A DNA stretch of 63,585 nucleotides, taken from positions 1 to 63,585 of the IMG/VR virus record IMGVR_UViG_3300033997_000235; one strand, given 5' to 3'. Source of the stretch: a virus. Below the pieces are notes generated by a model. It did no database searches. It was given only the letters and a program-made list of their open reading frames with translations, and had not been told where the DNA came from. Within the stretch, counting starts at the first letter, position 1, and each line of letters begins with the position of its first letter. The position numbers and the translations under genes were made by a program. Positions 1 to 63,585 of the stretch are shown here, one piece after another.

Positions 1-20
1 GAGTCTCCCCCGGGGCACCA
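1..20 (+). tRNA. 3'-terminal fragment of a tRNA gene; the 5' part lies upstream of the window and the isotype cannot be determined
   Basis: GAGT (rest of a TTCGAGT-type T-loop), CTCCC (T-stem), CCGGGGC (acceptor), A (discriminator), CCA. Confidence 0.55.
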
Positions 21-63
21 CGATAAAGATTCTGAGATGTTCACCGAACACCAGAAACCCAGG

Positions 64-93
64 AAAGCCGGCTATCTCAGCCGGCTTTTTTGT
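64..93 (+). terminator. Rho-independent terminator downstream of the tRNA end (a second copy lies inside attR at about 63522-63551)
   Basis: AGCCGGCT-ATCTC-AGCCGGCT stem-loop followed by a T-run. Confidence 0.75.
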
Positions 94-127
94 TTCTGGA
101 GATCGCCAAAGGTTCAGTGAAGTTCTT

Positions 128-179
128 GTATCCCTGTATCCCCATATGTATCCTCGTTTTCCCGCGAACTTTGGGATAC
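128..179 (+). promoter_or_regulatory. Cluster of GTATCC(C) repeats between the att core and int: candidate integrase arm-type sites and int promoter region
   Basis: GTATCCC at 128-134 and 136-142, GTATCC at 148-153, inverted GGGATAC at 173-179. The same word recurs twice next to attR (63396-63414). Confidence 0.5.
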
Positions 180-186
180 AAAACAG

Positions 187-1422
187 GTGAAGCGCACCGC
201 CATCAAGCGCCGGCCACTGGCTGAAACCGTCCTGGCCACCCTGGAGCCGGAAGCGAAAGAATATCGTGAGCTCGACGGCAACGGTCTGTATTTCCGTGTG
301 AAGCCGGACGGCGGAAAGTCTTGGCAACTGCGCTATAAGAACGCCTCCGGCAAGTGGTCATGGCTCGGCCTTGGCTCATACCCTGAAGTAGGCGGCGCCC
401 TGGCGCGCAAGAAGGCCGGAGAGCACCAGGCGAACATCAGCAACGGCATAGACCCGCTGGAGCACAAACGCAGCGAGAAAGCCCGCCAGGAAGCCGCGGC
501 GTCGCGCACGTTCCGAGTAGCAGCCGAAGACTGGTATGTCGCTCAGGTCAAGAAAGGCCTGGAGCAAAGCACCCTCGACAAGGTGCGCACCTACCTCGAT
601 AAGGACATTCTGCCGGCACTAGGCGCCAAGCAACTCGACGATATCACCCGCACTGATTGTGCTGCCGTGCAGGCAATGTTCGAGGCTCGCAACGCGCATA
701 ACGTCGCCAAGAAGGCGCGGGGCTGGATCAACCAGATATTCGGCCGGGCCATTGCCAAGGGCCTGACTGAGAACGACCCGGCCAGCCGTCTGGCAGCGAT
801 CGCCGCACCGCCACCCGCCACAAAGCAGCAGCCGCATCTGCTCGAGCATGAACTTCCCGACTTCCTGCACGCCCTGCAGGCCAGCACCAGCCGGCTGCCG
901 GCGCGCACCGCTGCATGGCTTTGCCTGTGGCTAGCTGTGCGCCCTGGCATGCTGCGCTTTGCTGAATGGTCCGAGTTCGATCTGAAAGCCGGCACGTGGT
1001 CAGTGTCGGCTGACAAGATGAAAATGGACCGGGACTATATGACCCCTCTCCCTCGCCAAGCTATTGCTGCCCTGCAGGATCTGCAGAGGGTCACCGGCCG
1101 GAATCGCTGGCTGTTCCCCGGAGTTGGTCCTAAGAACCCGACCATCAGCGAGAACACCATCTGCCAGGTCTATGCAAAGGTCGGCTACAAAGGCCGCCTG
1201 GTTGGCCACGGCACACGCCACACCGCCAGCACCCTGCTGAACGAACACGACTGGCCAAAGAAACATATCGACGCCCAACTCGCGCACAAGGTCGAAGGCG
1301 TCGCCGGCGTCTATAACAAGGCCCAGTACCTTGAGCAACGCCGGGTGATGATGCAGTGGTATGTCGACTATCTTGATGCTCTGGCAGCCGGTACCGCCAA
1401 GCAGCTCAGCCGGAGGCCCTGA
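187..1422 (+). CDS. int: Tyrosine integrase, P4/IntS-like with N-terminal arm-binding domain
   Basis: GTG start, 411 aa. N-terminal GLYFRVKPDGGKSWQLRY...LGSYPEV signature. C-terminal HGTRHTASTLL and GVYNKAQY catalytic-type motifs. Adjacent to the tRNA-end att repeat. Confidence 0.9.
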   Translation: MKRTAIKRRPLAETVLATLEPEAKEYRELDGNGLYFRVKPDGGKSWQLRYKNASGKWSWLGLGSYPEVGGALARKKAGEHQANISNGIDPLEHKRSEKARQEAAASRTFRVAAEDWYVAQVKKGLEQSTLDKVRTYLDKDILPALGAKQLDDITRTDCAAVQAMFEARNAHNVAKKARGWINQIFGRAIAKGLTENDPASRLAAIAAPPPATKQQPHLLEHELPDFLHALQASTSRLPARTAAWLCLWLAVRPGMLRFAEWSEFDLKAGTWSVSADKMKMDRDYMTPLPRQAIAALQDLQRVTGRNRWLFPGVGPKNPTISENTICQVYAKVGYKGRLVGHGTRHTASTLLNEHDWPKKHIDAQLAHKVEGVAGVYNKAQYLEQRRVMMQWYVDYLDALAAGTAKQLSRRP

Positions 1423-1485
1423 GCAGGCCCTTGCCATGCCCCGCCAGCGCACCGAAACTGGACTGAGGTTTTTGGGAGACACCCC

Positions 1486-1701
1486 ATGCTTCAAGTCTGG
1501 ATCGGCGCCATCCTGCTGGTGCTCGGCATGTTCATGCTGCTGGCAAATCCTGTTGCCGGCGGCGTGCTGATCGGCATTGGCTATCTGCTTTACAAAAACA
1601 CCAGCAAGGCCACACGCGCCGCGGCAGAGTCCACGTTCTGGGGCATCTGCCTGCTGTGTGGCGCGATCGTCGGCGCAGTGGCCTTCATTGGCCTGGTCTG
1701 A
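1486..1701 (+). CDS. Small integral membrane protein (71 aa, 2-3 hydrophobic helices), function unknown
   Basis: GGGAGA RBS 5 nt upstream of the ATG. Almost entirely hydrophobic sequence. Sits next to int, a classic moron or exclusion position. Confidence 0.6.
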   Translation: MLQVWIGAILLVLGMFMLLANPVAGGVLIGIGYLLYKNTSKATRAAAESTFWGICLLCGAIVGAVAFIGLV

Positions 1702-4700
1702 TCAGAAATCCCCACCCGCCAGCTTCACGATCCTTTCCGCAATCTGATTCGACTGCCGCTGCAGCGCATCCAGGCGCTGCCGCTTCTGCTCTGGCGTCAT
1801 GCGGGTGTCGCGATACACAGCATCCATCTGATTGCGCACGTTGCCCAGTTGCTTGCGGGCGAAGCCCAACGCCGGCCGGTGGCGCAGTTTCTCGCGGTTC
1901 GCCGCCATCAGTTGCTCGGCCGCGTCGACGCGCCCCTCTTCCCGGTATGACTTGATGGTGCGGTGCAGTTGGTCGGCCTCGCGCATCATGTCGTAGAACT
2001 CAGACTGGTACTTGGTGCTGCGCGGCGAATCGCCCTGGTAGATCACTTTCAGTATAGGGATATCGCCGCTACGGCTGGCCGGGCGCTCTGCGTCGCTCAG
2101 GCTGTTGGCCACCAGGCTCGACATATCCAGCACGTACTGGCCGAGTGTGCCGGTGTAGGCTGCGATCAGGTGGTCGACCTGCTTGGGCGAGAGCCCGGCG
2201 ATCGGCCCGGTCACCTGGCCCAGCGCGCGACCGATGGCGCTGGTGCGCTCGTCGTAGCGCGCTTCAGGCAGTTTCCCCTCGTCGCTCATATCCTCGATCG
2301 GCGAGTCGCGGAAGAAGTTGCGGTTGGCCTGCAGCTCGCGAATCGGCTGGTAGAACTGCGGTACCGGGTTAAAGGCCAGGGTGTCGAAGACGCCACGCGA
2401 TACCGCCTTGGCCAGGTCGCCGCCGTCCTGGGTACCGGTGAGTGCATGCAGGATGCGCTCGGGCACTGTACCGAAGATCAGGCCCAACTCGAACGGCTTG
2501 GGAATGCGGAAGTGCTCGTCGCCCAGAAAGATATGCCAGTGCATGTCTTTGTCCCAATCCATCAGCGCCTGGTACCGCTCGTCATCATCGTTCAGGCCAG
2601 CCAGCATCAGCGAGAAGAGCGCGATATACCCGCCTTTCATGGCCACTTCCTTGGCCAGCAGGGTCTTGTCGCCCTTCACCGCCCGGCCGAGCTTGTACAG
2701 GCCCTGCAGGCGCGCATTCAGGAACGGCACCACGTCGGTGAACCACTGCGCCGCGGCGAAGTTGCCACGCAGGCTGTAGTCCATCAGATCCTTCGCCTCG
2801 AAGCTGGCCTGGCGGCGTGACTTGCCGGCGGCGATCGCGGCTTTATAGGTGCTCAGCCGGTTGGCGTTCTCGACCTTGTCGCCCAGTTCCCGGTACTTCT
2901 GCCAGCCCTTGCCGATCATGGCAGCGGCCTTGGCGGGAGTGTTCACCAAGCTACCCAGGTATGCGTCCTGCTGCGTGCGGGTGAAACCCTTCTTCTCCAG
3001 CGCGCGGCGGATGATCTGCGCCGAGGCCTCTGGGTCAGCCCCGTGCACGTAGCCACCTTGGAAACTGCCGCCGGCAAACATCAGGTCACGGTAATCCTGA
3101 TCCTCGCGCAGGGCGTCGCGCATACCCTTGAGCGAGTCCTTGCCCAGCGTGAAGCCGTCTTTGTTGATCACCCAGGCATGCGCAGCGTCACGGATGAAGT
3201 TGCGCAGGATGAAGTCAGGCGACGCGGTAACGCCCGTGGTGAGGATCCGCTTGAAGGTTCGGCCGATCTTGGTGATCGGGTCATTGAACACGCTGCCTTC
3301 CATGAACTTCAGGCCGCGCAGCAGGCTCTCGTCGTTCACACGGTAGTACTCGCTCTTGCCGTCACGCTGCACCCGCACGATATCATGGTCAGTCGGTGCA
3401 ACGCGGGTCCACAGCTTCTCGAAGCCCTCGCTTTCAGGCTTCATCAGCTGGTTTAACACTTTGATGACGTTGGAGCCGGCCGGCAGGTCCAGCAGATCGG
3501 CGGCCAGCGCCAGGGCCTTGCGATCCTTGCGGATCTGCTGGGCGATCTGGTCGCGGCTGATCAGCACTTGCTGCCAGCGCGGGCTCTCGTCGGTCAGATA
3601 GTCACTGCCCTGCAGGTTATCCACCACCTCCAGCAGTGCCTTGTTCTTCATCGCCGCGTCGATGCGCTTGGTCCAGCCGGCCAGCATGTTGGCCAGCAGG
3701 TCGTTGGTCGGCAGCGTGCCGCCCTTCAGCGCCTTGATTGCCGCGGTCTGGTGAGATAGACCGCGCTTGCTACGCGGTGCAGTGAAGATGCCTTCGCTTT
3801 CGTCCTGGCGGTAGAACGGCACGTAGTAATCCGTCAGCCACTTCGCCCGGGCGTCCTGATCGATCAGGCCGGCTTCTTGTGCCAGGTCGAGAACAGCATC
3901 GTTCACTTGGGCATATTCGCGATACACCTTCTCGAAGAGCTCTTCCTTGCCCTGCCCCATGGCCACCAGTTCGGCAATCTCGGTATCGGTCAGGTTGTTC
4001 TCGCGCCCCTGAGCCTTGAGCAACTGGGCGCGCTTGCCGCCCAACCATGCGAGCCAAGGCGTCAGGTTGTCCGCGCCGAGGTCGCCCAGGATCTCCAGCA
4101 CGCCGCGGGTACCGGCCTTGCCGGACACGATACCGTCGCGCCATTCCGGCGCCGCGTAGTGCAGCACACCATGCATCACGTCGGCGATGCCACTGGCCAT
4201 GCGAGCCGACACATAGCCCTGCTGGTTAACGTCCGTGACGCCCACCGCCTCTTCGGCACGCCGGATGCCGGCCAGGCCATCGAAGATTCCTTCCTCGCTG
4301 CGCACAGACCAGTCTTTCAGCTTCGCCTGCAGGCTACCCAGTGTCAGGTTGCGCACCTGATCCAGCAGGTTCTGTGCCTCACTGCCAGCCAGCCCCAGCT
4401 TGCGCAGCGCCTCGGTATCACGCTGGCTGGCACGGGAATAGCGAATGTCCGGGTCGATCTCGTCGAATGCCCCAGTATTGTTCGTTGCCGACTTCACCTG
4501 GCTGTTGTAGAAGGCGACCCAGGTACCGGTATCGCCCAACTGAATACCGTCATACCCTTCGCGCTCGAGCTTCTGCCGCATCTCGATGGCAGCCTGCGGC
4601 GTATCGATCGCCTGCGAGTCGGCAACGCTCATGCGGTAAGGGTTCTTGATCGACGCGAACAGCGGCATCACCGAGGCGCTACCGGGAGAACCACCGGACA

Positions 4701-7700
4701 CGTTCTCAGCGTGACCACGGGCATGCTGCTGGTCAGCAGTCAGGAAAATGCCCAGCGGGGCGATGCTATGCCCAGTGGACTCGCCTGCCCGCGCCTGATC
4801 GAACACCGAGAACTCGTTCGGCGAACCATGATAGACAACGAGCGGTTCGCCATTACCGTCTGTCAGTTTGGACACATCGCCCGGGTTGACGCGCTCCAGC
4901 GGTCGGCGTACAAAGTCGGTGACCCCGGTATGGGCCGATGTGGCGCGTTCCCCAGCAATGGGGGTATCCCGCGGAGATACTGCCGGGGTTTCTTCCCTCC
5001 CCTCCCTGATCTCTGGATCTACAAGCATCGCGTTATAGAACTGCGCGCTGCCATCCTTCAGCCTCTGCACAGTAAAAATTGCAACAAGCTCAGTGTCGGC
5101 AACACTAACTTTGGCCAGCAGTTTCTCAAACGCGGCAACGTTCGGTTCTGCAGATGGATCCTTGGGCGCCCTTGACGACGAATAGACCGCTCGCTTGAAA
5201 GCGCTTCGCAGGTCTTCGGCCATCAGCAATTTCGCGGGATCAGCACCTTCACTTATAAACTTGTTGACGCCTTTGTTTCGGCTGATGCTCACCTCGCCGA
5301 TATCGTCATTCATCAACGGAACACGACTTTTAACGATGGCGTCCAGCGCCTGCTTCGCCTTTGCGCGCAGTTCCTTGATGCTCAGATTGCGCCAGCCATC
5401 GGGAACCCTGATCCTGACCGGCGACAGATTCGCCAGGCGAGCTTCCGCAGCCACAGCCTGCCAGTCACCGAACCAGCGCTTGAAGTTCTCGCCGCGGGCC
5501 TGATGCCACTGCTTCTGCGTCAGTTTCGACGGCTTCCCGTTTGGCGCCAGCAGGCGACCTTGCTCGTCGACGATCTCAGCGCCCATGCCTGAGCGTCCAT
5601 CACGCGAGAACGCCTCCCGAGTACCAGCACGGCGCCGGCCGTTCTCGATATAGGCCCGGGCATTGGCCAGCAGCCCCTGAATATCACCCTCGGTCCAACG
5701 CATGTTGAAGCCGATCGAGCGCAGCGCGTTGCGCATGGCGGTCACCAGGCGCGGCCAGAACGCTTGCTGCTGGATGCTGCCGGTACCAGCCATATCAGCC
5801 AGCACTTCCTCCATGGCCACGGCCGGCTTGTAATTGAACCGGCGCACCAAGGCGTCAGCCTGCGACTTCATGTCGGCATTGCCGTTGTAGATGCTCATGA
5901 GCAGCGGCGTCAGGCGCTGGCCATAGGCGCCCTGCAGGCCGGCGTGACCCAGCACCTCATGCTGCAGCACGAACGCCGCATGCCGGGCGTCGCGCAGATT
6001 GTCGGCAACCAGATACACCTGGCCATCGGCGAAGATGCCTTCGACGTCGAAAGCACCATCGCGCTCGACCTGGCGGCGCTGACGGTCTGGCAGATCCTTG
6101 ATCGACTGCACCACCTTCACATCCGGCGCGTTCTGCCAGGCGCCAGTCAGCACCTTCATAGCAATGCGCAGTTGGCCAGCACGGGCGCCCTGGCCTTGTT
6201 CTGGAGCACGGCGGTAGCTGTTGCGCGAGTACATGACCACCGCACCGTCATCATCAACGCGGGTTTGTACGGTGGAAAACAGCTTGTCGAACGCATCACT
6301 GACCGGCCCCTGCTCGTCAGGGGTCAGATACGGGTACCGATCAGCAGAACGGACAAACTGTTCCAGAGTGCGGACATTCGCCAGGTAGTCGTTGCGATAC
6401 CCCTGGTCGGCCAGCTTGGCAATCACATAGGTTTCAAATGCCCGGGCGCCGCGCTCGATAATCTGCGACCAGTATGCATCCGGCGACTTGTCCAGATTGG
6501 CAGACCTGCGCGCCATGGGCGACTGATCCAGCACGTCGACCAGTTCAGCGAAAGCACGCTCTACCTCTGGCCGCACACCAGTAGGATGACGTGGATCGAC
6601 CTGCCAGTTATCCGGATTGAAGTACTCGGCATCTGGGTTTTGCTCGCGGTAGCGCTGCAGTTTGGCCAGGGACATAGGCGAACTACGTTGCGTCTTGTGG
6701 ACGTACAGCGGTTCCGGTCGGTAGGTAATGAAGTTGTTATTGCGGTACGCCTGCTGGGCATTGACGCCCCGCTCCATCGGCACCTCACCGCCACGCTGGC
6801 GAGCAAAGTAGTTATCAAGCGCATGGAACCATTCATGCGCAAGCGATCCAGCGCCTCGCGTCTTGGTCATATTGATGACGATATTGCTCGGCTCGAAATG
6901 CGCACTGGCACGGCCACGACCACGCGAACCGAAGCCGATACCGAGACGCCCGCCAAGGCTCAATGCCTTTGGCGGCACACCTACCACCTCAGCCAGATCC
7001 ATGAACGAATCGTAGGCCTGATTCAGCAGCCCCTGCCGATCAGCACCACCAGCGCCCTGCGAAACCCAGTTGCCGAACTCGACGCCACGGAAGCCGAACA
7101 CTTCAAGGAACTGCTCAGGCGTGATATCGGCGCCGTTCCGGTAATTGCGCCCGGTACGCTCGTCGTTGGTATCGCGGCGCATGTCGGCCTTGGTGACGTT
7201 GTCGCGGTTCTTTACGGCATCCCAAGCAGTGACCAACTCACCGTGCTGGTCTGCCAGGAAAGCGCGCGCAGCCTTAGCATCGCCGAAGGTCTTCAGTCGA
7301 CGCATCTCTTTGTCCCCGTCCTTGGCAATGAACACCTCGCCAGAACTGCGATCGGTGTAGATGGAGAACTTCATGCGCGACTCTGGAGCCGAGCCCAGAT
7401 TGATCGCAGAGCGGATATCGGAGAGAGCGTCGGCGACATTCTTCTTTCCGAAGAAGTGCTTCCTGCTGCCGTCGATCTCTACCTCGACCCACGAACCGGG
7501 CACCATGGTGCCGCCATCGTTGTACTTGCCGCTGGCGACGCCTACTCGGCCGATACGCCCCCACTGGCCACGGTCAATCCCCATCAGCAATTCGATCTTG
7601 TCGGCGATCGGACGCAAGCCAGGGCTGAATTCGCGCATCTTCGGCACAGTTGCATCAGCACCAATGTCTGCAAGGTTCTTCAGAATCTCGCGCGCTGCCT

Positions 7701-10700
7701 TCACCTTGTCGACCCAGACGCGCACCTTGTACGGGACGCGAGGCTTGGCAGGAATAATGTCCCGCACAACCTGATATGACGCGGCGTGAAACTGATCCTT
7801 GATGCGGTTGATCTCGTCCTTCGGCCAAAGCTGGCTCAGGGTGCTGTTGGCGATAGCAGCATCATCCATGCTATCCAGGCGCTCGCGCACCCCGCGCAGT
7901 TCGTCCTTCCTGGCACCGCCAAGCTTCTCGCCGGCGTCTTCTATGACTTTAGGCTGACTGCTTGCCGCAGGCGCCTGAACTGGAGAGGCCTGCGCCTCGC
8001 TCTCGGCACCGTACTCTTCCCGCAGCGCCTCCCAGGCCTGGCGGTTCACGCCCTCCGGGCTGTCGCTGTTCAGTTCGTTGTACTGCTCGAAGGTGATGCC
8101 GGCCGAGGCGCGGTCTACGTCAGCCTCGTATTGATCCTGCAGGCGCCGAATGGCCTGGTCGTAGCCTGGCGACCCTTTCTTGATGCCGGCGGCCTTGGCC
8201 TGGCGTTCTATATAGCGCTTGCGCGGGGTCGCCAGGATCTCGGGCAGATCCTGCGCCTGGTCATTCGCTTGAGCGGGTACCGCCTCTTCACTGGCCGCTG
8301 GTTGATCAGCAGCAGGCTGCTCGCTCAGTGCACGCTGTCCGTAGGCGGCCGGTGATGCGTTCTCGCTGGCTGCTGGCTTGACCTGCTCGATTTTATTCTG
8401 TATCGGGCGCACAACATAGCTGGCAATATCGACAGGCTCAGAAACCATTTCACCAAACTCACGGCGTGCATCTTCCTCGCCAAGTTGGCGGAAACCAGTC
8501 CGAACAATCTCAACGTCATCAGAGCGCAGCAATACTTCAGACTCTGCAGCATTACCCTCGTATATAGGAACAATGCCAACTCCTGGCTCCACGTTGATCT
8601 CTTGCAGTTCAAACTGGCCGCTGCTGAAGCCGCCAAAGGAAATTGCGTGCTTTCGGTCGGTAGTTGTCGGGATAAGCGGGCGCTCTGCAAAGCGGGTTGC
8701 GCGCTCATTCAGGGCATCAGTATTGCTGTTAGACTGGCGGCCATTTGCGCGATACAGGGTAATCGCATTCTTGGTGCGGTTGGAGTCGGCCGCGCCCATC
8801 AGCGTAGCGGATAGGCCGGCAGGCATATCAAATGCCTCCCTGCCTTTCGCGTCGTTGTAGTCGCGAACGGCTGCGCGCTGCTCTTCACTCAAAAAAACGG
8901 ACTTTGCTAGATCCTCAAACGAAATATCCGGCCGTTCAGCCAAAACGGGCTCTCGCGCCACGTTATCTGCCGCATCTGGCACAGCAGGCGTATCGCCTGC
9001 GGCTCGGTCATTAACAGGCCCTGGCCGACTATCAGCACCCTGCACCTCCTGAGACGCCTGATCAGTGAACGAACTGGGGAACTCACGCGCCAGCGGCAGC
9101 AGCTCGGCCATCGGCGCATTGAGGCGGATAACCTTCACATCGCCGCCGGCCTCGCGTTGCGCCAGCCATTGGTGATGGCCATCGAGAACATAGCCATCGC
9201 CGGACACCAGAATGGAGCGCTCGGTACCTTCCCGTGCAGCGGCACGCCCTACCCGCTCCGGGCTGAACTCAGCTTGGGTCGGGCGCAGGCTGCGAGCAGG
9301 CACGGTCTGCTCTTCATGAGTGACGCCGCGGGCGTTCATGAAATTAACCATGGCCCCGCGATGGTCAGCGCGAATCTGCGGCATGTCCGCGCGCGGCACG
9401 CCAAGGCTGCCGGACTGTTGGTTGAATCCGACCCAGCCACTACCGAGATCGTCACCCTGCAGGTCACGCGCGAAAGTCACGCTGCTGTCACGGCCATTGT
9501 CACGTGACATGTCCGTGACAGGTCGCCGTCCTACCGGCGCTTGCCGTTCCATGCCAGGCCCACCAATAGGCCGCACCTGCGCACCAGGCTCAACGAAAGG
9601 CGCAGTCGCACCGCGCTGCGCATTACCCTGGCTGTCCACCACCATGGTGCTAGGCGCCGGCAGGCCGAGCGGCGCAGGCGGTGGCACCGGCTCACGCGGC
9701 ACAGCAACCGCCCATCCGCCCTCATGCGGGACGATGATCGGGCTTTCACCCTCGCGCTGCAGTTGGTTGAACAGGCCAAGTAGGCGCACGTCTCGTTCAC
9801 CACGGAATGGGCGCCCGTTCTTCTGCACGCGGATTTCGAAGTTTGGATCGCCGGCCACGGGTGTGGGCTGCACCTGCTCGACCGACATAGGCCCAGTGTC
9901 CGACTCGACCGTCGGCAGCGGAAGCGGCTGCTCGATCTGCTCCACCTGTTGCGGGCCAGTGTCCGACTCAACAGTGGCCAGCGGCGGCTGCTCCGGCAGT
10001 TCGTCGACCTGCGGCACCAGTTCATCCAGGCCGCGAGCGTCCTGCGGGTCGAAACCCTGCTGCGCCCAGGTGTCGAGTTGCCGCCGTGCAGCGGCAAGGG
10101 CCTCTGCCTCTGGCACCTCCACCATCGTCTGCAGGTCTTGGTCATAGCGGAAGAATCGCAGATTGCCGTTCTCGTCCAGATCGGCCGGGAACAGCTCCTG
10201 AGCAATCGCCAGTTGCTGGCTGATCGGCTCGTATCGGCCACCAGGCTGGGTGTCAGGCGCACCACTGAGCATCGACTGACGCACGGCATCCTGCACCGGG
10301 GTCTGGCTTCCAGTGGGAGCGCCGTCGACGGCAGTGGCAGCAGCGGCAGACAGCGGGCCAGCAGCAGGGTCCAGCCCCATCTGCTCAGACGGGCGGCGTG
10401 CAACGTTGACCGCGCCGCCAATCGCAGAGCCCGCCAGCGTGCCTTCCACTGCAGCGCGCGGCACACCCTCCATCAGCGGCTTCTGCTCGGCCCAGTTCTG
10501 CAGCATCTGCTCTTGAACGGACTGCGGCAGCTCTTCCAGCACGCCCTCGGTCAGCGCGCCGCCGGCAACACGCCGAGCAAGACCGGGCGTTTGGCCAGCC
10601 ACCTGGCCGACACCACCAGCCAGCGCACTCTCGACGTCGATCAAGCCCATGCGCTGCGCAAGCCGCGCACCGAAGCCGCTCAACGCAGCGCCAGCCACAC

Positions 10701-15779: not shown

Positions 15780-17664
15780 TATTGCCTCCGAATATCTCGC
15801 CGTACCGTGGCGACCAGATAGTTGATCCCAGGTAGTAAGCTCCGTGTGATGCACCACTTGCGGTCAAGTGCTCGAGGAAGTTCCCGCCACCGTCAACTGT
15901 CATGTAGGTGTACGGTGTAGGGTCGCCCCAGTACGAAACCAGAGCACAATAGGGTCGACCGTCATCCGTTTCTCGCTGGTAGCAGGTCAACCCTGGCAAT
16001 GCCTGCTGTATTGCCGAGCCACCGCCTTGGCTCGGGTCGAGCGTTGCCACAACGGAAATTCCCGCAGGCTCAATCCTGATCAGCTTCACGGGCGGGTTTA
16101 CCGTCAGGCCTGGATGGGAGAAAGCCGAAGCCAGCAATGCATCATCGGCAATTCGCGTAACCAGCTTGCCGATGCGCACCGGAAAGCTCGCCGGAGATAT
16201 GACCTGGCCTGCACTCCAGCGATAAAGCATCGACGCACCAAGCGCGCCTACTGTCGAGCTCGTAATCAGGGCAGTGCCACCGGCAAGCGAGAGTTCTGAC
16301 AAAGGCTCAGCGCCCTGGTATGTACCGAAATCGTTGATAGCAGGCCCAAACCATCGCACGCCATCGCGACTCAGCACGGTGCTATACAGGAAAGCCGATG
16401 CCCCACTTGCCAGGTGCTCTGCATCCTGCACTGTCCAGTACCTGCAAACGCCCGGGCTTGCCCCGTATGCCGCATACGCAGCACTAGACTCAGGCGCCAC
16501 TACGTCAGCCAGCATGAGCTCAACGGCCACTCCTGGCGATTCCTCCAGAGTATTCGACACAGTGGCTACGGCCACAGCCGTCTGCTGATACATCACAGGC
16601 CCGGCTTCTTGCCGTCCGAACATAGCGTCGAAATAAACCGCCATGCTGTTGCCATCTTCACTGAACGCCGCAGCCAGGTGGCGCACAGAGTTCTGCGTAT
16701 AGCCACTGACCGTTACCGGATAAGGCGGATCTACCTCGGCCGCACCAATCCAGTCTTCAAGCCACTCTTCTGCTGACAGCTCTGGAAAATCGATATCATC
16801 GAACCGTATCAGGTGGTACCAATCCCAGAATGGCAGTCCCTCTTCATCGAATCCGATTCTTACGATCAGAATGCCACCCACACCGGCATCCTCGCGCCAT
16901 TCGGCCGGCACTGCTGGCTGAGCGCTTTTCACCACACACAGAGCGGCCAGAATCGCGCCTTCGACCCACCTGCAGTAGCCGAAAGGAACCTGCGGCAACG
17001 TCACCGATGCCGAGGGCAGCGCAGCCACCCTCGGCGCGATACGGAAGCCGCCAGTGCGATCAGCAATGCAGTTCTCGGAAATGAACACACGCTTGCCACC
17101 ATCAGGGTAGCGCTGCCGAAGCGATATCTGATAGCCGAACATAGCGGAATCAGGGATACCATAGGGCAGGTATGGCGTCGGCTGCGAAGCGATAACCTCA
17201 ACCCTGGATATCCCCTCTGGTGTTTCTTTCGGCGGCGATGACCAGGTGAGTAGCGCGCCCGTCAACCCATCTTCAAGGTGCCCATCTGCAGACAGCAGCG
17301 ATTCCAACGTAGGGATCTGATGATCGAGGCTGGTTTTGTCGATGCTCTTCTCGACTGCGTCGAACCGGTTCGAGTAATGATCACGCGGCAGGGTCACCAA
17401 GAACCGCTCCGAGACTGCACCCGATACACCACTGTTGAACGGATCCAAAAAGAAACCAACCATGCCAGCAGGGTCGATAACCCTCACCACGGCACGCGGC
17501 CCTATGCGAACGCCCCTGACGATGAAGCCATCCAACGATTGCACCTTCGCCTGGGCACCACCGTCGGCGTCTTTTTTGAGCATGAGCATCTTGAGGCCCA
17601 TGGCCATTGCCTGACGCCGCAGCCACCCACCAGACCGGCTCATAAGCTGCACGGCAACCTTCAT
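15766..17664 (-). CDS. Large virion-module protein of unknown function (632 aa)
   Basis: Long ORF, 4-nt overlap with the upstream gene. No signature recognised. Confidence 0.7.
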   Translation of the reverse strand: MKVAVQLMSRSGGWLRRQAMAMGLKMLMLKKDADGGAQAKVQSLDGFIVRGVRIGPRAVVRVIDPAGMVGFFLDPFNSGVSGAVSERFLVTLPRDHYSNRFDAVEKSIDKTSLDHQIPTLESLLSADGHLEDGLTGALLTWSSPPKETPEGISRVEVIASQPTPYLPYGIPDSAMFGYQISLRQRYPDGGKRVFISENCIADRTGGFRIAPRVAALPSASVTLPQVPFGYCRWVEGAILAALCVVKSAQPAVPAEWREDAGVGGILIVRIGFDEEGLPFWDWYHLIRFDDIDFPELSAEEWLEDWIGAAEVDPPYPVTVSGYTQNSVRHLAAAFSEDGNSMAVYFDAMFGRQEAGPVMYQQTAVAVATVSNTLEESPGVAVELMLADVVAPESSAAYAAYGASPGVCRYWTVQDAEHLASGASAFLYSTVLSRDGVRWFGPAINDFGTYQGAEPLSELSLAGGTALITSSTVGALGASMLYRWSAGQVISPASFPVRIGKLVTRIADDALLASAFSHPGLTVNPPVKLIRIEPAGISVVATLDPSQGGGSAIQQALPGLTCYQRETDDGRPYCALVSYWGDPTPYTYMTVDGGGNFLEHLTASGASHGAYYLGSTIWSPRYGEIFGGNNGNP

Positions 17665-19484
17665 CGCCTGAAGCCCAGCCGTCGCTGGCTGGCCCCCACT
17701 TCAAATTCCATGCTGTCGACGGTGGCATAGGTGGCGTCAACCAGTTCGAGCTGGACATTCCATTGCCGTGCACTCACGCCTTTCGCGAGCACCGCGCGTC
17801 CGATATCGCCCCTGGTCATGATCCGGTAAACGCGATCGATACCGTCGGTGCTGAAACGCAGATATACCTCGCCATCAGTGCGCAGCCCAACGTGAGCCAT
17901 ATTCATGCGTTTCTGCTGACTGGTACCGAAATCCATCGTGCCCAGATCAAGGATTGCCCGCTCGACCGGCGAAGTCCCAAGCCGGTAAATGCCATCCTTC
18001 TTGGCAGCCCACAGCTCACCACCGGCCAGCGCGAAGTGGCTGAAATCGTATCCCTCATACTCAGACAACGCACCAGTGAGGATATCGACCGCATACGAAA
18101 CCGCCGCGCGCCGAGCGCTGTAAACGGCGTCGTCATAGCGCACCCTGTCCGAAACGCTGATAGCCATCTCGCCAACTAGTGAAAGCGCATCCTGCAGAGC
18201 GATTGCGTCAATCACCTGCTCATTAGCCACCACGACGATCTGAGCACTACTCGAGACTTCCAGGCCATCAGTAACGACGATGACCAGCGGAACATCGGCG
18301 ATCATGCTGTCGAGCAGATACAGGCGATCTACCGGTATGAGGTGGCTATCGCTGTCAGCTCGCTCCCAAGCGCCGCAGATGTAGCGGCTGGGCCACGATC
18401 CGCCACCAGCTGCATAGGGCCTATCAGCGCTGAGCCCTTTGATACCGGGCATCACCGCGTCCAGTCCGCCAACAGAACCGACTAGCAGGAGGCCTGTCGA
18501 TGCTGGAAGAGGAATACGCCCACCGCCCGACTGCAGCACCAACTCACCATCAGTACCGCCAGCATCAAGAGTGGATGCCGGAATCCTGCCCCCGCCCGCC
18601 GAATACGGCTTATCCGAGGCAAATAGCGTCGGCGCAGGGACACGCAACGATGCCGCCACGGTCGCCCGCATCCTTGCATTGAGACGCGGCACCGGGATAC
18701 GACCGACCAATTGTGCAAGCTCATAATCGCCGGCAGTTGCCAGCATGGCCGGCAGGCGCAGATCCGCACCACCACCACTGACGACCTCGATAGATGGCGC
18801 AAACACGTAGTCAGCAGCGGTACGCAATACCGCCTCGCCGTACATGGGGCTGAACGGTGTCTTGCTGCTTTCGAACACCTGTTGGCCGTCGATGAAGTAC
18901 CCGATTCTCCCACCTGAGCACTGGACCTTTACGGTGTGCTGCTCGCTGGAAAGCTCTCCGGTATCGAATACGACCTCACCAGCCTCAACGACGGATACAG
19001 TCAGCCCCCGCTGGAACAGGAAGCCGAATGCAATGTGGTTCAAGCTTCTCACCGGTCGACCGTCTGACAGGCCAACTACCACGCCAAACACGCCGGCCGG
19101 CACGGTTACGGTGAACGAACCATCGCCCTCAATCGCGCGCTTGCTACGCGCACCTCCGTTCCATCCGTTGTCCGGTACCGACACCGTCTTTCCTGGCACG
19201 GCAGGAACCATTGGCTTTCCTGGGAAGCACTGCTGCACCAGTACGTACTGAGTACGTTGCTGAGACAGCTTAACCGGGTACTTTTGGTTGACAGCAAAGC
19301 CGGCTGCGTCGATGTAGACGAGAGTGATGGTTTGGCCATTTCCAGAGAAAAGGATTTTTCTATCGCTGTCGACGGGCAGCGGCTGATAGGTGCTGATGCA
19401 GTAAGGCGGCACCGCCGGACTCGCTGGAGCACCACCAACGACCTGCGAACGCACCACCTTCTTGAGAAGGTTTGGCTTGGCCAT
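17661..19484 (-). CDS. Large virion-module protein of unknown function (607 aa)
   Basis: Long ORF, start overlaps the stop of 19484..19915. Confidence 0.7.
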   Translation of the reverse strand: MAKPNLLKKVVRSQVVGGAPASPAVPPYCISTYQPLPVDSDRKILFSGNGQTITLVYIDAAGFAVNQKYPVKLSQQRTQYVLVQQCFPGKPMVPAVPGKTVSVPDNGWNGGARSKRAIEGDGSFTVTVPAGVFGVVVGLSDGRPVRSLNHIAFGFLFQRGLTVSVVEAGEVVFDTGELSSEQHTVKVQCSGGRIGYFIDGQQVFESSKTPFSPMYGEAVLRTAADYVFAPSIEVVSGGGADLRLPAMLATAGDYELAQLVGRIPVPRLNARMRATVAASLRVPAPTLFASDKPYSAGGGRIPASTLDAGGTDGELVLQSGGGRIPLPASTGLLLVGSVGGLDAVMPGIKGLSADRPYAAGGGSWPSRYICGAWERADSDSHLIPVDRLYLLDSMIADVPLVIVVTDGLEVSSSAQIVVVANEQVIDAIALQDALSLVGEMAISVSDRVRYDDAVYSARRAAVSYAVDILTGALSEYEGYDFSHFALAGGELWAAKKDGIYRLGTSPVERAILDLGTMDFGTSQQKRMNMAHVGLRTDGEVYLRFSTDGIDRVYRIMTRGDIGRAVLAKGVSARQWNVQLELVDATYATVDSMEFEVGASQRRLGFRR

Positions 19485-19915
19485 CAGCTCTCAGGCATCG
19501 TCAGGTAGAAGTAATCCAGGGTCTGGGATGCGCCGATCGCCAGAGTCGGGTTGGTGACGTTAATGTCTGCCCCGGCAATGCCAACGCTACCCTGGATGCG
19601 GTACGCAGTCGGGCTAGCGCCATCAGCGTCTGCTGGCGTGACGAGGCGGAAGTGCGTCGCGGTACCTGCCGCCACAGCCACACCACTCCACACCTCGGAG
19701 AGGCTTTTGACCAGGGTTCCCCCACTTGCTTCAGCCTCGAAGGTAATGCCGGCAGTGCCTGCCTTGATCGTGACCAGCCTGGTACCGCTGATCGCTTCGT
19801 TGGGTGACGCTGGGGCAGAACCAGAATAGAAGCGGATTTCAGAACCATCGATCAGCGACTTCAGCGAGCCGGTAACCATCATCGCATTACGGAGAGCTTC
19901 GGAGTACTTGAGCAT
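19484..19915 (-). CDS. Virion-module protein of unknown function (143 aa)
   Basis: ORF packed between neighbouring late genes. Confidence 0.65.
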   Translation of the reverse strand: MLKYSEALRNAMMVTGSLKSLIDGSEIRFYSGSAPASPNEAISGTRLVTIKAGTAGITFEAEASGGTLVKSLSEVWSGVAVAAGTATHFRLVTPADADGASPTAYRIQGSVGIAGADINVTNPTLAIGASQTLDYFYLTMPES

Positions 19916-19918
19916 GAT

Positions 19919-20422
19919 TTACACCAGACTGGTTGGTACGTAGGTGAGCACCGCCGTCACGTTCAGCGTGAGGCCGGCATACATGGATCGAGGGGACGGG
20001 AAGCGGACCACCGACAGCAGCAGACCGGCGTTGGAACCCTTGGCCGACTCAGTAACGAGAAAGGCACCGTAGATCAGTTGATCCTGGGTAAAGGTGAACT
20101 GAGCGCGGTTTGCTGAGTTGTCGTAGCTGCCGTTGTCGTCATACACGCGCTCCCACAGCGGCCGGGTCGCTTCCGTGTATTGCGTGAACTCGCCCAGGCT
20201 GGCGGGGATATCAGCTGCCTTGCTCTCCATGGAAGGGATGACGTTGTTCCGGAAAAGGCCGACATACAGACTGCCGATCGCCGCGACGTCTCCAAATGGA
20301 GCCTGGATTAGTACATCCAGCCCGAGCTTCGGAATCAGATTCAGTTCCGACCAGGCGTCAACGACGTTACCCTGCTGGTCGACCAGTTCGAAGTCATAGC
20401 GAAACCGTGGCTTAGCGCTCAT
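19919..20422 (-). CDS. Virion-module protein of unknown function (167 aa)
   Basis: Start moved to ATG 20422 (MSAKPRF) behind GGAGGT. The upstream 109 codons of the track ORF are Arg/Ser-rich and overlap the 20412..21605 gene. Confidence 0.65.
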   Translation of the reverse strand: MSAKPRFRYDFELVDQQGNVVDAWSELNLIPKLGLDVLIQAPFGDVAAIGSLYVGLFRNNVIPSMESKAADIPASLGEFTQYTEATRPLWERVYDDNGSYDNSANRAQFTFTQDQLIYGAFLVTESAKGSNAGLLLSVVRFPSPRSMYAGLTLNVTAVLTYVPTSLV

Positions 20423-21605
20423 CGGTAACCTCCAATATCCAAGAGTCAGCGACGGCAAGCCGGTTGCTTTGCACAGGCCCCCGCATAGTGGTGATGATTG
20501 ATTGGCGGCCGCCATGCTCGAGCACGGCAGCAGCGCCCTGTTGCGCCAGATCCGGCGCGAACTTTCCTTGATTAACGAGCCTGATCGATCCGTCAGCCGC
20601 CCCGATGACCTGGCCAAAGCGCGAGAACCAAGCGACCGTTCCGTCCGGAAGCTCGGTTGCGCTGCCGGCCACAGCGCCGAAATCGCACACGTCCGTTGCG
20701 TTGATCGATCCGGTACCCACACCGGTAATGAACTGAGTCTTTTCGCCATAGGCCACGAACAGCGATGCAGGCCCTACGGGGGCCACCATGGCAACGGGAT
20801 CAGGGAACTGAACAAAACCGCGCACCGGATCCACCAGCTGAGGCGAATAGGGTTCGGTGACGTAGATGAAGCGGCCATCAACGCCGACAAGCTGGCTCCC
20901 CATCACCGCCAGCATTGATACCGGCGGCATCGGCTTCATGCCCTCACTGACCAGTGCCTCGGCATCGTCGGCCACCACAGAGATGGTCACGGCGCTGGAC
21001 GCCACAGCCTGTAGATAGAGCTGCTGCCCATCGGCAACACTGCAGTAGATCCTCGCCTCGCCAGAGCCAGCAGGGGTAAGCGTCAGCGAGCTACCAGCAG
21101 CCAGCCTGACGGTCATCACATCCGCGCCGCCTTCTAGCCCCTTGCCGTCAACAGCAGTAGCTGCAACCCGGTAGAGGCCGGCTGGCAGAGCACCACTGCC
21201 GATCGACACGGATACTGCAGGAGATTCAGCACCCCACTGATGCAGGCCGGCATCGTCGATCGCCAGGCGATCGCCGATTGTGCGCATGTAGAGCACGCCG
21301 TTGAGTTCTGCCGCTGCAACAGGCCCAGATGCAGCCACTTGGCCAAGACTCTCGGCTACGGCCTGGGAGGCACGCAGGCGCTTCACCTGGTCGCCGTCCA
21401 CAACCACCAGGGCATCGCCCAAGGCAAACATGGCCCGCAGATTGTCGAAAGGGAATGCCAATTCAAACTGGGGGCGCAGTTCTGCCACGCCACCAGACGT
21501 TGGGTCTAGGTTCAGCAGCCGGCGCGCATTCCCTTCGGGCAGCCGACCGTGCGGCGCAAGATTGTTTGCGCCACCCGACCAGTTCTGAAAGCGAGCATTT
21601 TCCAC
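20412..21605 (-). CDS. Virion or tail-module protein of unknown function (397 aa)
   Basis: GTG start. First gene after motif copy 3. Confidence 0.65.
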   Translation of the reverse strand: MENARFQNWSGGANNLAPHGRLPEGNARRLLNLDPTSGGVAELRPQFELAFPFDNLRAMFALGDALVVVDGDQVKRLRASQAVAESLGQVAASGPVAAAELNGVLYMRTIGDRLAIDDAGLHQWGAESPAVSVSIGSGALPAGLYRVAATAVDGKGLEGGADVMTVRLAAGSSLTLTPAGSGEARIYCSVADGQQLYLQAVASSAVTISVVADDAEALVSEGMKPMPPVSMLAVMGSQLVGVDGRFIYVTEPYSPQLVDPVRGFVQFPDPVAMVAPVGPASLFVAYGEKTQFITGVGTGSINATDVCDFGAVAGSATELPDGTVAWFSRFGQVIGAADGSIRLVNQGKFAPDLAQQGAAAVLEHGGRQSIITTMRGPVQSNRLAVADSWILEVTDER

Positions 21606-21661
21606 AGCGGCAACCCGTGATTGGTATGCCGCGAGTATTCAAGTCAGGAGATGCTAGAGCG

Positions 21662-21676
21662 AACCCTACAGGGGGT
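21662..21676 (-). repeat. Late-region intergenic motif, copy 3
   Basis: Plus strand AACCCTACAGGGGGT. On the minus strand it is preceded by the hairpin CCCTCAC-AGAA-GTGAGGG. 57 nt upstream of start 21605. Confidence 0.8.
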
Positions 21677-21738
21677 CAGGGCGCCCCCTCACTTCTGTGA
21701 GGGCTACGCGATGTCACTGAGTGCGTCATGTCTAGCAA

Positions 21739-23616
21739 TCACATTGCAGATGTCTTGATGACAGTGATCACCCATTCACCGGCAGGTACGTCATGCGCTG
21801 TCGTCGAGTTGTTCTCGATGCGAATGCGCAGACGGTTGACGGCCGTAATGCTCCAACTCCACACGCAAGGGCCGGTGCTGCCTGGTGGTGACACGATAAC
21901 CGTGTCACCTGGCGCGATCATCGATGGACCGAAGCCGTCGAGAGTCCCGTCCAGGTTATCGCCGATTGTCCAACGATCGCCCGGGCCTACACTGATTAGG
22001 CCCTGACTCATGCGGTAAACCCGCCCCGCAAGGAGAGCGCCAGAAGCTGCTGGCGTGACCACCACGAAGTTAGATGCGTATGACGGGTTGCAATGCTGCA
22101 CTGTCGCTGGCACCGAATTATTTTCAATTCGGTTACCGGTGGCCGTAGTTGTAGGCACCGAAACAAAGTTCGGAGTGCCTGTCTGCGCCGTATACAGAAC
22201 GTTGTCACGAACACGTAAGTGACTTACGGCCAAACCCGCAGCACCGGCTACGATAGCGCCGACAGAACCGTCGCCGCAGCCGATCATTTTGTTACGCTCG
22301 AACTGCGTAAGTATCGCGTTGCCAGCGATCACCATCGGGTAGTTGACACCCGATAGCGTGTTCTCAGTGATGTCGTTCACATTACCCACCACAGAGAAAG
22401 CCGTCTGGATACGCCCGGCAGAACCAGCTCTAATTCGGTTTTGTCGCGCTGTGATGGTGTTGCAGCCAGTCCCCAGGCTGACAACGACCCCGCCAGCCCC
22501 TGCGCCCCAGTTAAAGAACTTGTTGCGGTCGATGTCGATAATTGACTGGGCACCGGAATACAAGCGCGTGAGTGACATTGCAGTAATGTCGGTCGCTGTC
22601 CCTAAGTTGAAAAACCGGTTGCGAACTATATCGCCATCACTGCAGTTATCACGGATCAACAGCCCGGTTGCCCTGCCTGTAGTCGATCCAGCTGCACGGA
22701 GAATATGCGCGTTGCTCGCATAATTGAAATCTTGAATGTGATTTAGCTCGGCGCAGCAGTCAATTTGCGCCGAAGTTTCAAACCAGCATGCATCAATATC
22801 AACATCAATACCCAAGTTGCTAATTGAAGGGCCAAGAATGTAAAGTTGATTGTACCGTGCTGGAATATTGTTAATGAACTTAGAGCGCTTGACTTTGATG
22901 CGAGCAAGCGAACTGTTGTATGCAGCGTTTGAGTCGATATAAAGGCCAGGAATGTTGCTAACGTCACGCACGCTGAGACCATCAACGTCGATATCCTCGA
23001 TGACGTGACCTGTCCCTGTCAGAGCGCCAAGCAGTACCGCCCCGCCCGCCTCGTTGCCGTCGCCGAAATCGGCGATGCTGACATCACGAATGCGCAGATT
23101 ACGGATAGAGCCAGCTCGCAAGCTGATGCACTTCATGTCGTGGCCGGTGGCAGTTGGCGTTGTCTGATATGGCCGATTGCCGACAAGTGAAACGCCGTTG
23201 ATCACTCCGCCGTCGATGCTTTCGTAAGCCTCGAACATGTTACCAGGTGCCGGCCTGTTGCTCTGCGCCCAAGCCAGCGTACCGCCGCCCAGAATGCAGA
23301 ACTCAGGCGGCAGCATCAGGTAGTCGATAAAGTAGGTCTGACCGGATGGCAACCAGATCGGAACCCCCGCATCCAGCGCGTTCTGAATGATCGCTGTATT
23401 GGCATTAGCCGAAGACGGGCTGTCAGGCGTACAGCCGAGCACGTCGACGCGCGCTATCGAGCGCGTCAGGTTAGCCCACTCTCGCGTAGAAAGCGTGCCG
23501 CTCTCGTCAGCGATAAGCAGATGACGCAGTTGATCTAAACCACCTGCGTCAAACCGTGCTTTGCCGATCCTGAAATCCGGCAGCCGCGTGCCGGCGAGAT
23601 CGCTCAGCAAGCGCAT
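21739..23616 (-). CDS. Tailspike or tail fibre with pectate-lyase-type right-handed beta-helix
   Basis: 625 aa. IQNALDAGVPIWLPSGQTYFIDYLMLP entry motif followed by many N/G/I-rich beta-helix-like rungs. Its N-terminus resembles that of the next gene (MR(L/F)L.DL.G). Confidence 0.7.
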   Translation of the reverse strand: MRLLSDLAGTRLPDFRIGKARFDAGGLDQLRHLLIADESGTLSTREWANLTRSIARVDVLGCTPDSPSSANANTAIIQNALDAGVPIWLPSGQTYFIDYLMLPPEFCILGGGTLAWAQSNRPAPGNMFEAYESIDGGVINGVSLVGNRPYQTTPTATGHDMKCISLRAGSIRNLRIRDVSIADFGDGNEAGGAVLLGALTGTGHVIEDIDVDGLSVRDVSNIPGLYIDSNAAYNSSLARIKVKRSKFINNIPARYNQLYILGPSISNLGIDVDIDACWFETSAQIDCCAELNHIQDFNYASNAHILRAAGSTTGRATGLLIRDNCSDGDIVRNRFFNLGTATDITAMSLTRLYSGAQSIIDIDRNKFFNWGAGAGGVVVSLGTGCNTITARQNRIRAGSAGRIQTAFSVVGNVNDITENTLSGVNYPMVIAGNAILTQFERNKMIGCGDGSVGAIVAGAAGLAVSHLRVRDNVLYTAQTGTPNFVSVPTTTATGNRIENNSVPATVQHCNPSYASNFVVVTPAASGALLAGRVYRMSQGLISVGPGDRWTIGDNLDGTLDGFGPSMIAPGDTVIVSPPGSTGPCVWSWSITAVNRLRIRIENNSTTAHDVPAGEWVITVIKTSAM

Positions 23617-23619
23617 GGC

Positions 23620-24303
23620 TTAGCTCGGGATCACGTAAGAAACGAGCATGCGCGCAGCTCCTTCAGTTGCACCACCAGCGCTGTAGGTAGCGATCAGATC
23701 CTGCGCAGTCACTTCTGCAGCGGCAGCAGGGTCGACTTCGAAGACAGTGCCGGCAGCCGCGGTCAGGTCGACCTGAGTGCTGCCCAGGTAACGCGACAGT
23801 TCGCCGGTCACGCCGATCGACAGCGAGGGAGTGCCGTCGAACGGCGCGTCGATAATGACAGCAGCCAGGCGAACAACCGCATTGGCTGGCAACTGGAACA
23901 TGGCCACGGTGCCGGTCGAGTTGAACGCCAGGTCCGTTGTGTCGGTCGCCTCGAGGTTTGTGGCCGCTGCAGATGACGCCCAGGACAGATTGCCGGCGCC
24001 GTCGGTTGTCAGCGCGAAACCGGCAGTACCGTAGTTCGCCGGCATCTTGAACGTCAGCGCCTGGGTCATGCCGGTATCGGGGCGGCTGATGGTGAGCATC
24101 CAGTCCGCGCCGGAACCGGCTGCATCCTCGTTCAGCACCAGGCTGTCGCCGCTGGCGGCGATGGTGCTGCCCACAAGGGGCGCATCGGCGTCGTCGGTTG
24201 CGTTGCGCGCGCGGATCTTGCCGCCCGTGCTCTTCAGTTGCAGGCCGCCCAGGCCGAGCCGGAACAGGTTGCTGAACGTGCCGCGTAGGTCGAGAAAGCG
24301 CAT
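23620..24303 (-). CDS. Tail fibre or adaptor-like protein (227 aa)
   Basis: N-terminus similar to the tailspike N-terminus. C-terminal APFDG..LSI domain is paralogous to 24313..24774. Confidence 0.55.
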   Translation of the reverse strand: MRFLDLRGTFSNLFRLGLGGLQLKSTGGKIRARNATDDADAPLVGSTIAASGDSLVLNEDAAGSGADWMLTISRPDTGMTQALTFKMPANYGTAGFALTTDGAGNLSWASSAAATNLEATDTTDLAFNSTGTVAMFQLPANAVVRLAAVIIDAPFDGTPSLSIGVTGELSRYLGSTQVDLTAAAGTVFEVDPAAAAEVTAQDLIATYSAGGATEGAARMLVSYVIPS

Positions 24304-24312
24304 GGTGATACC

Positions 24313-24774
24313 TCAGTTCAGGTTGAGCACAACGAAACCAGAGCCGGCCGTCGCGCCTGCACCTGGGGTGATTTCTAGATAGATGCCGGTGCCTGCGGCG
24401 AGCGAGGCACCTGGCGTTGATTCATAGGTAGCGGTGAAGTCAGGGGCCACCTGATCGCTGTCGAGCAGCACAGCGCCGGCCTGTGTGCGTATACGCAGCG
24501 CAGCACCCTCGCCGTCGAATGGGGTGGCGAGGATCAACTGCACAGATACCAGCAGACCGGAATCGTTAAGCAGGTGCAGCAAACGCGGCGACGCATCGCC
24601 GAACGCGAACGCGACGGGTGGCAGTGCCTGGCCACTCTCTCCCTTCGGCCCACGCAGGCCAGCAGCGATGACAGCGCGCGGCGCCTTCTGGCGAACAGCA
24701 ATAGGGCCTGGCCGCTTCTGCACAACGGCAACGGCCGAACTGGTGCGCGCAGCACGGGTGGCGATCGCTGTCAC
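24313..24774 (-). CDS. Tail-module protein with a short collagen-like stretch (153 aa)
   Basis: GLRGPKGESG triplets. C-terminal TPFDGEGAALRI region similar to 23620..24303. Confidence 0.55.
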   Translation of the reverse strand: MTAIATRAARTSSAVAVVQKRPGPIAVRQKAPRAVIAAGLRGPKGESGQALPPVAFAFGDASPRLLHLLNDSGLLVSVQLILATPFDGEGAALRIRTQAGAVLLDSDQVAPDFTATYESTPGASLAAGTGIYLEITPGAGATAGSGFVVLNLN

Positions 24775-25382
24775 GTCGTCACCTCGCGAGTTACCTCGAT
24801 CGGGCTGATCGCGGTCAGCTTGTAGACCTGGCCGCCCGGGGCAATGACTTCAGCCTCGTAGAAGCCCTTGCTCCACTCCAGCGCCTCGGACTGTTCGGCT
24901 GTCATGGTCAGCACGAACTGGCTCAGCGCCACGTCGACGATGACCAGGCTGTCGGGGTTCTGTGCCGGGTCGCTGTCCCAGGTGTGCAGCAGGTCACCGC
25001 CCGGCTTGGTGCGCACCTGGGCGCGGCATCGCCAACCCGTGATATCTGCCGGCTTCGGCACGATCAGCAGGCCGGTACCGGAGAACGGCTGCCAGCAGTG
25101 GGCGTTCACTTCGTTGAGCTCAAGGGTGTCGGGATCGATGACTTTCGGGTAAACCCAGTCATCCGCTGGCGTGTTCAGCTCGATCGGCTTCTTCACGCAC
25201 TCGATGCGCACCGGCCAGCCATCGGGCACGCCATGATTCTCGACAGTCAGCCGCGCCGGCGCCGTCTGCGGCATCGCCGTGATCACCGGGTACGGCGAAA
25301 CGTACTCGCCCTCGGCATACATGATGCCGAACTCGAACGTCTCGCCCCGGTAGATGGTGATGGGGATTTCAGGCGCCGACAT
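24771..25382 (-). CDS. Tail-module protein of unknown function (203 aa)
   Basis: ORF with 4-nt overlap to the downstream gene. Confidence 0.6.
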   Translation of the reverse strand: MSAPEIPITIYRGETFEFGIMYAEGEYVSPYPVITAMPQTAPARLTVENHGVPDGWPVRIECVKKPIELNTPADDWVYPKVIDPDTLELNEVNAHCWQPFSGTGLLIVPKPADITGWRCRAQVRTKPGGDLLHTWDSDPAQNPDSLVIVDVALSQFVLTMTAEQSEALEWSKGFYEAEVIAPGGQVYKLTAISPIEVTREVTT

Positions 25383-25392
25383 GCCAGTCTCC

Positions 25393-26082
25393 TTACTCGC
25401 CGCTCAGGCGTTCCTTAAGGGCGTACCCCATCAGCGGCCACACCTTGTCGATAGCGTTCTGGCGCGCGATCTTGCGGCCGATCTCGGCGTCGAAGTTCGC
25501 CGGGCTTGCACAGGCGCTCTCGCCGGTCACGGTGAAGCCGTTGCGCAGCACCAGCACGCAGAAGGTCAGCAGTCCGAGACTGCCAGTGTTCAGGTTGTGG
25601 ATCGGGTGATTGCCATGCGAAGACATGCGCGCGCCGTCCGCCGCCGTAAAATAGTGCTCGCTGGCAATGTTCGCCTCGATGTCAGCCGGTGTGATGCGCG
25701 GCGCAGTCAGGCCCTTGGCCTGGATTTCCTTCTCGATGGCGATATCGCGTGCGGCATGAGCCAGTTGATCGAACGCCTGAGTAGCAAGGCAAAGCGCACT
25801 CTCGGCCAGCTCAGTCTTGGCCACCTGCCCCTTCTGATACGGCATCCATGCGCAGTATCCGGCACCCGGCCTGGTTTCATCGTCATCCTGCACCAGCGGC
25901 ACACTGGTCTTGCCCCATGCGTTTCCGTTGGCATCGAAGTAGGTGATGTTGATGCAGCGGTCATTCCAGACGCACGCAACGATGCCAGCCAATGGCTGGC
26001 CTTGCGGCGGCAGCGCACCGTTGTCATCAGCGGTCGGGTAATAGTGGATAACGCGGCCGACGGTGGGAGTGATACTGGTCAT
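25393..26082 (-). CDS. N4 gp49 / Sf6 gp66 family phage protein
   Basis: C-terminal FTVTGESACASPANFDAEIGRKIARQNAIDKVWPLMGY matches this family from memory. Start ATG 26082 forms an ATGA overlap with the spanin stop, with GGAG upstream. Confidence 0.65.
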   Translation of the reverse strand: MTSITPTVGRVIHYYPTADDNGALPPQGQPLAGIVACVWNDRCINITYFDANGNAWGKTSVPLVQDDDETRPGAGYCAWMPYQKGQVAKTELAESALCLATQAFDQLAHAARDIAIEKEIQAKGLTAPRITPADIEANIASEHYFTAADGARMSSHGNHPIHNLNTGSLGLLTFCVLVLRNGFTVTGESACASPANFDAEIGRKIARQNAIDKVWPLMGYALKERLSGE

Positions 26083-26588
26083 TGTGGTGCTCCGATGATC
26101 TTGCACTGCCTGTGCAGGGATACGAGCTGCTCCTGCAGCTTCAGGATTTGGTCGCGCTGGACTTCGAGGCCGGCAACGAGGGCTGGATAAGCTCGTCGAG
26201 CAGCGGCTGTAAGTTCGGGGGCGCCTGCATCAGGCTCGCCGGCAGCGGTGGTGGCTCCGTCCACTCGCACTGCGGGGCAGGTGGCAGCGACTCGCAGCCC
26301 GCAAGTACCATCAGCGAGGCAGCGATACATAGCGTCGGCATAGTCTTCGGCACGTTGTTTCCCCTTCAAGAAGGCGTCTTCGCGCACGGCCTGGTCGTTG
26401 GCCAGTTCGCGCTGCAGGCGGTTGGTGTTGCGTAGCGACTGGACCGACGCAGCGTGTTGCTTGGCCAGAGTCACGGCGTTGTCACGCTCGAGCGCCACGG
26501 TGTCGAGACGCAGATATAGCAGCGCCAGGGCAATAGCCAGACCGGCGCAGGCGACAACCAGGGCGCGGATCACTGGACGCTCCAGCAC
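26079..26588 (-). CDS. Rz-like inner-membrane spanin (i-spanin)
   Basis: N-terminal transmembrane helix, then coiled-coil periplasmic region. Follows the endolysin and contains a nested lipoprotein ORF. Confidence 0.8.
   Translation of the reverse strand: MLERPVIRALVVACAGLAIALALLYLRLDTVALERDNAVTLAKQHAASVQSLRNTNRLQRELANDQAVREDAFLKGKQRAEDYADAMYRCLADGTCGLRVAATCPAVRVDGATTAAGEPDAGAPELTAAARRAYPALVAGLEVQRDQILKLQEQLVSLHRQCKIIGAPQ
26141..26353 (-). CDS. Rz1-like outer-membrane lipoprotein spanin (o-spanin), nested out of frame within the i-spanin gene
   Basis: Lipobox LAGC followed by a Pro-rich mature part. Fully embedded in 26079..26588. Confidence 0.75.
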   Translation of the reverse strand: MPKTMPTLCIAASLMVLAGCESLPPAPQCEWTEPPPLPASLMQAPPNLQPLLDELIQPSLPASKSSATKS

Positions 26589-27121
26589 TTGGCGTGACGC
26601 TCAAGCTGGCGAGTCCATACGCCCCAACAGCGCTGGTTGGGCTTGCCGTTCACCAGTGTCGAGCAGTCGTAACCAGCAGCCCGGCGCCACTTCAACAGCG
26701 CGTCACAGGCCTTCGGGTATTCGCCGGCCAGCAGATGGCGGCGCATAGAGGACGATCGCCAGTTGCCAATGCCGTACTGGCCGGTGAAGTCGAGGTAGAG
26801 GTCGTATTCCTCTTGGAACAGCTTCACCCCCGGCAGCGAGGCCTGGAATCGACGCTCTTCCTCGCTGTGCAGAGCCCGGGCCAGCTGCTGGGCGCGCTCG
26901 CGTGTGATGGGAGGATCTGCGAGGGTGACGCGCGTGCCGTCCTCGTAGCGGGTCGAACCGTGGCCAATGGTTGGCACGTCGCCCTTGGTCGGGATATGCG
27001 GAGCAAGCAGCTCGACGCCATCCTTCTCGACTACAGGGCTTTCGCCCTCGCTGGCGATCCAGCCGGCGAAGCCTGCTGCGCTCAGCACCAGGGAGGTGAC
27101 CAGCACGCGCACCCGGCTCAT
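26570..27121 (-). CDS. Endolysin, GH24 lysozyme type, with an N-terminal signal-anchor-release (SAR) helix
   Basis: Weakly hydrophobic Gly/Ala-rich N-terminus LVTSLVLSAAGFAGWIA, then EG..D..TIGHG catalytic pattern. Confidence 0.8.
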   Translation of the reverse strand: MSRVRVLVTSLVLSAAGFAGWIASEGESPVVEKDGVELLAPHIPTKGDVPTIGHGSTRYEDGTRVTLADPPITRERAQQLARALHSEEERRFQASLPGVKLFQEEYDLYLDFTGQYGIGNWRSSSMRRHLLAGEYPKACDALLKWRRAAGYDCSTLVNGKPNQRCWGVWTRQLERHAKCWSVQ

Positions 27122-27375
27122 TGCTGTGCACCCTCGGCCAGAGCATCCTGCTCTTCCTGGGCCTCACGGCGTGCCTTGTAGACGTACTGCACTTCGAGGT
27201 CATGCAAGCGCTGCTCGCGGCGATCCTTGCGGTACTGGTAGAAGAGATTGGCGGCGAAGGTCAGCAACGCAGTGACGATACCAACGACGATGCCCCACTC
27301 AGTAAGCGTCAACCCTGACGCCACCGACACACCTGCGCCGGCGTAGCTCACTCCACTCATAACCTTGTCGCTCAT
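27118..27375 (-). CDS. Holin (85 aa, two hydrophobic helices, charged C-terminus)
   Basis: Position immediately upstream of the endolysin with a 4-nt overlap. Transmembrane segments and a KDRREQR tail. Confidence 0.7.
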   Translation of the reverse strand: MSDKVMSGVSYAGAGVSVASGLTLTEWGIVVGIVTALLTFAANLFYQYRKDRREQRLHDLEVQYVYKARREAQEEQDALAEGAQQ

Positions 27376-27451
27376 ACGCTGATCCTGTCAGAGAGGGGTG
27401 GCCCCTCGTTTCGGTATGGTCAAAGGCTATGCAGGTGGCAGGTTGCGAGCG

Positions 27452-27466
27452 AACCCTACAGGGGGT
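27452..27466 (-). repeat. Late-region intergenic motif, copy 4
   Basis: Plus strand AACCCTACAGGGGGT. Overlaps the stop codon of 27466..28122 and lies 77 nt upstream of the holin start. Confidence 0.8.
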
Positions 27467-28122
27467 CAGGGCCAGGCTTTGTTGTGGTGCTCAACGTCCT
27501 GGCGGGTGATGCGGCGCAGGTCGCTGTCGGGGCGATCGCCGAAATAGGCGGTGAATGCGGCAAGGGCTGCGTCGGCGCGGCCGAGGTCCAGCGTCTCGCT
27601 ATCCGGAACACTAAAGGCGCGATGCAGTGCCCAGTTCACCAGATGGCGGTGATGGGCCAGGTTGATCTCTGGCTTCGATGCCTTTTCAGCGGTAAGGCCG
27701 CGCAAAGGCAGTCGGTAGCCTTCCAGTTTGAGCGTGCCACCCAGGCGCGGAGTCGGCACCAGGCGGATGCTGGTATCGCTCTGGATGGCGAAGCGTGGAA
27801 TGTCGGAACGATCGCGCCAACCTGGCATGTTGTCGTCCAGCCACTCGCGCGAAACGAGCTTTACCGGGCATCGTTCGGTCGAACCTGCCTCAAGCAGGCC
27901 CAGGTGATCGATCTCGTACAGCGCCTGGCTCAGCTGGTAAACGGATTCACCCGCGGCAATATCGATCTCGAAGCTCGAATCATGCAGCAGGCGCCCGCGA
28001 ATGCAGGCCTCCTGCTCTGCGTCAATGAGCCAGCGCGCAACATCAGACTGATCGAACAGGAACGGCTGCACCGTGTCCTGTGCGGTGACTCTGAAATCCT
28101 TGCTCAGCTCGTCGAGAGTCAT
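27466..28122 (-). CDS. Head-completion or head-tail adaptor-like protein (218 aa)
   Basis: Assigned by position at the end of the head module. No firm signature. Confidence 0.45.
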   Translation of the reverse strand: MTLDELSKDFRVTAQDTVQPFLFDQSDVARWLIDAEQEACIRGRLLHDSSFEIDIAAGESVYQLSQALYEIDHLGLLEAGSTERCPVKLVSREWLDDNMPGWRDRSDIPRFAIQSDTSIRLVPTPRLGGTLKLEGYRLPLRGLTAEKASKPEINLAHHRHLVNWALHRAFSVPDSETLDLGRADAALAAFTAYFGDRPDSDLRRITRQDVEHHNKAWP

Positions 28123-28125
28123 GGA

Positions 28126-28998
28126 TCACACCACTCCGAACTGGTCGATCATGCCGGTGACCGCCTGGCGCAGTTCGGCGACAGACTTGCGCTTGTCGAG
28201 GTTCTGCTTGTAGTTGGTCATGGCGTACTCGGCCAGCGAGTCCTTGGTCATGATGTTGATCTGCTGCTTCAGGTCGAGAATGCGATTCTCCTTCTCGCGG
28301 TTCTCGTCCTCGATCTTCTTGGCAGCAGCCAACTGGCGAGCGGTGTCGTCGTCTTCATCCTTGTCCTCGACCTTGTCCGGCTGCGCAGGCGCATCGGCCA
28401 CGGCTTTGGCTTTGCCTTCCTCGAACATGTCGGGGTGACGCAGGAACTTGCGGGCGATATCGACCGGCATGGCGCGCTCCTGGCCTTGGGTGAAGCTCAG
28501 GCCGGTGCCATACAGGTGATCGGTGTAGGTTTCCTTGCGACCGATGTAGACCACCACGATCTTGCCAGGGCCAGCCGGCGCGCTCGGCGCGGTCTGACCG
28601 GCTGGAACCTTGGCCAGCGCAGCAGCAACGGCAGTTGCAGCCGCTTCATCAGCGTCCGGCAGATCCTTCAGCGCATGCACGGTGGCATGCAGGATTGCGG
28701 CTTTCACACGATGCTCTACAGGGAGCTCAGCGAACGGCAACAGCAACGGGTGGGTTTTCGGCGTGGTATCGATCGCATCACCATGCACCCAACCGTCAGC
28801 CTGCTTGGCTTCGACCCACTTCTGGTGCTCCAGCTCAGGGGTCAGGTCTGGATTCTCGAAGTAGGCGGTTACGCCCGCGATGATCCCCTGCTGATAGCCT
28901 TCACCGGCATCTTCCCAGGCAACAGCGGTATCGCCAAACTCCTGGCTGATCGACGCAATAAGCGCGTGAGCAGCACCAGCAATTACGATGACTTTCAT
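28126..28998 (-). CDS. RyR (ryanodine-receptor-type) domain protein in the head module
   Basis: HQKWVEAKQADGWVHGDAIDTTPKTHPLLLPFAELPVEHRVK matches the RyR-domain pattern from memory. Acidic coiled-coil C-terminus. Confidence 0.6.
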   Translation of the reverse strand: MKVIVIAGAAHALIASISQEFGDTAVAWEDAGEGYQQGIIAGVTAYFENPDLTPELEHQKWVEAKQADGWVHGDAIDTTPKTHPLLLPFAELPVEHRVKAAILHATVHALKDLPDADEAAATAVAAALAKVPAGQTAPSAPAGPGKIVVVYIGRKETYTDHLYGTGLSFTQGQERAMPVDIARKFLRHPDMFEEGKAKAVADAPAQPDKVEDKDEDDDTARQLAAAKKIEDENREKENRILDLKQQINIMTKDSLAEYAMTNYKQNLDKRKSVAELRQAVTGMIDQFGVV

Positions 28999-29014
28999 AG
29001 TCGTGTCCTACCTT

Positions 29015-29045
29015 GCGGAAAAAGAAAGGGGCCGAAGCCCCTCCC
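29015..29045 (-). terminator. Intrinsic terminator after the capsid and decoration-like genes (minus strand)
   Basis: Minus strand GGGGC-TTCG-GCCCC followed by TTTCTTTTTCC. Confidence 0.7.
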
Positions 29046-29055
29046 AAGCTGCGTA

Positions 29056-29538
29056 TCAGCGGGCGCCTTTCAGTTCGCCGCTCACCAGCACCTCGATCTT
29101 GCTGGCCTTGGCGTTGTCAGCAGCCGCCGTGGTCAGGATCAGGCGTGCCGGCTTCGGCAGAACCTTCAGGGCTTTACCCGCATTGGCACGCAGGCGCGCA
29201 GCGGTTGCCAGGGCGAAGCCGGTACCGAAGTACGCGGCATCCTGCGGCACGGCAGCGTCATCCACACCATCCTCGTAGGCGAAGCCCAGAGAGCCGGTGA
29301 TGGTGGCGGTCATGCCGGTGCTGATCAGGATCGAAGCATCGTCCAGGCGCATGCCTTCCGGCAGTGGGCCGAGGTCGACCACGTCGGCAGCGGCGATCGC
29401 CGAGGTCGAATCAGCGTTCAGGGCGGCACCGTTGGAGCCGGTTTCCAGGGTGAATTTCAGGGTGGTGGTGTTGCCGTAGGCACCAGCAGCACCGCCAAAC
29501 TGGCGAGTGCCGAAGGTCTTGAGGGTTACTTTGGCCAT
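29056..29538 (-). CDS. Capsid decoration-like or structural protein (160 aa)
   Basis: Immediately downstream of the major capsid gene, strong GGAGAG RBS, followed by a terminator. Function assigned by position only. Confidence 0.5.
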   Translation of the reverse strand: MAKVTLKTFGTRQFGGAAGAYGNTTTLKFTLETGSNGAALNADSTSAIAAADVVDLGPLPEGMRLDDASILISTGMTATITGSLGFAYEDGVDDAAVPQDAAYFGTGFALATAARLRANAGKALKVLPKPARLILTTAAADNAKASKIEVLVSGELKGAR

Positions 29539-29598
29539 GATGGGCTCTCCTTCAATGGGGTTCAGTAAAGGCGGGCCGGTGTTACCCGACCCAACCCA

Positions 29599-30891
29599 TC
29601 ACTTGCGAGCGCCGATGATCGGCACGGCGGTATCGATCGCAGTCGCACCGTAGTCGGTGAACTCGGTACCGTTGCCAGTCTCGATAGCAAAGCGGATCTT
29701 GCTGACGCCACGAATGGCACCCAGCAGCAGTTCCACCTTGTCGCCATGGTCCAATTCCTTCTCGCTCCAGAAGAACGGGATCTTGGACTTCTCGCTGGCA
29801 GCCATCGCCTCGGCCACGGCCTGGCCACCCAGCAGGATGGCGCGGTCAATGGCGTGAGTGGTACCGAAGCCAGCCGGCACGATGCAGGTGCTTTCGGTTT
29901 CGCTGTTGCTGGCTGCGCTGTAGCGGATGGTGTCGCCGGCATAGAAGCGAATCGGCTTCGGCATCTTCACGATCAGCACGCCATTCCACAGGCCAACTTC
30001 ACCCAGGAACAGCGGATGGCCTTTGGCTTGCTGGGCACGCGCCATTGCACTGGCCTGCAACTGGCGGAAGTTGGGATCGGCTGCGAACAGGTTGTACTGA
30101 GCAGCGGATACCAGCATCACGCGCAGCGGCGAGTCGTTGGCAGCGGCGTCACCCTCGAAGATCACCGGGGGCGGCGGCAGCGCCACTTGGTCGATGAAGG
30201 TGCGGACGCCATCCACGGTATCCATCTTCATCAGGTCGGTGGTAGCCAGGTCGACCTCGCCAGCGTTTACGGTGAACGGCTTGATGCCGTTGCCGCCATC
30301 AGCGATGAAGTGACGGTTCTTGGTCGGCGCCTTCACGCGGTTGACCATGATCTTCGCGAAGTCAGGATGCGCCTCGGTCGGCACAGCCCACTCGATGTTG
30401 TCGTGGAAGCCACGGGCACCGGCCATATGCACCAGCAGGCTCTGGTCGACATAGGCATCCATCTTCGCCTGCGCGACAGGGCGACCCAGGCGGCGGAAGT
30501 CGGCCGGGCTGCGGATGGTGGTCATGGTGTCGCCGAGGTCGATCGGGAAGCGCGCCTGATTCACGCGCAGCTTGTCCTCGGACAGCTTCATGCCCACACC
30601 ACGACCCTCGGCGTACTCGCTACCCATGATCGGGTAACCGCCTACCGGGTTCAGCAGGTGGAAAGTGACTTCATCGCCGCGGCTCTTGCCCAGATCCTGG
30701 CAACGAACGATTGGCATGTGCTGGGTGGTCTGCTTGCGCAGGGTAGCCTCGGCACCAGCGGTACCTTTCGGCATCTTGCCGGTGAGGCGGTTCATGGTGG
30801 TATTGCGCTGGGTGTGGGTAGCGAACAGGCCGACAGCCTGCTCGACCATCGCCTGCGGGTCGCCGTAGCGCATATGAGTCTTGTCGGTCAC
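29599..30891 (-). CDS. Major capsid protein
   Basis: 430 aa, directly after the scaffold gene, AAGGAG RBS. The N-terminal region reminds me of the N4-type coat family (unverified). Confidence 0.75.
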   Translation of the reverse strand: MTDKTHMRYGDPQAMVEQAVGLFATHTQRNTTMNRLTGKMPKGTAGAEATLRKQTTQHMPIVRCQDLGKSRGDEVTFHLLNPVGGYPIMGSEYAEGRGVGMKLSEDKLRVNQARFPIDLGDTMTTIRSPADFRRLGRPVAQAKMDAYVDQSLLVHMAGARGFHDNIEWAVPTEAHPDFAKIMVNRVKAPTKNRHFIADGGNGIKPFTVNAGEVDLATTDLMKMDTVDGVRTFIDQVALPPPPVIFEGDAAANDSPLRVMLVSAAQYNLFAADPNFRQLQASAMARAQQAKGHPLFLGEVGLWNGVLIVKMPKPIRFYAGDTIRYSAASNSETESTCIVPAGFGTTHAIDRAILLGGQAVAEAMAASEKSKIPFFWSEKELDHGDKVELLLGAIRGVSKIRFAIETGNGTEFTDYGATAIDTAVPIIGARK

Positions 30892-30923
30892 GGTGAATCT
30901 CCTTGATCACGGGACACGGAGCG

Positions 30924-31979
30924 TCAGACGCTCCGGTTCAGAAATGCCTCGATCTGTTCCGGGCTCTTGTCCATCAAGGCCTCGGCCATATCTACGGCGC
31001 CTAAGTTCGCCAGGGCTTCGCTGCCAGTGGCCGGGCCTGCTCGGCCGCCCGGAATGTCCGAGAGGCTTGCAGGTACTGCCGGCTTGGCCGCTTCCACGGC
31101 TTGCTTGGCTGCTGCCTGAACGCCTGCACTTGCGGGCGCCGCGGCTGCTGCCTGAGTTTTCCCAGTGGCTTCCTTGTACGTGTCGATGAACTCGATAACC
31201 TCGGCCGCAGTGCCCTTCTCCATCACCGAGCGATAAGCGCTGCGGGCGAATCCGGGCTGCGACTCGATCCACGCATCCAGCTCCGCACTCTCGATAATCG
31301 AATCGAGGTCGGGGTGCTTGGCGTAGATCGCCTGCGCGTGAGCTTCCTGCTCGGTCAGTTGTTGCTTCTGCTGCAGGGGGGCCACTTGCTGCTTAACCAG
31401 ATCCGCCAGTAGTGCCGGGGCACTCTGGGCAATCAGGCTCTGCACACCCTTGGCCAGCGCTTCCGGGGAGAAATCCCCGAAAATGTCCGGGTCGATACCG
31501 GCATCCATAGCGGCCTCAGCGGCTGCCAGGTTTTTGTCGGCATCTGTCGGCGCAATCCCTGCATCCGCCCGTTGTTGCGCTTGATTCCTGAGCGCTTCCA
31601 GCTCCTGCTCGGCGCCCTGCAACTTCTGCAATAGCTCCTGCTCGCGGGCTTCCGCTGCCTGCCGTCCTTCTCGCGCTTCCTGCAGACGCTGATACGGAAT
31701 GGTGTGGACGTTGTCCTTCGCCATGATCACGGACTTGGCCGGATCTTCCGCCTCAACGCTTGCCGCGTTGTCATCGGTGTTCGGTACGTCGTCAGTTGCC
31801 TGTGCGCCGTCGGTGGCTGGTGCGGCTTCTGCAGCAGCAGCGGCGGGCGTCTCGCTGCCAGTGTCCGGGGTCGGTTCCCCGGTATCGCCCATATCCGCCA
31901 GCTCAAGAAGCTGGGCGGCCTGCTCTGCCGTCATCTCACCGTTCGGTGCGTGTTGCTGGATAAACTCGTTCGGATTCAT
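30924..31979 (-). CDS. Scaffolding protein
   Basis: 351 aa, acidic, Ala/Glu/Gln-rich coiled coil, located between the portal and capsid genes. Confidence 0.7.
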   Translation of the reverse strand: MNPNEFIQQHAPNGEMTAEQAAQLLELADMGDTGEPTPDTGSETPAAAAAEAAPATDGAQATDDVPNTDDNAASVEAEDPAKSVIMAKDNVHTIPYQRLQEAREGRQAAEAREQELLQKLQGAEQELEALRNQAQQRADAGIAPTDADKNLAAAEAAMDAGIDPDIFGDFSPEALAKGVQSLIAQSAPALLADLVKQQVAPLQQKQQLTEQEAHAQAIYAKHPDLDSIIESAELDAWIESQPGFARSAYRSVMEKGTAAEVIEFIDTYKEATGKTQAAAAAPASAGVQAAAKQAVEAAKPAVPASLSDIPGGRAGPATGSEALANLGAVDMAEALMDKSPEQIEAFLNRSV

Positions 31980-32099
31980 GCCTGTCCCGCCACATATCGC
32001 CGTGGCCGCAATGGGTTCAGCAGTTACGAGGCGTCGCCGCCTCGCGCATCGCCAGGTCGCGCCTGGCTTGCGAACGAGTGTCGCGAGGGGATCGGAAAA

Positions 32100-32135
32100 G
32101 AAAAAACCCTACAGGGGGTCAGCTCTGTAGGGCTT
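32100..32135 (-). terminator. Intrinsic terminator after the portal gene; its 3' arm is late-region motif copy 5 (32105-32119)
   Basis: Minus strand CCCTACAG-(10 nt)-CTGTAGGG followed by TTTTTTCTTTTCC. Confidence 0.75.
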
Positions 32136-32140
32136 TCAGG

Positions 32141-34450
32141 TCAAGCGAGGTTGTCGGTGGTCCTGGCAGTCTCGATTCCCTGCATTCCGGTACCAGGCTC
32201 AGCCGGTACCGGAGGGAATGCCGGGCTGGTGTTCTCGCGCACTGCAGGCATGGCATCAGGCCCGCCTGGCTGCACATAAGGCGTCTTGATGTTCATCGCC
32301 GCAGTGGCGTCAGCTTGCGGGAAGTTCGGATCGTCGCCCTGCTGCTGCTCGTAGCCCGCGCCCTTCATGATCTCGTCGGCGACGGGCGCGATCATCGGCA
32401 TCTGCGCGACCTGAGCGGCAGCCTGCATGGCCGAGTAGGCGGCCTGCACGCCGATTTGCACCGACTCGCGACGGATCCTCTCGATCTCGGCATCTGTCTT
32501 GCCCTCCTTCATCGCAAGCTCGCGCATCTTCAGCTCGGTACCGGACTTGGCCAGGGCATCGTCTACCGCCTGCTTGATGCGCTGCTCGACCTGCTCTGGC
32601 GTCTCCTGCTGGCCAGCGGCGCGAATCGCTTCGACCACATCGCGCTTGAATGGCACGTCCATGAGGCTGACCAAGAACGGCAGTACAGCAGCCTGGTACT
32701 GCGGCGGCAGGCTCTTGACCGCCTCGGACAGCGCTGCCAGTTGCTGGGCGCGATAGCTGTTGGTGCTCGGCACATCCTCCAGGGCAACCTTCAGTCGAGT
32801 GCGTTGCAGGTCGTTCGACAGATAGGTGTAGCCAGCCGGATCCTGCTCCGGCTTGTTGATCACCACGGTGCGATCCTCTCGCACCGCGTCGCCCTCGATG
32901 ATGATCGTCTGCTGCTGAGAGCCCAGATCCTTGATGATCATCGACAGCAGCAGTTCGCCTACCATGGTCCGGCCGGCGCGGAAGTTGTCCATCATCACGC
33001 CCAGCGCCTGGTTGCTTTGCTCGATCTGCATCGCCTCCTGCCGGCCACTGGTGGCGGTGCCTTCCTTGCCCATGAAGCCAGTGGTAACCGCCGATACGCG
33101 CTGAATCGCGGAACGGTTGTCCTGCATCATCTGGAACTGCTGGGCGTTGAGCTGAAAGTCTCGGTTCACTTCAAAGCGCGCGCCAGGCTTGGCCATTTCA
33201 ACTGGATTCAGCACGATATCGGCATCAACGCGCGCCACCTGCTGCCGGAACTGCGCATCGCTCATATCCACAGCGCCCTTGGTGCGCTCGGTACGCACCG
33301 CAGCCATGCCCCAGCGCAGTTTGCTGATACCGCTGTTCAGGCTGTCCTGCGGGTAGATCATGTCGCGCACGTAGCCGAATGGCACCCTGGTGCCGTCCTC
33401 GCGAAAGCCCCAGAACGGCACGTAGGGGAAGTGACGATGGGTGTAGGGGCTTGGACCATCATCCAGGCAGTGAGGGCCAAGCCAGTAGCTGCGACGCACC
33501 CTGGCCACTACAGCGCGACTGTACGTCGACATGCCGCTGGCCAGCGCAACCTGATGGGCCATGTTGTGCTCGTCGTACTCGACCACACGACCATCGGGCG
33601 CGGTAATCACGCCAACCTCGACCCAGCGGCGGTACCAGACTTCGGCCAGGCAGATCTCTTTCGAGGTCGGGTTGTACCAGCGTTCCTCTTGCACGGTCCA
33701 CGCGCGAGCATCCGCCCAGGCATTGTGCAATCCGGTGGAGTCGCCGCCGTCATTCGCCGCGCTCGGGGTGTCCATCCACCACTCGGCACCGTGCTTGCCG
33801 ATCGACTTGATCAGTTTCGCATGCTGGGGAAACGCTCGAGCAATGCGATCAGGGAGCAGCCAGCGCTGCCGGCGAAGCCAACGGGCATCGCTCAGATCCT
33901 TTTCCGTCGCAGCGAAATCCCAGTGCATTTCGTTGCGGTGGACCTTGCTGCAGCGGTACGGATACTTGAATGGGTCGCTCTCGCGCTTCACTTCGACCCA
34001 GCCGAGGCCGATAGCAATCTGCGACTGGAATGCATCGCTGCACGCATCGTCAGCCTTGGAATGGCGCTCAGCCTGATTCAGCTTGTAGTTCAGCGCATCA
34101 GCAACATCCTGGCCGCCAACGTCACCATCCGGGGTCACGCGCCAGTCAGTGCGGGTCGCACTCTCGTAGCCGCGGATCGACAGCAGCGCAGGACCGATCA
34201 GGTTCTCGACTGCCGGCGGAATGCCAAGCGCCTTCTGCCTGGCCAGCAGTTCGCTGTCCAGCTGGTTGCCGTCGGCATAGTCCATTTCCTTGTCGGCCGT
34301 GCTGCGCCACTTCGGCTGTTCCTCGATCTCATGCATGATCTCGGTGTACTCGTCGAGCGCCAGCGCCAGGTCGTCGTGCTCCTGCCCTTCGTGCTCGTCG
34401 TGCTCTTCGGTGTGCTTGAGTGCGGTAGCGTCCATCTGGTGATTCCTCAA
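32141..34450 (-). CDS. Portal protein
   Basis: 769 aa, immediately downstream of the large terminase with a 4-nt overlap. Size and position are typical. Confidence 0.75.
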   Translation of the reverse strand: MRNHQMDATALKHTEEHDEHEGQEHDDLALALDEYTEIMHEIEEQPKWRSTADKEMDYADGNQLDSELLARQKALGIPPAVENLIGPALLSIRGYESATRTDWRVTPDGDVGGQDVADALNYKLNQAERHSKADDACSDAFQSQIAIGLGWVEVKRESDPFKYPYRCSKVHRNEMHWDFAATEKDLSDARWLRRQRWLLPDRIARAFPQHAKLIKSIGKHGAEWWMDTPSAANDGGDSTGLHNAWADARAWTVQEERWYNPTSKEICLAEVWYRRWVEVGVITAPDGRVVEYDEHNMAHQVALASGMSTYSRAVVARVRRSYWLGPHCLDDGPSPYTHRHFPYVPFWGFREDGTRVPFGYVRDMIYPQDSLNSGISKLRWGMAAVRTERTKGAVDMSDAQFRQQVARVDADIVLNPVEMAKPGARFEVNRDFQLNAQQFQMMQDNRSAIQRVSAVTTGFMGKEGTATSGRQEAMQIEQSNQALGVMMDNFRAGRTMVGELLLSMIIKDLGSQQQTIIIEGDAVREDRTVVINKPEQDPAGYTYLSNDLQRTRLKVALEDVPSTNSYRAQQLAALSEAVKSLPPQYQAAVLPFLVSLMDVPFKRDVVEAIRAAGQQETPEQVEQRIKQAVDDALAKSGTELKMRELAMKEGKTDAEIERIRRESVQIGVQAAYSAMQAAAQVAQMPMIAPVADEIMKGAGYEQQQGDDPNFPQADATAAMNIKTPYVQPGGPDAMPAVRENTSPAFPPVPAEPGTGMQGIETARTTDNLA

Positions 34451-36063
34451 ACGCGCCAGTCAGGCGCTGGGGCTTCGGTGTACGACTGCCGGCCTTGGTG
34501 ACCCAGCATGTCCAGTTCTTTGGCCTGCGCCCACTGACGGAAGGCGTCGGCGCCCTCGCTGCAGCCGTTGGCCTTGTTCGGGGCGTTGTCGAGAAAGCGG
34601 TTCTCAGAGCGGCTGAACTTCTTGCGGTAGTTGTCCAGGCGGTTGATGCCGTCGGCGCACGCCACTTCGTCGATGAAACAGCCCTTCATGTGCTTGCGGG
34701 TCTGCTGAATGCCGGTGATCAACTCGGTGATGCGCGGCACGATGACGAATGTGTGCCCGGGCAGCAGATCCTCGAGCATTTCCAGCACGCTGCGGTTGTA
34801 GTCGCCCAGGCGCTTGTGCGCGGCGTCATGCGGCAGGTAGTGGGTACCGTACAGATAGCCGCGGTCTTTCAGCTCTTGCGCGTAGTGGCGCAGATCCTTG
34901 CCGTGCTCTTCGTAGTAGTCGACGAATCGATCCTCGCCGCGCAGTTCCTGCTGGAACCACACAGCGCAGCCGTCGCTGTTGCCGATATCCCAGAAGGTGT
35001 TCACTGGCACGTCGAGCACTGGCACGCGAGTGATGCCGCCGCGCTTGCGCATGGCCTGCATGTCCTCGGCGTAGTAGTTGCCTTCGGTACTGATCTGGAA
35101 GGCTTCATCCGGCGTGCCAGGGTATTCCTGCCACATCCGTTCTTCCTTGCCGGCGAAGTCGGCCTGCTTCGTGGCCACGTACCAGGCGCGCTGGTCCGGG
35201 TCGATCTTGCAGTCCATCAACGCTTCGATCTTGTCGAAGTAGGCGTGCTGGCCGCGATCGACCGGCACTGTCTGCATCGGCAGGCGATAGTTGGGTTCCT
35301 GCCACCAGGCGTAGAAGTGGAAGCGGTAATCCTTGGGCGTGAGCGGCTTCTTGTCCCGGTAGTTCTTCTGGGCGATCTGCACCATGTTGAAGAACTCGCC
35401 TTCGCGCCCTTCTGCCGTGCTCTCGATCACCAACACGCCATTGGTTGGCACGGCCGGGATGGAGCCGGTGACCACTTCCTGCGCCTTGTCAGGGTACTTG
35501 GCGCAGATTTTCCCGAACTCGGAGACGTGCAGGCGGTGGATCGTGCCGGAGCGCATCGAGGTCGCCACACGCACCGAACTGTTGTTGTGTGCGAAAAGCA
35601 GCTCGACGGCGCTATCCCTGGCCAGCGGAAAGCGCTCGCGGATCTCGTCCGGCAGGTTCTCGTAGGCGAACTTCACTTTGTCGCGAAAGATCGTCTCGGC
35701 CGCCTCACGGTCCTGGGCGATGATGCCGCAGCGCTGGTTGGCGTTGAACAGCGCGTGATCCAGCCACAGGATGGCGATCAGCGTCGTGAAGCCGAGCTGG
35801 CGTGCCTTCAGGATCAAGTTGCGGTGCCATAGCCGCTTCAGGAAGCGCTTCTGCGCCCTGTTCGGCTTGAACGGCATCACGAACGACTCGCCTTCCTCGA
35901 CGATGTTGCCGAGCTCGTCGAGCTTGTCGTCGCCCTTCACCATGATCTTGTACAGGCAGCCGGAGAACAGGCGCCATTCAGGATCAGCCAGGCAGCGGGC
36001 CAGTTCCTCTGCATTGGTCGGCAGAGGCTGCAGCGGCTCGTCGTGGACAACCCTCATGGCCAT
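34447..36063 (-). CDS. terL: Terminase large subunit
   Basis: 538 aa. N-terminal ATPase region (LILKARQLGFTT, IIAQD) and a C-terminal nuclease-like half. Follows the small terminase. Confidence 0.85.
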   Translation of the reverse strand: MAMRVVHDEPLQPLPTNAEELARCLADPEWRLFSGCLYKIMVKGDDKLDELGNIVEEGESFVMPFKPNRAQKRFLKRLWHRNLILKARQLGFTTLIAILWLDHALFNANQRCGIIAQDREAAETIFRDKVKFAYENLPDEIRERFPLARDSAVELLFAHNNSSVRVATSMRSGTIHRLHVSEFGKICAKYPDKAQEVVTGSIPAVPTNGVLVIESTAEGREGEFFNMVQIAQKNYRDKKPLTPKDYRFHFYAWWQEPNYRLPMQTVPVDRGQHAYFDKIEALMDCKIDPDQRAWYVATKQADFAGKEERMWQEYPGTPDEAFQISTEGNYYAEDMQAMRKRGGITRVPVLDVPVNTFWDIGNSDGCAVWFQQELRGEDRFVDYYEEHGKDLRHYAQELKDRGYLYGTHYLPHDAAHKRLGDYNRSVLEMLEDLLPGHTFVIVPRITELITGIQQTRKHMKGCFIDEVACADGINRLDNYRKKFSRSENRFLDNAPNKANGCSEGADAFRQWAQAKELDMLGHQGRQSYTEAPAPDWRV

Positions 36064-36066
36064 GGG

Positions 36067-36915
36067 TCAGTCCTCGCCATGCTCAGGGTCTTTCGCCACT
36101 GGCTTGAACCCATTCGAGTTTCCGCTGGCGATCGAGTGCAGGAGGCTTGCCAGCGGGTCGACGCGCTGCTGGTTGTCCTTCTCGTACAGGCCCAGGTGCT
36201 TGAACAGCTTCTCCATGGCCGCATCTTTCGAGTGCGTCATGATCTCGATGCCGAACTTCGTCTGCTTCACGCCGGCATACAGCGATGCAGCACCAGGCGA
36301 CAGCTTGCGGGTGTCCTTCAGCACCACGCGCGGGTAGCCGTGACCACCGCATTCCGGGCAGCCAGGGAACGGCTCGCGGTTCGGATCGAAGCCAATGCCG
36401 CCGTCTTCGGGAAAATCCTCGGGGTCCTCGCCCTCGTCCACCCACAACTTGAACGCATAGTCCCGTTCGATCTGGGTGCGCTGACGCATGTGCCCTTCGC
36501 CGTAGCAGTGCCGGCAGCACACGACAACCAGCTCGGTCAGCTCGCGAGCATCGGCCGTGACCTGATTCCACGCCTCGCGCAACACACGATCAGCAGTAAT
36601 CTCGGTGCGCTGCTGCTGTTTCAGCCGCGCTTCAGCGATAGCCGCCTGGATATTAGGTTTCGTTAGGTTCTCGCATCCAACGACTGCAGCCGTCTTCTCG
36701 CTGTATCCAGCACGAATCGCTGCCCGCTTGGCGTTCAGGTCGACCATGTACTCTTCGACGAATCGAACCTGCAGGGCTGTAAGCGCTACCTCAGCGTTAT
36801 GCACCTTCACCGTATTGCGAGCACGCGGAGTCGAGCCGGTCGCCTTCTTCTTGGCTACCGGCTTCTTCACTGGCTTCTTGGGTGCGGGCTTGGCGCCCTG
36901 ATCTTTCTTGGTCAT
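36067..36915 (-). CDS. terS: Terminase small subunit (P27/Terminase_2 type) with a C-terminal Cys-rich zinc-ribbon-like extension
   Basis: LTALQVRFVEEYMVDLNAKRAAIRAGYSEKTA..NIQAAIAEA pattern, then CCRHCYGEGH..CPECGGHG. Confidence 0.8.
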   Translation of the reverse strand: MTKKDQGAKPAPKKPVKKPVAKKKATGSTPRARNTVKVHNAEVALTALQVRFVEEYMVDLNAKRAAIRAGYSEKTAAVVGCENLTKPNIQAAIAEARLKQQQRTEITADRVLREAWNQVTADARELTELVVVCCRHCYGEGHMRQRTQIERDYAFKLWVDEGEDPEDFPEDGGIGFDPNREPFPGCPECGGHGYPRVVLKDTRKLSPGAASLYAGVKQTKFGIEIMTHSKDAAMEKLFKHLGLYEKDNQQRVDPLASLLHSIASGNSNGFKPVAKDPEHGED

Positions 36916-36950
36916 GCCCGGAGTCTTTCCGGGCGGGGGATAGGGTGTCG

Positions 36951-36965
36951 AACCCTACAGGGGGG
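36951..36965 (-). repeat. Late-region intergenic motif, copy 6
   Basis: Plus strand AACCCTACAGGGGGG. 36 nt upstream of the terS ATG. Confidence 0.8.
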
Positions 36966-36994
36966 CGCAGGCTATGGCTGGCAAGGGTTTGGGC

Positions 36995-37030
36995 AGAGAC
37001 AAGAAAGCCCGCACTCGGCGGGCTTTCTCT
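36995..37030 (-). terminator. Intrinsic terminator-like hairpin upstream of terS (minus strand)
   Basis: 11-bp stem AGAAAGCCCGC-CGAGT-GCGGGCTTTCT followed by TGTCTCT. Confidence 0.6.
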
Positions 37031-37041
37031 GCATCGGCTGG

Positions 37042-37320
37042 TCAGGCGCTCGATCGCGCCCAGTGCAGCACCTGATCGTTCGTGCGGTTGAACACCATGC
37101 CGGCACTGGCGATGCGCATGTCACTGCGCAATGCGGGGCTTTGCTTGCTCTCCAGGCTGCGAGGCTGCATCACCTCGGCCAGGTTGCGCTTGGCCTCGGC
37201 CGCAATGTGCTGGTAAGCGTAGGCCTTGAAGGCCAGGTGGTCGGCCGGTACCGGTGCAGCGAACACCAGGCCGCTGGACAGATACAGGATCGCGATAACG
37301 CACAGCAGGACTTTCTTCAT
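37042..37320 (-). CDS. Small secreted protein (92 aa)
   Basis: Start at MKKVLLCVIAILYLSSGLVFA/AP (signal peptide). The track ORF extends upstream without support. Confidence 0.6.
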   Translation of the reverse strand: MKKVLLCVIAILYLSSGLVFAAPVPADHLAFKAYAYQHIAAEAKRNLAEVMQPRSLESKQSPALRSDMRIASAGMVFNRTNDQVLHWARSSA

Positions 37321-37388
37321 CTTCGGACGCCTCGACAGGTTGAGGTAGTTGGCAGTCCGAATGTTCCATCTGCGCCTTGGTCGGCTCA

Positions 37389-37403
37389 AACCCTACAAGG
37401 GGT
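37389..37403 (-). repeat. Late-region intergenic motif, copy 7 (variant)
   Basis: Plus strand AACCCTACAAGGGGT. Overlaps the stop codon of 37393..37674 and lies 69 nt upstream of start 37320. Confidence 0.7.
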
Positions 37404-37674
37404 CTTCGATACCCAGCGCGGATTTGAAAGCCGAAACGTATGCAGCTTCGGCCAGCCTCCTGAGCTCGGCGAATTGCAGATTTGATGAATCGTCACGCTC
37501 GACGCTCACAAGACTGCCATCGTGCGCCTGGATAGCGATCAGCCTTGATTGCATCAATACAATATCCATGCGCTTTTGGAACGGCTCGGCTGCCATTATT
37601 CCAGCCTGCTTCGCCGCCTGTAACATTTCTGGCGTGACCCTAGGCAATCTTTTAGCCACGAGGTCACTATTCAT
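37393..37674 (-). CDS. Hypothetical protein (93 aa), lower-GC segment
   Basis: ORF with an 8-nt overlap to the upstream gene. Visibly AT-richer codons. Confidence 0.55.
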   Translation of the reverse strand: MNSDLVAKRLPRVTPEMLQAAKQAGIMAAEPFQKRMDIVLMQSRLIAIQAHDGSLVSVERDDSSNLQFAELRRLAEAAYVSAFKSALGIEDPL

Positions 37675-37960
37675 GATCGACCCCGACGTGATCCTGATAG
37701 CCCTTGATCAGCGCCACGACCACATCAATTTCGCCGTAGACATAGACGTCATGGTCCACCCCATTTTTCGCCCTCAGGGTGGCCCTGTAGTAGGTATAAA
37801 CCTGACGAGTCTGGCTTACCGCATCCCGATTGTAGTCGACCATGGGCGGCGGTAGTTTCTCCATTGGCACGGCCTGAAGACTGGGCTGGCCAGGAATAAC
37901 CGTCATGCGCATGCCGTCACACGGGCCGCCTATCAGCAACACTTGAACCTTTTCCATCAC
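37667..37960 (-). CDS. Hypothetical protein (97 aa)
   Basis: ORF with GGAGG-like RBS (ggaggttgctgtgATG). Confidence 0.55.
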   Translation of the reverse strand: MMEKVQVLLIGGPCDGMRMTVIPGQPSLQAVPMEKLPPPMVDYNRDAVSQTRQVYTYYRATLRAKNGVDHDVYVYGEIDVVVALIKGYQDHVGVDHE

Positions 37961-38000
37961 AGCAACCTCCGAAAGACCAGCATCCGTGCCGGATAGTAAA

Positions 38001-38369
38001 TCAAACCAGTTCGTTCGGCGTGAAGGTCACATCGAACTCGCCCATCAGCGGCACCACCTGATCGCCAGCCTGGCCATGGCCATACTGCAGATGCCGGCGC
38101 TCGGTGCGCTCTTCGCTGCGATCATCGCCAGGGAAGTACTTGGCGTTCATGTGCATGTGGTTGCAGATGATGCCGGCCATGGCGCCAAGGTCGGCAGGGC
38201 CAGCATCCGGCACCAGGCAGGCAGTGCTCAGGCTGCCGCCGTCGATCTCTACCGAGAACAAGGCGACTGGATCCTCGCCCTGCTCGGCCGACTGCAGTGC
38301 GTAGTGGACAACCATGGGCGACATCTTCGCCTGTTGCCGGGTGTCACTTTCTTGAATTGGATTGCTCAC
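38001..38369 (-). CDS. Hypothetical protein (about 122 aa)
   Basis: Preferred GTG start 38369, 8 nt after GGAGG. The track start 38429 lacks an RBS. Confidence 0.5.
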   Translation of the reverse strand: MSNPIQESDTRQQAKMSPMVVHYALQSAEQGEDPVALFSVEIDGGSLSTACLVPDAGPADLGAMAGIICNHMHMNAKYFPGDDRSEERTERRHLQYGHGQAGDQVVPLMGEFDVTFTPNELV

Positions 38370-38440
38370 AGTGATTGCCTCCAGGGCATATTCGTTGAAC
38401 CTGCACGGGCTATTTGCGCCCCTTCCCACCTAAACCGACC

Positions 38441-38659
38441 GTCACGCGAGCGTCACAACCGAATCGTCACATGTGACGCCTAAGTGACGCTCTTCTGCGC
38501 TGCCTCCAACTTGCGCTTACGCCAACGTTCAGTCCGCAAAGCGCCTGGGCTGCGCTGCTTTTCTTGAGCCGCTACAGGTATGCCTTGCAGTTGCTCATGC
38601 GTCACACCAGGCGTCACATGTGTGACGCTTCCAAGCGTCACAACTCCATCCAATGTGAC
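38441..38659. repeat. Array of ten (G)CGTCAC / GTGACG(C) half-sites, including palindromes CGTCAC-AT-GTGACG and GCGTCAC-ATGT-GTGACGC
   Basis: GTCAC at 38441, 38452, 38466, 38601, 38613 and 38637. GTGAC at 38473, 38484, 38622 and 38655. Spans the 3' end of the wHTH gene and the gap after it. Confidence 0.8.
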
Positions 38660-39112
38660 GCCCTGTAATGCCCCTCCAGCCGCCTTTCCGATAGTCCTTT
38701 CGACCCGATTCAGGCGCCCCTGAATCTCCCCGTTGAGCAATGCAGCTTGATGCCCGACTTCGATAGTGGCGGCCTGCATCATTACCCCTGCCTGGATCTT
38801 GGCGAGCATGCGATCCTCGTACGGCGTGAGGATCAGCACCTGATCGCCGATCTCCAGATTCACCGTTCCGTCCGGCAGCAGCGTCTTGCTCATGGGGCGA
38901 GCAGGTGGATGCTGTTCTGCTGGAACGAACACGCCCCTGCCGACCCGGACGATCAACATTTCTTCAATGAGCGCCTTCAGCCGATCGTCGATGATCGACA
39001 GCTTCAGGCCGGTCAACTCATGCAGCGTTTCACGGGTAACGATCTGCTCCTGCTGGTGCAGGTCGCGCAGTGCGTCGAGTACGACCTGTGTCGATGATTT
39101 CTTCGCTGTCAT
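38480..39112 (-). CDS. Winged-helix DNA-binding protein, candidate late-gene regulator (210 aa)
   Basis: N-terminal wHTH-like TRETLHELTGLKLSIIDDRLKALIEEMLIVRVGRGVFVP. Occupies the Q-like position. Its own 3' end carries the GTCAC array. Confidence 0.5.
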   Translation of the reverse strand: MTAKKSSTQVVLDALRDLHQQEQIVTRETLHELTGLKLSIIDDRLKALIEEMLIVRVGRGVFVPAEQHPPARPMSKTLLPDGTVNLEIGDQVLILTPYEDRMLAKIQAGVMMQAATIEVGHQAALLNGEIQGRLNRVERTIGKAAGGALQGVTLDGVVTLGSVTHVTPGVTHEQLQGIPVAAQEKQRSPGALRTERWRKRKLEAAQKSVT

Positions 39113-39324
39113 CGCTCGCTCTCCCCTGTGTCGCGGATAAGCCCCTGCTCACGCAGAAGTCGCCATTGCTCGGCCAGCCAGGCCTGGAACTCGGTATCAG
39201 CCAGGTACCATGGATCTCTGCGCAGAGCTTCGAGCATGCTCGGCGCCCGCGGTGACACCATGGTCACGTACCACCCGTCACCATTCTCTGGCGTGCTGAT
39301 AATGGTCACCTTCCCCTCATGCAT
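39109..39324 (-). CDS. Hypothetical protein (71 aa)
   Basis: ORF with 4-nt and 8-nt overlaps to its neighbours. Confidence 0.55.
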   Translation of the reverse strand: MHEGKVTIISTPENGDGWYVTMVSPRAPSMLEALRRDPWYLADTEFQAWLAEQWRLLREQGLIRDTGESER

Positions 39325-39937
39325 CGCCGCCGCCCTTCCACTCCAGCGCCCTGGCCTTGTCCAGCGCCAACTTCACCGTGCAGGCGGAATCGTGCTGGTC
39401 GGCAGAGCAGCTTTCCTCGTCCTCGATCTCGTCGCGCATGTAGCCCTGCAGGTACACGCCAGTGGCGTCACGAAGGGTGCGAAGGGCTTCGAGTTCGGCG
39501 TATAGGCCGGCTGGGATGCGGTTCACCTGTGCGGGTTGTGGGGCCGTGTAGAGTGGTCGGCAATGCGCCATCGACTCCTGCTCGCCCTGGTTGAATGGCT
39601 CGCATGCCATGTGCACAAGGCTGCGCGATACGTCCCAATAGGCCACCGCCTCCTGCCGCTCTCCCTGCTCGGCCCGCGCCGTGCGCAATTTGGCATTCTC
39701 AGCCCGCAGCGCCTCGGCCTCTGCGTGCAGGGCGTCGTTGTGCTGGCGCAGATTGAATGCATAGCCGGCCAGCTCATCTCCGGCTTGCTCAATGTAATCT
39801 GCCAGCTTCACGGTGCTGATCTGCTTTTGCTGTTCGCACACCCTGTCCAGCATGCGAAGCGGAGCGCGCTTGGCCAGATCGGCAAGTATCTGCATTGCAC
39901 GCGCCGCCGTTACGCTGGTTTTCAGTTGCTCACTCAT
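39317..39937 (-). CDS. Coiled-coil hypothetical protein (206 aa)
   Basis: ORF in the nin-like region. No signature recognised. Confidence 0.6.
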   Translation of the reverse strand: MSEQLKTSVTAARAMQILADLAKRAPLRMLDRVCEQQKQISTVKLADYIEQAGDELAGYAFNLRQHNDALHAEAEALRAENAKLRTARAEQGERQEAVAYWDVSRSLVHMACEPFNQGEQESMAHCRPLYTAPQPAQVNRIPAGLYAELEALRTLRDATGVYLQGYMRDEIEDEESCSADQHDSACTVKLALDKARALEWKGGGDA

Positions 39938-39954
39938 CTTGACCTCCTGCGCGA

Positions 39955-40209
39955 TCAGTAAATGAAGTCGTATTCATCGAAACATGGCCCGCACAGCGGT
40001 CGCTGCTGGTGCTGAATCGCGTTATAGGTGTCCTTCTTGACCCAGCGCGACTTCTTCACGAACACACCGCAATCCCGGCAGCGCGTGTGATAGTCGGCAG
40101 CCTTACGCGATGCAAAACCGGCTTCAAGGCGTGCTTCTTCAGCCAGCCAGGCCGCTTGCCTTTCGGCATCGGTTCGACCGTCCGGCCCACGTTCCTCGGT
40201 CAGCGTCAT
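39955..40209 (-). CDS. Small zinc-ribbon-like protein (84 aa)
   Basis: ATG 40209 forms an ATGA overlap with the NinG stop. CRDC...CGPC cysteine pairs. The rest of track ORF 39955..40920 is rejected. Confidence 0.6.
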   Translation of the reverse strand: MTLTEERGPDGRTDAERQAAWLAEEARLEAGFASRKAADYHTRCRDCGVFVKKSRWVKKDTYNAIQHQQRPLCGPCFDEYDFIY

Positions 40210-40838
40210 AGATGGGCCTCCTGTTGCTTCTTCAGGTCGCGCAGCAGCGCCCGGTAATGGGCCTTGATCTGCTGCAGGTCTTCGATGGTGTACCGCTTGG
40301 GTTCGTGGGGGCCTTCCAGCCAGGCCACTGCGTCGGCGCCGATGCGCTGCACCAGATTGAGCCGGTACTCGACGATGTTTCCGGACTTGTGCTGATTGCA
40401 GGGCACGCACTGCTTGTGGCAGTTCAGGGGCTCGAAACGCAGCGCCGGGTTGCTGCCGACTGTGCGATAGTGGCCAGCGTCGTATTTGCCCTGGTGGTGA
40501 CGGCCGCAGCTGATGCAGGGCCGCAGGCGATCGCGCTCGCGTATCCATGCGTTGAACGCGGCCTGGGCCTCGCGCATGTAGTCGCCCTTGGGCTTGATCC
40601 GCTCTCGCGCCGCGCGCAGTTCCTTCCGACCGAGTTCGTCGATTGCCTTGCGCGCCTTGTCTCGGTTTTCCGACACCACCGCCAGGGCGCACGCGATCTC
40701 GCCGCACACGGCCTGGAACGGACGCACAGGGACGAACATCGCCTGGCAGGCCTTGCAGCGCTTCTTGCGGGTGCGTGGCTTGATGCCGCTGGCCTTGGCC
40801 CTCAGCGGCGTCTTGCGCTTGAGTTCCGTCCTTTTCAT
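40206..40838 (-). CDS. ninG: NinG-family recombination protein
   Basis: Start at MKRTELKRKTPL. CKAC..C..C and CISCG..AGHY..C..CN..K pattern typical of lambda NinG. Confidence 0.8.
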   Translation of the reverse strand: MKRTELKRKTPLRAKASGIKPRTRKKRCKACQAMFVPVRPFQAVCGEIACALAVVSENRDKARKAIDELGRKELRAARERIKPKGDYMREAQAAFNAWIRERDRLRPCISCGRHHQGKYDAGHYRTVGSNPALRFEPLNCHKQCVPCNQHKSGNIVEYRLNLVQRIGADAVAWLEGPHEPKRYTIEDLQQIKAHYRALLRDLKKQQEAHL

Positions 40839-41008
40839 CGGCGCCCCCGCCACAGCTGTGCGAGAAAGTCGGCGGCCAGGTAGATCCAGTAGAACGGCCA
40901 CAGGAAAGTGCGCCGACCAAGCGCCGTTACATCGTTGACAGACAGCAGCGTCACAACGAAACCGCCGAGGTAGATCAGGACGATCGCGGTGATGGTCTCT
41001 TCGATCAC
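40835..41008 (-). CDS. Possible 57-aa membrane protein (GTG start)
   Basis: GTGA overlap with the upstream stop and ATGA overlap with the ninG start. Hydrophobic sequence IVLIYLGGFVVTLLSV..FLWPFYWIYLAADFL. Below the ORF-track size cut-off. Confidence 0.4.
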   Translation of the reverse strand: MIEETITAIVLIYLGGFVVTLLSVNDVTALGRRTFLWPFYWIYLAADFLAQLWRGRR

Positions 41009-41652
41009 TGCTCACGCTCCCCAGGCATCAGGCCGGTCATGTTCTCGATCGCTTCTTCGGTGAGGTCTGGCCAGTAGTTGGCGATCAGGTGCTGGCAGAT
41101 GCCGCGCCAGAACTCCTTGAAGCGCTCTTCGGTCATGTAGTCAAAAGCGATCGACTCAGGCACCTGGCGCATGACGCGGCCAAGGTCGGGAATGTCGAAG
41201 GCTTCGAATGAGCAGCACACGCCGGCGTCGAGCTGCAGGCGCTTGATGGTGGTGTGGGCGTCGAGGCCCTGGAATTTGTCGATCTGTTCGGCGACCACCC
41301 GGCCGAGGGCGTGCACCAGGCGGTGAAACTTCACGTTGCGCGCCTGCTTGATCTCGCAGCGCACCTGATCGCCGATGCGATACTCACGCTCGCGGCACAG
41401 GAATCGGTCGATGCTGCTGTCAGGGCAGAAGCCCGCAACCATTTCGCCAGTCTGCGGGTCGACCAGCTTCCGCAATCGCATGTAGATGGGTCGACTTGCA
41501 CGCTTTTTAGCAGCGGTTTTGCTGGCTGGTTTGCTAGGCTTTTCTTTCTTAACCAGGGCTACCGGATTGGTATTTTCAGGCTGTTCAACAGGAGTTTCAT
41601 ATTTCCCTTCCCCTGTTCGTACAGCTTCCAGTGTCTCAGCCATTGTCGCCAC
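41005..41652 (-). CDS. DUF1367-like lambdoid nin-region protein (215 aa)
   Basis: KQARNVKFHRLVHALGRVV and the overall pattern resemble DUF1367 from memory. Confidence 0.5.
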   Translation of the reverse strand: MATMAETLEAVRTGEGKYETPVEQPENTNPVALVKKEKPSKPASKTAAKKRASRPIYMRLRKLVDPQTGEMVAGFCPDSSIDRFLCREREYRIGDQVRCEIKQARNVKFHRLVHALGRVVAEQIDKFQGLDAHTTIKRLQLDAGVCCSFEAFDIPDLGRVMRQVPESIAFDYMTEERFKEFWRGICQHLIANYWPDLTEEAIENMTGLMPGEREQ

Positions 41653-41974
41653 CCTCGGCCATCGCCGTGTCGATAGAGCGATCCACGTCCGACTGACGGA
41701 AGCGCACGCCAGTCATCCAGATCGGGGTACTCAGGTAGAATGGATGCGCGTTTTCGCTCTTGTCTCGCAGCCACAGATAACGCTCAGAGTTCGCACGCAG
41801 CCGGACATTCTCTTCCAGCAGCGAAAGGATCTCCTGCGGCTCAGTCAGGCGCCGGTACTCTTCGATCTGCGCCGGCAGCATCGCTGCCTGCTCGGCGGTG
41901 AAGTCTTCGCCGTGCGCGTCGCGGAGCATGATCAACGCCAGTTCGCGCAGGCGCTTTTGCTGTTCTGCGTTCAC
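41636..41974 (-). CDS. Hypothetical protein (112 aa)
   Basis: GTG 41974 forms a GTGA overlap with the upstream stop. Contains ERYLWLRD. Confidence 0.5.
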   Translation of the reverse strand: MNAEQQKRLRELALIMLRDAHGEDFTAEQAAMLPAQIEEYRRLTEPQEILSLLEENVRLRANSERYLWLRDKSENAHPFYLSTPIWMTGVRFRQSDVDRSIDTAMAEGGDNG

Positions 41975-42303
41975 TGGGCCACCTCCTGCACCAGGGCGAT
42001 GATGCTTTCCACGCCCTGGGCGAAGCTTGCCGGTTTGCTCTGCATGCACTGGCGCAGACGGTCGACCAGTTGCGAGCGGCCACCCTGCAGCTCAAGCAGC
42101 AAGCGACCATCACGCACGATATCGAGAGCATGCTTGCGGCCTTCGAGGTAGCCGACGCGGTCGAAGTGGCCGCCGTCAGCGATCGGCGCAGGAACTGGAG
42201 TAGGTTCCGGTACCGGCGCGGCCGGCAGCACTTCGGCAGCCGGTACCGGCCTGGCGCCCTTGGCCAATGCACGAGCAAGGGCTTGCTGAGCGAGCAGGTT
42301 CAT
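41971..42303 (-). CDS. Hypothetical protein (110 aa)
   Basis: ORF with 4-nt overlaps on both sides. Confidence 0.55.
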   Translation of the reverse strand: MNLLAQQALARALAKGARPVPAAEVLPAAPVPEPTPVPAPIADGGHFDRVGYLEGRKHALDIVRDGRLLLELQGGRSQLVDRLRQCMQSKPASFAQGVESIIALVQEVAQ

Positions 42304-42665
42304 TGGGCACCTGCCTTGGGCGAACGCCCGACCTGCAGATCGCTTTCCAGGCCGCGGTAGCTTGCGGCTTTATGCTTGTAGTGGTCTTGCAGATCACGAA
42401 GCGCCCGCGCCAGAGAACGACCGGTAGCCGTATGCACCCATGGCGCCTTCTTGCCATAGCCGGCACTCTTCGCCTCATAAAGCGGATGCCCGCTTGCGGC
42501 GTAATTTTCGCGACGCTCGACTCGCAGGGTGGACAGCCTGTTGGAGCCGCTTGACTGAGTGCCAGTTGCAATCAACACGCGATCGGAGGAACGGCCGGAA
42601 TGAACCGTCCATTTGTAGCCAGGCATGATCTTGACCAACTCGGCCCTGAACTCAGAAGCTTTCAC
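42300..42665 (-). CDS. Hypothetical protein (121 aa)
   Basis: ORF with 4-nt overlaps on both sides. Confidence 0.55.
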   Translation of the reverse strand: MKASEFRAELVKIMPGYKWTVHSGRSSDRVLIATGTQSSGSNRLSTLRVERRENYAASGHPLYEAKSAGYGKKAPWVHTATGRSLARALRDLQDHYKHKAASYRGLESDLQVGRSPKAGAQ

Positions 42666-42844
42666 CGCACACCTCCCCGGCCGATCACGGCCAAACGCCC
42701 GTCGGCCACCAGCACACGGCGCTGGCCACGGATCAGAATCAATTGGTCACCCTCACGCGCTACGCAGTAGTTGCGGGAGAGCAGGAAATCGACGGACTCC
42801 CGCAGATCGCTCTGCAGGCGGCGCTCAAGCTTCATGGCTGTCAC
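42662..42844 (-). CDS. Hypothetical protein (60 aa)
   Basis: Short ORF filling the gap between coupled genes. Confidence 0.45.
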   Translation of the reverse strand: MTAMKLERRLQSDLRESVDFLLSRNYCVAREGDQLILIRGQRRVLVADGRLAVIGRGGVR

Positions 42845-43574
42845 CTCGGCGGATGCGGAGCTTGGCCAGCAACTGCTGGCGGGCCTGTTCTCCGGTGAGT
42901 TTGTCCAGGCCCTGCACGCGCATGACGCGCTGTACGAACCGTTCGCCGCGGCGCTCGGCCTGTTCTGGCGTCAGTTCGCGGCCTTCGCTCTGGTCTTCGA
43001 TGCCCTGGCGCGGCTGCTCCAGCGGCAGGCCAAGCGATGCACGGCGGCGCAGCTGGTAGTACGCATGGTCGAAACGCTTGCGCAGCGTCTCTTCGGGAAT
43101 GCTGCTGCACCGCAGGTTGAACCAGCCGACGGCATCGCCAGCCAGGCGCACCGCCTCATGGCTCCAGTTGTGCCGGCCAGGGTTGGCGCAGTGGCGCACC
43201 ACCTCACGCCACGCGATATCGTCGGCGGGAAAGCCAAGATCCTCGGCAGTCGGCGTGCACAGCTTCACGAACTTGCCGACGCTGGGCGCGAAGTCGGTTT
43301 CGAGCTGGCGACAGGCCTCGATGCCGTACCGCAGTTGCTCGATGGTGAAGATTCCGGACTTCATGAAGCCCTTCACCCAACTCCGCTTGGCGCGGCTCTC
43401 GGCCTTTTCGTTCGGCCAGGCCTGGCGCCAAGCTGGGAAAATGCTCTTGAGCTCTTCGAACAAGGTATTCACGATCGTCGCCGTTTCCGCGCTCGGCGTC
43501 CGCGCGCGGTTGTCCTGCACCGGCTCGGCCGGCAGGTTCGGCAGCGTCTTCAGCACTTCGGTCGCGGTTTTCAT
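42825..43574 (-). CDS. Lambda P-like replication protein (helicase loader)
   Basis: LFEELKSIFPAWRQAW...SWVKGFMKSGIFTIEQLRYGIEACR...APSVGKFVKLC matches the replication protein P pattern from memory. Follows the initiator gene. Confidence 0.65.
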   Translation of the reverse strand: MKTATEVLKTLPNLPAEPVQDNRARTPSAETATIVNTLFEELKSIFPAWRQAWPNEKAESRAKRSWVKGFMKSGIFTIEQLRYGIEACRQLETDFAPSVGKFVKLCTPTAEDLGFPADDIAWREVVRHCANPGRHNWSHEAVRLAGDAVGWFNLRCSSIPEETLRKRFDHAYYQLRRRASLGLPLEQPRQGIEDQSEGRELTPEQAERRGERFVQRVMRVQGLDKLTGEQARQQLLAKLRIRRGDSHEA

Positions 43575-44557
43575 AACCCGTCGTCCTCGTTGATCCAGTC
43601 CGTATCGTTCAGGCCGCTCTTCGGCGCACCGGTTTGGCCGCGCCGCTCCAGATCGTCTTGCGCTCGTCGCATCCAGTTGCGCCAGGTCGATGGCCAGTCA
43701 GCCATCGCCTTTCCGGTACCGGTCCAGTAGTCACAGAACCGTTCCGTCTCCCGATCAAGGTTCACAGCCGGGGCTTTATCCTTCGCCCAAGCCAACATCT
43801 CGCCCGTCATCAGAAACGGCATCTGCAGCGGCTTCCTCGGCTTGGCGCGCGTACTTTTCGGCTCGGCCTTCGCTGCCGGCTTCCTCGCCTGCTGTCCCTG
43901 TGACTGGTCACCAAGGGGGGGTAAAGGGGGTTCTATTCCCTGTCCCTCTCCCTCTCTATTCCCTGTCCCTGTCTTAGCCGTGTCAGGTGCGTGACCTGTC
44001 ACCGTGACAGGTCCGTGACTTGTCACGGGTGACTCAGGCAGTTCCAGCGCCGCGAATGCCTCGCGCAGCGCCTTCGTCGTCGTGTTGAAAGGCAGTACCT
44101 GGCCGGCCTCGCGCAGCGCTGCGAATATCCGCGCCCGGTCTTGCCGCTCCTTCTCCTTGCGCTTGTTCTCGCTCTCCTTCGCCGCCCGGTGCTCGACTCG
44201 CTGCGCCCAAGCGTCGATCGCTTTCTCAGCGACAACCGGGTGATACAGGCGCCCGTCTGCACACTTCACGAACCCTCGCAGCGCGCCATCGCGCACCTTT
44301 TTCCAGCTCTTCAGGTCACGGCCGAACCCCGCATAAGCAGCCAGGGCCTGCTCGGCATCCGGCAGCGAGCCGGCCGGTACCTGATTCCAACTTGCGCACC
44401 ACAGCAGCACCGCGGCGCGGAACTCGTCACCGCTCGCCTCGATCGCCAGGTCGCTGTCACGTAGCCGGTTCACATCCAGCGGCATGAACGGCAACCCGCG
44501 CAGATCAACGTCAGCAGGCACCAGCGGCGCCGGCAGATCAGTGGCTGTCATCAGCAC
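43571..44557 (-). CDS. DUF1376 (YdaU-like) replication initiation protein, O-like, with ori-like repeats in its linker-coding region
   Basis: N-terminal RGLPFMPLDVNRLRDSDL..GDEFRAAVLLWCASWNQVPAGSLP pattern. Position cro - initiator - P-like. Confidence 0.65.
   Translation of the reverse strand: MLMTATDLPAPLVPADVDLRGLPFMPLDVNRLRDSDLAIEASGDEFRAAVLLWCASWNQVPAGSLPDAEQALAAYAGFGRDLKSWKKVRDGALRGFVKCADGRLYHPVVAEKAIDAWAQRVEHRAAKESENKRKEKERQDRARIFAALREAGQVLPFNTTTKALREAFAALELPESPVTSHGPVTVTGHAPDTAKTGTGNREGEGQGIEPPLPPLGDQSQGQQARKPAAKAEPKSTRAKPRKPLQMPFLMTGEMLAWAKDKAPAVNLDRETERFCDYWTGTGKAMADWPSTWRNWMRRAQDDLERRGQTGAPKSGLNDTDWINEDDGL
43933..44035. repeat. Candidate replication origin: 2x CTATTCCCTGTCCCT direct repeats plus a GTGAC/GTCAC palindrome cluster
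   Basis: Direct repeats at 43933-43947 and 43956-43970. TGTCAC-C-GTGACA at 43997-44009 plus further GTGAC/GTCAC words. All inside the initiator gene, as in lambda O. Confidence 0.55.
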
Positions 44558-44726
44558 CCTCGGCAGCCAGGTAGTCGGTGACGATCTGCACTGTCGCCTG
44601 CTCAGGCGTCATGCCCTTGCTGCGCGCGTAGTGCTCAAGTCGGGTCCGCTGTGTCGCCGACATTTCGGCGATGTAGCGGCTGATCTCGTCATCGACCTGT
44701 TCAGGTCTTGGTGTTGTCATGCCCAT
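44538..44726 (-). CDS. Hypothetical small protein (about 62 aa)
   Basis: GGGAGG RBS before MGMTTPRPEQ. The longer track ORF is unsupported. Confidence 0.5.
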   Translation of the reverse strand: MGMTTPRPEQVDDEISRYIAEMSATQRTRLEHYARSKGMTPEQATVQIVTDYLAAEGADDSH

Positions 44727-44745
44727 AAGGGCCTCCCGAGGGCCT

Positions 44746-44931
44746 TCAGGCCGCTGCACTGGTTGCTTTACGCTCTTCCTCGTCGAGCCAACGCTCGACG
44801 ATCTCCCGCACCAGCACCGCGCGGCGTTTCCGCTGCTTGCGGCACTGGGCGAGGATCCGATCAAGGGTTTCGTCATCGAACCTGGCCTTGATCTCGTTTT
44901 CTTTCGCGGGGATATCCATGCATTCGTCCAA
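44746..44931 (-). CDS. Ribbon-helix-helix (CopG/Arc-like) small regulator in the cII position
   Basis: IKARFDDETLDRILAQCRKQRKRRAVLVREIVERWL has a beta-strand plus two-helix pattern. Confidence 0.5.
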   Translation of the reverse strand: MDECMDIPAKENEIKARFDDETLDRILAQCRKQRKRRAVLVREIVERWLDEEERKATSAAA

Positions 44932-44961
44932 TGTGTTGCGACTGACACCCCAGGAAGGCCG

Positions 44962-45165
44962 CTAGGTTTCGGCGGCGTCTTTCACCTGGGACGGGAAAGG
45001 CTTGATTTCCTTACCCGTAAGTGTCCCGTCGTCATTGACGATGACGGTGATCTTCCGCCCCTGATCAATGGCCTTCTTGATCGCCGGGCCGCTGCATCCG
45101 AGCCCTTTCGCGACGTCAGCCTGGCTGCGCGCTTTAACGAGCTCTGCCAGAGGAAATTCATTCAT
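44962..45165 (-). CDS. cro: Cro-like HTH repressor
   Basis: Start at MNEFPLAEL behind GGAGAG. HTH SQADVAKGLGCSGPAIKKAI. Divergent from cI across the operator region. Confidence 0.75.
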   Translation of the reverse strand: MNEFPLAELVKARSQADVAKGLGCSGPAIKKAIDQGRKITVIVNDDGTLTGKEIKPFPSQVKDAAET

Positions 45166-45197
45166 GTGCTCTCTCCGAAGGATCACTCCCGCCAGAA

Positions 45198-45266
45198 ATA
45201 GTAACCGGCGGTTAAATTGATATCAATACCGGCGGTTTCTGTAAAGGGCAAACCGACGGTTATACA
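45198..45266. promoter_or_regulatory. Immunity switch: three 11-bp operators AACCGNCGGTT spaced 24 bp apart, with divergent promoters
   Basis: Operators at 45203-45213, 45227-45237 and 45251-45261. Leftward TTGATA-N17-TACTAT. The palindromic TTGATATCAA could act as the -35 in both directions. TATACA lies immediately before the cI start (leaderless-type). Confidence 0.7.
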
Positions 45267-46064
45267 GTGAGCGTCATGACCAAAAAGAAGCGCCTATCCC
45301 CCGATCAGCTCAGTGAATGCGCGCGCCTCAAGGCGCTTTTTCTGGCGAAAAAAAACCGCCTGCACCTGAGCCAAAACAAAATTGCCGAAGCGGCAGGAGT
45401 GAGCACGCCCGCGATAGCCATGTACCTGAACGGCACCAACGCCCTGAACGCTCGGATTGCTGCAGTCTTCTCCGAACAGCTTCAGGAGCCGGTTTCGGCG
45501 TTCAGCACCAGGCTTGCCGAAGAGATTGCGCGGATGACGGGGACCAGTACGGATTCGAAGAAATCAGAGCCTGCTGGCTCTGGAGACAGGGAGAGCAACG
45601 TGATCAGTGCAGACTTTTCTCAGCGCGGACGCCTGCGAGACGGCGATCTACAGATACCGCAGTTCGACGTTCGCGCCGCAATGGGTGGAGGCCAGTTGCC
45701 GGCCGACTACATCGAGGTAATCCGCTATGTGACGATGCACAAGTCGCATCTGGAAATGCTCGGGATCACCTACACCTCGCCCGAGAATCTGGCGATCATG
45801 ACCGGCTGGGGCCAGTCGATGAAGGGCACGATCAACCATGGCGAACCCGTGTTCGTCGATCGCGGCGTCACGTCATTCATTGGCGATGGCGTCTATGCCT
45901 TTACCTGGGACGGATTGCTCTACCTGAAGCGCCTGCAGAAGGAGTCGAGAACGCACTTTCGGGTCATTTCCGACAATCAACTGCACCAGTCATTTTCGGT
46001 CCCGATTGAGGAAGTAATCATTCACGCCCGGGCGCTGCTGGCCTGGAACGCGAATAAGCTCTGA
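45267..46064 (+). CDS. cI: CI-type prophage repressor (XRE HTH + S24 LexA-like autopeptidase domain)
   Basis: N-terminal HTH LSQNKIAEAAGVSTPAIAMYLNG. C-terminal GWGQSMKGTI (Ser) and LYLKRLQ (Lys). The start could be GTG 45267 or ATG 45276. Confidence 0.85.
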   Translation: MSVMTKKKRLSPDQLSECARLKALFLAKKNRLHLSQNKIAEAAGVSTPAIAMYLNGTNALNARIAAVFSEQLQEPVSAFSTRLAEEIARMTGTSTDSKKSEPAGSGDRESNVISADFSQRGRLRDGDLQIPQFDVRAAMGGGQLPADYIEVIRYVTMHKSHLEMLGITYTSPENLAIMTGWGQSMKGTINHGEPVFVDRGVTSFIGDGVYAFTWDGLLYLKRLQKESRTHFRVISDNQLHQSFSVPIEEVIIHARALLAWNANKL

Positions 46065-46067
46065 GCG

Positions 46068-46448
46068 ATGAACTGGGACGCGGCGACACGCGCGCAGTTG
46101 CAGGCCAAGTATCCGCGCACACACAAGGGCCTAGCTTCTCTCGTCATGGCAATGGAATACGCCGCCCACAACATGGGCAAGCGGACTTGGTATGGCGCCG
46201 ACAAAGGGAAGAAGGCCTATCACAAGATAGGCGCCGGCCTGCGCGATACAGTGCAAGCGCTGCATGCCGAACACCTCGTCTCTCATGATTCCCCACCGGA
46301 CCAGGTCCTTTCCAAACTGGTCACGATGCTAGGCCTGTTCCAGCAGGCCTATCCGAACTGGCCGGCTGCATACGGTTTCGCTCAGCGCTTTTTTGCGACA
46401 GAACCCGAGCTTACTTTCGCAGTTATAAATTTCGTTCGTGCCCGCTAA
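46068..46448 (+). CDS. Hypothetical 126-aa protein co-transcribed with cI
   Basis: ATG 3 nt after the cI stop. No recognisable signature. Confidence 0.6.
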   Translation: MNWDAATRAQLQAKYPRTHKGLASLVMAMEYAAHNMGKRTWYGADKGKKAYHKIGAGLRDTVQALHAEHLVSHDSPPDQVLSKLVTMLGLFQQAYPNWPAAYGFAQRFFATEPELTFAVINFVRAR

Positions 46449-46576
46449 TGCCGTTCTGGTTTCGCTTCTTCGATGCCCTTTCCCGCGGCGACAGGCGCGC
46501 TTATAAACGCCTGATTATCTGGGCATTGATCGTCGTTTCGGTCGCACTTCTACTGCTCGTCATCCAGGGCTTCTAA
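46448..46576 (+). CDS. Possible 42-aa single-pass membrane protein co-transcribed with cI
   Basis: TAATG overlap with the upstream stop. MPFWFRFFDALSRGDRRAYKRLIIWALIVVSVALLLLVIQGF. Below the ORF-track cut-off. Confidence 0.45.
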   Translation: MPFWFRFFDALSRGDRRAYKRLIIWALIVVSVALLLLVIQGF

Positions 46577-46584
46577 CCCGCTGT

Positions 46585-46613
46585 TGTCACGGTGACAGGT
46601 CACGTCCTGTCAC
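46585..46613. promoter_or_regulatory. TGTCAC-G-GTGACA palindrome plus two more GTCAC words between the cI operon and the early-left promoter
   Basis: TGTCACGGTGACAGGTC here versus TGTCACCGTGACAGGTC inside the ori-like region (43997-44013). Confidence 0.6.
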
Positions 46614-46643
46614 TGGCTCGCACATTCGTGCGATAAAAATATT

Positions 46644-46683
46644 AACCGCCGGTATTGACGTATAGCCAACCGGCGGTTAATTT
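46644..46683 (+). promoter_or_regulatory. Early-left (PL-like) promoter with two cI-type operators
   Basis: AACCGCCGGTA at 46644-46654 and AACCGGCGGTT at 46668-46678, 24 bp apart. TTGACG (46655-46660), N17, TAATTT (46678-46683). Confidence 0.7.
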
Positions 46684-46724
46684 TGCCTCCAAGCAACGCC
46701 GAAAGGCCACCACGGAGGCAAGCC

Positions 46725-47084
46725 ATGTATCTGCATCCCAACCTGATCAACAGCGCCAACCCGCTGCCGTATCCGGGCCTTCCGGAGCGTGAAGAACTGC
46801 GCAAGCGCACCCTGGATGTGATGCGTCGCGTCGTGCTGAACGATTTGCAGCAAGGCGTTCCGGCAGTGTCCGAGGCCTTCGCCCAGTTCTGCGCCGACCG
46901 TTTCGACAATGACCTGCGCTATCTGCTGTGCATATCCAGCGTCACCCAGGCGAAAGGCGCACTGGCCATGACCAACAAGTGGGTGGCAGAGCACGTCGAG
47001 AAGTGCCGCCCGCTGTTCGTCGAAGAAGAGATTGAGCGCCGCATCCTGGCCGAGAAGTTCGCCGCCCAGGAGCTGCCGCAATGA
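46725..47084 (+). CDS. First early-left gene, hypothetical (119 aa)
   Basis: ATG 46725 behind GGAGG. The track start 46683 lies inside the promoter. Confidence 0.6.
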   Translation: MYLHPNLINSANPLPYPGLPEREELRKRTLDVMRRVVLNDLQQGVPAVSEAFAQFCADRFDNDLRYLLCISSVTQAKGALAMTNKWVAEHVEKCRPLFVEEEIERRILAEKFAAQELPQ

Positions 47085-47233
47085 TCCGCGCCAACAACTG
47101 GCGCCGGAACCTCGACCCGCGCGATCCCGACTACCTCGACCCGCTCACCGATGAAGAGTTGGCCGAGCAAGAGGATGACGAAGCCTGGCTGGCCGAGTGC
47201 CGCGAGCAGGATGCGGAGGTGGCTTATGTCTAA
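47081..47233 (+). CDS. Hypothetical acidic 50-aa protein
   Basis: ATGA overlap with the upstream stop. Below the track cut-off. Confidence 0.45.
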   Translation: MIRANNWRRNLDPRDPDYLDPLTDEELAEQEDDEAWLAECREQDAEVAYV

Positions 47234-47441
47234 GACCTCCCACGCCCTGATCCAGCGCGCCATCGGCCAACACCTTCTGCAGGAAGGCCAGCCGGTAATC
47301 CTGCAAGCGGTCACCAAGGCCTACGCCGACGGAATGATCGAACTGGCCTACGCGGAAAGCCTGATCACCGACGCCGAGCACGACGACTACCGCACTCAAC
47401 TGGCGGTGATAGGCAAACGCATGGAGGTGAACCGTGGTTAG
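47226..47441 (+). CDS. Hypothetical 71-aa protein
   Basis: Starts at MSKTSHALIQ, overlapping the upstream stop. Confidence 0.5.
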   Translation: MSKTSHALIQRAIGQHLLQEGQPVILQAVTKAYADGMIELAYAESLITDAEHDDYRTQLAVIGKRMEVNRG

Positions 47442-47574
47442 CCCCTTCACAGGCCGCTGCTTTGCCGAGGCATTCGCCCGCGCAACTGCCGCCGGCGTGA
47501 CCGATATCCGCCAGATCAAGCGAACCGTCCGCCGTCGCGGCATGTGGTTCATCACCTGCGAGGTGCCGGCATGA
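47434..47574 (+). CDS. Possible 46-aa protein (GTG start)
   Basis: GGAGGT RBS 5 nt upstream. Overlaps neighbouring genes at both ends. Confidence 0.35.
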   Translation: MVSPFTGRCFAEAFARATAAGVTDIRQIKRTVRRRGMWFITCEVPA

Positions 47575-47675
47575 GCCGTTTCACGAAAGACACCCTGCGC
47601 TCAGCAGCCGTGTGGCTCGCCATCTGGGGCGCCTTCATCGCTGCAGCCCTGATCAAGTACGGAGTACCCGCATGA
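47571..47675 (+). CDS. Possible 34-aa membrane peptide
   Basis: ATGA overlaps at both ends. Hydrophobic AAVWLAIWGAFIAAALI. Confidence 0.35.
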   Translation: MSRFTKDTLRSAAVWLAIWGAFIAAALIKYGVPA

Positions 47676-47914
47676 CAACAACAGCCACAGCACAGGCCGC
47701 AACAGAGGATCGCCTGATTCGTTTGCCGGAAGTGATCAAGGCGACCGGCCTCTCGAAGTCGACTATCCGCCGGCTGTGCCTGGAAAAGAAATTTCCGGCC
47801 AAACGGAAGCTGATGGGAGACGGCCCGAAAGACCCCGTCGCCTGGTCTGCAAACGAAGTTCAGGCCTGGATCAATCAACGCAAGAACCCCGCCAACGACG
47901 GCGAAGAACAGTAG
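47672..47914 (+). CDS. alpA: AlpA-family HTH protein (excisionase or transcriptional regulator candidate)
   Basis: LIRLPEVIKATGLSKSTIRRLCLEKKFPAKRKL matches the AlpA/Xis-type pattern. Confidence 0.7.
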   Translation: MTTTATAQAATEDRLIRLPEVIKATGLSKSTIRRLCLEKKFPAKRKLMGDGPKDPVAWSANEVQAWINQRKNPANDGEEQ

Positions 47915-47925
47915 GAGCCAGCAAC

Positions 47926-48588
47926 ATGGAACAGACCAACAAGATGGCGTTGCTTTATGCCGCCCTCGCCAGTGCTCAGGCCGAGTACTCACCGCTGGCC
48001 AAGAACCGCACCGTCAAGATTCGCACCCGCACCAACGGCGAGTATGAGTTTCGCTACGCCGATCTTGAGGCAGTGTTCAGCAGCACCAGGCCTGCGCTTA
48101 CCAAGCACGGCATCAGCTTCATCCAGACCATTCAGCCTGCAAACGGCCGCAGCTCGCTGATCACCATGCTCGCCCACAAAGACGGCGGCGTCCTGACCTC
48201 TGAGATTGAGTTCAGCATGCCCCAAAGCGGCGATATCAAGGATTTCGGCGCGCACCTCACCTACCTGCGCCGCTACGCAGCAACTGCCCTTCTCGGCGTT
48301 GCAGCTGATGACGACCTTGATCAGAACGGCGAAGGCGCCGGCGAAGGCGATCGGAAACCAGCAAGCCAGCAATCGCAGAACGAGCCTGCACCGGAGCAAA
48401 CCCCCACCGGCAAGCCCGCCTATTCCGACAAGAAGCTGCAGGAAATGCTGCCGAAATGGCGCGCCCTGATTGCTTCCGGCCAGAAGTCCGCCGACCGCGT
48501 GATCGCCACCGTCAGCAGCGGCAACACCCTCACCGAAGACCAGATCGCGCAGATCCGTGCGCTCGAAGAAGAGGAAGCACAAGCATGA
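47926..48588 (+). CDS. erf: ERF-family single-strand annealing protein
   Basis: Starts at MEQTNK behind AGGAG. ALASAQAEYSPLAKNRTV...YEFRYADLEAVFSSTRPALTKHGISFIQ pattern. Confidence 0.8.
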   Translation: MEQTNKMALLYAALASAQAEYSPLAKNRTVKIRTRTNGEYEFRYADLEAVFSSTRPALTKHGISFIQTIQPANGRSSLITMLAHKDGGVLTSEIEFSMPQSGDIKDFGAHLTYLRRYAATALLGVAADDDLDQNGEGAGEGDRKPASQQSQNEPAPEQTPTGKPAYSDKKLQEMLPKWRALIASGQKSADRVIATVSSGNTLTEDQIAQIRALEEEEAQA

Positions 48589-50243
48589 AAATCCACGACG
48601 TAACCCAGGGCTCGCTCGAGTGGCACGTACTGCGCAGCAGCCATTTCACCGCCAGCGAAGCGCCGGCCATGATGGGCGCCTCGAAGTACATGACCCGCGC
48701 CGAACTGCTGCGCCAGAAGAAGACCGGCCTCGCTCCCGAGGTGACTCCGGCCAAGCAGGCGCTGTTCGACCGCGGCCACGCCGCCGAGGAATCGGCACGG
48801 GCCATCCTGTCCGCCCAGCTCGGCGAAGACCTCTACCCGGTCACCTGCACCCGCGGCAACCTGCTGGCCAGCCTGGATGGCATGGACATGGCCGAGAAGG
48901 TCCTGTTCGAGCACAAGCTGTGGAATGAAGACCTGGCCGCCCAGGTGCGCGCTGAAGATCTCGATCCGCACTACTACTGGCAGTTGGAGCAGCAACTGCT
49001 GGTCACCGGCGCCGACAAAGTGATCTTCGTCTGCTCCGACGGCACCGAAAACAACTTCGTTTCGATGGAGTATGTCGCGCAGCCTGGCCGCGCCGAAGCC
49101 CTGGTGGCCGGCTGGGATCAGTTCGCCGCCGACCTCGAAACCCAGGAAGCGCCCGCCGCCAAGCCAGTGGAGAAGATCGGCCGCGCCCCGGAAATGCTAC
49201 CGGCCATTCACGTCGAGGTCACCGGCATGGTCAAGGCCTCCAACCTCGACCAGTTCCGCGCGCTCGCCCTGGCCGCGATCGGCAACATCAACACCGACCT
49301 GCAAGACGACCAAGACTTCGCAGACGCCGAGAAGACCGTGAAGTGGTGCACCGACGTCGAGTCGCGGCTGGCCGCCACCAAGGAACACATCCTGGGCCAG
49401 GCCCAGGATATCGACGCGGTGATCCGCACCCTGGACGAGGTCAACGAAGAAGCCCGCCAGGTGCGCCTGCGCCTGGAAAAGCTGGTGAAGTCCCGCAAGC
49501 AAGAGATCCGCGACAAGATCGTGCTGGACGCCAACGAGGCCTTTCGCAAGCACCTGGCTGAACTCGAAGCCGGCTTCGGCGGCAATATCCGCATGCCGGC
49601 CGTTGCCATCGACGTAGCCAATGCCATCAAGGGCAAGAAGACCATCACCAGCCTGCGCGACGCCGCCGATACCGAACTGGCGCGCGCCAAGGTTGAGGCC
49701 AGCACCATTGCCACCGGCATCACCCACAACCTGACCACCCTGCGCGATCAGGCCGCTGGCTTCGAGTTCCTGTTCCACGACGCTCAGCAACTGGTACTCA
49801 AGGCCAGTGAAGACCTGCAGGCGGTGATCAGCAACCGCATCAACGAACACAAGCAGGCCGAACAGCTTCGCCAGGATCAAGAGCGCGAGCGCATCCGCCA
49901 GGAAGAGCTGAAGAAGATCGAGGACCAGAAACTGGCCGAGCAGCAAGCAGCAGCCCAGCCAGCCGAGCCCGCACCAATCCATACCGCTGCAGCCGCAGAG
50001 CCCGCAGCAGTTCAGCCTGTGAAGCAACAGGCCCCGGCCGACGATGGCCAACGCATCAAGCTCGGCGATATCAACAGCACCCTCGGCTTCACCGTAACCG
50101 CCGAGTTCCTGCGCTCGCTGGGCTTCGACGCCATCGATCGCAAGGGCAATGCGGTGCTGTACCGCTCCAGCGACTGGCCGCGCATCTGTGCCGCCCTGGT
50201 GCAACACATCAACAGCGTAGCGACCCAGAAAGCCGCCGCCTAA
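48585..50243 (+). CDS. YqaJ-type (lambda Exo-like PD-(D/E)XK) exonuclease fused to a roughly 350-aa coiled-coil and C-terminal extension
   Basis: GSLEWHVLRSSHFTASEAPAMMG..., D..E.K (LDGMD..LFEHKLW), YYWQLEQQLLVTG. Total length 552 aa. Confidence 0.75.
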   Translation: MKIHDVTQGSLEWHVLRSSHFTASEAPAMMGASKYMTRAELLRQKKTGLAPEVTPAKQALFDRGHAAEESARAILSAQLGEDLYPVTCTRGNLLASLDGMDMAEKVLFEHKLWNEDLAAQVRAEDLDPHYYWQLEQQLLVTGADKVIFVCSDGTENNFVSMEYVAQPGRAEALVAGWDQFAADLETQEAPAAKPVEKIGRAPEMLPAIHVEVTGMVKASNLDQFRALALAAIGNINTDLQDDQDFADAEKTVKWCTDVESRLAATKEHILGQAQDIDAVIRTLDEVNEEARQVRLRLEKLVKSRKQEIRDKIVLDANEAFRKHLAELEAGFGGNIRMPAVAIDVANAIKGKKTITSLRDAADTELARAKVEASTIATGITHNLTTLRDQAAGFEFLFHDAQQLVLKASEDLQAVISNRINEHKQAEQLRQDQERERIRQEELKKIEDQKLAEQQAAAQPAEPAPIHTAAAAEPAAVQPVKQQAPADDGQRIKLGDINSTLGFTVTAEFLRSLGFDAIDRKGNAVLYRSSDWPRICAALVQHINSVATQKAAA

Positions 50244-50318
50244 CCCGAAACCCTGAATAGCCGACCGCGCCGGCCAATCCGGCGTGGGTTGGGGTTCCTA
50301 CACCCTGGAGCACACAAA

Positions 50319-50903
50319 ATGTCCAATTTGATCAACGTATTCGACTTCGAGACCACCGGCATTCCGGACTGGAAACAGCCCAGCGAAGCCGGCCACCAGC
50401 CTCATATCGTCGAAGTCGCCGCCCTGCTCTACGACGCCGCCGGCAACATCATCGACCGCTACCAGGCGATCGTCCGCCCGAACGGCTGGGAAATCTCGCC
50501 GGACATGACCGCCATCCATGGCATCAGCCAGGAACAGGCCATGGACGAGGGTATTCCGGAAATCGAAGCGCTCGAAGGCTTCCTGGCCATCCACGCCCGA
50601 GCCAGCATCCGCGCCGCCCACAACGCCACTTTCGATGACCGTATCGCGCGCATCGCCATTGCCCGCTACCACGGCAAAGACCTGGCCGATTCCTTCAAGG
50701 AATCCACCACCAAGTTCTGCACCTGCTACGAGTCGCGCCCGGTACTGAACCTGCCCGGCAAGAAGCTGCCCAGCCTGGCCGAGGCCTACCGGCACTTCAC
50801 TGGCGAGGACTTGGTGGAAGCCCACCGCGCCATGCCCGATGCCCTTGCCTGCGCCCGCGTGTACTTCGCCCTGATGGGCGTGGCCATGCCTGCAGCAGTC
50901 TGA
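50319..50903 (+). CDS. DEDDh 3'-5' exonuclease (DnaQ/epsilon-like)
   Basis: VFDFETTG, AHNATFD and HRAMPDA motifs. Confidence 0.8.
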   Translation: MSNLINVFDFETTGIPDWKQPSEAGHQPHIVEVAALLYDAAGNIIDRYQAIVRPNGWEISPDMTAIHGISQEQAMDEGIPEIEALEGFLAIHARASIRAAHNATFDDRIARIAIARYHGKDLADSFKESTTKFCTCYESRPVLNLPGKKLPSLAEAYRHFTGEDLVEAHRAMPDALACARVYFALMGVAMPAAV

Positions 50904-50932
50904 TCACGCATTAGTTTTCACCGAGGTTATTT

Positions 50933-51409
50933 ATGGGATGGCGTCCACGTTGGAGCAATTCAAAAAGTGAACAAACACTTAGACGCCTAATTAACAGGCT
51001 TAGCAGAGAGCGGAAAGTTTCCGCCAAGGAGGCATTAGACGCAGCAATAGCACTGCGACATAAAAAATCCATTTCGAATCATAAAACGTGGATAGAACAC
51101 GCTCTTTATGAGTTTGGAAGCAACCACTACTGGTTTCACGGTGAAGTTTTCGGCGGGGTTAGGCATTGGGCCTCATTCAATAACGCACTTAAAGAGTGCC
51201 GCAGAGAAGGAAGGCAGCTAGTGATCATCAGTCGCTGCCTGGCCTGCAACTGCCAGATGCCAGAAAACCAGTACGCACACTGTAGATCGTGCCTGGCAAT
51301 CCAACGCAAAGAGCATGAATGCAGAGAAATAAAAACGTTAATAAACAAACTTGATAAAACCCGGAGACAACATCATGGCAAAGATTCAAACCACCGGCGG
51401 GCTTCGTGA
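50933..51409 (+). CDS. Cys-rich hypothetical protein on a low-GC island (158 aa)
   Basis: Visibly AT-rich codons. CLACNC..HCRSC..HEC. Confidence 0.55.
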   Translation: MGWRPRWSNSKSEQTLRRLINRLSRERKVSAKEALDAAIALRHKKSISNHKTWIEHALYEFGSNHYWFHGEVFGGVRHWASFNNALKECRREGRQLVIISRCLACNCQMPENQYAHCRSCLAIQRKEHECREIKTLINKLDKTRRQHHGKDSNHRRAS

Positions 51410-51605
51410 GTTCCTGGCTAGCGCGATCAACAATGTAGCCAACGGAACTATGGATTCCGACAAAGCAAGAAACATCACCAAATTGGCAGCTCAGATCAAC
51501 GAGTCTTTTTACTCGGAAATCAAGATCGCCAAAGTTCAGAAAGAAATGGGCAAAGAAGCTGCGGAGCTTGGCGCTCTGCCACTTCAAGAAACAGGCAAAA
51601 AATAA
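51375..51605 (+). CDS. Hypothetical 76-aa protein on the low-GC island
   Basis: Starts at MAKIQTTGG behind GGAGA. Confidence 0.5.
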   Translation: MAKIQTTGGLREFLASAINNVANGTMDSDKARNITKLAAQINESFYSEIKIAKVQKEMGKEAAELGALPLQETGKK

Positions 51606-51694
51606 TTTCCCGATAACCCCGCGCCGCAAGGCGCGGCATCCGAGTGCGCTCTGCCGTAGAGCGCAGCCAGATGCCTTCCACCCAGGAGAACGCC

Positions 51695-52108
51695 ATGCAC
51701 CACGAAACAACACTCAACCTGCCGACCCTGTCATCCAAGGAAGCCGAGCGTGAATGGCTCGCTGACCGAGTGGCCGAGTTTCAGGCCCGGGGCGCGCAGG
51801 CAATTGAAGCACCGATCGAGAAGCGTCCGCTGGTCAGCCGCCAGTGGACCGCTTCCGGCATGACGATCATCACCGAGGCCCGCCGCCATGAGCAGGCTGC
51901 GAAAGCCCACCGCAAAGCAGGCGGTCGCCCCATCGGCGCCGTCGTCGTTGACAGCCCTGCCCTGGTCGAGCGCGCCCGCGCCATGGCCGGCCTGGGCCTC
52001 TCCAAGTATGCCGCCGCCCGCGCACTCGAGATCGGCACCGCGCGCCTCGAGCGCATGGGCAAAAAGCACGGTTTCGAGTTCGCCACCAAATCCCCTAAAG
52101 CCGCTTGA
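51695..52108 (+). CDS. Hypothetical protein (137 aa)
   Basis: ATG behind AGGAGA. Confidence 0.55.
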
Positions 52109-52118
52109 GGAAACAGCC

Positions 52119-53039
52119 ATGTGGTTCCGTAGCCTACTGATTTACCGCATCACACAAGCCATCGACCTGGCCGCCGAAGCGCTGGAAGCCGCATTGGCCA
52201 GCAAGCCTGCCCGCCAGTGCGAAAGCCAGGAGCTGTCGACCTATGGTTTCGCCGCGCCGCTCGGCAAGGGTGACGACTCGCCCCTGGTGCACGCCGTCGA
52301 AGGCATGCTGCTGATCCGCGCTCGCAAGGAAGAGCGCATCCTGCCCGGCTCCGTGGTCCGCGAAGCTCTGAAGGCGAAGGTCGACGAGATCGAAGAGACC
52401 CAGATGCGCAAGGTCTTCAAGAAGGAGCGCGACCAACTGAAGGACGAGATCGTTCAGGCCTTCCTGCCTCGCGCTTTCACCCGTAACGCCAGCACCTACG
52501 CGGCGATCGACCCGGTCGCCGGCCTGATCTACGTCGACGCCACGTCGCCGAAGCGCGCAGAGGATCTGCTGTCGACCCTGCGCGAATGCCTCGGCTCCCT
52601 GCCGATTCGCCCGGTGTCCGTGAAGATCGCCCCCACCGCCACCCTAACCGACTGGCTCAAGCAGCAGAGCGCGGCCGAAGGCTTCTTCGTGCTGGATGAA
52701 TGCGACCTTCGCGACACCCACGAAGACGGCGGCAGCATCGCCGCCAAGCATCAGGACCTGACCAGCGAAGAGATCCAGTTGCACCTTTCCACCGGCAAAC
52801 AGGCCACCAAGCTCTCCCTGGCCTGGCAGGACAAGCTGTCGTTTGTCCTCGACGACAAGCTCCAGATCAAGCGCCTGCGCTTCGAAGACCTGCTGACCGA
52901 CCAGGCCGAGCAGGACGGCGGCGACGACGCCCTCTCCCAGCAGTCCGCCAGCTTCTTCCTGATGATGCGCACCTTCCGCGATTTCGTGCCCGAACTGCTC
53001 ACCGCCCTGGGCGGCGAAGAAGTGCCCACCGGTATCTGA
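52119..53039 (+). CDS. rdgC: RdgC-family recombination-associated DNA-binding protein
   Basis: Collinear, from memory, with E. coli RdgC: [48 protein letters not shown]. 306 aa. Confidence 0.85.
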
Positions 53040-53067
53040 CCAGCCAGCAGCGAACAGGAAAATCATC

Positions 53068-54081
53068 ATGCCTATCCGTCACAGCATCATCCACCTGATC
53101 GACAAGAAGCCCGACGGCAGCCCTTCCGTGCTGCATGCCGTCGCCCATGAACTGCCTGACTCGCAGGCACGCGACAACCTGCTGACCGATCTGAACGAGG
53201 CCTACAACGCCAAGCCCGGCAAGGCCTGGGGCCTATTCCATGAGGAATCTGGCGCCTATCCGCTCAGCGGCTGGCTGAGCGATTACCTCGATGGCGAGCA
53301 TAGTTTCGTCGTCTTCAGTCGTATGGCCGTCGAGCACCTGCAGAAGCTGATGGAGGAATCCAACCTCACCGTTGGCGGTCACGCCATGTTCACCCACTAC
53401 CAGCAAGGCATGACCGACTATCTGGCCATCGCCCTGCTGCACCACAGCGAAGGCGTCACGATCACCGAAGACCTCGAGGTTGTACCGGCCAAGCACCTCG
53501 ACCTGAGCCAACTGCACCTGGCCGCACGCATCAACCTGAGCGAATGGCGTAACAACCCCAACTCGCGCCAGTACATTTCGTTCATCAAGGGCAAGGGCGG
53601 TCGCCGGGTCTACGACTACTTCCGCGACTTTATTGGCTGCCAGGAGGGTATCGACGCACCTGGCGAAACCCGCACCCTGCTCAAGGCGTTCAGCGACTTT
53701 GTCGAGAGCGAGGATCTGCCGGAAGAGTCAGCCCGCGAGAAAACCAACACCCTGGTGGGATACGCCGCCAGCCAGGCCAAGCTGGGCGAGCCTATCAGCC
53801 TGGAAGAACTGGCCGCACTGATCGACGAGGAACGCCCTGCCGCCTTCTATGAGTTCATCCGCAACAAGGATTATGGCCTGTCGCCTGAAATCCCGGCGGA
53901 TAAACGCACCCTCAACCAGTTCCGCCGCTTCACCGCGCGCACCGAAGGCCTGTCGCTGAGCTTCGAGGCACACCTGCTGGGCAACAAGGTCGAGTTTGAC
54001 CAGGCGCGTAACCAACTGGTTATCCGCAACCTGCCGACCCAACTGGTCGACCAGCTCAAGCGCGCAGGTGCTTCGTCATGA
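53068..54081 (+). CDS. yejK: YejK/NdpA-family nucleoid-associated protein
   Basis: Collinear, from memory, with E. coli YejK: [58 protein letters not shown]. 337 aa. Confidence 0.8.
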
Positions 54082-54329
54082 GCCTGACCAGCAAAGCCAA
54101 GACCTTCCACGTCTGCGTTGCCGTCAGTTATGTGATTGCCCGGGCACGCCGACCGCGCGCCCTGGATGACCTGCTGAGCGAGCGCGGTACCGGTCGCCCG
54201 ATTCCTGGCGAAGAGGTTCTGGCCATCGCCCGTGACTGCGCAGAACGCGGCTTCACCATGATCCCGAGTTGTGACCATCACGGTGATAACGGCGCTTGCC
54301 TGGGCCATCCGGTGGAGGCCTCGGTATGA
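54078..54329 (+). CDS. Hypothetical 83-aa protein
   Basis: 4-nt overlaps with both neighbours. Confidence 0.5.
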
Positions 54330-56041
54330 CCGCTCAAGCCAGCATCACCGACGGCGAGCTCGTCGATACCAGCGCTTTCTTCGCCCCCATGTCCGCCGAC
54401 CTTGTCGACAGCCTGATCGGCGAATACGGCCAGATGCGCCAACGTATTGAACGCCTGGCCGGTGCAGTGCGGGCCGAGAATGCCGGCACGGTCTTGCACT
54501 ACTTCATCGAGGGCAATGTGCAGGATCAACGCTACAGCATGCCTACCACGGTCGATGCATTGTTCCGTGTTGAGGGCGCCATCGCCCAACTCAACGCCGA
54601 CTTCTGGAACCGCGCCCTACGCCTGACTGACGTGATGGACTACATGCCCCAAGCACGTCGCGACGAGTGGCACGACCAGATCCGCAACCCAGAGGGTCGC
54701 AAGGCGAGCCGTCACACTGGCGAGAAGGACATGCCAGCTCTTCCCGAGTTCGAGGAAGCCACCGTGCGCTCGACCCTCGCTGGCCTGCTGCACAATCGTT
54801 CTCAGTTCCTGGCCGAGCGTGTCGACGGCATCTTCCGCGCACTGAGCCGTGCCCATGTGACGAACCAGCCCCAAGGCTTTGGTAAGCGCATGATCATCGC
54901 CAACGTGCACGGTTACCAGACTGCCGGTCACATCAACGACCTGCGCTGTGTGATCGCCAAGTTCATGGGCCGCGACGAGCCGAAGCATGGCGCGACCGAC
55001 CCGGTGATCAAGGCAGGTGGCCGCCAGAATGGTGAGTGGATGCCCGTCGACGGCGGTGCGCTGCGCATCCGCGTCTATGGCGGCGTCGGTACCGCGCACC
55101 TTGAGGTGCACCCAGACATGGCCTGGCGCCTGAACGCCATTCTTGCCAGCCTGTACCCGCTCGCCATTCCTGCCGAGTTCCGCACCAAACCGAAGCGCCA
55201 GAAGAAGATCAAGGACTTCGACCTGTTCGATAGGCCGTTGCCGTTCGCAGTAGTGCAGTTGCTGGCGGAAATGCGCGAGGTGCGCGAGCGGGTTGAACCG
55301 GCATGGCCGGAGCGCTATCGCGCAGTTCCGAACGCACGCGAGTTCGGCTATGGCGAGAAAGATAAAGCAGCCGTGGCCGAGGCCGAGAAGGTGCTGATGG
55401 CCATCGGCGCCGTGAAGGCCGGCAGGCATTGGCAGTTCGACTACGACCCGACCGAGGTGCTGGATCTGGTGGTTTGCTCTGGCTGCATCCCCGACCAGAA
55501 GTCGCACCAGTTCTACCCCACCCCGCAAGCAGTAGCCGAGTTCGCCGTCAGCGTCGCCGAGATCGACGACCACCATGGAGTACTGGAGCCGAGCGCCGGA
55601 ATCGGCGGTCTGGCCGACTACCTGCCCAAGCTACAGACCACCTGCGTGGAAATCAGCCCACTGCACTGCCAGGTGCTGGAGGCCAAGGGTTTCAAGGTCG
55701 TAGAGGCTGATTTTCTCAAGTGGGCACCCGGCCAGCCTGCGGCAGACCGCATCGTAATGAACCCACCGTTCAGCGAGGGACGCTGGCAGGCACACCTGCT
55801 GGCTGCCGCCGACATGCTCAAGCCTGACGGCCGCCTGGTCGCCATCCTCCCGGCCAGCGCCAAGGGCAAAGACCTGCTGCCAGGCTGGAGCATGGAGTGG
55901 GCACGCACCTTCGAGAACGAGTTCGCCGGCACCAGCGTTTCCGTGGTGGTGCTGATTGCCCAGCGCGCCAGTGCGAAAGATCAACTCGACATATTCAACG
56001 ATGCCCTGCTCGATGCCGAGCAGCAGGAAGGTGCTGAATGA
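54326..56041 (+). CDS. N6-adenine DNA methyltransferase with an N-terminal DUF4942-like domain
   Basis: Motif I LEPSAGIGGL followed by motif IV NPPF. The N-terminal half resembles DUF4942 from memory. Confidence 0.75.
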   Translation: MTAQASITDGELVDTSAFFAPMSADLVDSLIGEYGQMRQRIERLAGAVRAENAGTVLHYFIEGNVQDQRYSMPTTVDALFRVEGAIAQLNADFWNRALRLTDVMDYMPQARRDEWHDQIRNPEGRKASRHTGEKDMPALPEFEEATVRSTLAGLLHNRSQFLAERVDGIFRALSRAHVTNQPQGFGKRMIIANVHGYQTAGHINDLRCVIAKFMGRDEPKHGATDPVIKAGGRQNGEWMPVDGGALRIRVYGGVGTAHLEVHPDMAWRLNAILASLYPLAIPAEFRTKPKRQKKIKDFDLFDRPLPFAVVQLLAEMREVRERVEPAWPERYRAVPNAREFGYGEKDKAAVAEAEKVLMAIGAVKAGRHWQFDYDPTEVLDLVVCSGCIPDQKSHQFYPTPQAVAEFAVSVAEIDDHHGVLEPSAGIGGLADYLPKLQTTCVEISPLHCQVLEAKGFKVVEADFLKWAPGQPAADRIVMNPPFSEGRWQAHLLAAADMLKPDGRLVAILPASAKGKDLLPGWSMEWARTFENEFAGTSVSVVVLIAQRASAKDQLDIFNDALLDAEQQEGAE

Positions 56042-56838
56042 CGGGTATCGTCCTGCCAGATTCGCGCATCGTCGTGCAGTTCAGCTGCGGCGCCGCCTCG
56101 GCAGTGGCAGGCAAGCTGGCGTTGGCACAGTACGGCGCGACCCACGACGTTCAGTTCATCAATGCCTTCCTGGCAAATGAACACGTCGACAACCGCCGTT
56201 TCCTGGCCGACTGCCAGGTGTGGCTCGGTCGCAGCATCACCGTACTGGCTGACGAGAAGTACGGCGCGGACATCATCCAAGTGTTCCGCCGCGAGCGCTA
56301 CATGAAAGGCCCGCATGGCGCCCCCTGCACCAAGCTGTTGAAGCGGCGCCAGTTGGATGCCTGGAAACAACCAGGCGACGTGATGGTGCTCGGCTATACC
56401 GCCGAAGAGGCCGATCGCCTCGACGACTTTCGCGAGCGCAACCCCGACCGCCCAGTCATCGCGCCGCTGATCGACCTCGGGTTGGGCAAAGAAGACTGCA
56501 AGGCACTGATCATCAGGGCAGGCATCGCCCTGCCCATCACCTACCAGATGGGCTACGAGAACGCCAACTGCATCGGCTGCGTGAAAGGCGGCGAAGGCTA
56601 CTGGCGCGCCATCCGCGTCGACTTCCCCGAGCAGTTCGAGGCGCTGTGCCAGGTGCAGGACGAGCTCGGCCCGGGCTCATGGTTCCTGCGCTATCGCTCG
56701 GGCCCACGCGCCGGCGAGCGCTTCCCTCTGCGTGACCTGCCAGAAGGGCCAATCCGCCGCAATGAAGCAATCCCGGCCTGCAGTTTCTTCTGCGAAATGG
56801 CCGAGGCCGACATTAACCAAAAGGAATCCGCCGAATGA
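56038..56838 (+). CDS. PAPS-reductase / PP-loop family protein with a Cys cluster
   Basis: VVQFSCGAASAV sits in place of the SGGKDS PP-loop. NCIGCVKGGEGYW and PACSFFCE cysteines. ATGA coupling to both methyltransferase genes. Confidence 0.65.
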   Translation: MTGIVLPDSRIVVQFSCGAASAVAGKLALAQYGATHDVQFINAFLANEHVDNRRFLADCQVWLGRSITVLADEKYGADIIQVFRRERYMKGPHGAPCTKLLKRRQLDAWKQPGDVMVLGYTAEEADRLDDFRERNPDRPVIAPLIDLGLGKEDCKALIIRAGIALPITYQMGYENANCIGCVKGGEGYWRAIRVDFPEQFEALCQVQDELGPGSWFLRYRSGPRAGERFPLRDLPEGPIRRNEAIPACSFFCEMAEADINQKESAE

Positions 56839-58643
56839 TCACCCAGACCCTGCACCACTTCCATTTCTGCTGCGGCCTGGGCGGCGGCGCCAAGGGCTTC
56901 AACCGCGCACGCCCGGTAGTCGGCAACGTACAAGCGCGCTGGGAATGCCTGGGCGGCATCGACGTTGATCCTGCTGGCCTGCGCGACTTCGAGCAGTTGG
57001 CCGGCGTGCCTGGCACCCTGATGGACCTATTCACCCGTGACCAGTACATCCGCTTTCACGGGAAAGAGCCGCCTGCTGGTTGGCGCGAGGCCTCGGCCGA
57101 CGACGTGCGCCGCGCTGCGCAGAACAAGCGCCCCGACGCGGTGTTCATCAGCAGCCCGTGCAAGGGCGCCAGCGGCCTGCTCTCCGAGAAAATGAGCCAG
57201 ACCCCGAAGTACCAGGCGCTGAACGAGCTGACCCTGCGCTGCATCTGGCTGATGGGCGAGGCCTGGAAGAATGACCCGGTGCCGCTCATCGTCTTCGAGA
57301 ACGTGCCGCGCCTGGCCACCCGCGGCCGGCACCTGCTGGACCAGATCAACAGCCTGCTCAGCTTCTACGGCTACGCCGTGGCGGAAACAACCCACGACTG
57401 CGGCGAGTTGGGCGGCCTGGCACAGAGCCGCAAGCGCTTCCTGCTTGTGGCGCGCCATGTCGAGAAGGTGCCGCCATTCCTGTACGAGCCGGAGAAGAAG
57501 AGCCTGCGCGCCGTCGGCGATATCCTCGGCCGCATGCCGCTGCCAGGCGATATCGACGCCGCCGGCCCGATGCACCGCGTGCCGTCGCTGCAATGGCAGA
57601 CCTGGGTGCGCCTCGCCCTGGTGCGTGCCGGCAGCGACTGGCGCAGCCTCAACGAGCTGGCGATCGAGGATGGACGCCTTCGCGACCTGATCATTGTGCC
57701 GGAGTACCGCAGCGGATACCTCGGCGTGCACGGCTGGGACGATACCAGCGGCACCATCGCCGGCCGCAGCAGCCCAACCAACGGCGCGTTCTCGGTCGCC
57801 GATCCACGGTACCGCCAGGCGGCCAACTGGAATCATGGCCAGCAGTTCGGCGTCATCCGCTGGGACGAGTCCTCGCCGACCATCCCCGGGCAGACCATGC
57901 CAGGTCAGGGCACCTTCAGCGTTGCCGATCCCCGGTACCACAACTGGCACAAGGGCGCGAGCAGCCGCAAGCTGCACGTCGGCAAGTGGGACGGCCACAC
58001 CGGTACCGTGACCGGCTCGCAGCAGGTGGCCAGCGGCGCCCTGTCGATCGCCGACCCTCGCCCGAACTGGAACCGCCACAGCGGCAACTACCGCGTGGTT
58101 CCGTTCGACAAGCCGGCCGGCACCATCATCGCCGGCGGCAAGGGTGTACAAGGTGGCCAACAGTCGGTAGCAGATCCGCGCATCCTGCACCGTGGCAAGG
58201 GTGACAACTACCTGACCGGAGGGCACTACGGCGTTATCCCGTTCGACCAGAACTGCGGCGCCATCGCCGCCAGCTCGCGCTACGACAGCGGTCGCTTCAG
58301 CGTCGCAGACCCGCGCATCCCGGCAGCCAATGACCGCCTGACCTGCATCATTCGCAGCCTCGACGGCACCTGGCACCGTCCCTTCACCACCTTGGAAAAG
58401 GCAGCACTGCAGAGCCTGGTCGACCCGGAAGAGCAGCTGATTCTGGATGGCCTGAGCGATAAGGACTGGAGCGAGCGAATCGGCAACGCCGTGCCACCGC
58501 ATGCGGCAGAAGCGATCGCCCACGTTATGGGCACCACCCTGCTGCTGGCCGCTGCCGGCGAAACCTTCATGCTCAGCAATATGCCGGTGTGGGTGCGCCC
58601 GGTAGCGGTCGGGCTGAGCGTCGCCGAGGTGCCGCAGGCATGA
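56835..58643 (+). CDS. DNA (cytosine-5) methyltransferase with five tandem TRD-like repeats
   Basis: Motif I FCCGLGGGAKGF, motif IV SPCKGAS, motif VI ENV, motif VIII QSRKRFLLV, motif IX FTTLEKAALQS, motif X GNAVPP. Five units of (W/F)D..GT(I/V).G....S(V/I)ADPR lie between motifs VIII and IX. Confidence 0.8.
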   Translation: MITQTLHHFHFCCGLGGGAKGFNRARPVVGNVQARWECLGGIDVDPAGLRDFEQLAGVPGTLMDLFTRDQYIRFHGKEPPAGWREASADDVRRAAQNKRPDAVFISSPCKGASGLLSEKMSQTPKYQALNELTLRCIWLMGEAWKNDPVPLIVFENVPRLATRGRHLLDQINSLLSFYGYAVAETTHDCGELGGLAQSRKRFLLVARHVEKVPPFLYEPEKKSLRAVGDILGRMPLPGDIDAAGPMHRVPSLQWQTWVRLALVRAGSDWRSLNELAIEDGRLRDLIIVPEYRSGYLGVHGWDDTSGTIAGRSSPTNGAFSVADPRYRQAANWNHGQQFGVIRWDESSPTIPGQTMPGQGTFSVADPRYHNWHKGASSRKLHVGKWDGHTGTVTGSQQVASGALSIADPRPNWNRHSGNYRVVPFDKPAGTIIAGGKGVQGGQQSVADPRILHRGKGDNYLTGGHYGVIPFDQNCGAIAASSRYDSGRFSVADPRIPAANDRLTCIIRSLDGTWHRPFTTLEKAALQSLVDPEEQLILDGLSDKDWSERIGNAVPPHAAEAIAHVMGTTLLLAAAGETFMLSNMPVWVRPVAVGLSVAEVPQA

Positions 58644-59107
58644 AACGCCGCAAGCCCAACAACAACCAGCTCCGGCGCGAGAGGGCTGCAGCCGCAACGC
58701 TGCGCCGGTATCACACCGCCCTGGTTCACATCGAGCCGGCCCAGCGCCAGATCGTCGTCAGCCTCAAGCACCTGCTGCGCGTGAAGGATGAAAACCGCAT
58801 CGCCCACGCAATGGCCGAGCACCCTTATCAGTGGACGATCTACTTTGCGGCGTTCTGCAGCTCACGCGAGACCGGCGAATACCTCAAGGGCGGCGAAGTC
58901 GTGCTGCCGGGGCGCCACAAGCTGGACAACCTCTTTGAAGGCATCGAGGACGAGAAGGCCAAGATCATGGCCGGCTGCAATCCAAAGCACGTAATCGGCT
59001 GCGGCTTTATTGCCGTGCCGCACGATGCCGATATCAGCGAAGAGCTAGCCGCAGAGGTATTCACCAGAGCCGGAGCCTGGAATCAGGCTAAGCAGGTGAG
59101 CGCATGA
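58640..59107 (+). CDS. Hypothetical protein (155 aa), last gene coupled to the methylase cluster
   Basis: ATGA overlap with the C5 methyltransferase stop. Confidence 0.55.
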   Translation: MKRRKPNNNQLRRERAAAATLRRYHTALVHIEPAQRQIVVSLKHLLRVKDENRIAHAMAEHPYQWTIYFAAFCSSRETGEYLKGGEVVLPGRHKLDNLFEGIEDEKAKIMAGCNPKHVIGCGFIAVPHDADISEELAAEVFTRAGAWNQAKQVSA

Positions 59108-59109
59108 GC

Positions 59110-59361
59110 CTAATCGTCCGCGCCCCTGTTGCGCTCTTCGCTCAAGAGCAGCCTGAAGCTATGAAACGCCACCAGATGCCCGCCTCCATTGTTGCGCCAG
59201 GCCTGATGCGTGCTGCGGTAGATGCTTTCAACCTCGACCATCACGCGCCGGTATCGCTCGACTTCGAGCACCAGCCGGCGCATTTCCGGGTTCTCGGTCC
59301 AGATCTTTCGCAGTTCGCCCTTCGTGACCGGGCGGAAGTCGGGGAGGCGGTAGTTGTTCAT
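59110..59361 (-). CDS. Reverse-oriented 83-aa protein directly downstream of a LexA box
   Basis: ATG 59361 (MNNYRLPDF) lies 8 nt from the SOS box. This is the only minus-strand coding stretch in the right arm. Confidence 0.55.
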   Translation of the reverse strand: MNNYRLPDFRPVTKGELRKIWTENPEMRRLVLEVERYRRVMVEVESIYRSTHQAWRNNGGGHLVAFHSFRLLLSEERNRGADD

Positions 59362-59368
59362 GGCAGAA

Positions 59369-59388
59369 TACTGGATATAAAAACAGTA
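59369..59388. promoter_or_regulatory. LexA (SOS) box
   Basis: TACTGGATATAAAAACAGTA has the CTG-N10-CAG form. It matches TACTGTATATATATACAGTA at 17 of 20 positions. Confidence 0.7.
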
Positions 59389-59436
59389 TTCTTGCACGCA
59401 CCTGGCAACCCGTCATCCGCAGCCGATGCGCGGCAG

Positions 59437-63585: not shown

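Follow-up and report, generated by a model that had tools for sequence, protein, structure and literature searches.

The gene at 56835..58643 of the window (the whole 63,585-nt stretch of IMG/VR virus record IMGVR_UViG_3300033997_000235) raises the question whether a single phage C5 DNA cytosine methyltransferase could recognize several different target sequences. A first-pass annotation had noted five consecutive 40-45-aa units between motif VIII and motif IX of the encoded protein. By analogy with the multispecific enzymes of Bacillus phages, it had proposed that the enzyme could methylate up to five different sequences. We therefore asked whether the repeats are real, whether they are related to target-recognition domains (TRDs), how they vary among relatives and which reading fits best.

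Repeats in the variable region of the methyltransferase

The five repeats reported in the first-pass annotation were confirmed. The features of the locus are summarized in Table 1. The protein belongs to the C5 cytosine methyltransferase superfamily (Pfam PF00145), and its conserved motifs occur in the standard order and are intact. The residues P108, C109, E155, N156, V157, R199 and R201 were invariant in 64 diverse relatives. Foldseek gave E-values of 5e-14 to MET1/DNMT1 and 7e-10 to M.HaeIII, and M.HhaI was matched with a TMt of 0.6. A single-sequence search of the PDB found no relative, while a profile search aligned the protein with DNMT1 chains.

Table 1. Features of the methyltransferase gene and its upstream neighbours (all on the + strand)
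Position	Feature	Residues and motifs	Sequence	Support
54296..56041	N6-adenine-type DNA methyltransferase; first gene of the apparent three-gene modification operon	DUF4942 plus NPPF motif		Pfam DUF4942, E 1e-20; weak N6_Mtase hit; phrog_6263 DNA methyltransferase, E 6e-212; NPPF visible in the translation
56038..56838	PAPS-reductase-like gene between the two methylases; 4-nt overlaps at both ends			phrog_424, E 3.7e-48; no Pfam or NCBIfam hit
56835..58643	C5 DNA cytosine methyltransferase gene; start overlaps the stop of the upstream gene by 4 nt (ATGA)	602 aa		PF00145, 41.8 bits (cut-off 22); Foldseek to DNMT1, MET1 and M.HaeIII, E 1e-10 to 5e-14
56835..57572	Catalytic part	aa 1-246; motifs I (FCCGLGG, aa 11), IV (SSPCKG, aa 106; catalytic Cys109), VI (ENV, aa 155) and VIII (QSRKRF, aa 197)		Motif positions; invariant residues in 64 relatives; AF2 pLDDT above 90
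57573..57704	Start of the variable region	aa 247-290; GSDWRSL element shared with DNMT1 (GSDWRDLP)		Profile alignment to DNMT1 chains
57705..57809	Unit 1, a first-position type	aa 291-325; ADPR at aa 322	YRSGYLGVHGWDDTSGTIAGRSSPTNGAFSVADPR	Unit HMM; type is first in 7 of 8 proteins; kept in 117 of 120 close homologs
57810..57935	Unit 2	aa 326-367; ADPR at aa 364	YRQAANWNHGQQFGVIRWDESSPTIPGQTMPGQGTFSVADPR	Unit HMM; present in 120 of 120 close homologs; a different type at this position in LKA5, phiCTX and others
57936..58061	Unit 3, the cassette missing from the 4-unit relatives	aa 368-409; ADPR at aa 406	YHNWHKGASSRKLHVGKWDGHTGTVTGSQQVASGALSIADPR	Clean 42-aa indel; carried by only 7 of 120 close homologs; same type is unit 5 of 6 in LKA5 and unit 4 of 5 in the relative L016
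58062..58181	Unit 4	aa 410-449; ADPR at aa 446	PNWNRHSGNYRVVPFDKPAGTIIAGGKGVQGGQQSVADPR	Unit HMM; replaced by a different type (VRHNNVYRVV...GGQCIADPR) in the relative P0016, the rest of which is about 95% identical
58182..58316	Unit 5, a last-position type	aa 450-494; ADPR at aa 491	ILHRGKGDNYLTGGHYGVIPFDQNCGAIAASSRYDSGRFSVADPR	pLDDT 78-89 for aa 461-500; best matches in other proteins are always their last unit
58317..58643	Tail, motifs IX and X, C-terminal helices and stop codon	motif IX (FTTLEKAALQS, aa 517), motif X (GNAVPP, aa 550)	IPAANDRLTCIIRSLDGTWHRP (tail)	Profile alignments to motifs IX-X of M.HaeIII and DNMT1; pLDDT above 90

Cutting after each ADPR gave units of 35, 42, 42, 40 and 45 aa, which together span 57705-58316 and lie a few codons either side of the 57720-58334 given in the first-pass annotation. 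Among 20,000 shuffles of the protein, only two contained two or more ADPR. All ten local alignments between units were better than shuffled controls, with z = 7.7-15.1 and 14-17 identical residues. The skeleton (W/F)D-x3-(G/P)T(I/V)-x-G-x7-9-S(V/I)ADPR proposed earlier fits units 1-3 exactly. Unit 4 has one extra residue (T-I-I-A-G), and unit 5 has A-I and A where the others have T-I/V and G.

Tandem Repeats Finder detected no repeat in the DNA, and the five ADPR codon blocks used different synonymous codons. Therefore, the repeats are old and are held at the protein level.

Relationship of the repeats to target-recognition domains

Each repeat is homologous to the conserved core of the single TRD of monospecific enzymes. 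A profile of the unit matched the single TRD core (YGRMEWDKPSPTITTQCFGFGNGRF) of M_MAGs_10, an experimentally validated monospecific m5C methylase (PMC11954522), at E 5e-6. The DNMT1 segment AGLYGRLEWDGFFST aligned to the start of the unit, although below significance.

The columns defining the unit types were 3-9 and 19-28, on either side of the T-V dipeptide, while columns 10-16 varied even within a type. This arrangement matches Loops 1 and 2 and the TL dipeptide of M.HhaI and M.HaeIII (PMC2790894). Of the five units, units 1-4 carry T-I or T-V followed by Gly, while unit 5 carries A-I with no following Gly. In the whole family the first position of this dipeptide was T in 62% and A in 24% of the units.

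A closed beta-propeller or WD40-like domain was also considered because of the period of about 40 aa and the G-V-x-x-W-D element. This was rejected, since no WD40 or other repeat family was detected in Pfam, unit number ranges from 1 to 12 and differs between near-identical proteins, and no confident packed repeat domain was predicted by AlphaFold.

Distribution of the family and exchange of units

The protein belongs to a very large, mostly proteobacterial (pro)phage family with thousands of 90%-identity clusters across Alpha-, Beta- and Gammaproteobacteria and Desulfobacterota. Four-unit versions sit in large numbers of P. aeruginosa genomes and in phages phiCTX, H66 and LKA5. The unit number was 0-11 in the 150 best representatives and 6-12 in a second sample, and it explained protein length (length = 363 + 46.6 n, r = 0.98). 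Five units is near the mode. The first-pass annotation had regarded the enzyme, together with the N6A enzyme, as an unusually wide anti-restriction repertoire for a proteobacterial prophage. This claim was wrong, because the family is common. A search for related loci with the close alignment, which used narrow patterns, returned only Pseudomonas and Stutzerimonas relatives. A 51-aa query of unit 3 in a large protein index, whose word index does not work at this length, returned one fragment only.

Near-identical relatives differed by clean loss or exchange of one unit. Relatives at about 83-91% identity lacked exactly unit 3, and P0016 showed the exchange of unit 4. P0008 and H66 are examples of 4-unit relatives lacking unit 3. 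The named phages formed a mosaic, also including PS3 and PBC5. With letters denoting unit types, the window enzyme was arranged as a-b1-e-f-z, LKA5 as a-b2-c-d-e-z, phiCTX (orf41) as a-b2-c-g-z and Achromobacter CF418P1 as a-b-g-d-x-z. This is the cassette behaviour expected of independent specificity modules.

Single-linkage clustering chained 192 units into one group, and average linkage was therefore used. The 795 units from 151 proteins fell into 359 types. The top types occurred in 33, 28 and 27 different proteins of 50% identity or less, once per protein, at index positions 1-10 and with 18-24 different neighbours. Same-type pairs within a protein numbered 7, against 14.7 +/- 3.8 expected (P = 0.018). 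This avoidance of duplicates is modest and depends on a clustering threshold.

The first and last unit types were locked to their positions, and the last-position units formed a restricted class with a distinctive x-D-N-G loop. Some internal types kept their relative order (A before B in 11 of 12 proteins). These observations fit descent with differential loss, or structural capping, as well as free shuffling. However, internal types also occurred in the last position, the one that AlphaFold docks (types 94, 173 and 144 were last in 2, 4 and 2 proteins). Among 121 close homologs, the units were as conserved as the catalytic core (diversity 0.04-0.09 against 0.08-0.10), while the C-terminal end reached 0.32.

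Structure prediction

In the AlphaFold model only unit 5 was docked with confidence, and units 1-4 had pLDDT of only 40-57. In a construct of the core plus unit 3, only the first strand of the unit was confident (pLDDT 78) and the rest scored 41-42. Both runs used alignments in which units of different types were mixed, so these low values neither support nor exclude docking of the internal units.

Proposed function

The interpretation given in the first-pass annotation was partly supported. We suggest that the gene encodes a modular, probably multispecific C5 DNA methyltransferase of a temperate F116/H66-like phage, with a probability of about 0.6. In this view, one catalytic core, formed by motifs I-VIII at the N-terminus and motifs IX-X at the C-terminus, is combined with a string of five mini target-recognition modules. 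Each module would be a copy of the conserved heart of an ordinary TRD, comprising a strand (Y-G/R-V-x-x-W), the P-x-x-T-V/I element corresponding to the TL dipeptide, a loop ending in G and a closing S-V-A-D-P-R strand. The type-defining residues, just before the first strand and in the loop after T-V, would be the equivalents of recognition Loops 1 and 2. One module at a time may sit against the catalytic domain, read its own short DNA motif and let the target cytosine flip into the active site, so that up to five motif classes would be methylated. Made from an early operon together with an adenine methylase, the enzyme would protect replicating phage DNA from several host restriction systems. 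New repertoires would arise by loss, gain or exchange of whole modules at the conserved ADPR joints.

The analysis itself established the repeats, their homology to a TRD core, the intact catalytic core, the cassette variation and purifying selection on the units. In contrast, methyl transfer to C5 of cytosine, the activity of internal units as TRDs, their different specificities and their alternate docking are inferred. No methylation data were found for this protein or any relative, nor any paper describing the family, and a paper on an Antarctic Pseudomonas prophage concerned an unrelated m4C enzyme. In addition, a 40-aa module is small for an independent fold.

The main alternative, considered unlikely, is an enzyme of single specificity in which only unit 5, next to motif IX, is the working TRD. 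The internal units would then be a spacer, a non-specific DNA-binding or processivity arm, or inactive pseudo-TRDs left by past duplications. The confident docking of unit 5 only, the restricted class of last-position units and the weak model of unit 3 next to the core agree with this reading. However, internal units are as conserved as the catalytic core, their type-specific residues are kept across enzymes of 50% identity or less and sit where recognition loops lie, and internal types also occur as last units. Relics or spacers would not be expected to be kept once per protein and exchanged as whole cassettes.

A composite reader is less likely still. Here the units would pack into one extended DNA-binding domain (an open beta-sheet array with specialised end caps), giving one long or complex target, or relaxed and nearly non-specific cytosine methylation. 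The cap-like behaviour of the first and last types, the partly conserved order and the probably too small size of each unit for folding alone are in its favour. It is opposed by the range of 1 to 12 units, which differ in number between near-identical proteins, by the highly diverse neighbours of a given type and by the absence of confident inter-unit packing in the AlphaFold model. We also infer that a long target would be of little use to a phage protecting itself against 4-6-bp restriction sites. A role outside DNA reading, such as binding host or phage proteins, acting as an anti-restriction decoy or targeting the enzyme to the replisome or capsid, is very unlikely, since it has no direct evidence beyond the lack of a confident structure for units 1-4, while the unit is homologous to the DNA-reading core of ordinary C5 methylases and sits exactly where the TRD sits.

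A broader reading, which remains tentative, is that this family has turned the TRD core into an open-ended cassette array, with hundreds of module types, up to 12 per polypeptide, exchanged at a fixed ADPR joint and each docking in turn on one catalytic core. Single enzymes would then methylate up to a dozen unrelated motifs, a far larger and mechanistically more regular version of the Bacillus phage strategy and a natural parts library for programmable m5C writers. If each unit is an active TRD, packing many specificities into one methylase is a widespread phage counter-defence and not a curiosity of a few Bacillus phages. It would explain unassigned m5C motifs in Pseudomonas and other lysogens, and would reopen the unsolved structural question of how several TRDs share one catalytic core. 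The 5-unit, 4-unit and swapped-unit enzymes offer natural single-cassette variants for mapping module to motif, and the array gives a regular scaffold for engineering cytosine methylases with chosen sets of targets.

Comparison with known enzymes

The multispecific C5 methyltransferases of Bacillus temperate phages (M.SPRI, M.Phi3TI, M.Rho11sI, M.H2I and SPbeta MtbP) also carry several contiguous 40-50-aa TRDs between motifs VIII and IX of one catalytic core. Each of their TRDs has a P-x-T-(L/I/V)-T element and a Gly, while here unit 5 carries A-I with no following Gly. Each TRD reportedly confers its own target specificity, as shown by deletion or mutation (classical Trautner-group papers: PMC450048, PMC1171429, PMC457134). 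Their relatives differ by which TRDs they carry and share the last one; in the sequences analyzed here EPAFTVNTIDRHGVAIG was last in SPR, rho11s and phi3T. These enzymes have an anti-restriction role (PMC12707154). However, the analogy does not extend to descent, as no common ancestry beyond the C5 superfamily was detectable. BLASTP against M.SPRI gave a best E of 0.043, at motifs IX-X only, and the unit HMM gave no significant hit in M.SPRI, M.Rho11sI or M.Phi3TI. In the present family the modules are overt sequence repeats with a fixed S-V-A-D-P-R joint, number up to 12 rather than about 2-4, and occur in Proteobacteria and Desulfobacterota; their specificities are only inferred.

Monospecific C5 methyltransferases with a TRD of the type G-x-W-R-D-L-P ... 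Y-G-R-x-x-W-D-x-P-S-P-T-I-T-T, such as M_MAGs_10 and DNMT1/MET1, share the helper element (GSDWRSL here), the TRD core recognized by the unit profile and the fold. They have one copy of the core, followed directly by H-P-x-x-x-R and motif IX, while here the core is repeated five times and followed by an extra tail of about 22 aa before motif IX.

In Type I HsdS and Type IIG/III enzymes, specificity repertoires also change through recombination of whole recognition modules at conserved joints (TRD exchange or "domain movement"). These are adenine methylases with separate S subunits or two fixed TRD slots, and they do not have an open-ended tandem array inside a single C5 enzyme.

Tandem units in the predicted C5 cytosine methyltransferase

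The ORF encoding 602 aa carried the C5-methylase motifs in the standard order (see the table below). The tetrapeptide ADPR was found at exactly aa 322, 364, 406, 446 and 491, as stated in the first-pass annotation, and only 2 of 20,000 shuffles of the protein had even two ADPR. Cutting after each ADPR yielded five units of 35, 42, 42, 40 and 45 aa, and every pair of units aligned far better than shuffled controls (z = 7.7-15.1). The repeats noted in the initial reading of the sequence were confirmed. The skeleton proposed there fitted units 1-3 exactly, while unit 4 had one extra residue and unit 5 displayed A-I/A in place of T-I/G. No repeat was detected at the DNA level, and the ADPR codon blocks differed in synonymous positions, therefore indicating that the duplication is old and is maintained by selection on the protein.

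Coordinates of the methyltransferase gene, its motifs and other features
Feature	Position (nt)	Strand	Position (aa)	Remarks
C5 methyltransferase ORF	56835..58643	+		602 aa
Motif I			11	FCCGLGG
Motif IV			106	SSPCKG, catalytic Cys109
Motif VI			155	ENV
Motif VIII			197	QSRKRF
Five tandem units	57705-58316		291-494	
Motif IX			517	FTTLE
Motif X			550	GNAV
Hypervariable stretches after the conserved Trp	57750-57770, 57880-57900 and equivalent stretches			family-wide unit columns 10-16
N6-adenine-type methylase	54296..56041			
PAPS-reductase-like gene	56038..56838	+		phrog_424, E 4e-48
ORF with nucleotide-metabolism PHROG hits	61425-62198	+		
Large ORF	1702-11379	-		3,225 aa
ORF antisense to the methylase gene	57027-58697	-		556 aa
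Six-unit paralog, locus L007 (Metapseudomonas otitidis DSM 17224)	4001-5896			coordinates of L007
Six-unit paralog, locus L008 (Metapseudomonas otitidis DSM 17224)	4001-5893			coordinates of L008

Pfam recognized only the centre of the catalytic domain (PF00145, aa 90-232, 41.8 bits), and NCBIfam gave only a sub-threshold dcm hit. However, a profile of 64 relatives reached DNMT1 (E 3e-15) and M.HaeIII (E 4e-11) in the PDB, and an AlphaFold2 model (pTM 0.72) matched MET1, DNMT1, ZMET2 and M.HaeIII by Foldseek (E 5e-14 to 7e-10). The catalytic residues were invariant in the 64-sequence alignment.

Homology of the units to a target-recognition domain

A 35-position profile was built from the units, with the consensus h-G-x-Y-G-V-x-x-W-(D/E)-x-P-a-g-T-V-T-G-x-x-x-p-x-n-G-a-x-S-V-A-D-P-R. 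This profile identified the single TRD core YGRMEWDKPSPTITTQCFGFGNGRF of M_MAGs_10, a monospecific m5C methylase that has been validated (PMC11954522), just upstream of motif IX of that protein (E 5e-6). The DNMT1 segment AGLYGRLEWDGFFST aligned to the start of the unit, but below significance. Each unit is thus a copy of the conserved heart of an ordinary TRD, including, in units 1-4, the T-V or T-I equivalent of the TL dipeptide.

Distribution of the family

The large protein index contained more than 7,000 clusters of the family at 90% identity, and the 50%-identity library contained 1,225 clusters at E <= 1e-3 and 495 at E <= 1e-30. Among the best 150 representatives, unit counts ranged from 0 to 11, with a mode of 5-7. 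In a second sample, which was biased towards high scores, the counts ranged from 6 to 12 and protein length followed 363 + 46.6 x units (r = 0.98). Named members belonged to Pseudomonas, Stutzerimonas, Sphingopyxis, Sphingomonas, Shinella, Oceanibaculum, Massilia, Solidesulfovibrio and Humidesulfovibrio, and named phages included phiCTX (orf41), H66, LKA5, Dobby, Marinobacter PS3, Achromobacter CF418P1 and Sinorhizobium PBC5. Five units are therefore ordinary for this family, and the first-pass annotation was wrong in regarding the enzyme as contributing to an unusually wide repertoire for a proteobacterial prophage. The 4-unit form is common in P. aeruginosa genomes, with single clusters seen on up to 93 contigs.

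Some long members of the family (830-1200 aa; the related proteins P0125, P0168, P0170, P0188, P0195, P0207, P0258 and P0296) carried an intein with Hint_2, Intein_splicing and LAGLIDADG homing-endonuclease domains. The intein was inserted at the catalytic motif IV, and the match of these proteins to the window protein resumed at aa 106 (SSPCKG).

Exchange of units among relatives

Among the 120 closest homologs, 113 had four ADPR units and seven had five. The alignment showed that the 4-unit proteins (about 83-91% identical) lacked exactly unit 3, with breakpoints in the conserved S-V-A-D-P-R. The relative P0016 carried a different unit type in place of unit 4, while the rest of the protein was about 95% identical. 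When unit types were designated by letters, the named phages formed a mosaic. The window protein was arranged as a-b1-e-f-z, the common 4-unit form as a-b1-f-z, P0016 as a-b1-d-z, LKA5 as a-b2-c-d-e-z, phiCTX as a-b2-c-g-z, Marinobacter PS3 as a-b-c-z and Achromobacter CF418P1 as a-b-g-d-x-z, while Sinorhizobium PBC5 had eight units. The genome of Metapseudomonas otitidis DSM 17224 carried two 6-unit paralogs on different contigs (loci L007 and L008), which differed in the type of unit 2 (NYGQQYGVLDW... versus QYQQYGVRRW...) and shared the other five types.

A total of 795 units from 151 proteins were clustered into 359 types (average linkage on 20 variable positions, identity of 50% or more). 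The commonest types were detected in 33, 28 and 27 different representatives, once in each, at index positions 1 to 10 and with 18-24 different neighbours. Pairs of the same type within one protein were about half as frequent as under random assortment (7 against 14.7 +/- 3.8, P = 0.018). However, the order was not free for all types. Type A preceded type B in 11 of 12 proteins, whereas A/E was 4:4 and C/E was 1:6. The pattern is therefore a mixture of inheritance with cassette loss or gain and some rearrangement. The first and last positions were held by dedicated types, and a parallel was found in the Bacillus enzymes that we retrieved, since SPR, rho11s and phi3T all end with the same TRD.

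Position of type-specific residues and conservation of the units

Within-type conservation minus between-type conservation peaked in columns 3-9 and 19-28, which flank the T-V dipeptide. M.HhaI and M.HaeIII read DNA with two loops of the TRD, of which Loop 2 starts at the conserved TL dipeptide and Loop 1 lies N-terminal to it (PMC2790894). The units therefore keep their type-specific residues where DNA-reading residues are expected. In contrast, columns 10-16 varied even within a type, although they were among the positions used for clustering. Within a given type, the four to five residues after the conserved Trp (W-D-x-x-x-G) were hypervariable while the loop after T-V was fixed, and this short stretch seems free of constraint or under diversifying pressure.

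Among the window protein and its 120 close homologs, amino-acid diversity was 0.04-0.09 in the units, 0.08-0.10 in the catalytic parts and 0.32 in the last 12 residues. The units are not a loosely constrained spacer.

Structure prediction

In the full-length model, the core displayed pLDDT above 90, unit 5 scored 78-89 and units 1-4 scored only 40-57. A construct of core, unit 3 and tail was also modelled and scored 89.6 overall, but within the unit only the first strand was confident (78) and the rest scored 41-42. Both alignments mixed unit types in the same columns, which blurs the signal as to whether internal units can dock.

Interpretation

The best-supported reading is a multispecific methylase built from TRD cassettes, which would work like the Bacillus phage enzymes but arose independently. 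The independent origin is indicated by the pairwise similarity to M.SPRI, which was not significant (E 0.043), and by the unit profile, which did not detect the Bacillus TRDs. That the modules are TRD-like, conserved and exchangeable rests on the comparisons presented here, while methylation by this enzyme and the step to each module reading a different motif are inferred, and we put the latter at a probability of about 0.6. The proposal in the first-pass annotation of a multispecific enzyme by analogy with the Bacillus phages is partly supported, being plausible and strengthened by comparative evidence but not demonstrated. The main alternative, that only the last, docked unit is the working TRD, is unlikely but survives best. 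A composite reading domain is less likely still, and a role unrelated to DNA reading is the least likely.

Full-text literature searches found no description of this family or of multi-TRD C5 methylases outside Bacillus phages, although REBASE and many subscription papers lay outside these searches and prior notice cannot be excluded. A 2025 review of restriction-modification biology attributes the arraying of multiple TRDs in one polypeptide to Bacillus temperate phages only (PMC12707154), and a 2022 paper says the same (PMC8936443). The principle is already known from the Bacillus phages, while the different lineage, the regular repeat architecture and the much higher module count are, as far as these searches show, new.

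Genomic context

The window is an F116/H66/LKA5-like prophage, and the methylase gene is located in an early recombination region together with a RecE-like exonuclease, RdgC and NdpA. It follows the N6-adenine-type methylase and the PAPS-reductase-like gene, the latter without a Pfam or NCBIfam hit. The junctions between these genes showed 4-nt overlaps. The PAPS-reductase-like gene, located between the adenine and the cytosine methylase, had ATGA overlaps at both ends, suggesting a translationally coupled three-gene DNA-modification operon. Downstream of the methylase cluster, an ORF with PHROG hits to nucleoside 2-deoxyribosyltransferase (E 7.5e-36) and MazG-like pyrophosphatase families may represent another nucleotide or DNA-modification function. 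The ORF running antisense across almost the whole methylase gene is most likely a stop-poor shadow frame in DNA with 62-66% G+C and not a gene. In addition, the single ORF of 3,225 aa on the minus strand is very large for a phage of this size.
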